DNA of 63,489 nucleotides, counting the filler, from Neolecta irregularis DAH-3 (taxonomy: Eukaryota), in the NCBI GenBank assembly GCA_001929475.1. It is 10 parts of 10 records of this genome, joined end to end, with 100 filler letters (N's around TTAATTAATTAA, not from the genome) between each part and the next. Parts side by side here need not be neighbours in the genome. Positions count along the whole stretch, not along the records: positions 30,638 to 34,490 come from LXFE01000794.1; 9 more parts are not named here. The stretch is one strand, 5' to 3'. Shown one piece after another: positions 1-63,489 of the stretch; the stretch's first letter is position 1; each line of letters starts with the position of its first letter. The notes under the pieces were generated by a model, which was not told the origin of the DNA, did not search any database, and saw only the letters and a list, made by a program, of their open reading frames with translations. The position numbers were made by a program, and so were the translations under genes.

Positions 1-98
1 CTCTGCCCTACATGCCACCACCAAAAATGGTTGTCAGATGTTAGGCCCAGGCTGGACCCTCAGAAAAGCCCATGGGCTTTGGCCCATCCCCAACACTG
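1..98. mobile_element. Terminal inverted repeat (right end, ...GGCCCATCCCCAACACTG) of a hAT-like DNA element; same family as 7352-8075
   Basis: Reverse complement of 1-98 aligns with 7352-7465 (cagtgttg..gggccaaagcccatgggcttttctgagggtc..ggcctaacat..gacaaccatttt.ggtgg.agcatg) and 1-98 aligns directly with 8005-8075; terminus CACTG. Confidence 0.75.
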
Positions 99-529
99 TA
101 GCCTGTAGGATAGTCTGCTACCTCTCTTTTTGATTTACATACGCGGACAACAACAGATATAAAGTTATACAGACAGTCAACTCAAATCTCAACATTCCAA
201 AATTTTATTACTAACCAAGGCCTATAAACTTCACCTATGCGATGAGTAACTATCGACACTCCCTCCCCTACCTTCCTTTTATCCAACCCGCCCAACAGCC
301 CAACAGCCTGTCATACGAAAATGATACACATAGTATCAAAGTGGTTATCTGATGAATTTTCTATTACTATTCATTTCCTTAGTTTTCTACAATGAAGTGG
401 TTCATTCTTGTGGATCTATAAATGTGCAAAATCCTTGTAACGATATTTAGTGGCACAGTTGTAATCGTTGGTACAAGTTAAGCAGTTCTTGTTAAACCCC
501 AAATTCTTGTCTGTCTTGAACATGTCGGC

Positions 530-1851
530 CTACAATCGTGAGTTGCCTCGTAACCACCAGGAGATCCCCTCTCCGTAGTCTACTACAGACAAAACACCTT
601 TAAATCTCTGATTTGCCGTTCGAGATGCGGACATGATGAAAGGCTTGTCTGCTACAGGCAAATCTTTCAGTTCAAGTACTGGAGTCACACATGCATCTGT
701 CCCATGGAATACCGTCTCCCACTCAGCCAGTGTTTTTTGACTGATTCGTTCGGCGAAAATTCGATGTAGCGCACTCCAGTTAGACTTACGGCCACGATCG
801 GGTATGTTGTCCCAAGATAGGCCTAGTCCATGAACAAAATGTTTGTAAAACTGTGGCTCTAAGGCTCCTCTGTCGAGTTGGTGGGTATCAGAAAAATTAG
901 GTACATACACAGCAATATACTTTCCATCTCTTGTCTCATATGATCGATAGAAAGGGGCTCCTCCATCCAACACGTTCGTCCCACGTGGGCCATTCCATAA
1001 TGGAGTGTTTAATGCCAAACGAGGGAATAAGGAGAGGTAGGCGGATCCGCTCACCTGATTGTTGAACAATGACATGGCAAATTGGATCAAACCATGTCAG
1101 ATTCTACAATCTGTCCTTTGCCAGTGGTAGTTCGCTGGTACAGTGCAAGAATGATTCCCAGGGCACACATAGCCCCGCCTCCCGCAAAATCACCTCATTA
1201 GTTAATCTTTTTGTGCATACGATATTATCACCAAGAATGTTTGCTGGATGTCGAGGGGGTGAGCCAGGAGTTCCAAAGAGCTTGAGTATCAGAAGTGGTG
1301 ATAGCTCTAGAGTAGAGATACAGATAAAGAGCCTGTGCCAGTTAACTAGCCATTCTCTGAAGATGTTGTACCCGATATCGCGATGTAGTTGATATCATGC
1401 CCAGCCATATCCTTATATTTCCCTTTGGTATATGTAAATACATCATGCTCTAAAGGATCATACCGGTTCGCTGAAATCCCGTCAACCGTGCAACAACAAG
1501 TCTCGAGTTGAGATCGAGGAGACTCTGTGGACCCAAGTCCATCTTCTCGAGCACACAGGGACGATAAGGATCGATAAGGACATCGGCTAAGCGAACCAAA
1601 TCTAGAAACTTGAGCCGCCCTTCCTGAGACTTTAAATCTAATTCGATAGCTTTCTTTCCACTATTCAATGAGATAAACTGATGTTGAAAGATGTCATACC
1701 GACATAACTGATCTGTTGAAGGTTGATTTGGACGATCGATTCGGAGAACCTTGGCTCCATGATCAGATAAAATCAAGCCGGCGAACGGCGCTGGAGCCAG
1801 ACCCGCCAATTCAAGGACTCTGACCCCTTTGAGGGGAGAAGGAAGATCCAT
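530..1851 (-). CDS. Alpha-methylacyl-CoA racemase / CoA-transferase family III (CaiB/BaiF), multi-exon, C-terminal PTS1 (-SRL)
   Basis: [80 protein letters not shown] motifs across ORFs 1450..1851 and 530..1090; ends GNSRL. Confidence 0.9.
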
Positions 1852-2131
1852 GATTTATAAACTGAAGTTTGCAGTTCTGAAAATTTCAACAATATGAAGA
1901 ATATGAACTAATTGCGGGGAGGATGTTTTTGGAAGTTTCAGGCTCGTGATTTCGAACAACGGATTATTGTGTCCATCTTGTACATTTAGACAACCGCAAA
2001 TTTTTGGACTGTTTTTTTCTGGAACTCAACCAAGGTCAGAGTCATATAGTTGAAAAGTTTTGATGCGAAGTTATTTGGGTAGTGCGAATTTCGACCGACC
2101 TCGAGAAATTTGTGCTGTTCCTCACCACATA

Positions 2132-2970
2132 ATGCCTCTCCAATCATCTTTGAGGTCTCGCATCCATAATATTTCAATTCGAGAATTTCTTCGTTCAGCA
2201 TCAACGTTGCCGTTAATTACTTCTGATTCTTCCAACCTGCCAAGTTCTGTCCGAATAAGACAACTCCTCGAAACTATAAAGAAATCCAGAGTTCCAGTGG
2301 AAATTTACAAGACACGACCCGTGAAGAAAACTCTTCTTTTGTTCTATTCTCTCGCAGTCGTTCAGCTTGCGTTTTGGGGAAACATCGCGCAATGGTCATT
2401 TTCAGAATGGACTGAGGAGATCAAGGCGTATGTCGCTATTTCTCTTCATAGCTTAGTGGGAAGGTAGAACTGGCGAGAAAGTCCGTGCAAATATTGTGAA
2501 AAGAGCCATCATTGGGAGTGTGCTGCTAGGCATCGGAATCGGTTTCAGTTACGCATTCATATTTTATCCTTCCAGGTATACCGCCTTAACATTCCCTTGG
2601 CGCTATCGTTTGATATTAGATTGATCACGTCACTCAAGATACTCCCGGGAATGCATAAAGTCCAACTGACAACAGCCGGATTTTACCCGCTTAACCGTGG
2701 ATCAAAGATTTTGACATTTCCTATAGCTGATTTAGCTCCTGCCCAACGTCTTTTTTCTGGAAAAGGTATTGTTCCTATCGATCGAATATCAATTCATCTT
2801 TAAAAGGTACATACGGAACAAAGACGACGATGATGTCACCATTTGTCACGATGCGAAATAAGAAGCTTGGCGGAAGTTACCTTATCGATACTAATGGATA
2901 CTTTTCAGGCGGAGGTAAACTTTTTGATACGGTTTTTCCAGGATTGGCCTCAAATATCGCGAAGAAATAA
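2132..2970 (+). CDS. TMEM223/Mrx15-like mitochondrial inner-membrane protein, 4 exons
   Basis: Manual splice gives a presequence-like N-terminus, VQLAFWGNIA TM1, IIGSVLLGIGIGFSYAFIFYPSR TM2, LITSLKILPG..VQLTT and YLIDTNGYF..LFDTVF, matching the TMEM223 pattern. Confidence 0.7.
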
Positions 2971-3415
2971 TAGAAACAAGATACAAAGATCCCTTCTTCA
3001 CAAAAAGCACTTGAAATATTCATGATCCCTGCTGTGCTCCAAGTTTTTACGACTGCGTCTCTTTATGAATTAGTCCATCCTGACATCGACTCATTGTTGA
3101 ACTTGATTATGCGAATTTTGGTTGAACGCCGGAAAAATGAAATACAAGGTCGCAGGTTTAGAAGATTCGTTGATTTAGACCACTCTGCTTTGTTGAAGAA
3201 GTGTTGGGGTCGGAGAAGGGAAACGTGGTTTCTTCTTGAATACTAATAGAAAGCATGCAGTTTAACATTGTCTTGAGCTTGCGGAAAGTAGAAGATATGT
3301 TTTATTTTTTGAAGCTCCTGGAATGTTTCACGGAACATGGCCACCTCCACAATCGTCCCACTCCAGCTACTGTAGCTATATACTTAACATTCGGCTAATC
3401 GTTGATCGCTTCACC

Positions 3416-4970
3416 ATGCAGCAGGTTCTACGACATTCAGTATGCTCTAGAGGAGCAGTATTATCGCGAAGTAAAAGTCATAAAACAATTCATCAACATG
3501 ACCTCGATAGATATTCAGATCACCTCAAGAAATCACGCCGCAACACTTTTCAAATTGCCTGCAATCTCGCCAACAGTGACTGCATGGGACATCAAAGAAT
3601 GGAAAATCAAAGAAGGTGGATCTCCGAATTGGCTTGTAGTGGCTAATCGGAGATGAGGCCAGTGCTATTCTGCTGGCGATGTATTACTCGAAATTGAAAA
3701 CAATAAGATTCCGGTCGAAGTAAAGGCTCAAGACAATGGTACTTTGGCAAGTATTTGGGTATTCTACAAAATCGACAAATTCTAACAGATAGAAAAATGA
3801 CGGATCACAAAATATTCAAGTCGGAGAGGTGATTGGTGTACTTGCAGAAAACGGCGACGATATACCATCGCTCGAAATTCTAGAGAAAGGAAAATCATCA
3901 TCACGAGAGTCCAGATCTATAGAGAAACCTCTGTTTTCCCAATCAGATCCGACGGAAAACATATCAGAACCACCCAACCCCGTCCTGTCTAAACCTCGTG
4001 CGGATAATGCATTTGTTCATTCTCCGGCAGTCATGCACCTCCTTCGCGAATACAGTATAACAGATCCTTCGAGAATTATAGCCACTGGGCCCAACGGAAG
4101 AATACTTAAAGGTGATGTTTTAGCCCATATCGGAAAAATCAATGAATCGACTCCAAAGTCGCTGACCGATGCGTTTTGCAAGCTCTCAAAATTGGATCTG
4201 CGCAATATCAAAGCAGTAGAGCCCAATCTCATTAAAAGTACGGTCACTCGAGAAAAAGCAGAGGGAACTCGAAATGATACAAACAAAACTGCATTTGAGA
4301 AGTCGATACTGAAAATAATAGATGTAGAAATCGATCTGAGCAAGGTTGAAAAACTTGCTGAAAAGATATCAGGCATGCATTTGCTAGAGTACTAGTGCTA
4401 ATATGTTCCACAGAGCAGCTATCTACAACAGTACCAGCATGCGATTTGATATACAAAGCTGCGAAAAGGGCATATCAGCGTAATCACCGGATTCAAACTC
4501 GGAGACCAAACCGCACGGACGAATTGTTCGAGGATCTCGTTTCAAATCCTTCGAAAACTAGAGGCCACACCAACATTCCCGCACAATTTCTCCGAGAAAA
4601 CTCTCAATATTCTCATGAAACTTGTTTTGCAGTGTATGTTTTACCAAGCTCAATCGATCGCTGAGAATGATTTAGCGTCCCACTTGATTTTTCCAGCACA
4701 ATTGAATCCACCCAACTTCGCCTCACTGAAAGCGACAATCTTGTATCAACAAGGTTTCTAAATATTCCACGGCCGCGATATGATATTATCGATATCCTTT
4801 CTGGAAAACAGGATCATTTGAAAATTCAAAAGCAACCACATGAATTGGGACAACGCATTATGAAAGCCCAGTTGGTGTTTGATGAGACCAAAATATATCC
4901 TTCTGTCGCATTGGAATATCTGAATGATATCAAAATGATTATAGAACAACCGGGTTCGTTGATAAATTAG
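3416..4970 (+). CDS. PDX1: Pyruvate dehydrogenase protein X (E3-binding protein)-like, multi-exon
   Basis: Lipoyl domain (FKLPAISPT..W..KEG..YSAGDVLLEIE..K..VEVKAQDNG), E3-binding domain (SPAV..LL..IIATGPNGRILKGDVLAHIG), C-terminal DIIDILSG..YLNDIKMIIEQP. Confidence 0.8.
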
Positions 4971-4995
4971 AAGTCATGAATTATATCCACGATAT

Positions 4996-6674
4996 TTATG
5001 ATAGGATAGTGTCTTCCCCATTCCCATTCCCTTTTGCTAGTGTGTAGCTCTTATCAAAGTACTGGTTAGGATGCGTGATGCTTTCTTTCAAACCGCCTTG
5101 TAAACCCGGGTGCGTCAATTCGAAAACCCGGGTACAGGCAACATGATAATGTCTTCCTGCAACTGCATCATTGATGTCTTTCACATCCTTTCCATTGTTA
5201 ATACCAAGATTAGATATTGCCATATTTAGATTTTCAGCGGAAAAAGTTCGGAAGGGACAGCCATGACAGTCTCCGACTCCAGGCTGTGGTCCCATAAGTA
5301 TGTGTTGACAGCTTTGTGCTCAACGAACAATAAATAACGGCGGATACCTCAGGGGTTTATAGTCACGGCGATTTCCTTCAAGGCCATAACTGTGCCGAAT
5401 ATTGTAGCGATATTCCTTCGTAAATTTATCGTCTGTGCAATTTGAGAAGGATTTTCTCCAAAAGATCTGGGCCTCTTCCACGCTCAGTCCAATCCCCTAA
5501 CCAATTAGTACATCTCCTGAAGAATCTATATTCCTTGAGGAACAATCCATATTGAAGCCGTCCGTAATGCTTGAGGTGTTTGTCTTTTCTGAGGTTCAAA
5601 TGTAGATTCCGCATACACAACGGATAATGTTGAATTAACTGATATCAAAAGATCGTCATCACAGCAGACATACAGAGTCAATCTGAGAAGAATTGATCTC
5701 ACCTGCCATAGACTGAGGACTCGAATATTCAGAGGCTGTGAAGCCTTGACTTAAATGGTTCAAGATCGGGATCAAACGATCGTCTTCATCTAATCTGGGT
5801 AACGCTCTAGCAGTGATCTGTATATCATTAAGCGAAACTGTTTAATTTCAAACCTCGAGTGCATTCTCTAGTCGGCTTATGTATTCCGTGATGACGAGAT
5901 TTGATTGCTCAGACATTGGGACGTATGCCTGCCCTCCCTTGACAAAAACTCTTCGTTTCTCAACTAGCTCGGCCACTCGTTCAAAGTCTACCTTAAAGAA
6001 TGTCTCCGAGTCGATGTTTCTTTGTGATGCTGAAGAAAGTTTATCCCATAATAATTTTTTTTCTTCTTCTGATATCTGTAATATAAGCTCGATATTGTAA
6101 ATAGACGTACTATTTCCCAATCAAAACTAAGACTTGAGATAAAAGATGAACGGTCCCTGGCTTCTTCATTCTGAAATCTCATTCTGAATAGCTCTTTTTC
6201 TGCTCGAACAAAGCTCCTTCGGAGTTCTTCTCTATTGTTGATCAATTTCTATCGAATGGTCAGAGAATACGATCGACAAAATGCTAAACGTAAAATAAAA
6301 TGGCTATAGTGATCCTTCCTCCTCTCTTGTTCGGAAGCGGTATGATTCTGGGAAGTTGAGTTTCGGGATGTGTTGGATGATAGAGGGAGGTATTTGTCAA
6401 TAAGCGGTTTAAGAATTATATCCATTTCTTTTACGGATTTGTTCCGAAATAACGAAGACTCGATCTCTCCAAGGACTGGATTTGTTAGACAACAGGACCA
6501 AGGATGCGTACCATGTAATCGACAAATGGCCCATAGTTCAAAATCTTCTAATGTGATTTCATTCCTCGGAGGTTCAATATAGAAGTTGAGACGATGCGGA
6601 TATGTAGTCTGACGGACAACTTCCTGCTCAAAGTTTTTGCGGCCAAGCGATTGTTTCTTTTGCGATCTCCACAT
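4996..6674 (-). CDS. PRI2: DNA primase large subunit, multi-exon
   Basis: [77 protein letters not shown]. Confidence 0.97.
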
Positions 6675-7265
6675 GATTGGATTGTATTATTTATTTTCTG
6701 GATATCCAAAAGTCGTGAGGTGGATGCGACTACAACTCTGGATTTACTGAGACGCTCACTAACTTGACCGCCTAGAAAAACGCGATATCCTCGTATCTCG
6801 GTAATATGGCAAATCGAAAACTCCAGATGCTTGACAGACAAAAACCTAAATTCTATCGTACTTGTATGTTAATATGAACGACCCAGAAGAATGAGCGCAA
6901 CCAGATTTTTCCTGGCCTTGCATGCGCGTCGCCCTGGCTGCGACCGTTTGGGAGTGAAAAAGTCGTGATCGTGCGCCTGATATGTATGCCGTTGCATGAG
7001 TGGCCGATTAATTTGCATATTTGAAATTTAAATTTCTGAGCAACCTGAGTACAAAAACAAACTGGGATGTGCAGAATTTGCTCATTAAATTCGGACATCA
7101 CAAAGCGGCCAATATCATGATATTCAGGCTGAAAAGGTGGCTGCAAACCGCGGAGGTAACAATTTCTTTTAATTGACATACTCTCCAGAAACTCGTTTTT
7201 CTCATTTCCGAAAAGATAATCCAAAAATTTAATGCAAAACCTCCTGAGTGTTATAATTGGCTAAT

Positions 7266-7351
7266 TCGTTCGTACATTCCTCATTCTTCCTTTTCGAGTT
7301 CGTTGGCAGATAGAAGATTTATCTATGCTGTAAACAAAATCTTTCCACAGT
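7266..7351. repeat. ~87-bp direct repeat, copy 1 (copy 2 at 8319-8406)
   Basis: cgttcgtac..tcttccttttcgagttcgtt.gcagatagaagatttatctatgctgtaa.caaaat....acagtc is present at both positions. Confidence 0.9.
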
Positions 7352-8075
7352 CAGTGTTGTGAACGGGCCAAAGCCCATGGGCTTTTCTGAGGGTCTGGCC
7401 CTGCCCAGTCCATGGGCCGGGCCTAACATGGACAACCATTTTGGGTGGTAGCATGCAGGACAGTGATGGGCAGGGCAAGAATATGTTAAAATTCAAGTAT
7501 AATGCTATATTATGTATATAATTCCCATCCAGTGGCTGCAGCGGCGATAACGGGTGAAGAGGGCGGGCGGTAAGAGGTGAGAGGGCGGGGACGATACAGG
7601 ACGAGGAGGGGGAGCAGTAATGGGCGATAAGGCAGGCGATAACGGGCGAGGAGGGCAGGTGGTAATGGGAGATGGTGAGCGGAGATAGCAGACGGGAGAA
7701 ACGGGCGCGGCGGGAGCACGAGGCAGGAGAGACGGGCGAGTCGCGAGACGGGCGGGCAGGCTAGACGGGCTGGTGAGGCAGGCCGGCGAGGCAGACTGCA
7801 CGCCCGTCTCCCGCGTCTCTACCACCTCGCCCGCCTCTCTCTCCCACCTCGCTCCTGTCTTGCGCGCCCCTTGGCCCGTTTAACCCACCCATCTTTGCCC
7901 ACCCGCCTGTCAGTTCCCTTGCCAATAGCTAGATAGATATAAAGAATTTTATACATAATATAGAAATTTATATTTGAATTTTAACATATTCCTGCACTGC
8001 CCATCTTTGCCCTGCACGCCACAACCCAAATTGGTTGTCACGTGTTAGGCCCGGCCTGGCCCATCCACAACACTG
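7352..8075. mobile_element. ~724-bp non-autonomous TIR element (MITE-like, hAT-type CAGTGTT termini) with a GC-rich low-complexity core
   Basis: Left end CAGTGTTGTGAACGGGCC and right end GGCCCATCCACAACACTG; imperfect TIR runs to gaatatgttaaaattcaa (7479-7496) / ttgaattttaacatattc (7973-7991); no transposase ORF; no 8-bp TSD seen. Confidence 0.75.
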
Positions 8076-8318
8076 GTAGAAACAGCCCTTCTATCTTCAG
8101 TTGCACTTTTATTTGCTGTGGCCTTGTGGAATACATTTGAATTCTCATAGCAACAGACATGATGGGGGGATGAAATTGAGAAGGTAGGTAGATTTTATAA
8201 GCATGGGTGTGACGAGGCTGGTGGATTTGGTGGTGAGGCCGGATGATTCCATCGGTAGGACAGAACAAATGCCAGCTTTTTAGAGGTTAGGTAGCATAAA
8301 ATCTATAATTCGAATAGC

Positions 8319-8406
8319 CGTTCGTACGTCCCCCAACTCTTCCTTTTCGAGTTCGTTTGCAGATAGAAGATTTATCTATGCTGTAAGCAAAATTCTTCAA
8401 CAGTCG
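8319..8406. repeat. ~87-bp direct repeat, copy 2; immediate 3' flank of the secreted-protein gene
   Basis: Near-identical to 7266-7351. Confidence 0.9.
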
Positions 8407-8409
8407 ACT

Positions 8410-8859
8410 TCACCATAGATCGACCATTTTTAGATAGGTCTTCTTACAGCCCCCACTCCACTTTTTCGTCACATAAGAATTACACAGATAATACTCATTG
8501 ACTGTCGCTCTTGGATCGCCAACTTTACTCAGGTAACCAGCATCGTTCACAAAATGATCTTTTGAATCCGAGGCATCAAAATGGAGACGGTCATCGTTCT
8601 CCCATGCTCCTGCATTACCGTCGATATTGGAATCCTTCCAACTTACGTGCAACGTCAATTTTCTAATGTAGAAATTTATGCATATCTGTGACGTGGAGAT
8701 CGAGTGCAGAACAGGATTATCAGGCGATACAGCTAGACATGTGCTGCCTGTGTTGTCGCCCACTTTATCAACCGGAAACAAATGAAAGTACGTATAAGAA
8801 TTCCGAGTGTTGGTGGATCTGGCGAACAGGAAGCAAAAAAGAAGACCAAGAAGTTTCAT
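8410..8859 (-). CDS. Small secreted orphan protein (149 aa), effector-like
   Basis: Intronless ORF with signal-peptide-like MKLLGLLFCFLFARS, four Cys after the signal, a TATA-like tataagtata upstream on the minus strand (~8897-8906); no family recognised. Confidence 0.6.
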   Translation of the reverse strand: MKLLGLLFCFLFARSTNTRNSYTYFHLFPVDKVGDNTGSTCLAVSPDNPVLHSISTSQICINFYIRKLTLHVSWKDSNIDGNAGAWENDDRLHFDASDSKDHFVNDAGYLSKVGDPRATVNEYYLCNSYVTKKWSGGCKKTYLKMVDLW

Positions 8860-9405
8860 GGTGAATGTAAATGTGAATTCGGCGGAGGGGGGATGGTATA
8901 CTTATAGAGCTGCATGTCAGGAGCTACTGGGCTTAATTAAGCATGTCTTCTTCACAATTGCCGCTTATTCAAAGCTTATTTTTCAATTTGAACTGTTATC
9001 AATATCCACATGATGGCCTCTTAGAATCTTAAAGAACCTCTCGATACTCCGCCCTTTCGTCATTCACACATGTCTTCCCTGGTTTGTAACCACCTGTGGT
9101 CCTGCGAGTCACCGGGCAGTGTGACCTGAAGCTTAGACAGAAGGAACTACGCCCTCTGATCGGTCGAAAGGCTCCTCTCAGGTTAGGGCCCCGCCGTTAC
9201 AAAGCTACTTTCTCGTGTTTCCAGATAGAAAACGTGCTATAACCAGACTGGCACAAAGAGCGTTTCACTTGACCAGCCTGCTTGAGCATGCTTTACCTGA
9301 GCATGATATGGCAGATATCCGCATATAATCATAAATCGCATCACTGTCTCGGCAAGTGAATTGTTCCATCACCTCGAGATGAGAAGAAAGAATTTGCAAA
9401 TCCGA

Positions 9406-9505
9406 NNNNNNNNNNNNNNNNNNNNNNNNNNNNNNNNNNNNNNNNNNNNTTAATTAATTAANNNNNNNNNNNNNNNNNNNNNNNNNNNNNNNNNNNNNNN
9501 NNNNN
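9406..9505. other. Artificial contig linker N44-TTAATTAATTAA-N44 (also 18454-18553, 30538-30637, 34491-34590, 37242-37341, 39956-40055, 42960-43059, 44210-44309, 60107-60206)
   Basis: Identical 100-bp structure occurs nine times; TTAATTAATTAA is a standard six-frame stop spacer; genes are truncated at several of these points. Confidence 0.97.
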
Positions 9506-10844
9506 TTCAAAGCGTTGGAGTGGTAGTGGTGGGTTTGACGTTTCGCGCGATTTGACGTTTCGCGCGGAACAAATGCATCCTCGCTCTCCTCGCCAGCGTC
9601 GCTAATTCTGAGATCACCAATTCTAATGGTTTTGATGTCCCTGATTCACGGTTTTCCCTCGTCATTGGCATTGGCATTCCTGAAATTTTCTACAATCTTG
9701 AGATTGATGAACACGATTTTCTCAGATACTCTTTAGTTTCTATAGCTTCCCAGTCAAACTCAGCCGTGCAAATGTTTGCTATCGTTGAAGGAAAATTATG
9801 TCTTGAGAAAACAGATAAATGTGCAAAAATCGACAATAATGGAAATATCAATTTTCGCGAACCTCCATTGACAGGATAAAGGGTTTTCACAAAATAGTCT
9901 TCAATTGGATTTCAATGGGAATAGAAATTGGTTCATATCAGGTCAACTCGGCAAAACCAATGATCGGAGACTATATAATTCTGGCGGTAGGTTCCATGCC
10001 ACCATGGTACAAATCGACGTTTCTAGGTGGGGCGGTACTCCCTAGACACCACACAAACTCTATTGCAGTCATGGTGAGACCTACTTAGTACTATCAGTAT
10101 TTGTAATAATATGCTTACTACCTTCTACTTTTCGTAATTGATAGAACAATTCTGTATCTCAATTGTAATTTGGCTAATTTAACTACAATTGCCTACCTAC
10201 TTTGGCTATTTGGAGATACAGTTTACCTCGTATTTAGTTTCAGGCTGTGCATTCAGCATATTCATTACCTGAGAATTCCAGGGGTTTGACTACATAAAAC
10301 CAATCAACTCGCCCATTGGAATCTGTACTCTCTTTAAATTGATGAACACGGATTTCTCCACTACCCTATACTTGAGGATCCCCAATGTTCTAAAATTTAC
10401 CTCATAGGGGTAAAATTATGTGATAAGAAGAACTAGTTGCAGTAGTAGTATCAAGAGTAGTAGAATCAGCAGCAGCACCCACACCCACACTAGCACTAAT
10501 ACATGTATTCACCACACTAGAAAACAGTGCAGTCTTATTCAACTTTATTTTGACTTGTATTCGCTTGATATTGCAATTGCTAAATCTAGTCATTTTGACA
10601 GCGCAGGTCATATACTTTGCAGATTCCATCAGGTACCCTTCACAACGCCTAAACGACAAATTTCACAAAAATTGATAATCGCTAAAAGTTCTCTTGATTG
10701 TAATACCCACACTAAGCAGAGTGTCCTGTCCTTGTGATAGACTGCAAGTTGGGCTTCAAAGGCCAGTCGCTATATATTTGGGTGATCTGTATAAATTCGT
10801 TCAATGTTAAATCGGATGCTGATTTGTCAAGATCGACAACTTCG

Positions 10845-11960
10845 CTACACTTGGAAACCATTCCTTCTTGGGCTCCTATTCCCAAAAGCCTTACAATTAG
10901 TAATCATCTGTAAGAAGAATAACCTTAGATTAGTGCGAATAGGGACTTTCCTTAAAAACATTAGTGTTTTGACTACGTATTCGAATTCTTCGAAGATTAC
11001 TATGGTCTTAGCCCCGGGATTTTGGCAGGGTTTTACGACTGACTTCTGGACGTTTTGGTCGTATATCCACGCAATACATAGATGTCTGTAATTAGACTTG
11101 AACAATGAATGGCACACATACGGCAGGTACAAAGTCCGCTTTATCAAGGATGACGGTGTCTTTGTTCGTAACGGGATCTTCACGAAAGGAGTCTTGATCT
11201 ACTGCGATGACTCTCGAATCTGTCAGAAGCTTTGCAACGATACCCAATTTGGACCAATTGATTCCTTTCGGCTCTGAAACTAGACGTCTTCCAATTTTAT
11301 CGCGGAGAAGCAAGATCATGCGAACACGGCCAAAGTGTTGCATCCAGTGTCTGTAGTAAATACAGTTGAGCCACTGTGAGACCAACTGTTCCCCCTTAAC
11401 AGCTATCGGAAGTGTAGCAATGAAGAGGATTTTTGAATGAAGATTATCGTCTGATTGTTTTGCGACCTCTTTTAATTCACTGGCAAAGAGATTTTCGAAT
11501 GTGTTCCAGTTGAAGCCATCCTGTGGGATATTCTGCACGACGCCCTCGAATTTCCTGGCCAAAAGCTGAATAATAAGCAAGGAAATTGACATGGATGGCT
11601 TCTACATCGAGGTCCTTTGAAAAGATCGGGGCAGGTTCGAGCAAAATATACTTTTTCGGATTAGTAACGTTCAAAACGGCTCTTGAAATAGATCCGTGGC
11701 CTTGGATGTTTAGCGGTTTGTTAGATAAGGGTTTGTACCAGGATTCATCTCGACGATGTGCGAATAATCTGAATTTTTGAGATCTAAGCCATCCACGAGG
11801 CTCCCTTGAAGCGTAAGTGTCCTGTTGAACGAGTCGGGAAAAGAGTACTGGCAACATGTTCTTCGGTCAAGAACACCCTTCTATTTGGTCGGATGGGATA
11901 TCTTACACGAAAGGGATTTAGAATGTGAACAGAGCGGAAAAAAACCCCCGAAGGCCGCAT
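10845..11960 (-). CDS. MTF1: Mitochondrial transcription factor Mtf1 (rRNA adenine dimethylase-like fold), multi-exon
   Basis: Presequence-like MRPSGVFFRS; PKKYILLEP, DGFNWNTF, LVSQWLNCIYYRHWMQHFGRVRMILLL, SKLGIVA, FEYVVKTL motifs. Confidence 0.75.
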
Positions 11961-12151
11961 GATGCAGATGGAAAAACAAAACTTTACAGACGGTGAATTC
12001 AAGCCTGGTTATCGGTGGCGGAAAAATCATCCACAGACCTCATAGCAGAAGACCAGAGTTTATAGGAACAGATTGAATGATACAAGAGCACTTTGGATGT
12101 GGATAATCATGTTATAAACTGCCGTGATCAAGAGAGGATGCCGACCAGTTA

Positions 12152-12447
12152 TCAGCTCTTTGCTGCCTGCTCCAACATAGTCCGCCGTTGTTCGTCTATC
12201 ACCCGCTTCTTGCAGAAATATTCGACCTGTATGTGGTGAGAGTGAAAATATAAAACAGAAATACCCAGCTCGATTGGCAGTCTTCTTTAAACTTAGTCCA
12301 TAGGGTGCCGCACACTGCCATTGGTGCTGCTAAATCCGTTGCAGGACTGACAATGCCGTTCTTATCGAGACATTCAAAGAACAAATCTCGAGCGTCCCAG
12401 CAGCGTTTCCTCTGGTTCCGCGATGGCGCTTCAGCCGGAGGTGTCAT
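12152..12447 (-). CDS. COA6: Cytochrome c oxidase assembly factor 6 (COX6B-like twin-Cys protein), 2 exons
   Basis: APSRNQRKRCWDARDLFFECLDKNGI...C..L..KFKEDCQSSW|VEYFCKKR. Confidence 0.88.
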
Positions 12448-12761
12448 GCAAAAGTACACAATTGTGCAACAACAGCTGCAATTTTTGATGATGCAAATGC
12501 AACTGTATATCAGACGGAAAAACAACGGCAAGTGAAGCAAGACATGCAAGCCTATGTAAAATCGCATTGGATATCGGTGATTCTGCATCAACCATACCAC
12601 CGAAACCCCGCTACCATCCATTCCATTTAATTCCAACCACTATTCTGTCATCAGCAGCCCTATGAAAAGAATTGTATTTTATGGACATGTCTGGATTTTG
12701 AGTAGTGTTAACCAACAAAAGCTCTGAACCCCGCCCCGACTCTTACTTTCCATATTCCACC

Positions 12762-15615
12762 ATGCAGGCTGCTCGCCAATGCAACAGAACTCTGTCAACG
12801 GTATGTGCGCATTTAAAATTGTCTGTATTTTTGAATGCACCCTGTTGAACTACCGGCTGATCTTGCTGTAGAATATTCGGTCAGTTCGACATGTAAGCCG
12901 CATTCTGAAAGCATCCCGTTTCTAAAGTAATGGCAGATTGTGTCAACCGCCAGCTTTGCTACCGTTAGCAATGATATCGGTCAGCGTATGGTCGCGATGA
13001 GCGCGCTCGAAAAAGTCAGTATAACCAATTAACTCCTTTTGCTCACATAGCAGGACAAGTTTATCAATTATCAGTACAACTCCCTTATTTTCTGATCGTC
13101 CTCATATCTCAGACGTATCCAGGATAATATCGAGATCATCCGGCGTCGACTGAATCGGCCACTTACCTATTCAGAAAAGATTGTCTACGGTCATCTTGAT
13201 AACCCCCAGGAACAAGAAATCATTAGAGGACAATCCTATCTCAAACTCCGCCCCGATCGAGTTGCCTGCCAGGATGCTACTGCGCAAATGGTCATTCTTC
13301 AGTTTATGAGTGCCGGTCTTGCTGAAGTCGCTGTTCCTACCTCGGTACACTGCGACCATCTCATTGAAGCTCAGCTCGGCGGGGAAAAAGATCTTGCCAG
13401 AGCCAATGAAATCAATGCTGAGGTTTTCATTTCTGCGATGAATGGCTAACATCTCCTAGCCATACAAATTCATGGCTACCGCCTGTGCAAAGTACAACAT
13501 TGCACTCTGGAAATCTGGTTCTGGCATTATTCATCAAAACGTACTGGAGAATTATGCATTGTAGACTGAATTCTCGACTCTGCTAACTCCAAGCCCTGGC
13601 GGCATGATGATTGGAACCGACTCTCATACTCCTAACGCTGGTGGCCTTGGCATGATCGCAGTAGGTGTTGGAGGAGCTGATGCTGTCGATGTCATTGCTG
13701 ATATCCCATGGGAGCTGAAATGCCCCAATGTTATCGGTGTCAAGCTGACTGGAAAGCTCTCTGGATGGACCACTGCAAAGGGTATAAAATTTTGATTTAC
13801 CGTACTCATTCACAAGACGTAATCCTGAAACTCGCTGGAATCCTTACCGTCAAGGGTGGTACTGGTTCTATTGTTGAATATTTTGGACCTGGCGTTGAGT
13901 CCATCTCATGCACTGGTATGGGAACCATCTGCAACATGGGTGCCGAAATCGGTGCTACAACTTCGATTTTTCCATTCAACTCGCGCATGTCGGAATACTT
14001 GAAAGCAACCCGACGTGGTGAAATAGCTAAATACGCTGACTCGTTTTCGCACAATCTCGTTGCTGACGAAGGATGTCATTACGATGAAGTGATCGAAATT
14101 GATCTTGATGACCTTGTACCTTATGTAAACGGACCTTTTACTCCAGATTTAGCAACTCCTATCTCCAAGATGAAGGAAGCTGTTGAAAAGAACAACTGGC
14201 CTTCTGAAATTCGAGTCGCTTTGATCGGATCCTGCACAAACTCTTCTTACGAAGATATGTCTCGATCAGCTGGAATCGCCCAGGAAGCTCTTGATCATGG
14301 TTTGAAAGTTAAATCCCAATTTATCATCACACCCGGATCTGAGCAAATTCGAGCAACCATCGCCCGTGATGGACAGCTTTCCACTTTGGAACAAGTTGGT
14401 GGTGGTATATACGCCAACGCTTGTGGACCATGTATTGGACAATGGGACCGACGGGACGTCAAGAAGGGAGAAAAGAACACCATTCTCTCATCCTACAACA
14501 GAAACTTTACCGGAAGGAATGACGGAAATCCTGCGACCCATGCCTTTGTTGCTTCCCCAGACTTGGTAACCGCTATGGCATTTGCCGGAGATCTTCGATT
14601 TAATCCACTAACTGATACTCTTCCTGACAAATATGGCAAGCCTTTCAAGTTCTCTGAACCATCAGGCGCGAGTATCCCTAGCCGAGGTTATGATCTAGGC
14701 CAGAATACTTACGTAAGCTTGAAACATTTTGCCCAGTAACGGATTAGCAAGCACCCCCCAAAGATAGGACCAGCATCGAAATCGAAATCAATCCAGAAAG
14801 CGATCGGTTGCAGAAGCTTGAACCATTTAAACCATGGGATGGTAAAGATTCAAAGGATATGCCGATTCTCATCAAGATCCTTGGTAACGAAGTTATGGGT
14901 ATGCAGACTTACAAGCAGGAAAGTGCACCACCGATCACATTTCTATGGCAGGACCATGGCTTAAATTCCGCGGTCATATCGAAAACATTTCAAACAATTA
15001 TATGATTGGAGCTATTAATGTTGAGAATGGAGAAGCCAACTCCGTCCGCAATGTCCTTACTGGGAAATTTGAAGCCGTACCTGCAGTAGCACGCCAGTAT
15101 AAAGAAAAAGGTTTGTAATTTATGCCGTTTGGGTTGGCCTGAGGTCTAGAAATGCCTTGGGTTGTTATTGGTGGCAGCAATCTGGGAGAAGGTTCTTCTC
15201 GAGAACACGCGGCTATTGAAGGTCGATATCTGGGAGGCTTTGCCATTATCGTCAAATCATTCGCTCGTATTCATGAAACAAATCTTAAGAAACAAGGACT
15301 GTTGCCATTGACATTTAGCAATCCTGCCGACTATGATGCGATCAACCCGACTGATAGGATATCTCTTCTTGGTCTCAAGGATTTTGCCGAAGGCAAACCG
15401 ATCACGATGAAGATCAAGACCGAGGATGGAAAGATCTGGGAAACCGTATTCTTTGAATCGAGGTTCATATGCTAACTATTAGAAATTGAATCACTCCTTC
15501 AATGCCGGACAAATCGCCTGGTTCAAGGCTGGCAGTGCTCTCAACATGGTACCATTCAAGCGAAATTCAACTCATTTTACAGGTTGGTCAAAAGGCGAAA
15601 ACCAAATCATCTTGA
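12762..15615 (+). CDS. ACO1: Mitochondrial aconitate hydratase, many exons
   Basis: [95 protein letters not shown]. Confidence 0.98.
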
Positions 15616-15821
15616 AGGCAGATAATATTTCTAGATTACGTTTTTCAAACATAAAGTGGGTGTGTGGACGATATTTCCTGGACGTACAGCTTGACCACAT
15701 CTCTTTTCGTAGATTATATTTTGTTCACAATGATATTTTGAAAAAAAGGGTTGCTGGTTGAGATTGAATGAAAAGGTGGAATTCTTTTGGAATTCTGACA
15801 CCTCCCTATACACTTTTCAGA

Positions 15822-16882
15822 ATGGATTACCGCAAACTCAGATCAACCTTTACAACCCATTTGAAATCGCTTGTTTTCAATGTTCCTGCCTGCACAAAGC
15901 TGATCTGTGCAATTATCGTACTCGTCTACTTTATCACGCTTTTCTTTATCGATATCGCAAAGATGTCGCTTATCCCTTCCGCTATTTTTAATGGCGAATG
16001 TTTATTCAATTACTATGAACCTACTGACCATAAATAGTATACAGAGTGAATACATATCCAATTGCTCAAACATCAATCTCGCATTTGGGATTTAATCTAT
16101 TGGCCCTCGTCCCTCTATTATCAAGGTTCGAGCAGCGATACGGCACTATTACTACTTTTGCACTGTTCACTGGAGCTTTCGAGGTATCTATTGCTTTTCT
16201 AATAGCCGTCCAACTTATATCAGGTCATTCCCGCGATAATCTATTGTCTTGTCGAGTATATCTTTTGGAGACCTAACTCTGCCATCGCAGGAGCCAGGTA
16301 GATAACCAAGCCGTATTGTACTCATTTGCTAGTGGATGGGTATTTATATTACTCACGGTTGAAACAGTTCGTCAGCAAGACGCTCTTTCCCATCTCAAGT
16401 ATGTGTTCTCAGGGGTATGCTCATTAATACTTAGTATTTATGGGTTGCGCATTCCGACGGCGTCTATCCCATTCATTTTGCTCATAATTACCTCAGTCCT
16501 AGTACCGAGTTCGAGTTTTATGGGTCATTTGACAAGTATTGCTGTGGGATTCGCCTGTAATAACTCCATGGTATGCCACTATCTCAATGGCGTCTAGTTG
16601 GATACGGTTATTTGCACTATCTTCGACCCTCGAAGAAGCTAATTGTATGGGTTGAAGCTAAACTCGAGTTTATCCTTTTGAGGATACCAGGTTTTATCAC
16701 GACAACTAAATGCTTAGACTCCCTACCAACAGCAATCGATTTGGAAGGGTATTTCTCCAATGAACTGCTTGAGCTAATATTTCAGCAGGGATTTGACTGG
16801 ACCAGACACGATGGGTTCTCAGAATTCTTCAAATTCTTCATTTCTTGGGCAGGGTCATGTGTTAGGAATTGGCCTGGATTAA
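15822..16882 (+). CDS. RBD2: Rhomboid protease Rbd2-like with C-terminal SHP box, multi-exon
   Basis: HLGFNLLAL..L..RFE..YGT, IAGASGWVF (catalytic Ser), SFMGHL (catalytic His), terminal FLGQGHVLG (SHP box). Confidence 0.85.
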
Positions 16883-16990
16883 ATTTTGCAAATACAATTA
16901 CTGGATTGAACGTAACTTGAGAAAGCTATCATAAAAGATTGGATGATAATGAATCTGTAATATTATGAGATTGCGCAAATTTATTCCAGT

Positions 16991-17833
16991 TCAAAGAATA
17001 CCCCAAGCATCTTCACATGCATGACAAAATTTTGAACAAGCTATACTTGCCGAGAGTGGATATTCGCTGATTCCAATCTTTTCATCCACCCATTGATCGG
17101 CAAAGGTATCCGGTCCATGCGCTATAGCCCCGATAAAAATACAGCAACTCTGACCTGAATCTAGTGTTTTCACATACTCACTCACGCGGATTGTTGGAGC
17201 ATTCATACTCAGCGCTATTCGGTCAAACGGTGTTTTGTCAATAATACGTACTAACTTTGCGGCAATTTGTTGGAAGATGGTCAATGACAGGGTTCTTGAT
17301 AACTTTTAGCAATTTCTCGGATCCATTCACTGATCGTATAGAAAGACGATGTAGCAATTGAACCATCAACCCCGAAAAACGTCTAAATGTACGAGGGATA
17401 CGGACGTGAGGATTGATCTCTATGAGGACATTTTTGCGGGTATGAATGAAAACTTGGAGGCGACCAGCTTTGTTGATCGGCGAATCCAAAAGTGTTAAAA
17501 GGCACTACGCTGTTTAATACGTTTGACATTATAAAAATACCTGGTGTGTTATATCTGGTCGAGCATCTTAGAAATCAGCTTGCTTAAACAGTTAAACGCA
17601 CCGGCAATATCTTTTCCCATTTTCCGAAGGAGGCCTTGATGGTCATCACAATTGAGCAGTTGAAATTTCTGATCCGTTGCCTTGCCGACTTTGATAGTCT
17701 GCAAGCAAGCTTCTGCCAACACTACGATAAGCCTCTGAGTATTTTCTTTCTGTGCAGGAGTTACAGGCGGTCTTGGTTGTTGCGGGACGAGAGATATATT
17801 GACATTTGCATTTGCGATCTGAGGATCTGGCAT
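16991..17833 (-). CDS. EMG1: 18S rRNA pseudouridine N1-methyltransferase Nep1/Emg1, multi-exon
   Basis: [65 protein letters not shown]. Confidence 0.97.
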
Positions 17834-17960
17834 CGTTTGGGGAATAAAAATCTTTAGGAGTAATAATTAAGCCCCCGATGTGAAACCTCCAACCATTTTG
17901 AATACCACCCAGACCCTTATTCAACGAAACTACCTGCTCTTCCAGTCTAAAAAAGAGCCC

Positions 17961-18453
17961 ATGAACCAGGATGATTTCAGGAAAATTATGGCAACCCCGC
18001 GTCAGGGCGAATCGTCTTTATCAACGGCCAAACCCCGTTCGATAAACTTGTCTATCCGCGCGCGCCATCCAATGACACCGTAAAGGCCTAGAAGAGAAGC
18101 TCTAATTGTCCAGAAGGAACATGAAGTCAGATCTACTGTTCAAGAAACCCGCCCCAAAGTCAAAGTCACAAGGAAAGGCTAACACTGAAACGTTTGGATT
18201 ACTTTCCAACTGCAATAATAACATCCATAGAGGCTTCATATCAAGAACAACTCTTGCGATCCCAGAGGGCTTTCGCGATCGTGCCAAAGAAAGAAATGAA
18301 GCAAATTCAGCACAGGAAACATCGAGTTCTACTATAGCCCTTGATCTCGATCTACTCAGACGCACGAAAGCAGGAGAAATTACGACAGAGGAGCCAGCTC
18401 AAGCGGTTGAAAGTGAACCCGTGGTAGAAGAGGACTTGGAGAAGGCATTTCTC
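17961..18453 (+). CDS. RED/IK-like splicing factor, N-terminal part (truncated by linker)
   Basis: MNQDDFRKIMATPR, FRDRAKER, LDLDLLRRTKAGE match the RED N-terminal domain. Confidence 0.7.
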
Positions 18454-18699
18454 NNNNNNNNNNNNNNNNNNNNNNNNNNNNNNNNNNNNNNNNNNNNTTA
18501 ATTAATTAANNNNNNNNNNNNNNNNNNNNNNNNNNNNNNNNNNNNNNNNNNNNCCCCCTTCTTTGGAATCTACTCTATATACAATAGAACATCTTAATAA
18601 TAGACAAGATAATTCAGTTCAACTGATCCGTGTATTTCACAAAAACTAGTATCGGTGAATTCTACTACCGGCATTCCTCTCCGTCACTCTTTCCGTCCC

Positions 18700-19523
18700 A
18701 TGAATATTTTCCGCTTCCTAGGTACTTGTACCTCCTTGCAATTACAACTGATTTATCCATAGGCGATCTTTCTCATTTAGTCAGTATATGGCTTCTGCTT
18801 CACAAAATGACCACGTCAAAGTCCTGTACAGGTATCAGCTTTAAAACACAGGCACTATACGCGTTGGTCTTTGCGACTCGGTACCTTGGTATGTAACCCC
18901 TCCTTATTGGTAAATTGTATTCTGTTTTTCTGATGTGGATAGATTTGTTGTACGGTTCATGGCATTCCATGTACAATGTTGCAATGAAGATCTTCTTTAT
19001 CGGATCGAGTCTGTACATCCTTTATTTAATCAAAGTGCCCTTTAAACCGACGCGGGATCCGGCAATTGATACTTTTAAACTCGAATATTTAGTTGGAGGA
19101 GCTCTTATCATGTCGTTGATCGCAAATTATGAGTATTCCTTTCCCGAGGTATCACATCCCCCTCCCCCCTTTTTCGTATAATCGTTGACGGAAAAGATTT
19201 TGTGGAGTTTCAGTATTTGGTTGGAAGCTGTTGCTATTCTGCCTCAGTTGTTCATTATTCAACGAACGGGTGAAGCTGAGAATATAACCACTCATTACGT
19301 GGCTGCTTTAGGTGCTTATAGAGGTCTTTATATTCCGAATTGGTTGTATCGGTACTTTGCAGAAGGGTTCTTTGATCCTATTGCTGTTATCGCCGGGATC
19401 ATTCAGACAGTAATTTACCTAGACTTTTTCTACATTTACTTTACAAAGTATGCACTCTTGGCGTTTATTGGCTGATTTTTGTTTAGGGTTTTGAAGGGCC
19501 AGAAATTCGAGTTGCCTGTTTAA
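18700..19523 (+). CDS. ERD2: ER lumen protein-retaining (HDEL) receptor, 5 exons
   Basis: [73 protein letters not shown]. Confidence 0.97.
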
Positions 19524-19787
19524 AGATAGTTGTAGGGATATAATTCCTTGGTAGAAAAAGAATGCTTTTAACAATATCAATCTACAAGAAGACACAGAAA
19601 CGAACAAGCGAGTCCACGGAACTAATGGTACAACTGCCCTAAACGCAGGAGCCTTTGAATCTTAGCAAAAGAAAAGAAAGAAACTATAGTAAATCTTTGA
19701 AAATAAATGTCCCCAAAGAATGAAGAGAAAGTATTAAACGGGCTAATAAAGATCCCCGTAAGATCATCATGAGCGCTTCATAACAAT

Positions 19788-21520
19788 CTAAAAATCAGTC
19801 CAGGTAGGTTGAGACGGGTGATCTAGAACCTCCCTAATATCCCATAAATGATCCCGACCCCTCCGTTCACCAGAAACCCAGCCATCTACAACTCGTCTCC
19901 AGATTTCTTCTTCCTCTCTTTGCCGTCGAATAAATTCAGGCCCAACGTCGAATTCCTCACCGACTACAAACTCGAAATTTCCCAAAGATATTTTCATCTC
20001 GTTATTCTCGACGAGATCGTCCATTCCTTCAAATGGATCACTGTCACTGTCTTGGGAGTTATTTTTCAGCCAGCACATGCGCGAGGGATCAAAGACCATA
20101 TTTCCTACTACTTGCACATTTTTAGTTGCGTTGCTGATATTGGAAATTAAAGCGGGTCGGGAAGTCGGTGACGTGGGCGAGAATTTATCGAGAACAGAGT
20201 CGTTGCCTTCCCATTTATACGTCGCGGGATTATATTTCATACGTCCGTGAACTAGGCTTGGTCAGAGACTGTTTTTGTTGGTGTTGTACCCTTTGACAGA
20301 TTTGCAGAGTCTATGTTTTGGAAGAGGGTAGGTAACTTCTTTGGCATCTTTTTTATCGTTTTTGAGGGTTCGCGGGAGCTTGAGAAGCTAGATGAGGATG
20401 GAGACAGGGAATTTCTTTTTGGAAGAAGTCTGTCGGCGACTCTTGAGAAGAGTTTATTGGAGGTTCTCATTTTGGGGGGAGGAGGGGAAGAGGCAGCTTG
20501 AATATCTTTCTCCTTGATTCTGCCAAAACTTGACTTTATTCTTCCTAGACGTGGGCTTTTTGGGGTTACTACTCGATATTTATTTTCGTCGGGGACACAA
20601 GTTGGTAAATCGTCGAATGCATCTAGTTCAGTTCCATTGCCGAAATTGCGAGGTCTGCGCGGTTTTGTAAGCATTCGCACACCTGCAGCTTCCCTTCGGA
20701 GGGAATCTGGGGCAAGGCTGAGTTTAGATTGGGAGCTATGAATTGATCTGGATGACATGGTGCTAGCTCTTTTTGTGCTGATGTGGTGGGATAATGCAGA
20801 TTTTCCGCCTGGGAGAAAAGGACGATTAACTTGGACGGAGGAAGACGAACGACCAGTGTGAGGCGTGACTGAACGAGCTCCAATGCTCCGAGCAGGCGGT
20901 TTCAATACAACGGTTGAGCGTAAAGAAGGCATTGAATTTTTTGGAGCAAGCTGTTTCTCTGCACTCTGTGGACGAATAGATATCAAAGAAGGTTTTTTAG
21001 AGAGATCTTTGTATTCTGCTGGTGGATGATGAAATGAAGGAGGAGTCTTGTGTGCGGATCTCGGAAGGGGAATCCTTGAAGGAGTAGCAGCGTACGGATC
21101 TGTGTTATGGCTGCGTCGTATTGACGTGAGTGTTCGTTTGATGTTTATGTTGATTCGAGCTTTGGCGGATTCGAATTCAAAAACCTTTCCGCCATCGATA
21201 TCGAGGTCTGCAAAGAATTCGTCTAAAGGAGCTTTTTGTGCTTGTGATGATTTGAGGACGAGTTCTGCATGGCGGGTCCAGAGACGATTGCTGAGATCTC
21301 GCGTTTCTTCACCGGGAAACACACTATCGAGATCCTCGTCTTCGCTGTAAGACGCCGGAGGCTGCGGGCTGGATTTTTTATTTTCAAATGGAATACGAAA
21401 ACAATGGTGTTTGGACGAAACCGAGTCTTTGTCGAAATCGCTGTTCAAGTCGAAATCGCCGCAGAATTCCAGATCGCCGCCGTCCCAGCGCTCGATAATT
21501 GCCGGTTCAGACGTGCACAT
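19788..21520 (-). CDS. byr4: SIN/MEN GAP scaffold Byr4/Bfa1
   Basis: IERWD..DLEF at the N-terminus, FGNGTELDAFDDLP, MKYNPATYKWEGND, MVFDPSRMCW, EEFDVGPEFIRRQREEE. Confidence 0.88.
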
Positions 21521-21592
21521 CTGATTAAAGAGCGACAAGGTGCGCGGCGGTGTTGTGGTCGCAGTTTAACCCTGATCGCTCTCCAGTAAATA

Positions 21593-22397
21593 ATGTTTTG
21601 CCTCGTCCCACAAACAAACTCGCCTACTAATCTCGTCTTAAATTCCAGCGAATACAATGGAGTCTTGAGCTTGAAAGTCACAGACGGACGCGGTCTTTAT
21701 TCAGCAGAGCGCAAGTTGGATTTGAAATAAAACTCACCGCAGTCGCAGATTTTGGAGCGTGCAAAACAGAATCCTTTGACTGTTCGACTGAAGAATGGGA
21801 GAGTATTATACGGCAAATGTTGCTGGGTTCAAGTCAAAAGTCGAGTCTGGAGCAAAATTTGTATCTGGACGCCGTTGCAGAAACAGATACTGTTTTGGTA
21901 TAAAGCTCCACTTTGGCTATTCACACATAGCTGCGTATCCGCAAAGAATCCCGTGCGGGAATACTTGCGCGACTCGGAAGTATACATCTACACCGGGACA
22001 GACAGGAATTTGATATCTACAACTGGATGATTCGCCTGCTCGAAACACGATCCAGCTGCGAGGTCGGATTCTTAAATGTTCACTCTGATGAGCAGAATGA
22101 ATTGTATCGAGTGACTTTGGAAAACAGGAATCTACTCAACGACTCTGCAGAACTGACCCAGCACATCAATACAATCACAAAGGCTAAACAAGATTATGAA
22201 ACGGAATTAATTGCAAAGGTTTGGTCTGCATATCTTTTGGCTGACCACAGTTTACCAATCTGCTAAACTCGAAAAAGAAACGGAATCGCCAGTTGAGAAA
22301 AGTTGTAGACTCTATCGAAATGCCTCGCAAACGAATACATTCACCTCCATCTAAATTGACTGCACAGATACAAACAGATACAGACGACGATTTGTGA
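21593..22397 (+). CDS. xrc4: XRCC4/Lif1/Xrc4 NHEJ factor, multi-exon (first intron GC-AG)
   Basis: Manual splice: LKVTDGRGLYSAE, EEWESIIRQMLLG, LRIRKE..GILARLGSIHL..EFDIYNW, coiled coil, ETELIAKFTNLLNSKKKRNRQL (ligase IV-binding F..LLN.KK motif). Confidence 0.8.
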
Positions 22398-22502
22398 TTA
22401 ATATTTATGTATTTTGTGTCTCCAATTAAACTTTTTTGAAATTTTCTCATTCCATGCCCTTTAATCACAATTTGCCCCAACTTCAACTCCTCCATTCACA
22501 AG

Positions 22503-24337
22503 ATGGCTACTACAGAATCAATCGCCTCGCTCGAAGATCGCCTGTTAAACCTTAGAAATAGACTCGGACATTCTCCAGACAGTGGCGGGCGGCCAGGGCA
22601 ATACGAAAGCTTTATTCCCATCGACCATGATCAGACCCACTGGGCAGAGTATCGCCAATTGTACAGCCGAGCTGATTCGTAGCATCAAAACAGACGAACC
22701 TATAGCGAAAAATACAGACGCCAAACCAAATAATTCCAGCCCCGAAATCGCTCGCAAGCGGTATCATATCTGCACTCAGACATTTTTAATCCCAGGCCAA
22801 CCGTCCAAATAGATGACCAGGATGCGAAAAGACGACGGGTATACTATATATTGATTTTTATCTCAAATATTTAGATTGCTGAAATGGTTCCTCCGCTGCT
22901 CAGTCCGAAATTACCGCCAGAGTTCGATCTCGAAAACATTCGCTCGCGGATTCCAAAAATGCTCGATGGGGAATTGCCTGATATTTATGATTCACGTTCA
23001 AACACTGCAACTCCAAAAAAAGCCAAACGCAAATCCCTCGTTGTGAAATTAAAATGCTCACACATTGCTCAAGTGTTGATTCCTCAAGGATCCGTCTCGT
23101 CCCGGCCGGCGAAATCTACAACCGCTCGAGCAAACGGTGTCGCGAAATCCTCACAAAAGGCTTCTTTAACAAAACCGAAAATCAACCGCACAGACGCTGT
23201 GAAAACATCTACTCTTGATCGTCCCCCGCTAAAAAGAGACGATGCTCCTCCATCTCTAAAAACTCCACGTTTGACAAAAAATAATACAACACCGCCAAGT
23301 TCCCAACAAGTCTCATCTGTATCAACACCACAAGGCGCAACAATGTCTCCCGTCCTCTCGAAAAAGGGAAACGTGCCTTTAAAAGATTACAAGAAACAAC
23401 GCCGCATGTCACTTGATGCACAAACCCCCAAAGATCGACCACAACCTCAAACAAAATCAACAAACCACAAATTTGAATCCTCAAGTCAACCGAATCCGCT
23501 CCTAGTGAGAGAAAGCGACGAACACGCTCTCCTCATGTCTGAATCGAAAAAGTAAGAATGGTCGCGGGAAATACTAACCCTAGATATTCCGAACGATCAG
23601 TTAATCTCAAACACCAATGCGAAGCCCAACGCTTATCAAACCCCGATTTAGCAGGTCTCCTTGGTCTCGAAGCTTTATTATACTGGTTATACGCGTTCGA
23701 CTGTGACGATCGCATTCGAAAATTATCCGGGTTGTCACTAAGCGCAACACCATGGCGTTCACTAATAGAATACTCAAAATTCGTAATCTCGCTAAATTCT
23801 GATCAAGCGTTACTAGCCCTGTGGTACAATTCCCCTTCGTTAACAAATTTACCTGATTTTTATAGTCACCAGATTAATCAGATTGTCTATACGAGGCTGC
23901 ATTATATTGGATCCAGGTTACTTCATCGAAACCAGAATTTGTGCACAGAACCGATAAAGTCGACGGAATCAGAAGTTCCTGCGACGCCTGGAAGACACGT
24001 CGAACAAACTAGAACGTTGAAGGACTTTTGGGTTATTTGCGAACAGACTTTGCGAGACCACGATCACATAAAAACGTCTTCACAGTTGGGCGCAAGATTT
24101 AGTATCGACGTCATTCGAAAACGGTTTCCAAAGACTTGGGCTAGAAGAACCGTCGAGATGCTCGAAGATACTCCAAAAAACGCCGAAAGCTTTGCACTGA
24201 CAGAAGATTCATCAGTCTTCATTCTTCCTGTAAAAATTCACAGTTCTGCAAGAGAAACAGCCTGTTTTGTGCACAGCGTCTTGGGGGAATATTCACTTCA
24301 GAAAGGTTTGCAGTACCGGCCTGCAAGACTAGAATGA
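22503..24337 (+). CDS. Ebp1/AFF4-like super elongation complex scaffold (C-terminal AFF homology domain), multi-exon
   Basis: PPLLSPKLP motif, long disordered S/P/K-rich middle, helical C-domain LKHQCE..GLEALLYWLYAF..D...PWRSLIEY. Confidence 0.6.
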
Positions 24338-24708
24338 TTATTCTATTTATATTTATTTATTTGTTGGTACATCCCGGCGGTAATCATTCAAAGAATTCGA
24401 AATTATTTATGTTTCATATATTTTGCAAGCTATAAGAAATGCAGTGAAGGAGTTATAATATACAGAACGAGAAAGAAACGAAAAACATGCTCGATGCTGT
24501 ACCTCCACCATTCCTAAAGGAAGTTATTTTTCTGTTCAAGTACACTTTCGCTAAAATACTGAGAAAAGATCAATACTAATGCCATAAGGGAAAATTTGAA
24601 AAACACAACATTGTTAATAATAGTAATTCATCCAAATGTCACTCCAATGTATAAACGCAAGTAAAAGGGCAAGGCACACGTGCTAAAGAAGATATTTCCC
24701 CTCGGAGA

Positions 24709-27449
24709 TCACATCGGAGCGGGAAATACATGATTTCGCGGAGAGAACGCAGAGCTGCCGACATGGGAGACAAAAGCGGGATACATACCGTTTCGATTTT
24801 GACTATGGTCACCAATTTTATTGGAAGCTCCAGTAGTCGCAGCATGATGAAGAAGAGAGGTAGCAAATGTTCCATTCGATGGGTCGAGCTTGGAGTAAAT
24901 TCGACGTCCATGAGGGGCAGATCGGATGGAAGGAAGATGTGGTCGAATCGCTTCCGCGAGATCGTGACGTTGGGCAGGATCTGCATAGTCGAGGCAAGTT
25001 TGAACAACGTAATTGGCGTAAGAATCCCGAAGAACTCTTTCGAGTCGAGAAGGTTCCATAAGTTCGGCAATTAGATGACGACGAGTCTCTGGTTCGGCAA
25101 TTCGGATACACTTTTATAATCAGCATGAGAACAGATGACTAGATTACTTTTTCAATGACGTTGGAACTGAACTTTTGTACAGATAACCCATAGGCGTTCC
25201 CTTGAAACTTCTTGATCAACGGTTCCGAAAATCTAACCTCCCCCAAATCCAATACGTACTGCACAACATAGTTGCCGAAAGGGTCTTGGACTAGTTTGAT
25301 TGCATTCTCGGATATTTCGGTGACCAGTTGCTGTTTTTGATTCTCTGAAGCGTGGTCGATGCATCGTTGAAGGACACAACACCCATGTCGGTGACTCGCA
25401 ACCTCTACGCAATGATTTGCTACAGCGTCGTAAATGAATTGATTGTCTCTTGCCTTGAGCTTATTCAGACATTTTTGGACAACATGGTTCCCATTGAGGT
25501 CCTGAATGAGCTGTACAACGTGAGAGCTCAGAGCATGGATGATGATATCAATCTTTCAGTCAGAAATGTTTATGAGCGACAAACCTGTTCTGGAGTTGAA
25601 AGTGATTCAATCATCTTTTGTACAGCTCGGGTACCATGCATATTAAGCGAAATTTGGGTGAGACTACGCGCGGCAGTTCGAACAAGAAGAGTCTTTTGTT
25701 CGTCGTTGCAATGTTCAAGCAACTTTTGGCATAGATAATTTCCAAATGGATCTGGCATGAGCTTTTAATAAATAAAAAGATGTACCAGTCATCAGTTCGA
25801 CAACATAGCGGTGGGTCTCCTCGAAGATTATAGCAACTTGTTGTGGATCCCCCTCACTCAGCTTCTTTTGAAGAAAGCGGCAACCGTGCTGATCTTTGCA
25901 GAGTATGTAAAGTTGTCCAACGAGACTTTCGAGCATGACGTTGTCATATCGACTATCGTCATTTCGTCTGTAGCTGCTCTGTTTCAAGTTGTAGTTGGGA
26001 GATTGACCATAGTTGCTTTCAGGTTTGCTATATTGAGGATAAGGTCCGAATTGCCCGGCATGAAAGACGGGAGACATTCCGTAAACCCCAAAAGAACCAA
26101 ACACTCCTTGCGCAGGTTGAGACGATCTGAGAGTAGGACTAACAATATGAGGCGGATGACGAACCTAGCAGGTTAATACGAGATGCAGGAGACTGTTACT
26201 CTATAGTTTGGGTATTCTCGAGCATACTGGCCTGGACTCATCATGGTTTCGCCCAAAGGGGCGTCATAATCGGCAGCATCCATCCGCATACTGTGATCAC
26301 TGCGTCTCGTATCTGGCGAAGACCTATTAGAACCCGCAAAGGAGTTTTGCGGGGAAGCTTGAGGCTGCAAGGACGACTGGTAACGAATTCTTTGCTCTGC
26401 CAACTCATCAATAGTTCCGTCCGCGTGTCGAGCTTGAAGAGTGTACAATTCCGAAAAGCTTTGGTCATGGACGGACAGCTTTGTTGGGGTTTGACAAGCT
26501 GGAGCAAGGTCAAGGGCCGCGGACGCAGCTGATAAAACATTTGGGCGGCTTTCTCGGCGAATAAGGATAGGGAATTTATCGTCTGTGGCATTGAGCTGCA
26601 GATAACTTCGTCCTTCTAATGCTTAGCAACAAAGCAGTCAAAAATATACTTGGTTCCTCGTCTTCAAAGAGATATTTCTCCGACTTTTCTGGGGATAGCT
26701 TTGGCCAAGTTTTCTCAGCGCTACGAGATCGAAGCAAGTTTGGAACAGACATACTGATATCAGCAAAGACAAACAGGACAATACATCTTGGCTTCATCCT
26801 CGAGGTGCAGTTTTTCGAAATCCTGTATCGGGGTCTCAGAAACAGGGCCCTTTGGCGTGTGTTCTTCGGATGGCGGGGTAATGAGCTGGTGGGCATGCGA
26901 GAGGCATTGCTGTTCTGCAGGTGTAGAGTACATGGAGATGGAGCGGAGCCGCTCTGGTTGACTTCCAGGCGGAGTGGCCGGAAACCTGTCTGAAATATGC
27001 ATATAGCCTTCACTTGGACCAAATATTTCTCGCTCCTTTGATTTCTGTTGGATTTCGAGCAGCTTTACTTGCTCTTTATAGGCTCGATAGTGTTTCTGCT
27101 GTTCGAGTTCGTAGTCTTGGCGACTCCTCTCGAGCTGGGGCAAGAGAGCTGATACACCAACGTCGGCAGACGCTAATTGAGCTCTCTGGCCAGCCTAGGA
27201 GTGTTAGACCAGGGGGCATGAAGTATATGCATACCGCATGTGACTGCGAGGGTTCCGATACTGAGGGTCCACGATGGCCTAGAGCGTTAGAAATTAGCAC
27301 AGGCTGAATGTACTTGAAATGTCTTTTTCTTCAAAAGTGGGGTAGTTCAGGTGACCTTGTATATATGCATCATGAGTAAACGACCGGACATGGGGTTTCA
27401 AGTTCCTAAGGGATGCATTGGCATGCGTCTGATTGCCCTGAGGATGCAT
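24709..27449 (-). CDS. Pumilio/PUF family RNA-binding protein (Puf4-like), multi-exon; start approximate
   Basis: Puf repeats CKDQHGCRFLQKKL, DPFGNYLCQKLLE, NMHGTRAVQKMIE, DLNGNHVVQKCL, HRHGCCVLQRC, DPFGNYVVQY, QKFSSNVIEK, DSYANYVVQT. Confidence 0.92.
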
Positions 27450-27848
27450 TATACGGGACTGAAGCGATATGGAATATTCACACGTCAAAGACCTGGAATC
27501 AACCCAATTGAGTGGCGAGCTTACTCTAGGAATAGCGACAAGTGGGTTGGTATTACAGCCTGGCCTGATGAGACGTAGCTTGCGGCTGGGCAAGGTGTTG
27601 GAGATGGGCAAGGTTGGCAGTGGAGGTTGTGATAATTAGAAATGACGATGGCAACGCGGTCAAGTCTCCTCTCCGATTTTATCGGCTTGTTTCTGAACCC
27701 TGGTCAAAGTATTTTGACAAAATTATATGCATATTACAGGGGTTACATATTTTGCTTATCCCCGTTTTCCGACATGATATCAAGAGACATACAATGATTA
27801 GTTACTTTGTGACGAGTATAAGGATTTAGCGGTTGAGGCGACCACATC

Positions 27849-30537
27849 ATGACCGACGACTTTCAACCGTTATTGCAGTCTATCTACAAGGGAAAAGGTC
27901 TCACGGATCCCATATCCAAAATCGAGGCAAGAGTATTAATATCAATACTAATAACAGGATAAATGGCATCTTTTGCCTGCTTTTTTAAAAGTCAAAGGTC
28001 TAGTGAAGCAACATTTAGATTCGTTCAACTATTTCGTCGACTTTGACCTCTTGAAGATTCTCCGGGCAAACGAAAAAGTGACAAGCGATGTTGAGCCGTG
28101 GTTTTACTTAAAGTACGAGATTCATATCGTGGCTTACATAGATATGTAAACATCTACGTTGAGAAACCGGAACGAAATGATCAGGACGCGATTAAAGCGC
28201 CGTTGACACCACATGAATGCCGGCTGCGCGATATGAATTACTCGGGATGGATTAAAGTGGATATAGAATATACGCGGGGAAAATCTATTGTTAAAAGGCG
28301 GGGAGTCAAAATTGGCCGGTTGCCGATTATGCTCCGGAGCAACAAGTGCGTGCTTGCCGGGAAGAATGAAGCGGAAATGGCTGTTTTGCAGGAATGTCCA
28401 CTAGATCCTGGAGGCTATTTTGTGGTCAAGGGGACGGAAAAGGTGATTCTGGTGCAAGAACAGCTGAGCAAAAACCGAATCATCGTCGAAGCGGACGCTA
28501 AAAAGGGACTGGTACAAGCATCAGTAACAAGGTTGTCTTTTTGAAAACGCAATCTAACAGCAGCTCGACGCACGAACGTAAATCGAAAACCTACGTTCTC
28601 ACGAAAAAAAAGAAGATCTATTTAAAGCACAATTCAATCTCCGAGGACGTTCCAATAGTGTTGGTGCTCAAGGCAATGGGTCTACAGTCGGACCAAGAGA
28701 TATACGCGCTAGTCTGCGGACACGATGCAGAGCACCAAGACAATTTCGCAGTGAATATAGAAGAATGCGCGAAAATCGGGGTATACACTCGGCAACAAGC
28801 GCTGGAATGGCTGGGTCCACGAACCAAGTCTGCGCGACGACTAATGGGAGGTCCCCGTCGACCAGCATGCGAGGATGCACTGGAGGCGCTGGCGACGGTA
28901 GTACTAGCGCACATCGCCGTTCCACACCTAGACTTTCGAGCAAAGGCGGTGTATATCGCGATAATGACCCGACGAGTGTTGGCCGCTATGGCGGATCCGA
29001 AATTAGTCGACGACCGAGATTACGTGGGCAACAAACGGCTAGAATTGTGCGGCTATCACGATGCAGCTAACAATTAGAGCGGGACAACTGCTTTCACTGC
29101 TATTTGAAGATCTTTTCAAAAAGTTCAACCACGATTTGAAGATCAACATTGACAAGGTTTTAAAAAAGCCCAACCGGACCCAAGAGTTTGATGCGTTCAA
29201 TCAGCTGGTAGTTGGGGGCGACGCGATCAGCCAGGGGATGATTCGGGCAATTTCGACCGGCAACTGGTCGCTTAAGCGGTTCAAGATGGAGAGGGCCGGT
29301 GTTACACATGTGCTGAGCCGACTGAGCTATATCAGCGCACTAGGAATGATGACTCGCATTTCGAGTCAATTTGAAAAGACGAGAAAAGTGTCTGGGCCGC
29401 GGGCGCTGCAGGTATATTTCCTGCGAGCCTGCTAATTGTAGCCTTCGCAATTCGGGATGCTGTGTCCCTCTGACACGCCAGAAGGAGAAGCGTGCGGGCT
29501 GGTCAAGAATCTCGCGTTGATGACTCATATCACGACGGACGACGACGAAGAGCCGATCACGAGACTGGCATTTAACTGCGGCGTTGAAGAATTGGGAGTT
29601 TTAAGCGGAAACGAGATGCATGCTGCAGGAGCGTGGATAATTTACGTCAACGGGATGATTCTGGGAGCCACGAAATTCCCAGCGCGGCTCGTTTCCAGTT
29701 TCCGGCAATTGCGGCGCACGGGCCATATTTCTGAATTTGTCAGCGTGCACATCAACCACGCTGACAGTTCTGTGCATATTGCGACTGACGGGGGACGTAT
29801 TTGCCGGCCGCTGATTATTGTTGAGAATGGCCGGCCGCGAGTCGATGCTTTCGTCTCGAGGGTATGTGATTGGGAGCGTATCTGATGGCAGCTAGTGAAA
29901 GAGGGCACGCTGTCGTTTGACCAAGTTCTTGGCCAAGGGCTTGTTGAATATCTTGACGTGAACGAGGAGAACGACTGCGAGATCGCGGTATACGAGGGGG
30001 ATATCGACGAGTCGACGACGCACCTTGAGATTGAGCCGCTTACAATTCTGGGGGCCGTTGCGGGGCTGATCCCGTACCCGCACCACAACCAGTCGCCGCG
30101 GAACACGTATCAATGCGCGATGGGCAAGCAGGCGATCGGGGCGATTGGGTACAACCAGCTGCTGCGGATCGACACGCTGCTGTATCTGATGGTGTACCCG
30201 CAGCGGCCGCTGGTGACGACCAAGACGATTGGGCTGATTGGGTACGACAAGCTGCCAGCCGGGCAGAACGCGACCGTGGCGGTGATGAGCTATTCTGGCT
30301 ACGACATTGAGGACGCGCTTGTGCTGAACAAGGGGGCAGTGGACCGGGGGTTTGGGCGGTGCCAGGTGATGCGCAAGTACGCCGCGATGATCAAAAAGTA
30401 TGCGAACGGGACGTACGACCGGCTGGGGGACGCGCCCGTGGAGAACGGGGAGAGGCCGTGGAAGTACAGCATTCTGGAGGGGGACGGGCTGGCGGGGGTG
30501 GGGGAGCGGGTGAGCGCGGGGCAGGTGTTTATCAACA
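27849..30537 (+). CDS. RPC2: RNA polymerase III second-largest subunit, 5' portion (truncated by linker)
   Basis: [106 protein letters not shown]. Confidence 0.98.
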
Positions 30538-30914
30538 NNNNNNNNNNNNNNNNNNNNNNNNNNNNNNNNNNNNNNNNNNNNTTAATTAATTAANNNNNNN
30601 NNNNNNNNNNNNNNNNNNNNNNNNNNNNNNNNNNNNNGAAGAAAGAGAAAGGAAAAATCGCACCCCTCCCGATAAGTTCATCTTTATTTTGTAAATTTCC
30701 TTTCAACTTTCTAATCGTTTGGAAAATATAAAACTGGTATCTTGCCGAAAACTCCCTGTTACGCCCACAACGCGCATTCGATCGACATCATTTGCAGTCA
30801 ACCCAAACTTTGCATCAAGTAGTAAGCAACCCAAAGCCAAAAGTCATCTGGCATATTCACCTTGGGAAAGCCATCAGTGTCATCATACCAACTTCTGCTC
30901 ACAAAAAAGTGTTA

Positions 30915-33015
30915 TCAACCCTTTTTACACACATATCCGAAATACTCAAACGTCCCCATCCCCCCTCCGAGCTTGTGCACTTGACATGTCCATTCAACAC
31001 GTTCCAAATACCGAAGCCGAAAGTGTGGTTGCGCATAGGTAATATATATGAACACCCCATTGACCTTTAATCCCCGCATCACCCCATCAATTTCTTTTCT
31101 GCAATTTTCAGTCACATATTCAGGAGGATCCCAAACAGAACCAGTATATGATATCATCGCATCAAGACATCCCTAAACCCATCAGCTCCAAAGCGTAGCG
31201 CCAAAAAAACCTTGTCGATAATAACATCAAATTCCCCAGAATATCTCAATTCCCGGGCATCCGCCACCTTTTAATATTAACTCCAAATAAATATAAGAAA
31301 CTACCGTCCATTCCATTGGTTTGTTTTTGTATCTTTGAATCATTTCAGAAATAAGGGTATTTGAAAAATCCACATTCACGATATTTTGAAATCCATCATC
31401 GTATAAATTACCAGAAAGTTCTGAATTTCCACATCCCAATTGCAAAATTCGTGAATTTTTAGTGAGAAAGGGTATGATGAAATCTTTTATTTGATCGTAT
31501 TTCAAAAACCAGTCGAACGGTATTGAATCGGGTTTGTATTTGGTATTCCAGTATTCGGAGGTTTGTAATTGTTCGATAGGGGGTGTGATGTTGTCTTGTT
31601 TTGCGGGAATATGGAAATTTTGACTAGGTGACGATGTTTCTAAATTTCGACATATTGTTTCCGAATTTCGAGCTGACGTCGTTTCAAAATCTTGGGATGA
31701 TGGCGTTTCTGAATCCTCGCCTTCTTTTTGATATCCTCTTCGAGGACCTTTTCCTGCCGTCACAGGAATCTCTCTCTCGTACCTCCTATTAAATGATGCA
31801 GCCAACGTCTCAAAGCATCCATTTGTAATGCTCTCTCTGATATCATTGAAAAATTTCGACAATACTTTCAAATTATGGCTTTTCGGTCAATGTAAATTTA
31901 ATATAAGGGTACATTTGCAGTAACGTCCACCCAAACATTTCTTTTGCATAAAGTAGATGGCGAATATAACATCGTTGGAATTTGCTGCAAGTATAGCATG
32001 AACACGACGAATTAATTGGCCGTGTGTCGAATTCCTGACTGGTATCCCACATATCTTGACTAAGAGGAAGGACGGTACAATTCTCATCTAGTAAATCAAA
32101 GGTCAAAGCGACTCCCGCATCAGTCGCCGCAAGAACAAAATCTGCGGTGAAAACATCAACGCCTTGAGCTACTAAACTTAAAATTTCGTGTGGATTTTTG
32201 GACCAAGGAATTAGGAATTGTGGTTTGAGTCTCGTCGATTCGGATAGCCACTGTAAATCTCCACCTTCAAATATCGCCATTCCTGAGAAATTTTCCTCAA
32301 AAGACGCGAGAAAAGCAGAATATTTTTGACAAGAGATATCAGGAAGATTTGGCGGAAATACAGCTAGAATCGGAATATTAATCTTTTTGTTAGGAAGTAG
32401 CATGTATTAGATATACATTTGCATCGGCAAGTTTCTGTATCCACAATTCCGATCTCAACAAGACGTTATTGACTCGGTTGCCTCCAGGGTTTTTTTGTGG
32501 AATATCCGCGAGCGCAACAACTAGATCGGGCTTCAGTTGAACAGCCGCATCAATGTAATCGCTCAATGATAATTTTCGTACCCCCTCGGACGTAGTTACA
32601 CCAATAAAGTGATTCGTGTTTGTGGGTGTCGGTATTGGTTTAGATCTCCTCGGGCCCAAAAGTACTACTTTATCATCCTGCAAAGCGACAAAATCACGCA
32701 GCGGTCGTTGAAAACATGGCGGCTTCTGGGGAAATCGCTCAATACTGAGAAATCAGCCTGCTCGTTTCTAAAAAAACCATACAAATCTTCAAGTCCATAA
32801 TAAATCGCAGAAACGTTGGTATGTTTTTGGAGGATATCAGGCGTGATGTGAGGAATAGCGCCGCGGGAGGAAGAAGGAATAAACGTAGGTGTCTTTATTA
32901 TTGTTTTCTCTCTCATAAAATGCAACTGACCGGTTCGACATCTAGACAAAGAACCCGGTTTCAAAATTTCAAACGGTAAAAGTTTGTCCATATGATCGTG
33001 TAATTTTCTATCCAT
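30915..33015 (-). CDS. Apparent fusion gene: queuine tRNA-ribosyltransferase accessory subunit (QTRT2/Qtr2) + EEF1AKMT4-like class I SAM methyltransferase
   Basis: TGT-family part: TPTFIPSSSRGAIPHITPD, PHEILSLVAQGVDVF, CSCYTC, YIRHLL.AKEM..WTLLQIHN..FFNDIRESI. It continues without a stop within ORF 31227..31871 into YWNTKY..FDW..ILQLGCGNSELS..VDFS, then FDVIIDKGCLDA..WDP..ITYAQPHFR. Confidence 0.82.
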
Positions 33016-33135
33016 TACAATTTGCGCGGGACATGAAACAGAGTCGATGTGTAGTGTAAAATGTCTAAAATGTCTCGACAAAAGATTTTCAGGGAAATCT
33101 TTTTAAAGCTAATTCTATTTGTACACGTATCATGT

Positions 33136-33780
33136 TTATTCGTAAATCCATTTGGATTGAGAAATGGCATAAGAAGAAACTTCTTCCTCCTTGAACCAGA
33201 GCGCAATTTCCTTCTTTGCATTTTCAACACTGTCGCTTCCATGGCAGACATTTCGACCGACTAGAAGGTGAGATAATATAATCACAAAACAATATACCAT
33301 CAATGGCATAATCACCGCGGATGGTTCCTGGTGCAGAATCGAGAGGGTTAGTGGAACCCAAAAGTTCTAATTGTCAGTTTAGGAATTGTTTTTTTTCAGG
33401 TATACTTCGTCCAGTCTCGACAGCTTTCAAACCTTCCCAGACCATTGCGACGACAGGGCCAGAAAGCATGTCTAGAAATTAGTTGTTCGTGTGCGAGAGA
33501 ATCTGACATTGAATCAAGCTGGAGTTCAGTTTTGTAAAGACCAGAGGAATACCCATTGAAAAACGACTTGGTCGAAAGATCAGCGTCTAGTTATTCAGAA
33601 AACTTCGCGGGACAACCATGTACAGTGCTTTTGCAAAAGGTCCTTGGAAGGAGTAATCATTTTGAGAGCAACCAATTTATACCCTCGTTTCTCAAATCGG
33701 CCAATGATTTCGCCTACGAGACATCGTTGGACGCCGTCTGGTTTAACGGCGATAAAAGTTCGTTCGGTATTTGCAGACAT
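33136..33780 (-). CDS. NDK1: Nucleoside diphosphate kinase, 6 exons incl. an 11-nt microexon
   Basis: [57 protein letters not shown]. Confidence 0.97.
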
Positions 33781-33896
33781 GGTAAAATTGGAAGATGGAC
33801 AACAGAAAAAATGGTGGTCAAGTAAAACAGGTTATGATGCAAACTTCGTTCAATCAATCCCATCAATCTGGTACTCTAACGAGTAGCCTAACCACC

Positions 33897-34490
33897 ATGA
33901 ATTCGCCAAAATCCTCAAAAGACCCGTCTCGTTCTCCGGTTGCAATGCCAGGAAGGCTGAATCGTCTTTCGCTGGTCGATAAACTCGAATCGCATCCCAT
34001 TCAACGAATCACAACTGCGAGAACGACTAAACGAATGTCGCTAAACCTGGGAATACCAATTGCTCCTTCTCCTACAGTCGCATCGAAGCAATCGCCTCGA
34101 CTATTGCGCAGCCAGTCCGATGCAAACTCGCCAAATATTCTGGAAATGATTGCATACGAGGAAAGGTATTCGACATACACAAAGCATTCCTCTCATACAC
34201 CAGACGCGTCGGTGAACTAAAGGAAGAGCTGGCTCGTGCAGAATTAGATCTCGAAAACCTGAAGCAAAAATGGCAAGCTACTGCCCATGGCCTTGTAGAT
34301 CCCATGGATCTTGCTATGTCGAACCGTGAAGAACCCGTTTTTGAAACGGGCAAGCGTCTTGTCAAGGAAGGCGTTCACATCTTTTCGCAGGTATTGAATG
34401 TCATGCTGGATGAGCTTCGAATACCTGCAAGTGAAGAATTCACAACACCACCCCGAGATACTCTTCAAAAAATAAAATCACACACTGAAA
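33897..34490 (+). CDS. Tda11/DUF4048-like coiled-coil protein, 5' part (truncated by linker)
   Basis: KRMSLNLGI and spliced LEMIAYEERRVGELKEELARAELDLENLKQKW resemble the conserved coiled coil of this fungal family. Confidence 0.55.
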
Positions 34491-34590
34491 NNNNNNNNNN
34501 NNNNNNNNNNNNNNNNNNNNNNNNNNNNNNNNNNTTAATTAATTAANNNNNNNNNNNNNNNNNNNNNNNNNNNNNNNNNNNNNNNNNNNN

Positions 34591-34767
34591 GCGGGTGTTT
34601 TGGCGGGGGCGCGGCGGTGGCAGCGGGTTGTTTTGCGGGCGCGGCCTGTCTGAAGCGGTCGCTGCCGGCATGCCACTGCTTGGCAAAAACACAGGCGCCT
34701 GACAGTCAGCACGGTTGCAGAGGCCACGACACTGCGAGTCGAATATAGCGAGCGAGTAGATCGTCAT
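34591..34767 (-). CDS. TRAPP subunit Bet5/TRAPPC1-like, 5' fragment (truncated by linker)
   Basis: Removing a 32-nt intron gives MTIYSLAIFDSQCACVFAKQW, the longin N-terminus pattern of Bet5/sybindin. Confidence 0.6.
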
Positions 34768-34805
34768 GGTGGCGAGTGGCGAGTCGTACGGAATTATCCG
34801 CATAT

Positions 34806-34930
34806 ACTCCATCCACTCATCCACTATCTCCATCCACTCATCCACTATCTCCATCCACTCATCCACTATCTCCTTCCACTCCATCTCCATCCACTCCATC
34901 TCCATCTCCATCCACTCATCCACTCTATCC
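34806..34930. repeat. 21-bp minisatellite (tccatccactcatccactatc)n in the Bet5/CaMKK divergent promoter
   Basis: Three near-perfect units followed by degenerate tccatc units. Confidence 0.85.
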
Positions 34931-35097
34931 CTCACAGCATACACTGCATACACCACCGACATCCACAGCGTAAACAGCACACCAATTCACCAGCATCCAC
35001 GGCATCCACAGCATCGACCGTATCCACCGGTTCGTACTACACCGGCATCCCCACATCATACCGGTGATCATGGAACCCGCCTCTTGCCGCCGGGCAC

Positions 35098-36905
<1,808 letters not shown>

Positions 36906-37341
36906 CAATCTCTCTGGGATTAGTGTAGGTATATTTCTTCAGTCTGGGTTGGAAACACGCAAGGCAGTTGTGTCGTGATTGCTCGCGAGTCCGTATTTCT
37001 TGTGTTTTGGTGTTGCGCTTGAGTGGGGGTTATAGTTGAACGATCGCAAAAGGGGGCTCAGGAAGCACATTTGTTTTGTAATTGGTTTCATAAAATGAAT
37101 ATCTATTCTTTAACTTGTATCTTGATCTAGATGGATGTTTGTCTATCGTGTTACTATCGCTGTCACGTTCTTGGAATCAGGTTCACGTTACTATATCACG
37201 TTACTTTACAAAAATATTCTCAAACTATTATCGAATGTTCANNNNNNNNNNNNNNNNNNNNNNNNNNNNNNNNNNNNNNNNNNNNTTAATTAATTAANNN
37301 NNNNNNNNNNNNNNNNNNNNNNNNNNNNNNNNNNNNNNNNN

Positions 37342-39864
37342 GGCGCCGTGCTGTCGCTGTCGGCCAGCGGCGACGACAACGACAGCGACTGCCAGTACCT
37401 CAACCTCGCAGACGCCGCCGTGGCGATCGATACCGCCGCCGGCCGCCCGCACTGCTTTGCGCTGACCACCGCCGGCAGGAACCGCGTGCTGTTCGCCTGC
37501 CCCGCCGCGCCCGCGCTGCACCGCTGGGTCGCCGCCATCCGCCTGTGCACCTTTGAGCGCGCGCTGCTGCAGGAGGCGTACACCGTCGCCCTCGTCGCCC
37601 GCTGGCGCCTGCTGCACGCCGTCCAGCTGCGGCTCTTCCAGCCCGCAAAGCCCCGCAGGCACGCCGCCTGGGTCCGCGCCCGCCTCGGCTCAGACACCCA
37701 GTGGCACCGCTACTACCTCGTCCTCGACCGCCTCCCGGACCCCGCAGGCCCCGCCCCCGCCGGCCACGCCCTCTTCTACGCCGCAAAGAACAAAAAGACC
37801 CTCGCCGCCCGCCTCACCCGCGCCTTCGCCGCCTACGCCGTCTACCCCGAGCGCCCCGCCCTCGTCGACCTCAGCAGCATGCTCAAGGTCGAGGGCCAGA
37901 TCGCAGACGCCGACTCCTTTGCCCTCCTGATGCCAGACCTCGACGCCGCCCGCTGCTACTCAGACCCCACAAAGCCCTTCATCGCCATGCTCACGCTCTT
38001 CTCCGCCCTGTGCGACACCTTTGCCCTCTACGGCCGCCCAAAGAAACTCAGTCTCGACAGGCTCGATCCCAACAGCATCGTCTACGCGCTCGACTCGGCC
38101 AGCAGCCCGGATCTCTACATCGACGTCAGCCACGTCGTCCACGCCACCGACGGCCTGTCCGCTGCAGCCGCCCGCTCAAAGCTAAAATCCATCGCCGGCG
38201 CCTTCTGCAAAGATCGCGATACAAAGGTACCGCCCCTAGCTAGCGTCGCCCTCCCCTCCACCCCTATCCCTCCCATCCCGCGCTCAGAAAGCGGCCTGGT
38301 TGTTCGCAAGCCCGTGCCTCTGCGCCTTGATAAACATGATGACAAAGACGGCAACTTGTTCTTGCGTCACAATTTGTTGCATCATGATGACAATTTCCAC
38401 CTCGGCGATAATCTGTTCGCCTCTCTGCCCCACAGATTTGATCACGATAGCTCTGATTCTGACGACTTGTTTGTCAACATGAACCGGGAGATTCCTAGGC
38501 TCGCGACTCCTCCGTCCTCTTCTCCAGCACACTCCCCTTCCTCATTAGGCACTAGACCCCTGAGTGGAACCGATAGCAGCCTCAATGTCCAGCTAGACGA
38601 ATCAGACTATATTTCCCTGCCCGATCGCAGTACTCGCTATCGCCCTACTGATCGCCCTACCGATCGCCCTACTGATCGCCACACCGACCGCCCTACCGAT
38701 CGCTACACCGACCGCCACACCGACCGCCCTACCGATCGCCATACCGACCGCCCTACCCATCGCTCCACAGACCGCCACACCGACCGCTCCACAGACCCCT
38801 CCACAGACCCCTCCACAGACCTCTCAAACACAGACCGCAGTACTAATACCAGCTCTCCCTATTCTCTCCCACCCCTTCGAACCGACATGTCTCCAAACAC
38901 TTTTGAAAACATTCTTACCTCCGCTACTACTCTTCACGCGCCAATCTTTACAAGAACAGAGCGCAAAAGACCAAAGGGAGGTCGACCAATGAGCGACATG
39001 CCCTTTGAAACCACTCGCCTAGTCACTCCCAGGTCAGCTTCAACATCCAACCTGCTCGATATGCAAGAACCATTAAACGGATCTCTGCCTCATCCTGGAG
39101 TAATGCGAACACGATCCTCCTCCTTTGGAAACCGCCTCGTCGCATCAGACGAACAAACAAAAAATAACAGGCGTAGTATGATGTGGCAACCCCCCTCGTT
39201 TACCTCTCCTCACCTCGCACAAGCCTCTCCAAAACTCGAATCTCACCAACCGGTTCCTCCCAGACACCTTCAAAATGAAATAGCCGCCCGAGCAAGACCT
39301 ACTTCAACAGTTTATTCTCGTGATCCCGCAATCATCGAATCGATCAGCAAGCAAGTAGTAAACAGCCCTCGAGGTCTGCTAGGTGAACAAGACCGCAGAT
39401 TAACCGCTCGAGAACGCCAATTCGTGGCTAGAGAAACTGGAAAACCACTCCTTGATATGCGGCCTGAACCTGAATCAAGGAAATCAGGACTCGTAGGACT
39501 CCTCACTGATCGAGACCAAGATATCAACAACTTTGCTCAAAATGGCCACAGTAAAGCAGTTCAAAAGGCAATTGACCTCGAACGCGAAAAACTAGCAATG
39601 GAAAATATATCAACCCGGTTGTACAGACAACCACCTCGCTCACGAACTCCATTGATGAATTTCATTCCCTCGCCACCTCAATTCTCTCCAAATTCACCAA
39701 TGATTCCTCAAGCGTTATCACCTAAATTTACCACGTCTCCTAATCCCAACAGTAATCTTTTTACGTCAATGTCTTCTACGGGTCTTGCCAGGAAATGCTC
39801 TCCACCATTGTACCTCTTTTTCTAATTTTAATTGACTTTTAGTGACCACTATCACCATTCGTAA
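37342..39864 (+). CDS. Skg3/Caf120-like PH-domain protein, 5'-truncated by linker
   Basis: YLNLADA, TTAGRNRVLF, WVAAIRLCTFERALLQEAYT, WVRARLG..TQW, AYAVYPERPALVDLSSMLKVEG, DTFALYGRPKKL, LTARERQFVARETG. Confidence 0.8.
38638..38830 (+). repeat. Coding 12-bp tandem repeat (R-[PHYS]-T-D)n
   Basis: cgccctaccgat/cgccacaccgac units repeated in frame. Confidence 0.9.
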
Positions 39865-39915
39865 GAAGCGTCGACATCAATTTCTATATTCTTTTGGTTT
39901 GTTTACTTGTTATTC

Positions 39916-39917
<2 letters not shown>

Positions 39918-39955
<38 letters not shown>
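39918..39955. repeat. (CT)n microsatellite at contig end
   Basis: Pure ct run up to the linker. Confidence 0.95.
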
Positions 39956-40055
39956 NNNNNNNNNNNNNNNNNNNNNNNNNNNNNNNNNNNNNNNNNNNNT
40001 TAATTAATTAANNNNNNNNNNNNNNNNNNNNNNNNNNNNNNNNNNNNNNNNNNNN

Positions 40056-40915
40056 GACCACCAAATCTGCCTATGATCAGAAAAAGCAGTTTATCGAACA
40101 ACAACTACGCCTTCTCTCCGCGCCCATCGAAATTCCAGTCGATTGGAATGAAAATGCGCCAGAGACAGATCACGGCGATTTACCACAGTCTAGTATTGCA
40201 ACGGTGATGTATAAAGGTGTGCGAGTTGCTCCTGTCAGCGATTTACTCTCGAGTCAATCTTCAGGCGAAGAAGCATATGCGGATAGCAGCCAGCGCTCAA
40301 GCTATACAGAATGTCAGCGAGCAGATTGATGAACTATATAGGCAGAACGAAGATGATGAAGGCACTGAACAGGACATCATGCTATTACAGAATGCAGATT
40401 TCACAAAGTCTGAGTACGGGCTCCTCGCGAGCGGTGAAGCTAAATAGCAGAGACCTGGAACAGTTACCACAACAATGGCCATTTGAAGGTTCAGAAGAAG
40501 AGAAAGAGCGGTACTCGTCTATTAATGTTCTTTGATTCACTCTCCCAGTTACTCAGAGCTGCTATCGAATTTGATCTCCATATCATCCGCAGTCTCTGCA
40601 TCAAAATCGAAACATGTATATTATTCTCATTTGCACGATCTGGTAATGTCGTACTCCGATCCGCAAAAGACAGTCCAGTCCAATCTTGTGACCCGGGATG
40701 GACCAATCGATCAAGAACTTCGTCGAATGAGGATCCTTGCAGCCAAGATTGGCGCTAAGCTTGAAGGGAAAAGGTTCAAGAGGAAGGCCGAGGAAATAGT
40801 GACCTTTGGATTAGCCAATGAAAAGATTGCAAAATTGGTTGGTGTTGATTTTCTCCAGAGCGACAAGGAACACAACACGGAATATGGACAAGGAGATGAC
40901 GAGGATTTTAATTGA
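40056..40915 (+). CDS. fta4: Kinetochore Sim4-complex subunit Fta4, 5'-truncated, multi-exon
   Basis: KKQFIEQQLRLLSAP, AQAIQNVSEQIDELY, LEQLPQQW, VQSNLVTRDGPIDQELRRMRILAAKI. Confidence 0.8.
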
Positions 40916-41024
40916 CTAGGATGTTTCTTTTGGATTCTTTCATAGGTTACTTCATTTACAATATAAGTGATCAAATTGTCCATAATTTGTTGCTTTTTTG
41001 GAGGTCTGCTTGATTTCGATGACA

Positions 41025-41830
41025 CGCCCCGCCTCTCTCTTGCTTCTCCCGCCTCTCTCTTGCTTCTCCCGCCTCTCCCGCTTCTCCCGCCTCTCTCCCG
41101 CCTCTCTCCTGCTTCTCCCGCCTCTCTCCCGCCTCTCCCGCTTCTCCCGCCTCTCTCCCGCCTCTGCCGACTAACCCGTCCTGCCCAACTCGCCCGCCCG
41201 CCTCGCCCACCTCTCCCGCCTCTCTCGCCCGCCTGCCCGTCTCTCCCGTCCGTTCCCTCCCATCCCGCCCGTCCCTTCCGCCTGTCTCTCCCCGCCCATC
41301 TCCCCCGCCTCTCCACGCCCGTCTCTCCTGCCTCCTGTTCCACCCGTCTCTGTTCAGTCCGTCCCCTCCCATCCCGCCCGTCCCTCCCGCCTGTCTTTAC
41401 CCGCCGTTCCTCCCGTCTCTCCTGCCTCCTGTTCCGCCCGTCCGGTTCTCTCCTGCTCCAACTCCCTCATCCGCTCCAAATGCCTTGCCCGTTCCAGCGC
41501 TCTCACCTGCTCCAACTCCCTCACCCACTCCAACTCCCTGGCCCGCTCCAGTGCCCTCATCCACTCCAGCACCCTCGCCAGCTCCAACTGCCTTGCCAGC
41601 TCCAGCACTCTCACCTTCTCCAACTCACTGGCCCGCTCTAGTGCCCTTACCCGCTCCAGCACCATCGCCCGCTCCAGTGCCCTTGCCAGCTCCAACTCTG
41701 TTGCCCGCTCCAACTTCCTAGTCTGCTGCAGCGCCCTTGCCAGTTGCAGTACCTCCGCCTGCTGAGACCCCCTCTCTGGCTACAACTCCCTCGCCCATGC
41801 CCGCTGAAACGCCCTATCCCGCTGCATCGC
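41025..41830. repeat. C-rich low-complexity array: ctctcccgc-type units (41025-41450) then an 18-bp minisatellite (ccgctccaactccctcac-like, 41450-41830)
   Basis: Repeated gcttctcccgcctctctc units and periodic gctcca.. units; first part resembles the core of the TIR element at 7530-7870. Confidence 0.8.
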
Positions 41831-41884
41831 CCTCTCTAGTTGCGTGGTCCTGATCCGAAACCGCTACTGAAAGGGACCGGCTGA

Positions 41885-42959
41885 CTGAAAATTGCCTACT
41901 CCGCACAAGTGACCCTTGAAGTCATCCTCCAATTCCTCCTCAAGCAATATCTAAAGGATGAGCAAGTTCTTCAAGGTAGTATTCTGATCGACTGCTGGCA
42001 AATACCAACTACCCAGGGCTTATGGTACTCAACAACCTTTTGCATCAAACACCCACCCTCAAATTTTCACCATGGGTAGTTCAAATAATTTTTACAAAGA
42101 GCAAGATGCAGTACCTCTCACTGGGGCTCCCCTAGCCTGGAGTGGCATTTTTCAATCATTTTGACCTTCACAAGGCAACAATATTTTTGGGTTCTCTGAT
42201 ACTTATTTGATAGGTTCCCTCACTGTAAATGTTGATGTTGCCACTACTGTTGCCTGGCAGGGTGATCTATCGCTTGTTGATCTGGTATGTAAGCATACAA
42301 ATTGTCGTGAGGCCACCGACCTCGTCTCAATGGGTGATCGAGATCGGCACAAACTCCAACAAGCAATTAAAGGCCTCACCTTTTTCTTCACCCATCGACA
42401 AGAGTAAGGTCGACGAAAACTTTTGACTATCAAGTGGTTGATGAAGGCAAGTTCAATTACTACAACATTTCCGATGGAAAAGGACGGCGAGACAAACACT
42501 ATTAGCATACAATACTATATGAAGATGGCATATAACAAAGATATCCGATATCCACAGCTTTTCTGCTCGTTCTGCCATTCTTCGGTGGCTCGCATATAGG
42601 CATTCAGAGTACCAAAGATATTTTTCCTCTTGAGTTCTGCATCATGCATCCTGTATAATTCTTTGATGTGAAGACTGTAAGCTTAAGGTCAATGCTACAC
42701 TGGAGTTCTTGCCCAGAATATCACAAGCACTTTAATTAAAGTAGCGGCAATGAGGCCTAATGATCGAAAAGCCCAGATTTCTAGACATGTCGACTCTCTT
42801 GATTGGTCTAGAGACTCCATGCTTCGCCACTACGGCTTGCAGGTCGACATGAAAATGATCTCTGTCCAGGGACGACTTTTACCCAAACCTGGCGTTCAGT
42901 TTGGCAACAAATGCGCCCAGATCCGGGATAATGTACAATGGGATCTCAAACATATCAGA
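41885..42959 (+). pseudogene. Argonaute pseudogene fragment (N, L1, PAZ, L2), intron-bearing, truncated by linker
   Basis: GLMVLNNLL..P, LTGAPLAWSGIFQSF*P, SLTVNVDVA, LQQAIKGL..FTHR, ISIQYY...YNKDIRYPQL, FPLEFC, RPNDRKAQI..LDW..D.ML.HYGLQV..KMISVQGRLLPKP.VQFG..QWDL; stops at 42162-42164 and 42405-42407, frameshift near 42065. Confidence 0.85.
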
Positions 42960-43322
42960 NNNNNNNNNNNNNNNNNNNNNNNNNNNNNNNNNNNNNNNNN
43001 NNNTTAATTAATTAANNNNNNNNNNNNNNNNNNNNNNNNNNNNNNNNNNNNNNNNNNNNTTATTTTCCTATACGATACAAAGGTCCCCTTTTTACCAGAC
43101 TCATTGGTTATTAAAAAGATCTTACACTGAAATCCGAGAGGCTAAACTAAGAACCCCAGCTCTCGGAAACTTGATTTTCAGTTCTCAGAGCGATTTGTCG
43201 CAAGCCTTGATATCGACCAATCGTTTCATTCGAGATCGCTAGAACAAGACTCGCCTTTCTCTCAATTTCATTACAACTCCTAATTGTTGCAATATTTCCA
43301 GAGAGCCTTCAGCAGCGTAACG

Positions 43323-44209
43323 ATGCCGTGTTTGCTCAAGACTGAGGCCCGTCGTGGCGGTATAAAGACTATCTTTTGACGGTAATATCTTACCCCAACA
43401 GATCCTCCCGAGATTTACAATAGTAATGTCTATCTTCTTGTTGCTATATCTACGATGGGTGGAATGATTTTCGGATATGATATCGGGTCAATTGGCGGTG
43501 TCATTGAGATGAAGAGTTTCAAGATGTTTTTCTTCTCGCAATGATTTAGTCATTAATTATAGATCTTTCGGTCTTTTGAATAACAATAGAGGTGAACTCG
43601 CAAGTCTCATCGCGAAAATTGTATCCATCTTGCAAGTTGGGTATACAATCTACTATCTTCTTTTGCGCTGTTGATTCCTAGTTGTCTATTTGGAGCTCTC
43701 TCAACGGGAGTAATGGCCGATCGAATCGGAAGGAAAAGAGGTTTGATAGTAGCATCCATAATATTTCTCACAGGTTCTATCATCCAAACGACCTCAGATG
43801 GTCACCTCGGACTACTTTATGCTGGGCGGTACACCTTATGGCTCTATAATATCTGATTTCAGGTTTATAGGTGGAATTGGAGTCGGCCAGTGCTCAATGA
43901 TCACACCGCTTTATACTTCTGAATGTGTTCCACGAGCCATTCGAGGTAAATTTACCGGTTGTTATCAGCTAAACATCGCATTTGGGATAATGGTGGCCTT
44001 CTGGTGATTCAGTCTCTAGGATTGGAGTTCAATTGTAGGATAAATTATTGTTGTAATTTGAAGATGTCTACGAAACCGGCACAGTGGCAAACTCCTCTTG
44101 CTCTACAAAGTGTAAGTCCTTTTTCAGGGCCAGACTGAGTTTTAGTTTCTGGGATTAATATTGCTAATTGGCATGCTCTTCCTTCCAGATTCTCCAAGTA
44201 TATTAGCGA
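43323..44209 (+). CDS. MFS sugar-porter family transporter (quinate permease-like), 5' part, truncated by linker
   Basis: [82 protein letters not shown]. Confidence 0.9.
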
Positions 44210-44656
44210 NNNNNNNNNNNNNNNNNNNNNNNNNNNNNNNNNNNNNNNNNNNNTTAATTAATTAANNNNNNNNNNNNNNNNNNNNNNNNNNNNNNNNNNN
44301 NNNNNNNNNTCACATTTAGCTGTTTATTTAAAATATTAAATAATGTACAAGGTAGAAGCTTTAGTGAGCGAGAAAATAAATCAACACATATCTAGGCGAT
44401 ATCCAAGCCAAAACGTTGCCATAGTTGGACAAATCTTTTCATTTGCGGTTTCCACTCGGTGAGAAATTTCCCTCCAATTTGTTCTGATACACCAGTAAAA
44501 TTCCGAGTTTTATAACCTCACCACCGCCAGCAGTTGGCCACCTGTAAAACAGAATATGAGCCACGGGAAAGGTGTAATCATCATCATCCACCCTTTCACA
44601 TTTGAATGAAACATTTCTTTCGGCTTCTACACCGAGTAACTGTATTGATGAGGGAC

Positions 44657-45894
44657 ATGGTCGCAAGTGAACCATTGGAATTTAAAAACCTCAGCAGACT
44701 CCGGCTGATTGAAAGAATCCGCGAACTGGAAGCTCGGATAGCGTACTTTGGCTTATCGACACGAAATTCTAATCCTACAGATCAATAAAACCCGAATATC
44801 TCTCGTCTTCTCAAGCCCGCACATTACTATCTCTTTCAAATCACACTTCAATATCCGAGGGCCTCCCTGTATCAGACGCACAAACATCCAGGGTACTCCA
44901 TCACATCAAAACCCCGAAAATAATGCGTCACTTTGACTTTTCTGCATACAATCATACCCGAATCGCTCTCAAATTTGCCTATCTAGGGTCAAATTATAAT
45001 GGCTTGGTAACTCAAAAAGACACTACACCTCTTCCAACAGTGGAAGAAAAAATCATTGCAGCATTGTTACATACTCGACTGATATCTTCCTTCGAATCCT
45101 GCGATTTTGCGAGATGCGGAAGGACAGACAAAGGTGTCTCTGCATTCGGTCAGGTTATGAGTTTGCTCGTTCGAGATATAGGGTCGGGCGGGGATTACGT
45201 TGGATTGTTGAATAAAGTCTTACCTGATGATATCCGAATTCTTGCTCAAGCTCGAGTTGATGACTCCTTTTCAGCCAGATTCAGCTGTACAGGACGTTGG
45301 TACAAATATTTCTTCCACGCACGGAACCTCGACATTTCACGAATGAAGAAAGCAGCAAGCTATTTCCTCGGCGAGAATGACTTTAAGAATTTCTGTAAAG
45401 TGGATAATACAAAGAAGATCTCCACGTATAAGCGTCTTATCCGTCGAGCAGAAATTGACGAAGACGAGGATGGAATTTGGGTATTCAATTTGGAAGGATC
45501 TGCGTTTTTGTGGCATCAGGTTCGATGTATGATGGCTATTTTGTTCCGAGTAGGACAAGGAATCGAAGAACCGGAAATTGTGCTCAAGTTAATGGACACT
45601 GAAAACGTTTCCGTTAGGCCCAACTATCCTTACGCTTGGGATACGCCCTTGGTTCTGTACGACACAAGTTTCGATGGTGTGCAATGGGTTTACCCGGATA
45701 CGATGTCCGAGACAGGGATTTTTGTCAAGGATAAAATTTGGCAGGGATGGCATGAGGCTAAGATAAAAGAAAGACTGTGGAATCTGTTAAAAGGCGTAGC
45801 TGATGTTCAAGAAGACCAGTGGGTGAAAAAAGGTGTGTATGATGGACGCGGGAAAATTCAACCGGTGAAGAATTACAAGACTCTGGTGCCTTGA
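44657..45894 (+). CDS. DEG1: tRNA pseudouridine(38/39) synthase (TruA family); both ends approximate
   Basis: LIERIRELE, FDFSAY..RIALKFAYLG.NYNG, RCGRTDKGVSAFGQV, FSARFSC..R.YKYFF, GSAFLWHQVRCMM. Confidence 0.93.
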
Positions 45895-45984
45895 AATAGA
45901 ATCAGAGTAGGCTTTGTTGTATGAGGAAAGAAATACTCAATATCGAATTAAATACAGCTGTCGATATACAATCCTAAAAGCATA

Positions 45985-47327
45985 TCAATCCCTCGAGTAT
46001 CCTGCCTTGCCTCGCTGTATCCGTTCTCCGAGACTCTTCTTCCCATCATACACTTGTCTCTGAACACCTTTCATAAAATGTGCAGTTCCACCATACCTTC
46101 CATTGATCTTTCTTGTCTCAAAGTCCCTCTTTTGGTCCTTTTTTTCCTGCTCCTCCAATTCTTTCAACCGTTTCTCTCGAGTCATTTCTAATTCAGAGGC
46201 ATTGGCCTGCATTTCAGCAAGTTTATTCGCTCGTTCCTCCGAATTTGAGCGGCGTATGGGCGATGGACGGTTCGGCCTGTGGTAGGGCGATCGTGAGCGC
46301 CGCCCAGGCGGCGGAGAAGTACGGTTCTTTTCAAAATAGATGTCTTTACGGTAGGGAGACCTAGAGATTGCTCTTCGTTTAAAAGGACAATTTAGCGGCG
46401 ATAGTGATCGTCTTCCAGACGAACGAGAAGAAGATTGACGGTGGAAATATCCGTTGCTTGTGGATTTATCATACTGTGGGAATGGAGATCGGCATCTTGA
46501 ACCTCGTTCACGAGAAGATCGTCGCTCATTTCTCGAATCTCGCCGATGAAACCTTAGTTGTTCGTGTGAATCATGATGGTGACGAATTGTTGCCCTTCGT
46601 TCTGTCGATCGTTCTGTTCTTCTCGTCGGTTTATCATCACGACTCCGGGACCTCTTTCTTGTACGATTATCGTCATAACTTCGCGAGCGGTGTCGTCGTC
46701 GATCTCGGTCATCCTCATTTCGATGCCGGTGCTTCTTCCTACGCTCCTTGCCCTCCTTGGCTTCACGTAACATTTTCATTTTGAGAGGATTCTTCATTAA
46801 TTCTTCATAGGCAGCTTGTTCTTGCTTTTTGATGGCCAGCAGTGGATCTTCCCGGATCTTTTTCTGTGTATCCCGAATGGTGTTTGCGTTCTGAGAGGCG
46901 ATGAAGTGCTTGTAAACCTTGCTAGATTTCTGAACAGTTAGACTCGTAGTATGAAAAGAAAACCTCTGCGTCGTCGTCCTTGATCAGTTGATCGATCCTT
47001 TTCTTCCCCAATAAATAATCCTCCATCTCTTCTGTAGTGCCGCCTCCTCCACCTGTACCTCCGGGCACAGCATACATCCAGTCTACCCGCTCAACACGCT
47101 TCTTTCCACCAGCTGCCTCCTGTAACCTTTGTAATTCAGAAAGTTGTCTCTCTTCCTCGATTTCTTTCTTCTTTTGTTCGATTCGCTTGCGCTCTTCGAG
47201 TGCGGCCTTCTCTTTTTCCCATACCTTTGCTTGATTCTACTTGTTTGCGTGATTAGAGGACGAGGATACGTACAACCAAGAGCAAAGGATGCCAGGATTT
47301 CTTCATATTGAGATCGCCTCCGCCCAT
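45985..47327 (-). CDS. CWC25: Pre-mRNA splicing factor Cwc25, multi-exon
   Basis: [49 protein letters not shown]-rich tail, KLAEMQANA. Confidence 0.95.
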
Positions 47328-47635
47328 TTTGGTTGAGGTATATGCGGATTATGGAGCTACTGTCCGGGATATTGTTCCTATCTGTAGAATACCGAGATCG
47401 AACGGGGAAATGCTGAGTTGAGGGTAGTCAGGACTTTGTGACTCGACGAAACACGTGCTTTCCTTTCATCCGTTTGTTTATCAAAGCCGACCCGCTGGGT
47501 TTGCAATCCAATCTTATGACTAGCTGTTGCGAACTATTTATTTCACAATTCAAAATCCTTTATTCCCGCCCGAATGCCACCCCAAGAAAAAATACATTAT
47601 TACAAGATTGTCTTGAATCAAATACTTCCGACTAT

Positions 47636-49222
47636 TCAAACAACTACAGCTCCTGTTGTCTGCAGGAGTTGACTCGGCTGTTTCTCTTCTTCGATAAATT
47701 CGCTGTTTCTATAATTCTCGTCATCCGTCTCATATGGGCTATCAACAATTGGAAATCCATCGAAACCTTCTTCGACAACCCACTTCGCTTGACATTTTCT
47801 GAGAACTTCGCAAGCCCGTCCAACTATCAATAACCCTGGAGGACGATTACCAAGGACTTTCATAGCACCAACCACGTCCTGAAGACGTGTTCTCACGATT
47901 CTTTGATCGCGGCAACTTGCACGTTCAACAACAGCACAAGCTAGATCTTGAGGCCATCCATTTGTGATCAAGTTCGCAACAAGAATTTCAAGTCGGTGCA
48001 GTGCCATAAGGAATACCGTAGTACGTGAGATTATGTATTCAGGAGCCTGAGGAACAGATCCGTTCTCCCCGGTGCCAGTTGCAATCAAAACTTGATCAGC
48101 CGCCCCTCGAATAGTCAGTGGTATAACTGAAAATATCCCCGCAGACAGCGCAGACGTAATTCCTGGAATAACGATCGGTTTGAATCCATTATCTTCGAAG
48201 AAAGACATTTCTTCCCCGCCTCGTCCAAAAATATATGGATCGCCTTGTTTCAAACGTATGACATTCTTTCCTTCTTTTACAGCAGTGAGACCAAGCACAA
48301 GAAGCTCTTGTTGAGCATTGGCAGTGTTTCCAGGGAATTTTCGCGCGATGTGAACAGTGGATCTTCTAGGTACAAGGTCAAGGATTGACGACGGAACGAG
48401 TTTGTCGGCTAAGACGACGTCTGCAGAATTGATTGCTTCAAGAGCTGCCACAGTAAGAAGTTTGGGATCCCCTGGACCAGACCCTACGAGCGATATACGG
48501 CCAGGATTCTCCACTCTTGTAGCTTGTTTGGATAACGGGAGCAAGGTGTAGTCTTGTAATAGGCCTTCGATATCATAAACTGTCAAGCTACAAATCTTAT
48601 TCAACGGCCAGAACTCGGAGATATGGTTAAGTCGACTTCGCTTTTCTTCGGCCGTAAGATGTTCACGAAAATATGCCAATAATGAACAAGCGTTGCCCAG
48701 GCGGGGCGGAATTCGCGAGACAATTTCACTTTTGATTCGGTTTGCAAGGGGGCGTCCTATGCGAGATGTTGAAATTCCAAACTGAAGTGGGCCATCGTGG
48801 TGAGAAGAAAGAAGAGTAAATGAGGAAAGACTGGGACTGTCCACCACATTAATTGGTATTCGATGACGGTGGCATGCCGAAGATATATCCTGCGCTAAAG
48901 ATATTAGTCATTTTCCGTGTCTGATGAATATACCAAGTTGCGAGGTGTGATCTCCTGTGAAGAATACGAGGTCAACATATCCTGAATTTTTCTCTGTTCC
49001 CCAAGTAACCAAATCACATTCTTCAAAATCTTTTTGTATGAATTTTACGCCCGCAATCATGTTCTCTGGTGTGAAAGGCGATATGAGTATCGGTAATGCA
49101 CCTACTTCAATTGATTTCATACATCTCGAAATGGCAAGATTATTTGGCCCAACAATAAGATGGTGATGACCAACCGAGGGCCTGGAGATTAACAAGGATG
49201 GTGTAAATTGCTTTTGTGACAT
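47636..49222 (-). CDS. MET1: Uroporphyrinogen-III C-methyltransferase (siroheme synthase-like)
   Basis: GRISLVGSGPGDPKLLT, ADVVLADKLVP, RLKQGDPYIFGRGGEE, IPGITSAL, ERASCRDQR. Confidence 0.95.
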
Positions 49223-49820
49223 GTTGGACAGTAGGTGAACCACGACTTTATGATATTGGCGTTACGTGAGAATAGCTATAGATCACATCATCGATAGTCC
49301 CGCTAGCCCCCCACCCCTTTAATTCAATTAACAAGCCGGAAAAATATCAAAGCATTATACTCACATGCAGCATCAGAGAAAAATGACGCAAAAAATAGTG
49401 TATCTATAGGAAAACATTTGCATATACTGGACATACTATCAAGAAAGAGTCAAACTAAAAAAAACGACACCGGCCAGCTATAGCAGCCACAGGCAAGAGT
49501 ATAAAAAAAAGAAAAAGGAAAGAGAAAAGGAAACCTCCCCACAAGCCTCAATCACATTCAACAACCATGCTCTCATGCAAAAGAGAAGCATTGCATTTCA
49601 GCATAACCACCCCACAAGTTCTTCTCCTTCAACTTGCTTTCCACACCACCCGAAACAACCACCTTGTAACTTGCCATTAGGATGTATAAAGAAGAAGAGA
49701 AAAAGAAAAAGCAGGGAGTTTCTGGTTTCTGTCTAGCTAGCAGAGTATATATATCTTCAAGTGACCGAAAAAGGAAGAGACGAGAACCAGAGATCAAAAC
49801 CGTAGTATAGCGTTTTGCAT

Positions 49821-51156
49821 TTAGTATTGGCCGCGTTGGGGTTGTTGTGCTTGGGCTTTACTTTGGCTTCGGAGTCTGATATTAGTACCACAGAAAGACA
49901 AGAAAATACAATCGATCCGAGCCACCTGGTGTGGTGCGCGTAGGGTCCGCGACCTGATTGTCCGGTTTTCGACGAGGCTGAACACCTAAGGGTCGATGAC
50001 CTTGGTTTACCGCTTGCTGCGGTAAAGTAGACACAGGTAAACCTTGTTCTTCTGGTTCTACTTCTGGTTCTACTTTAGTATCTTTGCCTTGTTGGTTCTA
50101 GAGGTTACTAAATGCCATAGCATGAGGCATACGTATTTGAAGATAGTCCAGTCAAATACATAGTCGTATTGGAATCCCTCTCGCACAAAGAGGTCGCGGA
50201 AAAGCTTTCGAAGGTATGAATAGTCTGGTTTGTCGTCGAAGCGAAGACTCCTTGTGTAGTTGAGATATATGGAGAACTCGTTGGGAAATCCACGGCATAG
50301 ACTTTCGGTTGGGGTGGTCATCTTCTTCTCCATGATTCTGTCGTATTTCTGTTTCTTAGTGGCAGCCTTAAGTCCTTGCCATGGTAAAGAGCCTCGACAA
50401 AAGTACATCATGACGTAACCAAGAGATTCGAGATCGTCTCGCCGAGACTGTTCAACTCCAAGGTGGGTGTTGATACTAGCATACCGAGCTGTACCAGTGA
50501 GGTTTTTATTCTCTCTGTACAAGATGTGAAGGTGGGTCTTTGGGTCCCGATACTTCTTAGCCAGTCCAAAATCAATTACATTGACTTGGTTGCCTCGTTT
50601 GCCAATGCCCATGAGGAAATTGTCTGGCTTAATATCCCGATGAATAAAGCTCTTCGCATGAATGTACTCGATACGCGATATCTTCACAATGTTAAGGATA
50701 GTGGGAGAAGGGGGTTAGTAGCATACAAGTTGATCAGCTAGAAGGAGAACTGTCTTGAGACTGAACTTTCTATTGCAGAAATTGAACAGGTCTTCCAAGC
50801 TTGGACCTAAAAGATCGATAACCAAGGCATTATAGTCGCATTCAGTACCGAACCATCTAACGAAAGGAATACCAACACCTCCAGCGAGCGCCTAAAAATA
50901 TGTTGGAAAGTGAAACACGAATTAGTGTGCCACGTACTCTATAGACGCGAGCTTCATATTCAAGTTGGGGATGCTTTGCTTTGACAGACTCAAGCTTGAT
51001 TGCAATTTCTTCTCCAGAGATAATGTTTGTTCCTGCCAAAGTTCAGAGCGTTGTTGGAGGCTGAGGTAGAATACCAAGATAGATATCACCAAAGGAGCCA
51101 CTTCCGATTTTTCGTCCGATGCGATATTTATTTCCAACTCGTAAATCCATAGTCAT
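49821..51156 (-). CDS. HRR25: Casein kinase I (Hrr25/Hhp1), multi-exon
   Basis: [79 protein letters not shown]. Confidence 0.98.
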
Positions 51157-51577
51157 CTAGAGAAGTCAGCATTTACCTATGCGGATCTGTATAGAAGAAG
51201 GATAGGGAGATACCTTGTGGTGACTGAGCTAACCGTCCGGGTCCTAAAATGGATGATATGAACTCGATTTGGCTGGTCGGAAGGTTTGTCTGATAAGACG
51301 ACTAACCGCTCTATTGATGAGCAGACGAAGGGGAATATATCCTTGCTATACGAGAGGAACGCGGCGATGAATGCCGTGGAGAGGGGTAGGGAAATGGGAG
51401 GGAAGGCTGAGTATGGGAGTTTCGGTGGTGAGTTTCGAATTCGAGCATGCGTCGTTCGAAACTCGAGACCAGTGTCCAATTAAAAACATTCGAGTCATTT
51501 GTGACTCTCTTTCGTGTTCTTTATATAGTGTGTCTGTGCGATTCCCTGAAAACCAGTAGACTCACGCCGTTCTCTGC

Positions 51578-52068
51578 ATGAATACCCAGATAAAGAAAAG
51601 GCAAAAGAGAAAAGGTATTTGACCAAGGTCAATATGGCCTCACCACTGACCTCGTTACAGACGTCTCGGTAGTCAAGAGGCCACCTATCAAACCTATTCG
51701 ACAACATGGTCATTTCTATATCTCACCTTCGACAAATATCCCCCATATTCTCAAGAGAGCATCCGATATTCTGTTAAGCGATAAGTATGGATTTTAATTA
51801 AATCAATTGGCTTATTCTTCTAGAAAAGTTGTGTTCAAGGGAATGGGCAAAGGCTTAGAAAGGACGATGGTTGTGGCATTGATGCTGCAACGATCTATGA
51901 ATGCGCAGTTGAAGATCAACACCGGAACAGCAGAATTGATTGATGATATCATTCCAAATGACCAAGTACAGACTCAATTCACTGTTAATTCTAATGAATG
52001 AGAACGAAGAACTGACTTCCCAGACTCGACTAAATTCGATAATTAAAATAGAAGTTTTTGCTGTTTGA
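51578..52068 (+). CDS. POP7: RNase P/MRP subunit Pop7/Rpp20 (Alba-like), 4 exons
   Basis: Manual splice: VVKRPP, FYISPSTNIPHILKRA, VVFKGMGKGLER, KINTGTAELIDDI, TRLNSIIKIEV. Confidence 0.75.
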
Positions 52069-52350
52069 TTATAAGGATTTCCGAAGGATTTTCCATTGAT
52101 TATTCAGATCTGTATGCGTCTCTTAATGGTGTTCCATCTGATGAGACATACCTTTGACATGCTCATTGTTTTTGGAGAATGTTGATAAATCGGTATTGAT
52201 TTCACCAGTGATTTTACGAATTCCTTCCAAAGATGCTCTGATTGTTTTGAGTGAAGCCAGTTCCTATGGAAATTGGGTTGATGACGGATTATCGGGCATT
52301 ACCTTCTTCAGAGTCTCTTCTCTCTTATCATTGCATCGAGTATGGTCCAT
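52069..52350 (-). CDS. 66-aa coiled-coil protein resembling DASH subunit Duo1, 3 exons
   Basis: Two canonical introns (gtaatg..ccatag; gtatgt..atacag) give MDHTRCNDKREETLKKELASLKTIRASLEGIRKITGEINTDLSTFSKNNEHVKDLNNQWKILRKSL. Confidence 0.55.
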
Positions 52351-52525
52351 GTGTCAAAGTTGGCCATTTTGAGCTGCGCTAATTAAGCCACCACCAACCA
52401 CCCTTGTAACCGTTTCGCCCCTTGACCTCCCAAAATTTGCGCCTCTTATAACAACTACTCTGTTCGACCTATGTTCTTTCTCTGATTATCCGACCAACTA
52501 CATTCACTCTGAAAGCTGTATTTAG

Positions 52526-55500
52526 ATGGCTTTCTTTTCAAAGTTAAAGAAACATCAAGATAGAACCGGTGCTGCTTCAGATTCCATTCCGGTTGATCTT
52601 CGCCAGAACATTGCATATCCTTGGTCAGTCCGAACAATCAAATGCTCTGTTGTCAATAATTCCCCGTTTCCGAGATATGGCCATGCGAGTAATGCAGTCG
52701 CTGGAAAGGATAGTGAAATATATGTATTTGGAGGGCTGGTAAAAGATCGAATGACGAACGACCTATGGTTGGTCGACTCGAGTATGTTCAATTACAACCA
52801 TGGTTAGCCAAGACTGATGAAGTTTTAGGTACGATGACAGTCTATCTTGTTCAAACCTCCGGTGAAGCACCAGCCCCGAGAGTGGGACATGCGGGGGTCG
52901 TTGTTGGCAACGCTTTTATCGGTACATTCAATGGCTCTCGTGAGTGAAATTCTTTACTTATCTTTGTTAGTTTTTGGGGGCGATAACAAAATTAGCGATT
53001 CAGATGAACTGGATCAGACACTCTATCTTTTAAACACAAGTAATTTCACAGTCTAGGACATTTATTGACAAACTGTAGATTCGAGACAATGGGCAAAAGC
53101 ACAGGTTACTGGTCCAAAACCTACAGGACGCTATGGCCATACACTCAACCTTTTCGGCTCTCGTGTCGTTGTTTTTGGAGGACAAGTTGACGGATATTTC
53201 TTCAATGACCTCGTTACGTTTGACTTGAACACCCGTATGCTCATTCTTTTACCCTCTCGGCTGAATCATGATACAGTCTCACAAAGGGATTGTCGCTGGG
53301 ATATGGTCACGTCTGTTAATGAAGCTCCGCCTGCTAGGACCAATCACATCGCGGTCACATATGGAGATCAGTTGATTGTGTATGAAGATCTTATACCACT
53401 GAACTACCCACTGACACTCCATAAAGTTTCGGAGGAACGAACGGTGATCGATATTTTAATGACACATGGTTGTTCGATGCGAGAACACGGGCCTGGAGTC
53501 AATTGGATTGTTTGGGATATGTCCCTTCAGCTCGAGAAGGCCATTCGGCTTGTATGGTCGGAGATGTCATCTACATCTTCGGTGGTCGCGGACCAGATCG
53601 TCGGGAATTGGGTGATCTGTGTGCTTTAAGGATCACGAGTTTGTCTTCATATCTTCTTAAGAATAACGAAACAGATCGAAGATGGTATACCTTCCAAAAC
53701 ATGGGGCCTAGTCCAAGTGGACGGTCTGGGCATTCACTTACTACCGTACGCGAAAATGTAATTGTTCTTGGTGGAGAAGGAGCTACATCAAGACCCGAAG
53801 AAAATAATTGTGCATTCATTCTAGATACCAGTAAGTCCATAAAGCCGGTCTGCATTCACTGATGTCCAATAGCCAAGATTCGATATCCTGTTGACAATTC
53901 CACTCAACAAACTCAGCAGCCGCCGGGCGGCTCAATACAACCGCGCTCGACTTCGATGAGAGGTCCCAGTTCATCACCTTCATCGTCACATCGCGAATCG
54001 CCTCCCCAAAGCCACCTTTCAGACTCCTCTCCCCCATCGAGGTTACCACAAAAATTTGGCAATGGAACTCCGCCTTCTCGCAGAGAGGGCGATTCAGCCC
54101 CTAGTCCAACAGAATATCGCAGCGGTTCTGCTGCCTCGTCATTACAAGGCATTCAACAACACCAGGGCGGGTTACTGAATGCTCAACAAGGACCCGTCTC
54201 TGGACATTATGGCAATGTTTCAAGATCCGCAAGTAGCCAACACAGATCGCCGAGGCCTATGGTTGAATCAAACACTCGCCCACGCACTGCTTCAGCAGGC
54301 TCATCTAGCAGCTCGACAAACCAAACTATCACTCAAATACCTTTAGCTTCTGCTTCGCGGATGCAGAGTCCGCCTCCTGACCGTCGTACACCAAATGGTC
54401 AGACTCCTCCTCAGTTAATTCAACGCGCCTTCAGCCCTATTCGTGAGGAAGACAATGGGATAATGAATTCTAACGAAATCAATTCTCATCTGGGCAAAAT
54501 GACTACTCTTCCTGATCTAACGATTGCCTTATCGAGTCAGAACTCAAAACCCCCTGAAGATCTTCGTCGTTCGAATAGATGGTTTCAGGCAGAGCTTGAT
54601 CTTGCGCGAAAACAAGGATATATGTTACAAAATAATGACTTGAAAGATTTGATATCAGAAGCAACCCCTGTGTCCGAGGACATGCAAAAGATGTACGAAA
54701 CGCTGTTTGCTATGCGCGCAGAAGTAATCAAAGTGAAAGAGCAAATTGCAGAACAATCGACTTTGGCGAGTTTGCAAATTGAGGAGTTCAAACGTCAACG
54801 AGATGTAGCATTGCAGGAGGCAGCATATGCTAAAGCTCGACTGTCTGCTAGTCCTCAAGCCGATAAAATCGAAGGCGATCGTTCTGCAGAATTCCAAAAG
54901 AAATTGGCCGCTAGTGCTCAGAGTCAGCAAGCCCTTGAGCATCAACTTGCGAATCTCAAAGAACAGATCGAAGTTGAAAAAAAACATCGATTGACCGCTG
55001 AAAGTCAGCTGGAAAGCACAAATGAGCGATTTCTTCGCGCAGATGAAATTCGCGAACGCGTTGTTTCCGAATCCCAGGTTGCCCAAGTTCGAACATCGGA
55101 TCTTGAACATGAGCTTCTCCAGTTGAAAGAGTATAAAATAACTATTGAAGGAAAGCTAGAAGCTCTGAAAATTGAATATTCAGAAATTAAAGGAAGCCTT
55201 GATCGATACGAAGAGCAAATGGATGAAAATACCACAGCCATTCAGGGCGCCAAAGCAGCCGTAATTGCATTAACTGCTCGATCGGAGGAAACCGAGTTGT
55301 CTTTGACAAAAGTAACTGCTGAGAAAGAGGAAGTCGAAAATAATCTTGCCGTTCTTCAAGCTCATCTCACCGATCAACAACGCGATTCAACAAAGTCATT
55401 GCAACGCATAACTGATCTCGAGGCACAGCTTAAGAGATCTCGAGCAGAAGCTGAGACCGCACGGGCGGCAATGCTTTCCGGAATGGACAAATATATCGAC

Positions 55501-56853
55501 CATCGGCAAAACAGTCGATCTACTAGCGTCAATACTGAAGGCCGTTTGTCCGCATTGCAAGAACAGCTAGATGCAGTGAAACAGCTTCAAACCTCGACAT
55601 GTAGAGAGCTTGAGCAAGCGAAAAATGAGTTAACAAGTTCTCTTGCGCGGGTTGCTCAATTAGAAGATTTGCAGGGAAAATCTGGACGGGAAACGGTACT
55701 TGTTCAAAAGAAACTAAGCGAGACCTTAGCCCAACTATCTGTTGCAAGAGAACACAATATTTCACTAAAAACAAAGAATGCAGAGCTCCAGCGCGACCTA
55801 GAGGCTGCCCAAATCAAGCAAAACGCTCTTCGCCAAGTGATGGCAGAGCGCCAACGTTCGAAATCTTCGAGTCCTTCTGCTGCAAGATCTGAAACACCTA
55901 CAAAAGTCGTTGATGATGGGATTGCGACACTCACTGGCGATTCAAACGATCTGGCCATTGCTCAACGTCGAGTTGCCGAAGCAGAAAAAAAGCTAGCAGA
56001 AAGTACCGATAATTTCAATGAGCGATTGAAGCAGTTAGAACAAGATTACGAGTCCGCCGTACACTACGTAAAGGGTACAGAGAAGATGTTACGCCGGATG
56101 AAAGAAGAACATCAAAAGCTTAAGAGCAAAAATACCGATCTAATGAAAGAGCTTGAAGATACCACAATCCGAGGAGAGAATCTACAGAAGCAGCACGAAA
56201 AATTTGAGGTGCAAGTGGGGGATTTGGAGGATCAAATTGAACACCTAGAACAAGAGCGGACGGCTTTACGCTCCCAGCTAGTCGAACTACAAAAATCGAT
56301 TATAAGAACCAATGAGGAGTATTCTGCGAAGATTAGAACTCTTGAAATCCAGTTGGAAAAGAGTAAAACCACGAATGGTACTTCGAAATCTACACTAGAA
56401 ACCCAACTTCAAGAGAGCAGGACTCAGCAAAAACGTCTTGAAATCGAGAATGCTGCACTAGAAAAAAAAGTCTTAGAGGCTGAGCAAAAGGTCTCACTGC
56501 TGCTCGATCAAATGGAATCATCAGTGGATGCCTATCGCCAAAGTTTTGTTGGAGGCAGTTCCTTGGCCATTCCAGCTGAAGATTTTCCCAATCCTCCCAA
56601 TTCTGCTAATCGAACATCTCGGGCTTTGGATTCACTAGCATCTGAACTGGACGCACTAAGAAGTCATTGGGAAAACACGCATAAAAATCGCATCAGCAAT
56701 GCTAGTAGTACCATGAGAATGGTCGAATACGAGGACTACGATGACGATTTTGAAAGTAAAAACAGGTTTTCTGATTCGCTTGCTGAATGGAGGCAAGGGT
56801 TGAATTTCAGTGGGAAATGTTCTCCTGTGATTGTTCAAGGTGAACGGAAGTAG
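52526..56853 (+). CDS. tea1: Kelch-repeat cell-polarity protein Tea1/Kel1 with long C-terminal coiled coil
   Basis: PFPRYGHA, PRVGHA...GNAFIVFGGD, GRYGHTL, PPARTNH, WYTFQNMGPSPSGRSGH, NRWFQAELDLARKQGY, YESAVHYVKGTEKMLRRMK, ALDSLASELDALRSHWE. Confidence 0.93.
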
Positions 56854-57485
56854 TCTTGGCGGTTGATTTACAGTGATTTAAGGTTGCGAGTTGGAATGTT
56901 TTCCTGTAATGTTTTCTGTTTGGTTACTTGGTACCTCTTCCACGATCTATTCGAAATATTTTTCACTTCATTTTTAGTTTCTTTTCATTTTCACTGCTGG
57001 TGCACCATGGAATAGGTAGAGAGGCGTCTGTATATGTCGAATCTTAATTCGATTTGATTTCTGTTATTGATTCTCGATTTAACTGCTTTGACGGCTTCTA
57101 TTTCAGGTCGATAGAGGATGAATACTTGTTTTCGGGCTTAACATTTTTCCATACTTCAGGTTGACGATTCAGTTGTAGGCGTGGCGCTGGTCCACCTCAG
57201 GTCCTCTGCGACGTGGCGTCGTTGACTAGGGGAGAATGGCGGCTCATAGAAAAACGACTTCAATTGGCTGGAAGACTCATTTTGATATAATTCATGCTTG
57301 AGACATCGTTCTCCATCCTGGCCGTCTCTTGAATCTGATTTATTTAGCTTCGGCTAACTTATCTTGTTGTAGATTCTCTTTACCATCCTGTTTTTTCCTG
57401 TGCAAGCAATTGAGTATTTAAACCACATGCTCCACTCCCAAAAATATCAAGGAATCCCGCTTACCACCATTTACATCTGTACAAC

Positions 57486-59491
57486 ATGGCATCTGGAGAG
57501 CTCGGGGAAGCATATATCACACTAGTCTTGACGGACTCATATCTCGTCGGTATGTCTGAATTTCTATTAATGTATGTTACCGACATTACGCAGGGGCACT
57601 TGTTTTGGCACATTCGCTCAGAGAAGTGGGATCAACGAAAAATTTGGCCGTCATGATTATTCCTGGGCTTCAACAGTCAACGCAGGACGCTCTTCGAGTA
57701 CATTTGCGCAATGTACCACGCTGATTTTACTAGGAAGCTTTTGATTACGTTATATCTGTGGAGCCCATCTTCATTACTAGAGAAGATAATTTACAATTGC
57801 TTGGACGGCCAGACCTTAGACCTGCTTTCACAAAACTTCGTGTTTGGCAACAGACCCAGTTCTCCAAGATTGTCTATATTGATGCAGATGTCGTTGCTCT
57901 ACGTAATCCAGATGATCTCTTCGATCTTGACTGCGATTTTGCAGTACTGGTCATTGCAGGAACTCTTTCTAACAATTAGGCAGCTCCAGATTCTGGTTGG
58001 CCAGATTCTTTCAACAGTGTATATTATTTCCTGGCAATGATTTCATGATTTAGGGTGTATTCCTCACCAAACCAAGCGAAACTACATTCCACATTCTAAA
58101 TGCCTTGGCAGAAGCTGGTGTTTCGTTTGACGGTACTCGGGCTCTCTTAAACACTGTGATACTGAGTTAAAGGTGCCGATCAAGGTTTATTGAACCAGCA
58201 TTTTACTAACTGGACACGAATTTCATTTGCTTATAACGTCACTCCTTCTGGCCACTATCAGTATCTTCCAGCATACAGACATTTTGCAGCAAATGTTAGA
58301 TTGGTTCATTTTATTGGCCTCCCCAAGCCTTGGAACACACCCCGATCAATACAGACCAACAGTGCCTATAACGAGCTTGCCTCTCGATGGTTCGCAATCT
58401 GGGAGAAGAATGTTCAACAAATATGTCCAAACCCGTCATATCCCGGAGTTTCAAAGCCCGTCAATTCAATGAACTATCCATCTGCTTATCATGACATGAC
58501 TGCGGCTTCTACAATGGGTAATCAACAAACTCGTGGATCGTATCCCTCCACATTTTTTAACGCAGTTTGGGATGCTCAAAAATCTTCGCCTCAAAGTACT
58601 ATTCCCGAAGGCCCGGCCCTTGAAGGAGCACGACTGTCCAATAAATGGGACGAACCATATGATCGCAAAGAAGCCACTTTTATACCTCCTCCAGTTCACT
58701 TGCCTCCACAGAACGTGCGATACACATTTCCAAAATTCAGTGAACCGATTCCAAGAACTATTTTTCCTTGGGAAACGAATCAAAGACCAGCTACTCGTAT
58801 CTTCCCTGGTGATGAGGAGCACGAATCTTCGGAATTTATCATAGCAGAAGCCGAAGCAGTGCAACGGGAACGAGAGCTCGGATATATTACATCTTCCGAA
58901 CGATTAGGATCTTATGGAGTGCACAACTCGTAATAATTCCCTGAGTTTCATGTGTTGAAATATAGGTGGGATAATCATGCTTCCATCAAATCATATTCTG
59001 ATAGTATCGCAGAGAGGATTGATGCTGCTGAACCTCTGGTCCTCAATGAACACACCGAAATCATTGAAAGAGTCATACCTACCCTTCAAACTCCAGACTT
59101 TCCTTCTGCCGAGGGAATTCCTTCTCCAGCAGAATGGGTACATGATCCTGTTTCCTTCTATTGACGAATGAAGGATCCTGAGACACAGCTGGACGAATTG
59201 GTTAAGAATCGAAATCTATATCTCGGAGATTCTGACCGCCGGGAAGACTTTATGGGAGGTAAATCTCGCCTGTCCTTGTCTCTTCGTATGCCTGATGAGC
59301 GTGAGCTGGTTCCACAAGGATTGGTCAGCCCAACAATTAGTTATTCTGAAACCGCAACTGAAGATAGATCACCCCTCACCTGGACCACCGAGACAGGCTT
59401 CAATCCTACTCCTCGACCATTCGAGAAGGAAATTACTGGCGAATCCTTTTTGGTACTAACTGATGAAAAGATGAGTCGACATATTGCCTAA
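57486..59491 (+). CDS. Glycogenin (GT8), multi-exon
   Basis: AYITL..TDSYLVGALVLAHSLR, LLGRPDL..FTKLRVWQQTQFSKIVYIDAD, APD.GWPDSFNSG, SFDGADQGLLN, YNVTPSGHYQYLPAY, HFIG..KPW. Confidence 0.95.
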
Positions 59492-59754
59492 AATACGTGT
59501 CTATGCATTTATGTCCGAGTTTCTCGTTTATCTTTGTCATTACTTGTCGCGCGTTGACGGAGTCCATTAACATAGATTCATATTAAATATTCAAGATATA
59601 CTTTTTGTTTCCTTATGGCTGTGATATTCTTTTTACCTTTGATTTACAGACTGCTGAAATTAGTGAGTTGTCAAGCTGTTGTCTCTAAAAATTGTATTTG
59701 GCTATAGTACTCAATAACGGTCATAGCAAGATTAATGGCAGAAGTAAACAGACT

Positions 59755-59995
59755 TCGTCCATGGGCTAAGTCCATGGTCCATCCGCAACACTTGCCTAGG
59801 ACGCTCCCATTGTCCGCCTGTCTCAGCCGCCTGACTTGCTTTTTATCATATTCCTGGCTTGGCCTGTCCACAACAGTGGGTTTGAGAACTATTTTCAAAA
59901 CGGGGTAAATCCTTACTAGTTAATATCACGTGATACGGTCCACCTGGCTGGGCCCGATGGACCTGGCTTTTTCCCTAGTCCAGTCCATGAGCAGG
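59755..59995. mobile_element. Degenerate fragments of the same TIR element family
   Basis: gtccatccgcaacact (59777-59792) and ggcctgtccacaacagtg (59861-59878) resemble the terminus ggcccatccacaacactg; gggccc..ggcttttt..ccagtccatg (59950-59990) resembles the subterminal region. Confidence 0.5.
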
Positions 59996-60493
59996 ATTAA
60001 GTCCTTGGTCCACTTGCAATACTGGCAACACCCCCATCCGGTCATTGGTGGCTTGTGGTCTTTGGCAATGTTACTCGTCTCCCGACATCAGCGCATCGGA
60101 CCAGGGNNNNNNNNNNNNNNNNNNNNNNNNNNNNNNNNNNNNNNNNNNNNTTAATTAATTAANNNNNNNNNNNNNNNNNNNNNNNNNNNNNNNNNNNNNN
60201 NNNNNNCCCTACCCGCCACTTTGAGGATGTCCTTCGTTCGTTTGCCGGTGGCGGTGGTTAGTGGCTGTGGGGGTTCCGGGAATCCCCAGTGTCGGAACCT
60301 GGGGGGTGTCGGTTCGTACGCCGCCGAGCTTATTGGCAAGACTGTCCTGCTTATATATAGAATGGCAATATGTATCATATAGAATGCAATAGATATCTAC
60401 TATAGAATGCCACGGATAAACAAGAAGAGGTAGAAACGACTATCGGACAAAAATGGAAGAAAATGAAAATAAATTATGTATTCCGGGGAGCAA

Positions 60494-62334
60494 ATGTTGA
60501 TGCCACCCGCAGCCGTCCATCGTCTCCGCATGCTTTGCCGCCTCTGCTTTTCCAATCGACGCATGGCTTCTTCACATTCCGCTCCAAAGGCATGTGTTTG
60601 CTTTCATCGTGCTCATCTGTTCAGCTCGCTAATCCTGAATTGTACCGCCAAAAAGCCTACGTCAATAGCGAATGGATATCTGCCAGCTCCACTTTTTCAA
60701 TCTGCGATCCCGTTAACAACAAGGAGATTGGCACTTGTCCAGATATGACACGTGAACAGGTCTCGACAGCAATTGATCACGCCTATACTGCCTTTTCTAC
60801 TTTCAGAAAGACATCGCACCGTGAGCGCGCTACATTTCTAAAGAAATTGTACGATCTCTGCATCAAGAACAAGGACGATCTGGCAAAAATCATTACCTGG
60901 GAGAATGGAAAACCTCTTGCCGAGGCGAAAGGTGAAGTCGACTATGGCGCAAGTTTTATTCAATGGTTCTCGGAGGAAGCTGTCCGCACGTATGGCAAGG
61001 TTATTCCTTCTAGTACCGCCAGCAATCGCATCATGAGCATCCAACAACCAATCGGAGTGGTAATATCTCGGTTCGGCGACTTCATTTGACCTATAGTGCG
61101 GCATCGTTGTATTGTATCTGAGTTGATCTGCAACTGAATTAATAGACTCCATTCAACTTTCCAATTGCGATGGCCACCAGAAAATTCGCCGCTGTAGGTC
61201 ATTGCAAATAGATTGATAATCTCATTTAATAGGCTATTGCTGCTGGATGTACCGTGGTTTGGCGACCCGGTAACGATGTGCCCTTTACTGCACTCGCCGT
61301 AGCTCAATTGGCTCACGAAGCCGGAATTCCAAAAGGTGTGTTTAACGTCATCACTACCCACGAAAATACAAAACTTGTCGGTGAAGAACTCTGTACGAAT
61401 CCCAAGATCAAAAAGATTTCCTTTACCGGATCGGTATCTGAGATTTAGCACACCGCTTATTATAGACCAACGTAGGCAAATTGTTCATGAAACAATGTTC
61501 TTCGACGATGAAAAAGGTTTCCTTCGAGCTCGGAGGAAACGCACCCTTCATAGTCTTTGATGATGCAGATCTAGATAAAGCAATTAACGGAGCAATTGTC
61601 TCCAAATTTCGTGGGTCCGGTCAAACTTGGTACTAATCTGACTCGAGATCCATCTAATAACTAGCATCTGCGCCAATAGAATTTATGTCCAAGAAGGCAT
61701 CTATAGTGAATTTGTAAAAAAGTTCTCGGCAAAAGTTGCTGCATTTCAACCGGGCTCGGGGTTTGCTCAAGATACAACCCACGGTTTGTTCTAGCAATAA
61801 ATAATCCTGATTTCCAGGCCCCTTGATACATTCTCGAGCTCTCGAAAAAATACAAGAACTCATGAAAGACGCCATGTCGAAAGGTGCAAAAATTGAACAG
61901 GGCGGAAAAGAACTACCTGATCTCGGACCAAACTTTTACGCACCCACAGTTTTATCAAATGTCACTAAAGACATGAAATTCGCTAGGGAAGAAATCTTCG
62001 GACCGCTTGCCCCTATATTTCGGTTTAAAACCGAGAAAGAGGTCATCGAATTGGCAAACGACACAGATGTGGGTCTCGCAGGGTACTTTTATTCACAGGA
62101 CATAAGCAGAGTCTGGAGGGTAGCTGAAGCTCTCGAAGGTATGATGACTGTTTCCATGGTGCCCGCTGATGGGTTGTTTCAGTTGGCATGGTAGGTGTCA
62201 ATACTGGTGCTATATCCGATGCGGCGATGCCGTTTGGCGGCGTCAAGGAGAGTGGATTAGGACGAGAAGGCGGATACTGTGGCTTGGACGAGTACTTGCA
62301 GATCAAAGCAATTACAATGGGTGGTCTTGCCTAA
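60494..62334 (+). CDS. UGA2: Succinate-semialdehyde dehydrogenase (ALDH family), many exons, presequence-like N-terminus
   Basis: [88 protein letters not shown]. Confidence 0.95.
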
Positions 62335-62439
62335 TTATTGAATAAAATTGCATTTTCTTGCAATAAATGCACTTTAACCTTTTGTCAGTTGCAGTTTTCT
62401 ATGAGATCTCAAACGCCATAGTGGCGGGTCAGGGTTAGG

Positions 62440-63050
62440 AGGCCGGGCGGTAACAACCCTAACCTCTTTGAGCTTTCTTTTCGTTGAGCACCCAATTCAG
62501 TCGTTGCCGCTCTTGATTCTCTTTCTGGTAAAATGCAACGGTTTTTCCACCAGCCCCAAAAGCTGGGAGCTCTCCAAGAAAAGGATTGACCACACAAAAT
62601 CTGGAAGGCGGCAAAGGCCAAATCGACAAAAATTTGATCAATCCATAATGCTGCTGGATGGTTGAAGGCAAACGATTTGTGCTTAGTAACCAGTAATCAA
62701 CCCTATAACAATTAGAATCTCGTAACTCAAAGCATTGTACCCGGATAACGCCTGGAAGTTCGCAGAACGCTTGGAAACAGTTGAAAAGTAGCGTGATAAA
62801 AATAACTCCACCATGGGTAAATATGCTGGAAGAGATTTGCAGCAGATTCACAAATAAAGTGGCGATAATAATTGCCATGATGAAAGAGGTGAGAAAGCTA
62901 GTAATGAGATGGAATCGATCCTGAAGCTTGAGAGAGACAATCGAGTCTTGCCATCAAAACCTTTCAAGGACTCAAGCTCACGCAAAACTGAGAGTCTGTT
63001 CGACAGTTAAAGTCGGGTAGTAGATGTCATCTGCAAAATCAACGGAAGAC
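62440..63050 (-). pseudogene. Collapsed remnant of a PDR/ABCG transporter gene
   Basis: DDIYYPTLTVEQTLSFA (NBD1), AIIIATLF..IFTHGGVIFITLLFNCFQAFCELP (TMD1) and FGAGGKTVAFYQKEN.ER.RLN (pre-NBD2) lie within ~600 bp, far less than in an intact gene, with stops between them. Confidence 0.75.
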
Positions 63051-63489
63051 CCATCTTTTACGGTGTGGTGTAAAAAGACCGGCATCGGCTGGATACGGTA
63101 TGGTGTGGGAAGGCCGCTACGCGAGCGGTAGAAGTGTGCGAGGGTGTTGGCGGGGCAGTACATGGCACCAGGGGGGGCAGTGCCCCGGGTGGAGAGGGCA
63201 GCTGGGATTGGAGATATCGGGTGGGAGTAGAAGTGTGGTATGAGAACCTAGAGTATTGGGGCCCGTGATTCTCAATCCACCGCCAAAACCTTCTCCTGTC
63301 CCAGTCCAACTCCTTTATTTTCCTACCCGTTCGCAGCGGACGCATCGATTATTTCGGTTATCTTGCTGTAGCACTTCCGCCCCGCATCTCGCTTGCTTCT
63401 ACCGCGCGCCCCCGCCTGCGTCGCTGCACTCTGCCTCGACGGTTTCCTCACCACCCCGCCTCCTCCCGCGCCTTGCTCGTCTCTGCCCA

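Follow-up and report, generated by a model that had tools for sequence, protein, structure and literature searches.

A gene of Neolecta irregularis DAH-3 was found to run, without a stop codon, from QTRT2 into a methyltransferase of the EEF1AKMT4 type, and the continuity of this reading frame in the contig sequence was confirmed. The arrangement probably represents a genuine, lineage-specific gene fusion, in which a full-length fungal QTRT2 with its own disordered C-terminal tail would lead straight into a complete seven-beta-strand lysine methyltransferase of the EEF1AKMT4 family, with the join approximately at the point where the start codon of the latter would otherwise lie. Both halves belong to known families, and the novelty lies in the architecture; the predicted product is a single bifunctional protein of 639 amino acids, with a calculated mass of approximately 72 kDa.

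Structure of the fused gene and its junction

The window (the whole stretch of DNA analysed, 63,489 nucleotides) consisted of 11 contigs joined by N44-TTAATTAATTAA-N44 spacers, with the fused gene located on the minus strand (33015-30915) of a short contig of 3,853 bp (window 30638-34490). Six exons were resolved (Table 1), separated by five GT..AG introns of 38, 34, 34, 37 and 38 nt, giving a 1,920-nt coding sequence with a single terminal stop. From residue 182 onwards, the deposited protein P0001 agrees at every position with the spliced 639-residue product; the fusion is already public as an automatic gene model. In that model the upstream NDK gene, which is not part of the fusion, was falsely merged with it, and the annotation therefore gives no support for the fusion; the case is also a caution regarding merged gene models in the N. 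irregularis assembly. A search of the contig against Rfam gave 0 matches at gathering thresholds.

Table 1. Features of the fused gene and its upstream neighbour (window positions)
Feature	Position	Strand	Basis
NDK gene, separate, upstream, own stop 33138-33136	33136..33780	-	120 nt before QTRT2 ATG
Exon 1, QTRT2 N-terminus, ATG 33015-33013	32783..33015	-	splice model compared with P0001; TGT profile 3-45
Exon 2, QTRT2 TGT domain	32417..32744	-	splice model; TGT profile
Exon 3, QTRT2 TGT domain including CxCxxC	31913..32382	-	TGT 68.6 bits; PDB matches
Exon 4, junction: last QTRT2 helices, tail, methyltransferase N-terminal extension, motifs I and Post I; no stop	31305..31878	-	
GKGPRRGYQ, fungal QTRT2 C-terminal motif G.GPR.RGY[QH]	31728..31754	-	motif comparison
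Acidic/Ser-Thr-rich stretch from GYQ to EYW, 57 residues	31557..31727	-	no in-frame ATG or stop
Methyltransferase motif I, LGCGNS	31422..31439	-	alignment
Exon 5, methyltransferase, last residues IIDK (Post II motif)	31211..31267	-	splice model
Exon 6, C-terminal half of the methyltransferase (GCLDA...QPHFR...), TGA stop codon 30917-30915	30915..31172	-	splice model, alignment

The original prediction of an in-frame junction with neither a stop nor an ATG was borne out by the open reading frame, the stop counts, the splice model and the positions of methionines. The junction lies in an unbroken stop-to-stop frame of 219 amino acids (31227..31886, minus strand), which reads HNLKVLSKFFNDIRESI...GKGPRRGYQ...EYWNTKY...FDW...LGCGNS, and methionine is absent between residue 514, within QTRT2, and residue 701, past motif I at 669 (P0001 numbering). 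Over the 73 codons from REIPVT to EYW there were 0 stops in frame, compared with 2, 2, 6, 2 and 3 for the five remaining frames; from these counts the chance of an open frame was calculated as approximately 5-9%, to be multiplied by 1/3 for a matching phase, so that an open junction frame is unlikely to have arisen by chance. The tail contains a single ATG (31653), which lies in a different frame and reaches a stop after 9 codons. A start of the methyltransferase at this ATG was considered and rejected, as no GT..AG interval further downstream would shift it into the methyltransferase frame. Another candidate, a frame from ATG 31846 that reaches the methyltransferase frame by way of the interval 31782-31748, was rejected as contrived, with a conserved motif being lost to QTRT2.

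Identity of the two halves and of the linker

The N-terminal half had been predicted to be QTRT2, which is non-catalytic and partners the queuine tRNA-ribosyltransferase QTRT1, and this assignment held. The Pfam TGT profile (PF01702) matched P0001 residues 204-556 with 148.7 bits (cut-off 26.3), covering profile positions 3-356 of 357, and the four best of 48 PDB matches were accessory subunit 2 chains (7nq4_B, 9hn7_B, 7b2i_A and 6fv5_A). In UniRef, the closest named relatives of this half bear the name QTRT accessory subunit 2. By these matches it stands nearer to accessory subunits than to catalytic QTRT1 or bacterial TGT. In an alignment with 12 fungal orthologues, the stretch CSCYTC ... 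LLQIHN fell in the corresponding columns of each; it contains the CxCxxC ... H residues that we take to be the zinc site of QTRT2. Stand-alone fungal QTRT2 proteins (Morchella, Amylocarpus, Cladophialophora; 461-476 amino acids) were 39-42% identical over the whole TGT domain and share with the Neolecta protein the CxCxxC...HN zinc region and the G.GPR.RGYQ motif followed by an acidic variable tail, but they stop after a tail of approximately 50-60 residues, whereas the Neolecta gene continues, without a stop, into the methyltransferase.

The C-terminal half likewise proved to be what had been proposed, a complete EEF1AKMT4-like methyltransferase. Pfam profiles Methyltransf_31, Methyltransf_25 and Methyltransf_11 scored 35.2, 29.9 and 26.6 bits, respectively, all above cut-off and on the same polypeptide as TGT, and the sole PDB sequence match to the junction exon was the structure of human EEF1AKMT4 (2PXX, E 8.8e-15). 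The domain may be orthologous to KMT4, as opposed to KMT2/METTL10, METTL12 or METTL13-N: relatives are named 'EEF1A lysine methyltransferase 4' by their sources, and METTL13-type long proteins scored lower (as judged from match lists); long matches of METTL13 architecture appeared in the protein search. The N-terminal extension EYWNTKY...FDWF, in which Y631, W632 and W645 are invariant in the alignment, also matched 2PXX residues 7-95. Motif I LGCGNS (G670-S674) and the Post I Asp of NVDFS (D692), which corresponds to the acidic residue D88 of the human enzyme (PMC5737405), occupied invariant columns, QPHF was kept, and H782 and F783 matched nearly invariant columns. Altogether, the ten aligned sequences had 25 invariant columns, which Neolecta therefore keeps by construction; GCGNS, the Post I Asp and QP are among them. 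The Post II motif reads D-K-G-C-L-D, compared with [D/E]-K-G-T-x-D in the family, that is, Thr is replaced by Cys and the charged positions are kept. Mean identity to 14 stand-alone relatives was 42.6%, within those relatives' own range of 38-47%, and the Neolecta branch was not flagged as long in the methyltransferase tree. The reading frame is open in each of the three methyltransferase exons, and GT..AG ends and phase are preserved in the two introns. With the motifs intact and divergence ordinary, it can therefore be argued that the methyltransferase is still translated, from a start that must lie upstream. By homology to the human enzyme its substrate is probably Lys36 of eEF1A, with trimethylation as the predicted activity.

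The linker had been placed at 31554-31727 (approximately 58 residues), in good agreement with the measured 31727-31557 (57 residues). Its description as an open, acidic and Ser-rich stretch also stood, but it is not a novel spacer: its two ends correspond to the QTRT2 tail and the methyltransferase lead. Homology to QTRT2 runs through GKGPRRGYQ, and the linker begins where this motif is continued by a variable tail. The motif G.GPR.RGY[QH] was present in 48 other fetched QTRT2-type proteins, in which it was followed by 19-139 residues (median 56); one QTRT2-type protein was an outlier, with a 255-residue tail containing a phosducin domain. At the other end, the start of stand-alone methyltransferase relatives (n = 41) precedes the xYW motif by 7-64 residues (median 14), and 'IEQLQTSEYW' of the linker aligns with 'NQLQTVEYW' of a Lipomyces protein, so that the last 10 or so residues of the linker are the usual N-terminal lead of stand-alone EEF1AKMT4-type enzymes. 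The 46 codons assigned to neither end scored 0.108 per codon in frame (coding mean 0.108 +/- 0.078) and -0.074 and -0.303 out of frame; the true 120-nt spacer between NDK and QTRT2 gave -0.369, -0.021 and -0.169 by the same codon score. Judged by these comparisons, the linker is mostly not new sequence and consists of a QTRT2 C-terminal tail and a methyltransferase N-terminal lead. The 57 residues from GYQ to EYW are thus explained by two coding ends, and nothing is left for untranslated regions, a promoter or intergenic DNA. Tandem Repeats Finder (minimum score 30) reported nothing at the junction, and a division of the tail into four degenerate (D/N)xET units, seen by eye, was dropped on account of this result.

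Origin of the junction and alternative explanations

Most likely, the fusion would have arisen in a very compact genome from two tandem genes, with loss of the QTRT2 stop, of the DNA between the genes and of the ATG of the methyltransferase. The locus would be transcribed and translated as a single unit. RNA-seq data of N. irregularis exist as 75-bp pairs (GSE300630; PMC13263728), and a JGI assembly, N. irregularis DAH-1 v1.0, is named in the same paper. A search of RNA sequencing runs with the whole contig listed no run containing it. An unlikely alternative is that the locus yields mainly separate products, with splicing of a cryptic intron or internal polyadenylation giving QTRT2 only, and the methyltransferase being made rarely, from the minor unspliced form, or from a non-AUG start on an internal transcript. 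The junction region contained 66 GT..AG candidates of 28-120 nt, among which 31782-31748 (35 nt, GTACGA...GAAAAG) is comparable to the real introns in length and at both ends, with a TGAC 12 nt before the acceptor; its splicing would stop QTRT2 21 codons on, but would also remove YE.E.P...G.GPR.RGYQ, a conserved motif kept in frame. Splicing of 31677-31640 (38 nt, GTCAGC...TTTAG) would stop QTRT2 after 4 codons, although this candidate has no YTRAY-like branch site, as read from the sequence, and neither interval gives the methyltransferase an ATG. The spacer of just 120 nt between NDK and QTRT2 indicates that promoters can be very short in this genome, which makes an internal transcript start possible, and for Aco2 of Schizosaccharomyces pombe the available account describes a truncated mRNA produced from the fused gene as well (bioRxiv 10.1101/2019.12.16.879015). 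Internal starts at Met701 or Met710 would, however, be expected to give an inactive enzyme, because in human EEF1AKMT4 the substrate tunnel is lined by the N-terminal extension that precedes motif I (PMC5737405).

An artefact of assembly or base calling on a short contig, whether by the joining of two genes (neighbouring or unrelated) or by miscalling of a stop and a start, is highly unlikely. The contig is only 3,853 bp long, and the genome report gives an N50 of 16 kb for an assembly made from field material (PMC5309816). Such an artefact would nevertheless need, at the least, a lost stop, a lost ATG, a kept phase and an open, coding-like spacer, all at the 199-fold coverage stated in the same report, and at this coverage at least two base errors within 200 nt are unlikely; a chimeric join would have to coincide exactly with the point at which one protein naturally ends and the other naturally begins, and in a junction free of tandem repeats. 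The assembly is fragmented and derives from field-collected fruiting bodies, and the fusion is known from one Neolecta genome. Least probable of all is that the methyltransferase half is a dead relic, its frame open by chance or through recent origin, so that the protein would be QTRT2 with a passenger domain. The Cys in Post II departs from the family pattern, and exchange of the corresponding Thr for Ala reduced the activity of the human enzyme (T132A; PMC5737405), whereas mutation of E129, K130 or D134 abolished it (PMC5737405), and it is these essential charged residues that are present in Neolecta. The open exons with their preserved splice ends and phase, the ordinary divergence, and the matches of H782 and F783, in addition to the columns kept by construction, also argue against decay. 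A genuine fusion thus appears the best explanation of the locus.

Uniqueness, possible function and comparable fusions

In an exhaustive search of 1.84 billion representative proteins, TGT and a methyltransferase occurred together in this record only, and a QTRT2-methyltransferase fusion was not described in the literature searched, in line with the original suggestion that the architecture had not been reported; the record itself is present as an automatic model. A scan of metagenomes with the junction exon gave 82 pattern matches, from which two loci were confirmed (L001 and L002). Both encode distant methyltransferase relatives (31% identity, tblastn), with no QTRT2 match anywhere on either locus; they do not come from relatives of Neolecta and are silent on conservation of the fusion.

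Should both halves be made as a single chain, the protein would be the first tRNA-modification subunit covalently joined to an elongation-factor methyltransferase. Its TGT-like half would pair with QTRT1, queuine being inserted at G34 of tRNA Asn, Asp, His and Tyr, and the flexibly tethered C-terminal half would methylate eEF1A, with Lys36 as the site predicted from the human homologue. In human HAP-1 cells, the effect of EEF1AKMT4 knockout on A-site occupancy was clearest at the codons for Asn (AAC/AAT) and His (CAC/CAT) and weaker at others, those for Asp and Tyr among them (PMC5737405), and tRNAs carrying Q34 read the NAC/U codon families, which are exactly those of Asn, Asp, His and Tyr (PMC13326639). 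The fusion might accordingly be read as a 'Rosetta stone' suggesting that queuine insertion is functionally linked to methylation of eEF1A at Lys36, with EEF1AKMT4-type enzymes perhaps adjusting eEF1A specifically to deliver the four queuosine tRNAs; in Neolecta both activities would be tethered, so that eEF1A would be methylated where Q-tRNAs are made. This functional coupling is a speculative proposal and rather improbable, and queuosine and EEF1AKMT4/eEF1A-KMT4 were not connected in the literature searched. A review states, in the part relevant here, that further study is needed of how eEF1A-KMT4 modulates eEF1A (PMC10238732), and the fusion offers a concrete hypothesis on this point, as the codon effects of the knockout fall on queuosine-decoded codons. 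If the fusion is merely a by-product of genome compaction, it would be a minor curiosity.

Compared with stand-alone fungal EEF1AKMT4 relatives (Lipomyces, Tuber, Phaffia and others; 200-224 amino acids), the Neolecta domain was 44-50% identical and shares EYW..Y..FDW, LGCGNS, the Post I Asp, DKG.LD and QPHF, but differs in having no start codon of its own, in its position C-terminal to QTRT2 and in the Post II Cys for Thr. Another gene fusion of the Taphrinomycotina, with other partners, is S. pombe Aco2, described in the account available to us as a fusion of 'curious partners', an aconitase together with a mitochondrial ribosomal protein (bioRxiv 10.1101/2019.12.16.879015); its transcripts are documented there, including a truncated one from internal polyadenylation, whereas the Neolecta fusion is known from its sequence. 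The same methyltransferase family is also joined to an unrelated neighbouring gene in the human EEF1AKMT4-ECE2 read-through, and human EEF1AKMT4 was, according to the review section concerned, first annotated as part of ECE2 owing to overlapping sequences (PMC10238732). There, however, the methyltransferase is N-terminal and also occurs separately, as a protein possessing its own start and stop, while in Neolecta it is C-terminal and has no separate reading frame. METTL13, as outlined in the same review, is likewise an eEF1A-modifying protein in which a KMT4-like domain and a second domain are fused (PMC10238732), but its partner is a spermidine-synthase-like methyltransferase domain, and the fusion is ancient, widespread and unrelated to tRNA modification.

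Gene structure and deposited annotation

The 63,489-base window consists of 11 contigs (GC 0.41 to 0.57), not a single molecule, and features crossing the spacer points are therefore concatenation artefacts. The genome of N. irregularis was published as a 14.5-Mb assembly with 199-fold coverage and an N50 of 16 kb, from fruiting bodies collected in the field, and RNA was sequenced too (PMC5309816, partial text); an RNA-seq dataset is GSE300630 (PMC13263728, partial text). The original prediction of an in-frame fusion between QTRT2 and an EEF1AKMT4-like methyltransferase agreed with the gene model: a stop-to-stop ORF of 219 codons took in the final helices of QTRT2, a stretch that is acidic and rich in Ser and Thr, and a class I methyltransferase's N-terminal half, and removal of five GT..AG introns (38, 34, 34, 37 and 38 nt) gave a product of 639 amino acids with one terminal stop. 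Pfam matches on this same chain were a complete TGT domain (148.7 bits, profile positions 3-356 of 357) and Methyltransf_31/25/11, all above cut-offs. The introns (34-38 nt) are unusually short and uniform, and those of the upstream nucleoside diphosphate kinase (NDK) gene appeared similarly short by eye, one having a GTCAGA donor.

Coordinates of features in the window
Feature	Position	Strand	Remark
N44-TTAATTAATTAA-N44 spacers	9406-9505, 18454-18553, 30538-30637, 34491-34590, 37242-37341, 39956-40055, 42960-43059, 44210-44309, 60107-60206		between contigs
Contig of fusion gene	30638-34490		3,853 bp, GC 0.41
Fusion gene exons	33015-32783, 32744-32417, 32382-31913, 31878-31305, 31267-31211, 31172-30915	minus	
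Fusion gene introns	32745-32782, 32383-32416, 31879-31912, 31268-31304, 31173-31210	minus	
Open ORF	31227..31886	minus	stop to stop
Fungal QTRT2 C-terminal motif	31728-31754	minus	pattern search
NDK gene	33136-33780	minus	own stop; falsely merged with QTRT2 in P0001
Partial ORF	34031-34489	plus	runs off contig end; coiled-coil-like; weak, sub-threshold Bap31_Bap29_C match (Pfam, 17.4 bits vs cut-off 30)

A search with the junction exon (exon 4) retrieved the deposited protein P0001 (817 aa, 99% identity; NCBI name 'Queuine tRNA-ribosyltransferase-like protein [Neolecta irregularis DAH-3]'), with which the spliced product was identical from P0001 residue 182 onwards. The N-terminal part of P0001 corresponds to NDK over profile positions 1-78 only, followed by out-of-frame sequence matching nothing; the real C-terminal end of NDK (profile 108-135 of 135) is in a frame that P0001 misses and that closes with NDK's own stop (33138-33136), separated by 120 nt from the QTRT2 ATG (33015). 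The model holds one false merger, NDK-QTRT2, and the deposited annotation is no evidence for the QTRT2-methyltransferase fusion. Unlike the NDK-QTRT2 merger, the QTRT2-methyltransferase junction has neither a stop nor a start to be missed.

Composition of the junction

Over 73 codons, REIPVT to EYW, no in-frame stop occurred, compared with 2, 2, 6, 2 and 3 in the other five frames. P0001 is Met-free between residues 514 and 701, with motif I at 669, as had been anticipated for the stretch between the end of QTRT2 and motif I. The predicted linker of ~58 residues was indeed acidic, Ser/Thr-rich and stop-free, but rather than a separate spacer it appeared to be a QTRT2 tail joined to a methyltransferase lead. 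Twelve QTRT2 orthologues from fungi, with 39-42% identity (Morchella, Alyxoria, Amylocarpus, Cladophialophora and Dactylellina among them), aligned through 'YE.E.P...G.GPR.RGYQ.KS.G', followed by an acidic, poorly conserved tail. When the complete set of 214 fetched proteins was searched by pattern, 48 besides P0001 carried G.GPR.RGY[QH], with tails of 19-139 residues (median 56, counted from the list of 48) and an outlier of 255 residues that includes a phosducin domain. We know of no description of this fungal C-terminal extension (motif plus an acidic tail of ~56 residues). Solved animal QTRT2 chains among the PDB matches have just 415-423 residues, with the zinc region at ~340-376. On the methyltransferase side, 41 stand-alone relatives starting with Met had 7-64 residues (median 14) ahead of the xYW motif, and Neolecta 'IEQLQTSEYW' aligned to 'NQLQTVEYW' of a Lipomyces protein. 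Since the 57 residues from GYQ to EYW are filled by a normal QTRT2 tail and a normal methyltransferase lead, there is no room for a 3' UTR, promoter or 5' UTR. Codon usage was scored as log-odds per codon against a reference of 110 coding windows (taken from 17 long ORFs in other parts of the window). The 46 codons assigned to neither side (31727-31590) scored 0.108 in frame, equal to the coding mean (0.108 +/- 0.078), and -0.074 and -0.303 in the other two frames, while the three frames of the NDK-QTRT2 spacer scored -0.369, -0.021 and -0.169. This is modest support for a coding linker, because the test was small and the training contigs differ in GC.

Among 66 GT..AG intervals of 28-120 nt enumerated in the junction exon, two were of intron-like size, and cryptic splicing of either could yield a minor isoform. 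The ends of 31782-31748 (35 nt) resemble those of real introns, but its splicing would take out 'YEREIPVTAGK' and leave the conserved GPRRGYQ motif out of frame with QTRT2; it therefore cannot be a constitutive intron. Splicing of 31677-31640 (38 nt) would stop QTRT2 four codons on, although a branch-site-like element was not seen there by eye. An intron supplying a stop or a separate AUG had been named among the findings that would refute the original prediction; neither candidate gives the methyltransferase a start codon. For the open junction to have arisen by assembly or base error, several coincident changes would be required at 199-fold coverage. In the assembled DNA the fusion is real, and translation into a single protein is most likely.

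The two halves and their possible coupling

With exon 3 as query, the best 4 of 48 PDB matches were 'accessory subunit 2' chains, a name shared by the nearest named relatives; the QTRT2 half appears to be of the accessory-subunit type. The methyltransferase keeps its N-terminal extension (Y631, W632, W645), which in the human enzyme lines the substrate tunnel (PMC5737405, partial text), together with motif I (GCGNS), the Post I Asp (D692) and QPHF. Post II reads D-K-G-C-L-D, with Cys where the family consensus, [D/E]-K-G-T-x-D, has Thr; in the available part of the same paper, mutation of the charged residues abolished activity and that of Thr or Leu reduced it, so by these mutants all essential positions are present in Neolecta, with Cys for Thr. 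In the PDB the junction exon matched one sequence only, 2PXX (E 8.8e-15), which is eEF1A-KMT4 (PMC5737405). Mean identity to 14 stand-alone relatives was 42.6% (their own range 38.1-46.8%), and in a tree with these the Neolecta terminal branch (1.0 vs median 0.66) was not flagged as long. A methyltransferase this well kept must be translated, and since no ATG precedes residue 701, translation has to start upstream. One bifunctional protein of 639 residues would be the most likely product. Its QTRT2 half would pair with QTRT1, because in eukaryotes TGT is a heterodimer of QTRT1 and QTRT2 (PMC13326639, partial text), and the methyltransferase would be tethered by QTRT2's own flexible tail; N-terminal additions to this methyltransferase family are tolerated, judging by its leads of 7-64 residues and by fusions that are longer.

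A phmmer search of 1.84 billion cluster representatives with P0001 gave 13,867 matches at E <= 0.001 (177 at E <= 1e-30), and P0001 alone spanned both domains among the best 150. None of the ten longest other matches combined TGT with a methyltransferase in Pfam (one FLILHELTA+TGT, one TGT+phosducin, three with two methyltransferase-type matches, the rest TGT only). In a local phmmer search with three domain segments against the 214 fetched proteins, 119 matched QTRT2 only, 88 methyltransferase only and 3 NDK only, three 61-residue fragments matched no segment, and P0001 alone matched more than one. A word-based search gave 12 matches in 527 candidates of 385-2,000 aa, 11 of them to the methyltransferase part only, and 40 in 98 shorter candidates; the best shorter relative was just 45% identical, so there was no second Neolecta sequence in the collections searched. 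A scan of metagenomes yielded just two loci, L001 and L002, both with a distant methyltransferase and with no QTRT2 match nearby. L001 (7,583 bases, GC just 21.7%) carries an EEF1AKMT4-like methyltransferase 31% identical to the Neolecta domain by tblastn. Two other long 'QTRT2' entries carry unrelated extra domains, P0058 (N-terminal FLILHELTA) and P0071 (C-terminal phosducin), perhaps through merging of gene models or as additional lineage-specific fusions. The architecture is new as judged from these sequence collections, both component families being already known; the original prediction, too, knew of no description of it.

Fusion of neighbours in a compact genome can be accidental, and functional coupling of the two halves is unlikely, although of high interest if true; the literature searched held nothing joining queuosine with EEF1AKMT4 or eEF1A-KMT4. 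A functional pairing is nevertheless worth testing because of the published codon effects of EEF1AKMT4 knockout: in human knockout cells the clearest changes in A-site occupancy were at codons for Asn and His, with smaller ones at Asp and Tyr and likewise at Ala, Val, Pro, Leu and Trp (PMC5737405, partial text), and the tRNAs that carry queuosine at position 34 are precisely those that decode Asn, Asp, His and Tyr (PMC13326639, partial text).
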